A stretch of DNA of 10,927 nucleotides, taken from assembly GCA_048882385.1 (NCBI GenBank), contig JBHLRQ010000100.1:1-10927 (forward strand), in the 5' to 3' direction. The translations under genes were made by a program, and so were the position numbers. Shown in pieces: positions 1 to 10,927 of this stretch. The DNA is from Candidatus Thorarchaeota archaeon. Lineage in GTDB: Archaea > Asgardarchaeota > Thorarchaeia > Thorarchaeales > Thorarchaeaceae. The first letter of the stretch is position 1, and each line of letters starts with the position of its first letter. Under the pieces are notes generated by a model. The model saw nothing but the letters and a program-made list of their open reading frames with translations, searched no databases and was not told the origin of the DNA.

Positions 1-821
1 ATGGTCGCAAACAATGAATAGTCCTCACTAGTGCGATAGAGGTCCCAGACTTCTTCCATGTCAGCTAGTTTTTGTGCGGTTTCGCTTGCAGTGCCTGGTA
101 ATACCTTCATCGTGACAAAGAACTTGATAGGTAGACCAATGCAACCAAAATCTATGTCAATCGAATATCCTATTATCGCCTTCTTGACTCTAAGTTTTAC
201 AATGGCCTTGGATACTGCTGGTTGGCGCATTGGGGGATTCATCGATTTTCCAATAGCTTCTTGTGTCAGTGGAAATGGTTTCTCGGGGGTTGGTTTTTGG
301 CGATGAATAATTCTGAGAAGTTCTATTTCTTTTGAGGTGAGATGCGATTCATCTGATTGATTGGGGAAAATTTTGAACCGGTTTTTCTTGTATGTGGTGA
401 GAATTTGAACAAGACTGTACTTTCCTGATCCGGAGCTTGCTACAACACTATCAACTCTATCGAGCAAGCTCTCAAATGCTCCTTTTCTATCAAATCTGAA
501 AAATCCTATTAGTGAGAACTCACCGGCTATCCCATCTAACGATTCTAGCTCTTCCATTTGTAGAACTTTCTTACTTACATCTAGTTCTCTTGGATTACTC
601 TTCATGAAGAGGATTGTATCTCTCGCACCTTTGACATAGTTTGGATTTACGATTGTTGTGTAGCTTCGAATGATTCCATTTTTGACCAATGTCCTGATCT
701 TTCGTGAAATCCAGTTTCGACTCTTTCCAAGGCTTTGTCCAAGCACCGCAGGAGTATTTCGTGAATTTTGTACAAGTGCTTCAAGAAGTTTAATTTCCGT
801 ATCAGACAATATTGACTGCAT
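1..821 (-). CDS. Tandem (two-module) Lrp/AsnC-family transcriptional regulator, 3' end beyond left edge of window
   Basis: Not in the ORF track; translated by hand from ATG at 821 and open to position 1. MQSILSDTEIKLLEALVQNSRNTPAVLGQSLGKSRNWISRKIRTLVKNGIIRSYTTIVNP is an AsnC-type wHTH, followed by a RAM-like segment (ELESLDGIAGEFSLIGFFRF). A second HTH (LTSKEIELLRII...TQEAIGKSMNPPMRQPAVSKAIVKLRVKKAIIGYSIDIDF) and a second RAM-like segment (EEVWDLYRTSEDYSLFAT) follow. Confidence 0.88.
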   Translation of the reverse strand, partial: MQSILSDTEIKLLEALVQNSRNTPAVLGQSLGKSRNWISRKIRTLVKNGIIRSYTTIVNPNYVKGARDTILFMKSNPRELDVSKKVLQMEELESLDGIAGEFSLIGFFRFDRKGAFESLLDRVDSVVASSGSGKYSLVQILTTYKKNRFKIFPNQSDESHLTSKEIELLRIIHRQKPTPEKPFPLTQEAIGKSMNPPMRQPAVSKAIVKLRVKKAIIGYSIDIDFGCIGLPIKFFVTMKVLPGTASETAQKLADMEEVWDLYRTSEDYSLFAT

Positions 822-908
822 ATTTTTTACCTGTAATTAATGCATTTCATTCCAAATTTCTATGTAGCATTCATATATATTATGCTTTCTGCGAAGCTTG
901 TGATTCAA
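822..908. promoter_or_regulatory. Divergent promoter region between Lrp/AsnC gene and ahcY, with archaeal TATA-like box
   Basis: 87-bp AT-rich spacer. TATATATT at 874-881 lies ~28 nt upstream of the ahcY ATG (909) and is flanked by the inverted repeat AGCAT (866-870)/ATGCT (882-886). A palindrome AATGCATT is at 839-846. Confidence 0.55.
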
Positions 909-2168
909 ATGACTGATTATAAGGTCAAAGATATTGGTCTTGCTGAAGAAGGCAGGATGTTAATCGATTATGCAGAGAAACATATGCCTGTTCTAATGCA
1001 TCTGAGAAAGAAGTATGCCAAGACTCAGCCCCTCAAGGGTATGAAGATTGCAGGATGTCTTCATGTCACAAAGGAAACAGCAGTACTTGTTGAAACGCTT
1101 CGTGCGGTTGGTGCTGATGTTGCTTGGTCGGGTTGTAATCCATTGTCAACTAATGACAAGGTTGCCGCTGGGCTTGCTGCAAATGATGTCCCAATCTACG
1201 CTTGGCACAATCTGAACAATGAGGAATATTATTGGTGTATCGAACAGACACTCAAGTCTGAGCCAACACTTACGCTTGATGATGGTGCTGATTTGATTTT
1301 CACTTTACATAACAAGCACCAAGAACTCATACCAAATCTATACGGCGGATCTGAGGAAACCACTACTGGAGTGATTCGGGTACGTGCAATGGCAGAAGAT
1401 GGTGCACTAAAGTATCCAATCATGGCTGTTAATGATGCTGATACTAAGCATTTGTTCGATAATGTATATGGAACTGGACAAAGCGTATTTGATGGTGTCA
1501 TGAGGGCTTCTGCAATATTGATTGCTGGAAAGACTGTTGTCATCGGTGGTTATGGATACTGTGGTCGTGGGATGGCTGATCGTGCACGAGGACTTGGCGC
1601 TAATGTGATTGTCACAGAGGTTGATCCGGTGCGTGGACTTCAGGCCAGAATGGATGGCTTTAGAGTCATGAAGATGAGTAAAGCAGCACCTGAAGGAGAC
1701 TTGTTCCTCACAGCGACAGGGATGAAAGATGTCATCACTGGTGAGCATATGAAGGTCATGAAAGATGGTGCCATGTTTGGGAATGCAGGACATTACAATG
1801 TTGAGATAAATGAACCAGACCTCATAGCACTCAGTAAAGGTCCAAAGAAGAGAGTGCGTCACGCTCTTGATGAGTATGAATTAAAGGATGGTCGTCGACT
1901 CTATCTCTTGGGTGAAGGCCGGCTAGTTAATCTGGCTGCCGCTGAAGGTCACCCCTCGGAAGTCATGGACCTATCATTCGCGTCTCAGCTCAATGCAATG
2001 ATCTGGATGACCAAAAACGGTAAAGATCTCAAACCAGCAGTCTACGAGTTCCCGAAAGAGCTTGACAATGAAACAGCGATGGCCAAGTTGGAAACCATGG
2101 GTATCACTATAGACAAGTGGACCGAAGAGCAAGAACGTTACGCCCGAGCCTACACAGAAGGAACATAG
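909..2168 (+). CDS. ahcY: S-adenosyl-L-homocysteine hydrolase (adenosylhomocysteinase), 419 aa
   Basis: Canonical motifs GCLH, WSGCNPLST, LDDGADL, EETTTG, KHLFDNVYGTGQS, GYGYCGRG (NAD-binding), GRLVNL and GHPSEVMDLSFA. Start placed at ATG 909 (MTDYKVKDIGLAEEG, a typical AhcY N-terminus) rather than 840. Confidence 0.97.
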   Translation: MTDYKVKDIGLAEEGRMLIDYAEKHMPVLMHLRKKYAKTQPLKGMKIAGCLHVTKETAVLVETLRAVGADVAWSGCNPLSTNDKVAAGLAANDVPIYAWHNLNNEEYYWCIEQTLKSEPTLTLDDGADLIFTLHNKHQELIPNLYGGSEETTTGVIRVRAMAEDGALKYPIMAVNDADTKHLFDNVYGTGQSVFDGVMRASAILIAGKTVVIGGYGYCGRGMADRARGLGANVIVTEVDPVRGLQARMDGFRVMKMSKAAPEGDLFLTATGMKDVITGEHMKVMKDGAMFGNAGHYNVEINEPDLIALSKGPKKRVRHALDEYELKDGRRLYLLGEGRLVNLAAAEGHPSEVMDLSFASQLNAMIWMTKNGKDLKPAVYEFPKELDNETAMAKLETMGITIDKWTEEQERYARAYTEGT

Positions 2169-2178
2169 TTCATTGTGG

Positions 2179-2204
2179 AAGTGGGATATTATTCCCACTT
2201 TCTC
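2179..2204 (+). terminator. Hairpin immediately after ahcY stop (possible terminator or mRNA-stabilising stem)
   Basis: AAGTGGGA (2179-2186), TATTAT loop, TCCCACTT (2193-2200): a perfect 8-bp stem followed by pyrimidines. Confidence 0.5.
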
Positions 2205-2351
2205 ACTTGTCCTAATGCACTAGTGAGCTGTTCTTGAGTAAGAATAAGTAACCTATGGTGAAGTATGTAGACTGATGACAATCATTGAATCTCTTCCAAC
2301 CATTGCGACGTCCAATACTGATTAGTATTCATTTGTTCAATCTGAGGGCCG

Positions 2352-2918
2352 ATGACCAAAATCAAGATCGATCAAAGATATTCTCCATATCAAATGCCTA
2401 GTGTGATTATTGGAACAATTGTGGATGATAGGCCCAATTTCATGATGTGTACTTGGGTCAGTCGAGTAAATCGAGATCCACCTACATGGATGGCTTCTAT
2501 AAATAGAAAACACTACACAATGATTGGTATCAGACAAAAGAAAGTATTCAGCCTGAACTTTCCCCCAGCCAGCCTTATTCAACTGGCTGACTATATAGGA
2601 ACTAACTCAGGACGAGTAGTTGATAAATCTAAATTGTTCACCATATTTAATGGTGAAACAGAAGCTCCTATGATTGAAGAGTGTGTCCTTAATATGGAAC
2701 TCGAAGTCAAGGATATTATTGAACTTCCTGATCACTTCATAGTTCTTGGAACCGCAGTGACATCTTTTGTTGATGAAGAGAATATGACTGAAAACAAACC
2801 TGACATGAAGAAAATGAATCCGGTCATATATACTGGAGCTCAAAAACAACCAACATATTGGACACTAGGAAAAAAGCTTGGTGATGCCTTTCAAATTGGA
2901 AAGGAATTCGAAAAATAA
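2352..2918 (+). CDS. Flavin reductase-like / flavoredoxin family FMN-binding split-barrel protein, 188 aa
   Basis: Motifs PSVIIGT, RPNFMMCTW, PP..ASINRKHYT..GI...KVFSLNFP, ADYIGTNSG..VDKS, APMIEECVLNMELEV and DHFIVLG match flavin reductase-like proteins. Confidence 0.9.
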   Translation: MTKIKIDQRYSPYQMPSVIIGTIVDDRPNFMMCTWVSRVNRDPPTWMASINRKHYTMIGIRQKKVFSLNFPPASLIQLADYIGTNSGRVVDKSKLFTIFNGETEAPMIEECVLNMELEVKDIIELPDHFIVLGTAVTSFVDEENMTENKPDMKKMNPVIYTGAQKQPTYWTLGKKLGDAFQIGKEFEK

Positions 2919-2995
2919 GAGATGAATTTGCAAAGACATTTCTTTCAGATCCTGTATAATGGGCAGTTACTCTGTAAAAGAGTTGGTGCGGGCAG

Positions 2996-4666
2996 TCATT
3001 TGTCTGGTCGGCTCAGATGTTTTGCACCAAAATAACACATTATCAATCCCAGAGATGTCATAGGAAGAACTGATAGTATAATAGGTGTAAGAACCGTAGT
3101 GAGCAAGCTTCCAAGAATAGGTTCCAACATCTGCAAGAAATAGCTAGTTCCTACTGTCAAAGGCAGAAGAGTCGTTGCGAATATGATTATTACAATGAGA
3201 AATGTATTCAGAAGATATGATGATGACTTTGTGTCATCATATGTGGGATTCAGTGATACTACTCCAGTTCCTATTAGTGAAGCACCAACTGTTAAAGTGA
3301 AACCAAATATTAGCAATACTATTGGAATGAGAGGCTCGAATAGATAGAAAATGCCGATACCAATTCCAGGAACAATTGCCAGCGGAATAGCTGAAATTGC
3401 GTAGGCTGAAATTCTTGCTTTTACGTATTGAAGTGCTCCATCAGGACTACTTTGGATAATCCAGAGATGATTTCTGCTCTCAAGAAAACCAATCCCGCCA
3501 AAGGTAAGTCCCCCGATGAAGGGAAAGGTCATGATCATTATTACAATGCTGATGAGTAATGCTAAGATAGGGGGAAATTCAATTGAACTGATAGCACTGA
3601 ATATTATGACAATCACTGGTATGATTCCTGACATCACTACTCCAAGAAGAATTTTTGCTACATTCTGGGGTCGACGGAAAATATCCTTGAAACTGGATAC
3701 AACAAGAGTCCCAAAAGGTCCTGGCCAAATACGGCGAATGAATCTTAGAATCGCATTTTCATGCCCAGCAGTTTTAGCAGATTCAAGTCGAGGGCCAACT
3801 TCAATTGTGAAGACTCGATCAGCAGTGATATAACCAATTACAATGAATGAAAATCCAAAAATCACTAGTAAAATGAGGTTCATCTCTAAATTGAAACCTA
3901 ATGAGGCAACTAATGATGAGATTTCTGCATCTCCCAAATTAATTCCGTTGAATATCACAGTTGCCCAAGATGCGATATCAGCCGCCCAAGTGGATGGGAT
4001 TAACAATAGTAAGTTAGATTCCATAAGTGAAGATACTGGTCCTGCGAACCATACAAGTCCCATCATTGGAGTCATATAAACAAGCATCAACACAGCTGAC
4101 AGAACTCTAGCAATTGAGTCTCCTCTTTGAGATTTGTTAAGAGCTGATCGCAGCGCGGAAGATATCACTGTGGAAAACCACAATGTCACTATTGACACTA
4201 AGATTAATGCCACATACATCAACACCTGTCCAGCTAATGAAACTTGGAACACGGCAACAAAAGGAGCTACCAAGATAGGTGATAAAGCAAGTATGGCTAT
4301 ACTGTATACTGGCAATCTAGCAACAAACTTCCCAATTATTATGTCCCACGGCTTGACATTGCAGCTAATGATAATCTCCCAGTCACTGAGTCGCACCTCT
4401 TGAAGTGCATAAGAAAGAGGATAGATCAAAATAGTAATCCAGAGAAATAAAAGAACCGAGCGCATAAATCCACTCATATTCAATCTGAGCAATTCCACGA
4501 TTTCAGGGCGAGAATTGAGAAGTACTCTGATTATTATAGGAACGAAAACGAAAGCCCATACTACTAGAAAGACCATGGCACCAAGAAAGACTTGTAATCT
4601 TCTACCTCTGTATTTAGAACTACTGGATAGGAATTCTGCTTTAGCAATTGCTCGCCAGTGTTGCAT
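2996..4666 (-). CDS. Polytopic membrane protein, putative ABC exporter permease (ABC-2-like, two-half architecture), 556 aa
   Basis: Roughly 12 hydrophobic segments, with permease-like loops (WEIIISCNVKPWDIIIGKF; LWIIQSSPDGALQYVKAR). It starts 2 nt downstream of an ABC-ATPase C-terminal remnant on the same strand. Confidence 0.75.
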   Translation of the reverse strand: MQHWRAIAKAEFLSSSSKYRGRRLQVFLGAMVFLVVWAFVFVPIIIRVLLNSRPEIVELLRLNMSGFMRSVLLFLWITILIYPLSYALQEVRLSDWEIIISCNVKPWDIIIGKFVARLPVYSIAILALSPILVAPFVAVFQVSLAGQVLMYVALILVSIVTLWFSTVISSALRSALNKSQRGDSIARVLSAVLMLVYMTPMMGLVWFAGPVSSLMESNLLLLIPSTWAADIASWATVIFNGINLGDAEISSLVASLGFNLEMNLILLVIFGFSFIVIGYITADRVFTIEVGPRLESAKTAGHENAILRFIRRIWPGPFGTLVVSSFKDIFRRPQNVAKILLGVVMSGIIPVIVIIFSAISSIEFPPILALLISIVIMIMTFPFIGGLTFGGIGFLESRNHLWIIQSSPDGALQYVKARISAYAISAIPLAIVPGIGIGIFYLFEPLIPIVLLIFGFTLTVGASLIGTGVVSLNPTYDDTKSSSYLLNTFLIVIIIFATTLLPLTVGTSYFLQMLEPILGSLLTTVLTPIILSVLPMTSLGLIMCYFGAKHLSRPDK

Positions 4667-4668
4667 TC

Positions 4669-4955
4669 TTATTCACTCCGCCAATCAAGTAATCGGGTCT
4701 TATCCACTTTTTCATCCATAATCTTGATGTAAGCTTGTTGCAAATCATCTGCCCCATATGCATCCATAATTCTTTGAGGGGCTCCCACCTCCACCAAAAC
4801 ACCTTCATTGACTATGCCTATTGTATTACATACTTCTTGAGCAAAAGAGGTCAAATGTGTACAGATGAAGAATGTTGTCTTGGTTTCTTCGGACAGTGCG
4901 AGAATCAGATCTTTCAGTCGAATAACTAGCTGCTTATTGATAGAGTCCACTTGAA
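4669..4955 (-). pseudogene. 3' remnant of ABC transporter ATP-binding subunit
   Basis: IRLKDLILALSEETKTTFFICTHLTSFAQEVCNTIGIVNEGVLVEVGAP corresponds to the post-D-loop helix, H-loop (ICTH) and C-terminal strands. Just upstream, in a shifted frame, TCA AGT GGA CTC TAT CAA TAA GCA GCT (SSGLYQ*AA) resembles a decayed D-loop (TSGLDPxAA). Walker A, signature and Walker B motifs are absent. Confidence 0.85.
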
Positions 4956-5328
4956 GAAACACCCACTACATTTTAGCCCCTTCCTGCATCCGCATAAATG
5001 CAGGTCAATTACGAATAGAAAGTAATTCTCTACTAACCCTACTAACTATTCTAATACTAAATTATCCATTTTCTTTATTTGGGTTTTTCTGTAGATACTA
5101 GAATCCATCTTATAGATTTAAGAATAGATTATCCACTTCTGTATGAAGTGATCGAAAAGGAAGCAAGCCCAAATGATACTATTTCGTTTGTTTCACCTGT
5201 GGAAACAGATGTTATGCAAACAAGAACAGAGCGATTAACGCAGCAGTCCGTTTTATTACGCTTACAATGGATTCATAGAGTTGGCTGAGAGATATGGTGC
5301 GTCTCTTAATTCATGTTGGTTAGGAAAG

Positions 5329-5616
5329 ATGTCAGAGGAAATCCAGAAAATAGCTATGTTGATCTACGATGCAATCTTTGAGGACAAGTCATCAGTAGAG
5401 ATAGAGGGTGAGAAGTATCGCATTGAAACGACCTTGAAGAGCAAGGTCCGACTAGTGAAGTATGGAGGTCTGACGTTCATCGAGCAGAACCCGTTCAAGT
5501 CCTCCCAGTGGGGGAAGGAGGCTCGGGAGGGGCACCAAATCATGTAGGTGATGAAGGGAAGACAGTATCTAGCCAGAGTCAGGGATGGCAAGTTCTTGGA
5601 TCTGAAAAAGAAGTAA
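5329..5616 (+). pseudogene. Small hypothetical protein (95 codons) interrupted by in-frame TAG at 5545-5547
   Basis: MSEEIQKIAMLIYDAIFEDKSSVEIEGEKYRIETTLKSKVRLVKYGGLTFIEQNPFKSSQWGKEAREGHQIM*VMKGRQYLARVRDGKFLDLKKK*. Protein-like sequence continues for 22 codons past the TAG to TAA at 5614-5616. Confidence 0.65.
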
Positions 5617-5656
5617 AGAGAGATTCTTGTTATTATAATTTGCTTAAATACAGAAG

Positions 5657-5767
5657 TTGGACCTCTGCATGTCCTGTTCTTCCTGTAGTGACCTGATTGT
5701 AGGATGGATTCTTCACATGTCCTCCAGAATAGCCAGAAACAACAGATTCGACTCCTTTCAACTGCTG
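5657..5767 (-). pseudogene. msrA: Internal fragment of peptide methionine sulfoxide reductase A
   Basis: [37 protein letters not shown] matches the MsrA segment (GV...SGY.GG...NP.Y..V..G.TGHAE). The catalytic GCFW motif upstream and the whole C-terminal part are missing. Confidence 0.9.
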
Positions 5768-6161
5768 TATCAGAGAAAAGAGAGCATTTAGCATGAACTT
5801 TCCTCCAGCCAGCCTCATTCAACTAGCTGACTACATAGGAACTAACTCAGGAAGAGCAGTTGACAAATCTACTTTGTTCACCATATTTTATGGTGAAACA
5901 GAAGCTCCTATGATTGAAGAGTGTGTCCTTAACATGGAACTCGAAGTCAAGGACATTATTGAATTGCCTGATCACTTCATAGTTCTTGGAACTGCAGTGA
6001 CATCTTATGTTGATGAAGAGAACATGACTGTAAACAAACCTGACATGAAAAAGATGAATCCAGTCATATATACTGGAGCTCAAAAACAGCCAACATATTG
6101 GACACTAGGAGACAAGCTCGGTGATGCTTTTCAAATAGGAAAGGACCTCGAAAAATTATAG
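5767..6161 (+). pseudogene. 5'-truncated second copy of the flavin reductase-like gene
   Basis: Aligns without gaps to 2527 onward (offset 3240) and lacks the first ~58 codons. The ATG at 5793 corresponds to an internal CTG (Leu) of copy 1, so it is unlikely to be a true start. Confidence 0.9.
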
Positions 6162-6181
6162 ATGAATTTGCATAGACATTT
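5767..6181 (+). repeat. Direct repeat of 2527-2941 (flavin reductase 3' two-thirds plus ~20 nt downstream)
   Basis: Manual ungapped alignment gives about 37 mismatches in 415 nt (~91% identity). Confidence 0.95.
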
Positions 6182-6219
6182 TGACCGTTACTCTTTGGAT
6201 ACAGGATAGGAATGTGATT

Positions 6220-6401
6220 AGCTCAACGCAATGATCTGGATGACCAAAAACGGCAAAGACCTCAAACCAGCAGTTCACGATTTCCCGAAGGACCTTGACA
6301 ACGAAACTGCAATGGCCAAGTTGGAAACCATGGGTATCTCCATTGACAAGTGGACTGAAGAGCAAGAACGTTATGCTCAAGCGTACGCAGAAAGAACTTA
6401 G
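6220..6401 (+). pseudogene. ahcY: Duplicated 3' end of ahcY (relic 1; direct repeat of 1987-2168)
   Basis: Encodes LNAMIWMTKNGKDLKPAVHDFPKDLDNETAMAKLETMGISIDKWTEEQERYAQAYAERT* versus LNAMIWMTKNGKDLKPAVYEFPKELDNETAMAKLETMGITIDKWTEEQERYARAYTEGT*. Ungapped at offset 4233, with about 22 mismatches in 182 nt (~88%). Homology ends exactly at the TAG. Confidence 0.95.
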
Positions 6402-6536
6402 GATAATAGAGTGTGATTTGAAATTCTAATCACTTCAATTTCTTCAAATTCCTGCAATGGGCAGTGTTTATCGTTTCTACTTTCTTGCGATTTAGATTTC
6501 TATGACAGCAGGATTGACCTGATTAGACAACTGAAA

Positions 6537-7532
6537 TCAACCTTCTTTTGCTAGACTTGGCGGCAAATGCAAAGCAAACTCACAAACCACGTCGCCATTA
6601 ATGACCGATTTTAGAACTTCAACTCTGACTGGCTGACCAAGCACTGCCTCCCAGAAGTTCTTGAAGTAACCAGCACTACACCCACAAAAGACAGGATTGA
6701 TAGGTTGATCTTCTTCTTTCAGAGCTTCTCGAATCCAAGGATTGTGACAGAAACAATAGCGTTTCATCTTGTCATCTGTTGTATGAATGAATTGCTTTGC
6801 CAAATATGGAATCTTTGTGATTATTACACGATTCCCATCACGAATCCCAGCCTCAATCGTTGGGCGAGATCTAACGTAAGAAATGACGTCCTCGTCGATT
6901 TCTTGTATGAAGAATAGAGTATCTTCCTCAAAATGATTCTGTAGTGTTGCAACAAGATTTTCATGACGCAGCTTCAAAAACTCATCAATACTATTGGTTT
7001 CAGAGAACAGTTGAGATGGCGCTACATAGGATTGAGTGTACCTGTTTCTTAATCCAACTTCGAAGAATGTTTTTGCCGTTTCTTCACCAAACTTTGTTAG
7101 GAACCGCTCAACTAGCTTCTTTGTAATCTCAGGTTTGGACTCAGGACGTATTCCTAGTGGGGGAATTCCGATGCCCTCGAATATATCATCCCTCACCTGC
7201 TGATCGAATTCTTCATTCAGGCGATTATAGAAGTTCTCAATCATCTCTCTACCATCAATTATCTCGAGTGTGGCAATAATCAGTTCTTTATTATTCTGGA
7301 AAATGCCAAATCTATACAAAGAGATATAGTTCTCAATCGTGTTCGTAGTGTCTGCTATAAGTGTGTCAGAGAAATCATACAGGTCATTGTAAGAAGCAGT
7401 TTCAATTTTCTTTCCAGATTTCAACAGGAAATCTCTGAATCTTCTGACAATGCTGATAGACTCTTTAATCTGGTCCTTGTTCAACTTTTGACCTTTAAGA
7501 TATTCACCGAAACTGTTCAAATTTGGTTTCAT
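6537..7532 (-). CDS. Hypothetical protein (331 aa) with C-terminal Cys-motif domain, DUF6144/V4R-like
   Basis: The C-terminus YCFCHNPW...FCGCSAGYFKNFWEAVLGQPVRVEVLKSVINGDVVCEFALHL resembles V4R-like/DUF6144 proteins (recognised from memory, not searched). The likely start is ATG 7532 (MKPNLNSFGEYLK); the upstream extension to 7691 looks non-coding. Confidence 0.75.
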   Translation of the reverse strand: MKPNLNSFGEYLKGQKLNKDQIKESISIVRRFRDFLLKSGKKIETASYNDLYDFSDTLIADTTNTIENYISLYRFGIFQNNKELIIATLEIIDGREMIENFYNRLNEEFDQQVRDDIFEGIGIPPLGIRPESKPEITKKLVERFLTKFGEETAKTFFEVGLRNRYTQSYVAPSQLFSETNSIDEFLKLRHENLVATLQNHFEEDTLFFIQEIDEDVISYVRSRPTIEAGIRDGNRVIITKIPYLAKQFIHTTDDKMKRYCFCHNPWIREALKEEDQPINPVFCGCSAGYFKNFWEAVLGQPVRVEVLKSVINGDVVCEFALHLPPSLAKEG

Positions 7533-7689
7533 ATTACAGCAACAAGGCGATTTTCTAATATCAAGGCCTAACAACGCAAGATTAGAGAGAGAAAACCTAC
7601 ATGCCAAGTTTCGCTTTAGAACAGGGTACCAAACCCCTATGTCTGTTTTTCGAGCAAGGAGCTGACTGGCGCATTGGTTGTCGAATACC

Positions 7690-7743
7690 AAGTGGACACA
7701 GGAACAGGAGATTTATGCTCGAGCATATGCAAAAGAATCTTGG
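7690..7743 (+). pseudogene. ahcY: Older, shorter relic of the ahcY 3' end (relic 2; corresponds to 2115-2168)
   Basis: KWTQEQEIYARAYAKES(W) versus KWTEEQERYARAYTEGT*: 11/17 identical residues, ungapped. TGG at 7741-7743 sits exactly at the position of the ahcY TAG stop. Confidence 0.8.
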
Positions 7744-7827
7744 TTGGAGAGAGGCGTAGGGAGGAGGAAAAGTCTCCAAGCCTTTTCTTTTCTGGTTTCT
7801 AGTCGATCCTATGAAGTCAATGGATTG

Positions 7828-8862
7828 TCATTCAAAATGATTTCTCGCTACGACGACATCGGAAAGAACTTGTGTGTTCTGATTTCTAATTACGTCGGAT
7901 TCAGCTAGCAAGCCCGAGTTGATCAATATTTCTTCCAGTTTTCGACGAAGAGGGAGCATATTTGCAATAACTCTAGGATAAGATACATAATCCTCGATTG
8001 ATTTGATGAATTTAGCTTCTTTGAGATCCTGAATAACAGCTACCCCTCTACCTGGACGGTCAATGATTAGGCCAACATCAACGATTGGTTCATTGGTGGT
8101 TACACTTGACCACCAAAATTCATCCGGATATTTCTGGTATAACTCTATTATGAGATCCCGACCTTTTATTTGTGATTCATCAAAATGGATTTTCAGACGA
8201 TATTCCATATCTCCCAATGCGAATATATCGTATCCAACAGTAATGTGGATGCCTCCCTCTTCTTCTAACTCGCGTAAGATATTCCGAACTCGTCTTGGGG
8301 TGAAACCAGTATCTCTTGCTATTTGGGAAACTGGCATTCGAGCATCTTGATATAAACACCTCAGCACTCGCAATTGATGCTGAGTAAACGTGACTTTCTT
8401 TCCTCGAGTATTAAGATAAAAGTTCGGAGGTTTGTTTGGAAATAGAAAATCAACAGGCCTAATTTCTACCTCGATGGCTCCATTGAGCTCTTCGAGATTT
8501 TTTTTGAGTCCTAACGTTTCAGAAGCACCTGCAACCATAGCCCAGTACTCATAGCGCATATCACCTGTGCGATAGATTTCACATATTACATGCTGTCTAG
8601 CTACCTGTTTCATGAACTCAATGACTTGCTCAGTGCCATCAGTAGAGATAACACCACATACATGCTCTGCACCGAGCATCTCCATGCTCACAATAATTCC
8701 GAAGCCAGTTATGACTTCTTGTTCACGAAGTCTGTTAATTCGGTTTTTTACAGTATTAGATGACAAATTGAATTTTTGTGCAAGTGTATGGTAGGACTGC
8801 CTCGCATTACCTGTAAATTCGCAAATCAAAGCCCAATCTATTGGATCCAATCTACTCACCAC
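7828..8862 (-). CDS. Tandem (two-HTH) Lrp/AsnC-family transcriptional regulator, ~344 aa
   Basis: N-terminal LDPIDWALICEFTGNARQSYHTLAQKFNLSSNTVKNRINRLREQEVI and a second HTH FTQHQLRVLRCLYQDARMPVSQIARDTGFTPRRVRNILRELEEEGGI. The start is GTG at 8862 or 8859. Confidence 0.9.
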   Translation of the reverse strand: MVSRLDPIDWALICEFTGNARQSYHTLAQKFNLSSNTVKNRINRLREQEVITGFGIIVSMEMLGAEHVCGVISTDGTEQVIEFMKQVARQHVICEIYRTGDMRYEYWAMVAGASETLGLKKNLEELNGAIEVEIRPVDFLFPNKPPNFYLNTRGKKVTFTQHQLRVLRCLYQDARMPVSQIARDTGFTPRRVRNILRELEEEGGIHITVGYDIFALGDMEYRLKIHFDESQIKGRDLIIELYQKYPDEFWWSSVTTNEPIVDVGLIIDRPGRGVAVIQDLKEAKFIKSIEDYVSYPRVIANMLPLRRKLEEILINSGLLAESDVIRNQNTQVLSDVVVARNHFE

Positions 8863-9337
8863 GCTTCTGCTGACTGGGGATACGACTCTTGGTTTTCAAA
8901 TAGGTTCGATTATCCTGTGGACTACCACGTTCCCCACAGCTAATGCAATTATATACAACAGTTTGTTAATAAAACTCGCCTAGCTGTGAATATTTTGCCG
9001 AGGGAGTTGCAAAATGGTGCCACTGAATCGTGTTTTTTGCAATTTCTGACATTAGTTATCTCCCACGCATTCATATTCCAAGCGAAATTAACACACAATA
9101 CATTGGTGTTGATAGGATAACAGACCTCCAGGTCAGTAGTCAAGACTATCAATGTCATATGTCCTGAGATAGATTCACAAAAAGATTGCATAATCACATT
9201 GATGACGCCCTCGTTGGGCAAGATATCTTGAGTTTCCTTATTCTGGTGATTTACATGAGTTCGTCGATACTAGAGGGACTCGATATTTTTCGGGTTCGAG
9301 GTATTTACACTCTCATGAACTGTAGGAGGAGAGATTG

Positions 9338-10927
9338 GTGTACGAAAGAAAAACAGTCCTTTATCTGTCATTGGTTGTTGCACTTGTATTGATTATTGGA
9401 ATAGCTGCGCTAGAAGGTGATCAAGACTGCATTCTTGTGGAGAACCCGAGGATTCAATCAGTTTCAATCTTCGAGGAAGCGCAAGTGGTATCTAGCCCCA
9501 TCTTTATTGATGATGATGCAGACTTTAGGGAACTTGGCTTTCCAGGGTGGGGAACAGAAGAGGAACCATATATTATTGACAATCTAGTCATTGAAACATC
9601 ATTCAGTAACTTGATTCATATTCAGGATACCACAGCTTACTTTGAGATTAGTAACTGCGAACTCGATGGTCTAACTAAAGACCATTATGGGATTCTTCTA
9701 TGGAATGTCAGGAACGCGAAAGTAACTAGCAATGTGGTACAGAATTGCAGGGATGGAATCTATTTGGATACAATTCTAGATAGTTCAGTGAGTGGAAACA
9801 CAATTTCCAATTGTCTAGAGCGGGGCATCTTGTTGCAAGACAGTTCGTCCAATCAGGTTTCTAGTAACCTAGTTACAGGATGTCGAATGGGCTTTCTACT
9901 GTATAATGCTCCGGACAACTCACTATCTGGGAACACCTTTGAACTTCTGACATATGATCCTAGCATTAATCCGTCGATATTTGGGTTCCATTTATCTTGG
10001 TGTACTGATACGCTTTTGTCTGGAAACAGGATTGAAATTTCCATTAGTGTTTCTGTTGGTGTCCATATAGCGGGTTTTTATCTACAATATTGTTCTGATG
10101 CTACCTTAATAGAAAACATCATCGAAATCGATGTGAGCTTGTTTGGCTCTGGTGCTTCTCATGTCTATGGATTCATCATGCTTACATGTGACGAAAGTGA
10201 GTTGACGGAAAATAGCGTTTCGTTGGCGTTCCAAGGCAATGTCTATGGTTATTACCTCGGCATGCATCTTGAGTGGTCGGATGGCAATACAGTATCTAGG
10301 AATGATATTAGCATTTCAGCCAACGATCCTCCAGCTAACTTTGAAGCCTTCTGTATCCGACTCGTTGAGTGTGAGGATAATACTCTATTGGAGAACATTG
10401 TTCTCATTGACGCCACGGGTCATATCCTTTCAGAAATTCATCTACATTGTAGTGATTCCAATTCAGTATATGACAATACAGTCACCGGGGGACAGATTGG
10501 AGTTTCATTACTGAATTGTGAAGACAATATTGTATCAGGCAACATTATGGATGGTTGCTCCGTGAGCGGTATCAATCTTGTTGATTGTACATTTACGACC
10601 ATCTCTGGCAACATTGTAATGCATTGTCAATACGGAGTTCGGCTGATGAATAGTGATCACTCTACACTCTCAGGCAACACAATCTGGGAATGTGATTACG
10701 GAATGTATCTTGATTGGGCATCACATAGTCTCATATTCCACAACAACTTCATTGACAACTTGGTACAGGCGGTTGACCTTCATTCAGAATATGGGAATTG
10801 GTGGTACCATCCCGAACTCTTGGAGGGCAACTACTGGTCTGATTATACTGGTGTCGACGATGGGAGTGGAACTGAGAAACATGCTATCGCTGGTGACCTG
10901 ATAGGAGACACCGAGATACCTTGGCCA
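9338..10927 (+). CDS. Secreted/surface right-handed parallel beta-helix repeat protein (NosD/CASH-like), runs off right edge (>=530 aa)
   Basis: Not in the ORF track; translated by hand from GTG 9338 (or TTG 9335), preceded by AGGAGG at 9324-9329. It has a signal/TM segment (RKTVLYLSLVVALVLIIGIAAL), then PIFIDDDADF...FPGWGTEEEPYII, many GIxL..S..N.(V/I)SGN.I repeats, and the cap motifs IFHNNFIDN and GNYWSDYTG.D...GD.IGDT. Confidence 0.9.
   Translation, partial: MYERKTVLYLSLVVALVLIIGIAALEGDQDCILVENPRIQSVSIFEEAQVVSSPIFIDDDADFRELGFPGWGTEEEPYIIDNLVIETSFSNLIHIQDTTAYFEISNCELDGLTKDHYGILLWNVRNAKVTSNVVQNCRDGIYLDTILDSSVSGNTISNCLERGILLQDSSSNQVSSNLVTGCRMGFLLYNAPDNSLSGNTFELLTYDPSINPSIFGFHLSWCTDTLLSGNRIEISISVSVGVHIAGFYLQYCSDATLIENIIEIDVSLFGSGASHVYGFIMLTCDESELTENSVSLAFQGNVYGYYLGMHLEWSDGNTVSRNDISISANDPPANFEAFCIRLVECEDNTLLENIVLIDATGHILSEIHLHCSDSNSVYDNTVTGGQIGVSLLNCEDNIVSGNIMDGCSVSGINLVDCTFTTISGNIVMHCQYGVRLMNSDHSTLSGNTIWECDYGMYLDWASHSLIFHNNFIDNLVQAVDLHSEYGNWWYHPELLEGNYWSDYTGVDDGSGTEKHAIAGDLIGDTEIPWP

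Follow-up and report, generated by a model that had tools for sequence, protein, structure and literature searches.

In a Thorarchaeota genome, the intact ahcY gene for adenosylhomocysteinase is followed by two displaced copies of its own 3' end, all in the same orientation, with length dropping and divergence rising with distance from the gene. We consider it probable that this array arose through import of foreign DNA anchored by homology in ahcY and joined illegitimately at one end, followed by homologous recombination between the resulting repeats. The analysed stretch (the window) is the entire contig JBHLRQ010000100.1 (10,927 nt) of a metagenome-assembled genome (MAG; GCA_048882385.1, labelled G000), a 3.7-Mb, 95%-complete assembly with 4.9% contamination (Table 1).

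Table 1. Features of the window, positions 5' to 3' on the forward strand
Feature	Position	Strand	Basis or remark
ahcY, adenosylhomocysteinase, 442 aa, intact	840..2168	+	conserved anchor gene
T1, working 3' tail of ahcY, reference copy	1987..2168	+	
F1, flavin reductase-like gene, 188 aa, intact	2352..2918	+	PF01613, E 1e-23
556-aa protein	2996..4666	-	no family match in Pfam or NCBIfam
ABC-transporter ATPase, C-terminal fragment, 5'-truncated	4669..4962	-	NCBIfam, C-terminal profile positions only
msrA (methionine sulfoxide reductase), internal fragment, both ends cut	5660..5766	-	tblastn with relatives' MsrA ORFs and nucleotide alignment
F2, displaced 3' relic of flavin reductase, about codon 59 to 23 nt beyond the stop	5767..6181	+	
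Spacer between F2 and T2, 38 nt	6182..6219	.	
T2, displaced ahcY tail, codons about 383-442	6220..6401	+	
Cargo gene D, 384 aa	6537..7691	-	weak DUF6144 match
T3, shortest and oldest ahcY tail relic, codons about 425-442, stop position mutated	7689..7740	+	
Double Lrp/AsnC-type HTH regulator	7828..8862	-	Pfam HTH_24 and HTH_AsnC

Tail copies and cargo in the window

The ahcY product matches the NCBIfam equivalog NF004005 (E 1e-185) and the Pfam families AdoHcyase and AdoHcyase_NAD, and it is 80-96% identical to the copies of relatives. T2 agrees with T1 at 160 of 182 nt (87.9%), ungapped and in frame, with TAG as its first codon. T3 (52 nt) is likewise in frame and matches T2 at 37 and T1 at 35 of its 52 positions, and 12 of the 17 residues of its translation match the AhcY C-terminus. 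Among 500 first-order Markov versions of the window none reached the 37/52 match (best 52-nt match: mean 27.1, sd 1.2, maximum 32), and the best other 52-nt match within the real window was 27. Alignment and randomisation thus confirm the three copies that a sequence-only reading of this DNA had described as co-oriented and increasingly short and diverged; its position for T2 on the forward strand holds, while T3 now lies at 7689-7740 instead of 7690-7743. Elsewhere in the 3.7-Mb assembly no further ahcY-tail copy was found. A search for a tRNA or other RNA as the target gave no tRNA genes and no Rfam families.

The tails bound two cargo blocks, 2169-6219 and 6402-7688. These bounds agree with the earlier reading to within 1 nt, but the first block is not the single unit it had been taken for: it consists of a flavin-reductase cassette and a further 3.2-kb patchwork inserted into it, with a displaced tail of its own. 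It holds a nested direct repeat, additional to those described before, in which 2527-2941 and 5767-6181 are identical at 378 of 415 nt (91%). The repeat spans the last two thirds of the flavin-reductase gene and 23 nt beyond it, and its copies enclose the 3.2-kb block, which is made up of gene fragments. At junction 5766/5767 the internal msrA fragment that closes the first block is fused to the flavin-reductase gene at its codon 59, the two sharing 2-3 nt of microhomology; this is the one illegitimate junction traced to both parents. On other contigs, the loose ends of public-run contigs, msrA is intact and runs past both 5660 and 5767. The same block includes the truncated ABC ATPase, to which the homologue in locus L063 aligns over residues 179-258 of 258 alone, so the N-terminal part is missing, and cargo thus ends inside genes. 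Judging from its 34% identity to the gene downstream of the ABC ATPase in L063, the 556-aa protein is probably the permease partner of this ATPase.

A strong hairpin (about 2176-2203; -19.7 kcal/mol, z -4.5) lies 3' of T1. The order of tail and then flavin reductase recurs in G013, G020, G011 and L067, and a diverged version of the 38-nt spacer joins the 3' end of the reductase gene to a tail relic in the public run X6. Cargo gene D is a divergent extra paralogue of a family that occurs in every genome of the genus; in each of the 28 genus genomes its nearest relative is at most 41% identical (a 35% copy lies on contig C1 of G000), and with no close relative in these 28 genomes its donor context is not traceable. 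The regulator beyond T3 is likely the original neighbour of ahcY: the same gene lies directly 3' of ahcY in G004 and G005, and on contig C109 of G022 it follows a short T3-like relic.

The copies differ from each other mainly at synonymous sites. For T1 and T2 we obtained dS 0.645 and dN 0.051 (dN/dS 0.08), for F1 and F2 dS 0.29 and dN 0.049 (dN/dS 0.17), and the seven tail/relic pairs of relatives with a computable ratio gave 0.06-0.08. Because of this pattern in the tail pairs, each relic would once have served a working ahcY in another lineage. Local tandem duplication of the ahcY and reductase ends in this genome, with later decay, would also leave co-oriented direct repeats that shorten and diverge with distance, and the msrA/reductase junction has the geometry of a duplication joint because the two genes adjoin in relatives. 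However, mostly synonymous divergence, at dS as high as 0.65 and 0.29, is not expected from the decay of dead copies; moreover, the sequences between the copies are mutually unrelated, and what follows F2 is no copy of what follows F1. We rejected tandem duplication on dN/dS and regard it as highly improbable.

The array in public contigs and in relatives

Contigs from other public runs were compared with the window across its junctions. Those of run X5, from a different study, span 2168/2169, 2941/2942 and 5766/5767 with 0 differences, and contigs of X6 and X7 span 6219/6220. We did not count 7688/7689 as bridged, since the listed pieces give 22 letters (X2, X7) or 8 (X6) on one side, and we left out an X2 piece across 5766/5767 with 29 letters on the left. 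With four junctions bridged independently, the array is not an assembly chimera of co-occurring strains, the outcome that the earlier reading had named as one that would undo it. The metagenome does contain related strains, visible as variant contigs and loose ends, and the MAG carries the contamination given above. Against this stand the bridging contigs, junctions that lack long shared sequence to mislead an assembler (2-3 nt at 5766/5767), and analogous arrays in 10 other genomes of the genus, so we find a chimera barely conceivable.

One X7 contig fuses 2649 to 5890 and represents the form without the 3.2-kb block. The left part of its reductase gene resembles F1 and the right part F2, with the changeover inside the longest stretch over which the repeat copies are identical (43 nt). 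Cargo-bearing contigs are present in the same run. The innermost block is therefore polymorphic in natural samples, as recombination between repeat copies would make it; together with the order of the co-oriented remnants, this bears out the earlier suggestion that the youngest block lies nearest the gene. Among the contigs listed none showed the 3.2-kb block joined back to itself as a circle, and among the runs listed no RNA run carried the window sequence. Run X6 has no cover over 3042-5318, which we did not take as absence of the block.

Displaced ahcY tails were found in 11 of 28 genus genomes and in three loci of other Thorarchaeota, and the genes downstream of ahcY vary between species, as the sequence-only reading had predicted for an insertion hotspot. 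Many cargo units are a single small gene, each placed after a tail and hairpin in a cassette-like manner. The exchange of the working tail can be followed in G006. Its ahcY body is closest to that of G010 (91% over a segment that stops about 70 nt short of the break), but its attached tail is only 67% identical to that of G010, and the G010 tail is the best match of the relic downstream in G006. On ahcY, the left and right junctions of G006 coincide to about 10 nt.

The earlier reading had also noted that the relics of the window begin at different points; in the relatives the starts cluster, which it had not anticipated. Of 19 relics with an internal boundary, eight are 207-219 nt long and start inside a 13-nt span, three measure 77-79 nt and three 52-61 nt; outside these classes fall the window's T2 (179 nt) and four others. 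Two relics that reach contig ends (G012:C62 and G016:C248) and the working tail G006_T1 were excluded from the count. The sequence left of the clustered relics is unrelated in each case, and by eye the alignment showed no motif common to the left flanks of the main class. The clustering may be partly a detection bias, because the estimated starts sit just upstream of the best-conserved codon patches, and it keeps a site-specific component alive.

The main class of relics begins 4-16 nt upstream of a second feature of the gene. Seven relatives carry in ahcY a conserved splicing-type insert of 31-32 nt (32 in L065), which the ahcY of the window lacks, and excising it restores the HPSE-VMD reading frame. 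The insert and its surroundings form a candidate bulge-helix-bulge fold, with two 3-nt bulges, a 4-bp helix between them and flanking helices. This fold has 18 pairs with 90.7% of cells paired, six of them with compensatory changes, and was reached by 0 of 500 shuffles, while slid controls gave 29-54%. We rejected the insert as a repeated mobile element, since it is confined to ahcY and absent elsewhere in the fetched loci and in G000. A bulge-helix-bulge intron is known from the cbf5 pre-mRNA of Crenarchaeota, as outlined in Yokobori et al. 2009 (PMC2738675). Like that intron, the candidate is a short insert in a protein-coding gene, with the motif cut by the tRNA-splicing endonuclease, whose removal would restore the frame; unlike it, the candidate is a prediction from sequence, belongs to ahcY in the Asgard phylum and sits where relics begin. 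In the literature searched (main articles) we found no description of splicing-type introns in Asgard protein genes.

How the array may have formed

The ahcY 3' end would, in the reading we favour, be a recurrent entry point of foreign DNA in Thorarchaeota. DNA of a diverged relative, carrying its own ahcY tail and downstream DNA, would pair with the resident ahcY by homology, and its far end would be joined illegitimately, through microhomology of a few bases, either within the resident gene or directly behind it. The gene would remain intact with the imported tail, and the resident tail would become a dead relic downstream. Repeated rounds would give an array with the oldest relic farthest away (T3, then T2, then T1), and the flavin-reductase gene within the first block would later have been struck by the same process. 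Homologous recombination between two tail copies could then remove cargo, and the reverse reaction could re-insert it. We infer the order of these molecular steps, whether the DNA arrives as a linear fragment or as a circle, and its route into the cell. Neither DNA uptake nor recombination of this type is so far known from these uncultured archaea.

Alternatively, site-specific integrative elements or cassettes could have entered at defined sites in the ahcY 3' end, each bringing a replacement tail, with the mobilising recombinase or site-specific (homing-type) nuclease encoded elsewhere or lost and the cargo frayed by later deletions. Relic-length classes with unrelated left flanks, the single ahcY position of both G006 junctions, the start of the main class next to the insert point and the many cassette-like small genes after tail and hairpin all agree with this, and bacteria are well known to harbour elements that rebuild the 3' end of the gene they target. 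However, no enzyme was found. The window ORFs have no catalytic recombinase domain in Pfam or NCBIfam, the 118 ORFs of 20 relatives' loci gave no catalytic integrase, transposase or homing-endonuclease domain at E<=1e-5, a re-scan of 43 unexplained ORFs at E<=0.05 gave no recombinase, and neither recombinase nor homing endonuclease was found in 33 ORFs downstream of ahcY in seven further loci. In place of such domains, the window ORFs and these 194 ORF scans around ahcY and the relics gave only HTH-type cross-hits of Lrp regulators and one weak zinc-ribbon hit (E 0.024). PF00589 had no match in the whole MAG, with 14 of 14 control genomes positive. The earlier remark that no integrase is in view thus extends to the loci of relatives. 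A recombinase acting in trans is still conceivable, because MAGs often lack mobile elements. An integron was rejected as well: the scans found no tyrosine recombinase, and what recurs between the cargo units is a gene tail and not an attC-like site.

Further points speak against site-specific entry. The window relics (179 and 52 nt) fall outside the main class, the cargo ends cut through genes, and the identical core of T1 and T2 is at most 27 nt, the longest identical run between them, although a core could have eroded with age. The same scar also occurs at other genes of this genome. On contig C34 a relic of the etfA tail lies 1.6 kb downstream (80% nt identity, dN/dS 0.11), and on C136 a UDP-glucose dehydrogenase gene lies between two relics of the pyruvate-kinase tail (90%, dN/dS 0.10). 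With the flavin reductase included, scars at unrelated genes would require several enzymes, or one without sequence specificity; they indicate a general process for which ahcY serves as a hotspot and not as a dedicated attachment site. Hence we consider site-specific entry possible but rather unlikely. The two mechanisms had previously been judged equally plausible; a site-specific component survives from that judgement, and homology-anchored import fits the window better in view of the microhomology junction, the gene-fragment cargo ends and the divergence of the tails under purifying selection.

Known systems and meaning for Thorarchaeota

A close likeness exists to the sequential displacement arrays of Rhs, CDI and T6SS effector loci, in which orphaned 3' regions and immunity genes are strung together and for which homology-facilitated illegitimate recombination was proposed as the origin (Kirchberger et al. 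2017, PMC5361080). There too, a conserved upstream anchor receives a new 3' part with downstream genes, the old end is shifted and the newest unit lies nearest the gene. The variable 3' part of those loci is a toxic payload and the immunity gene is kept by selection, whereas here the conserved end of a housekeeping enzyme is duplicated, the cargo genes are unrelated and the host is an Asgard archaeon.

The array of ahcY tails also resembles a bacterial process in which one homologous anchor and one microhomology join trap foreign DNA. Homology-facilitated illegitimate recombination has reportedly been described in naturally transformable bacteria by de Vries and Wackernagel in 2002, Prudhomme et al. 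in 2002 and Meier and Wackernagel in 2003. In the bacterial process, which was shown experimentally, recipient DNA beyond the anchor is deleted; in the process proposed here from sequence, the join lies inside the anchor gene, and so the tail is duplicated. Integrative elements that occupy gene 3' ends and supply a replacement end are known from tRNA genes, as islands, and from icd, with e14 and phage 21; they include tandem arrays and satellites that lack an integrase, such as tycheposons. As with them, the gene is restored, the old end displaced and blocks stack in tandem at one locus, but the integrase and the identical att core at both ends that mark those elements were not found here, where cargo ends inside genes. 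Our literature search, again of main articles, found no description of ahcY or Thorarchaeota integration hotspots.

A bolder idea, which we think unlikely as a whole, is a recombinase-free cassette system in Thorarchaeota. Duplicated tails of conserved genes would act as portable homology arms, and tail-flanked genes would loop out and re-enter ahcY, etfA, pyk or other genes of other strains and species through ordinary homologous recombination. Breaks at the very site where some lineages have a protective splicing-type mini-intron would direct such entry to ahcY. If true, this would tie mini-intron homing to gene capture in the prokaryotes most closely related to eukaryotes. Should the clustered relic starts at the candidate mRNA mini-intron site prove real, they would connect two otherwise separate phenomena.

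Asgard archaea have large, gene-rich genomes, but with hardly any of them in culture little is known of how new genes reach them. This locus lets repeated gene gain at one housekeeping gene be read from the sequence, with its events clearly ordered and no mobile-element enzyme, and gain or loss of its cargo is still segregating in nature. The same scar at other genes points to general homology-driven gene flow between related lineages, and relics of gene tails could be used as markers to map this flow in metagenomes.

Tail copies and cargo downstream of ahcY

The array of ahcY tails in the window is real. Two displaced relics, T2 and T3, follow the working 3' end of the gene (T1) in the positions collected in the table. 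The match of T3 to T2 exceeds chance, the best match in 500 randomised windows having a mean of 27.1 and a maximum of 32 identical nucleotides. No further ahcY-tail copies were found in the whole assembly of the source MAG G000 (3.7 Mb in 256 contigs, 95% complete, 4.9% contamination), in which the window makes up one entire contig (C100, 10,927 nt), and the window held neither tRNA genes nor Rfam families. The repetition of the ahcY 3' end noticed in the sequence-only reading was thus confirmed.

Between the intact flavin-reductase gene (F1) and its displaced 3' relic (F2), the sequence is a patchwork of genes and gene pieces. The 556-aa gene in this stretch is probably a permease, and the approximately 700 nt at 4963-5659 gave no match. 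At 5766/5767, the msrA piece abuts codon 59 of the reductase in an illegitimate junction, with 2-3 bases common to the two. Gene D belongs, as a divergent extra paralogue, to a family found in all 28 genomes of the genus, with identities of at most 41%. As this regulator lies directly 3' of ahcY in the compared genomes G004 and G005, the double Lrp-type regulator of the window is likely the original ahcY neighbour. In a third genome, a C-terminal fragment of an Lrp-type regulator (residues 269-326) was seen between ahcY and the flavin-reductase gene (L038, G010:C239, 17992-18165), which suggests that in G010 a reductase cassette was inserted into the regulator gene.

Features of the ahcY array, the ahcY insert in relatives and repeat pairs at other genes
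Feature	Position	Strand	Remarks
ahcY, intact	840-2168
Strong hairpin			after T1
F1, flavin-reductase gene, intact	2352-2918		after the hairpin
556-aa gene	2996-4666	minus	no family match
ABC ATPase of the 556-aa gene	4669-4962		C-terminal 80-97 residues only
msrA, internal 107-nt piece	5660-5766	minus
F2, copy of the last 415 nt of F1 (2527-2941)	5767-6181		91% identity; ends 38 nt before T2
T2, copy of the last 182 nt of ahcY	6220-6401		160/182 nt identical, without gaps, in frame
Gene D	6537-7691	minus	after T2
T3, copy of the last 52 nt of ahcY	7689-7740		37/52 nt identical to T2
Double Lrp-type regulator			after T3
ahcY insert, L062	11055-11085
ahcY insert, L066	11055-11085
ahcY insert, L075	~11064-11094
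ahcY insert, L087	~6759-6789
ahcY insert, L065	~11046-11077
ahcY insert, L044 (G006:C67)	~2243-2273
ahcY insert, L076	~8408-8438
Fer4-EtfA-like gene, last 134 nt and copy	G000:C34:21668-21801 and 23294-23427 (L139:1169-1302, 2795-2928)		co-oriented, copy 1.6 kb downstream
Two pyruvate-kinase C-terminal-domain relics	G000:C136:3642-3805 and 5355-5518 (L140:1143-1306, 2856-3019)

Displaced tails in relatives and their origin

With the full AhcY as query, matches were obtained in 39 of 41 genomes, many with additional C-terminal fragments, and the last 113 residues matched in 23 of the 28 genus genomes. When a fragment was counted only if its left boundary fell within the contig, which left out G012:C62 and G016:C248 as both reach contig ends, at least one displaced tail was present in each of 11 of the 28 (G000, G006, G009, G011, G012, G013, G015, G020, G021, G022 and G042), with four in G015 and two in G020. 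Relics also follow ahcY in L062, L063 and L067 among 29 further Thorarchaeota loci, in which L059 duplicates the G013 record and L065 carries a reductase relic. The genes 3' of ahcY vary by species: a regulator alone, an FG-GAP protein, a reductase, hydrolases, methyltransferases, NosD-like proteins, small membrane proteins or unknowns. The proposal that the ahcY 3' end is an insertion hotspot, with variable cargo and displaced tails expected in related genomes, is therefore supported and extended. In G013 the order is ahcY, flavin reductase, relic, and we infer that this arrangement was the precursor of the window's first cargo block (2169-6219).

The reductase relic of L065 (13057-13545) and F2 come from two species and have left boundaries approximately 45 nt apart; the flavin-reductase gene is therefore a recurrent breakpoint in its own right.

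T1 and T2 are separated by 15 synonymous and 7 non-synonymous steps (dS 0.645, dN 0.051, ratio 0.08), and F1 and F2 by a dS of 0.29 and a dN of 0.049 (ratio 0.17). In relatives, the seven tail/relic pairs with a computable ratio, including a relic-versus-relic pair within G015, gave 0.06-0.08. These low ratios argue that the tails were formerly working genes of other lineages. A duplicate made in place and left to decay was rejected as their source, a dN/dS of 0.06-0.17 not being expected from a decaying copy.

The direction of exchange can be followed in G006. Its ahcY body is closest to that of G010 up to the break (91%, then 82%); in the attached tail, identity to G010 falls to 67%, and the best match for the downstream relic is the tail of G010. 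Body and relic thus track G010 and the attached tail does not, so that the import is the working tail and the native end is the relic. For the window, a tree of these short sequences placed T1 and T2 as mutual nearest neighbours (support 86/96), a pairing that identifies the donor as a close, unsampled relative.

Relic starts and a conserved insert in ahcY

The left flanks of the relics are unrelated to one another. Relic lengths in relatives (n = 19) fall at 207-219 nt (eight), 77-79 nt (three) and 52-61 nt (three), with five others, among them T2 of the window (179 nt). The main class begins 4-16 nt upstream of a point 203 nt before the ahcY coding end, at which a 31-nt insert (32 nt in L065) is conserved in ahcY of seven relatives, each a Thorarchaeota species. 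The insert falls precisely between the codons for His-Pro-Ser-Glu and Val-Met-Asp, shifts the frame and includes a stop codon; its removal gives the conserved reading across the two. It is absent from the window's own ahcY, and no copy was found outside ahcY in the sequence data examined.

In six of the seven sequences, the insert and its exon flanks fold as a bulge-helix-bulge motif of 18 pairs, with 90.7% of cells paired, compensatory changes at 6 pairs and none of 500 shuffles equal to it. This fold, together with the reading restored on removal, makes the insert a candidate tRNA-type intron in mRNA; otherwise AhcY would be split. An mRNA intron of tRNA type is reported from crenarchaeal cbf5 (PMC2738675), and our literature search found no description of tRNA-type introns in Asgard protein genes. 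The coincidence of relic starts with the insert site may mark a break-prone or enzyme-targeted position. A detection bias may also contribute to it, as the estimated starts lie immediately upstream of the best-conserved codon patches.

Probable recombination at ahcY and similar scars at other genes

Population data were taken from Logan contigs, not raw reads. The window stretch was present, at least in part, in 18 runs of 7 studies, nine of which held at least half of the sampled words. Run X5 comes from another study than that of the probable source, and its contigs span 2168/2169, 2941/2942 and 5766/5767 with 0 differences; 6219/6220 is spanned by contigs of runs X6 and X7; for 7688/7689, no contig among the pieces listed bridged the junction by the 31-letter rule.

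In one X7 contig of 1,907 nt, 2649 is joined to 5890, with 3,240 nt absent. Of the 15 sites left of the joint at which F1 and F2 differ, 13 agree with F1, one agrees with F2 and one with neither; to its right, the contig matches F2 and T2 at ~99%. The joint itself falls within the repeat's longest identical stretch, of 43 nt. This pattern is the signature of F1-F2 homologous recombination, and the recombinant could represent loss of the block or, in reverse, insertion of a circle. Contigs containing the 3.2-kb block are present in the same run, and the block is therefore polymorphic. In an X6 contig that lacks the block, a diverged spacer of 37 nt connects an F1-like gene end with the tail relic, which is present there as a third allele. 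The X7 contig matches the window from 2155 on, and its preceding 773 nt are unlike ahcY, which hints at another junction in that strain, 14 nt before the ahcY stop.

Catalytic domains of integrases, transposases and homing endonucleases were absent from the window's own ORFs and, at E<=1e-5, from 118 ORFs at 20 loci. Nor did any appear in 33 ORFs at seven additional loci, or when 43 ORFs left unexplained were scanned again at E<=0.05. This agrees with the earlier remark that no integrase is in view. The sole related matches were HTH cross-matches of regulators and one weak zinc-ribbon match. The tyrosine recombinase family PF00589 had 0 matches in G000, a result limited by the incompleteness of the MAG (95%), and was positive in 14 of 14 control genomes, four of them archaeal.

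Integrase-borne elements exist that restore the 3' end of their target gene; they have their outcome in common with the ahcY array, but two of their defining features, an integrase and ends that leave genes uncut, were not found here. The closest analogue is known from T6SS and Rhs loci, where effector 3' ends are displaced sequentially and homology-facilitated illegitimate recombination has been proposed (PMC5361080). In the available text of Wu et al. 2022 (PMC8813620), which describes Asgard mobile elements at tRNA genes, ahcY is unmentioned.

When the MAG was compared with itself, 114 direct-repeat pairs with nearby copies emerged, of which 27, picked for high identity and short length, were inspected; two of these are the pairs of the ahcY locus. 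Of a 104-nt repeat on C23 (32131-32234 and 33901-34004, 81%), one copy lies in a 536-aa ORF, 27 nt in from its 5' end, and the other upstream, outside long ORFs; this may be a displaced 5' stub. Contig C121 carries, across 7 kb (55-7056), approximately eight copies of a 55-100-nt repeat with 78-91% identity. The pyruvate-kinase relics on C136 (90% nt, dN/dS 0.10) lie where a glycosyltransferase cluster begins and enclose a UDP-glucose dehydrogenase gene, and no full pyruvate kinase gene was found in the stretch examined. On C34, the copies of the etfA-like gene end (80% nt, dN/dS 0.11) are separated by two unknown genes. With the same type of scar at the etfA-like gene and in the pyruvate-kinase relics, the tail-displacement process is not restricted to ahcY.
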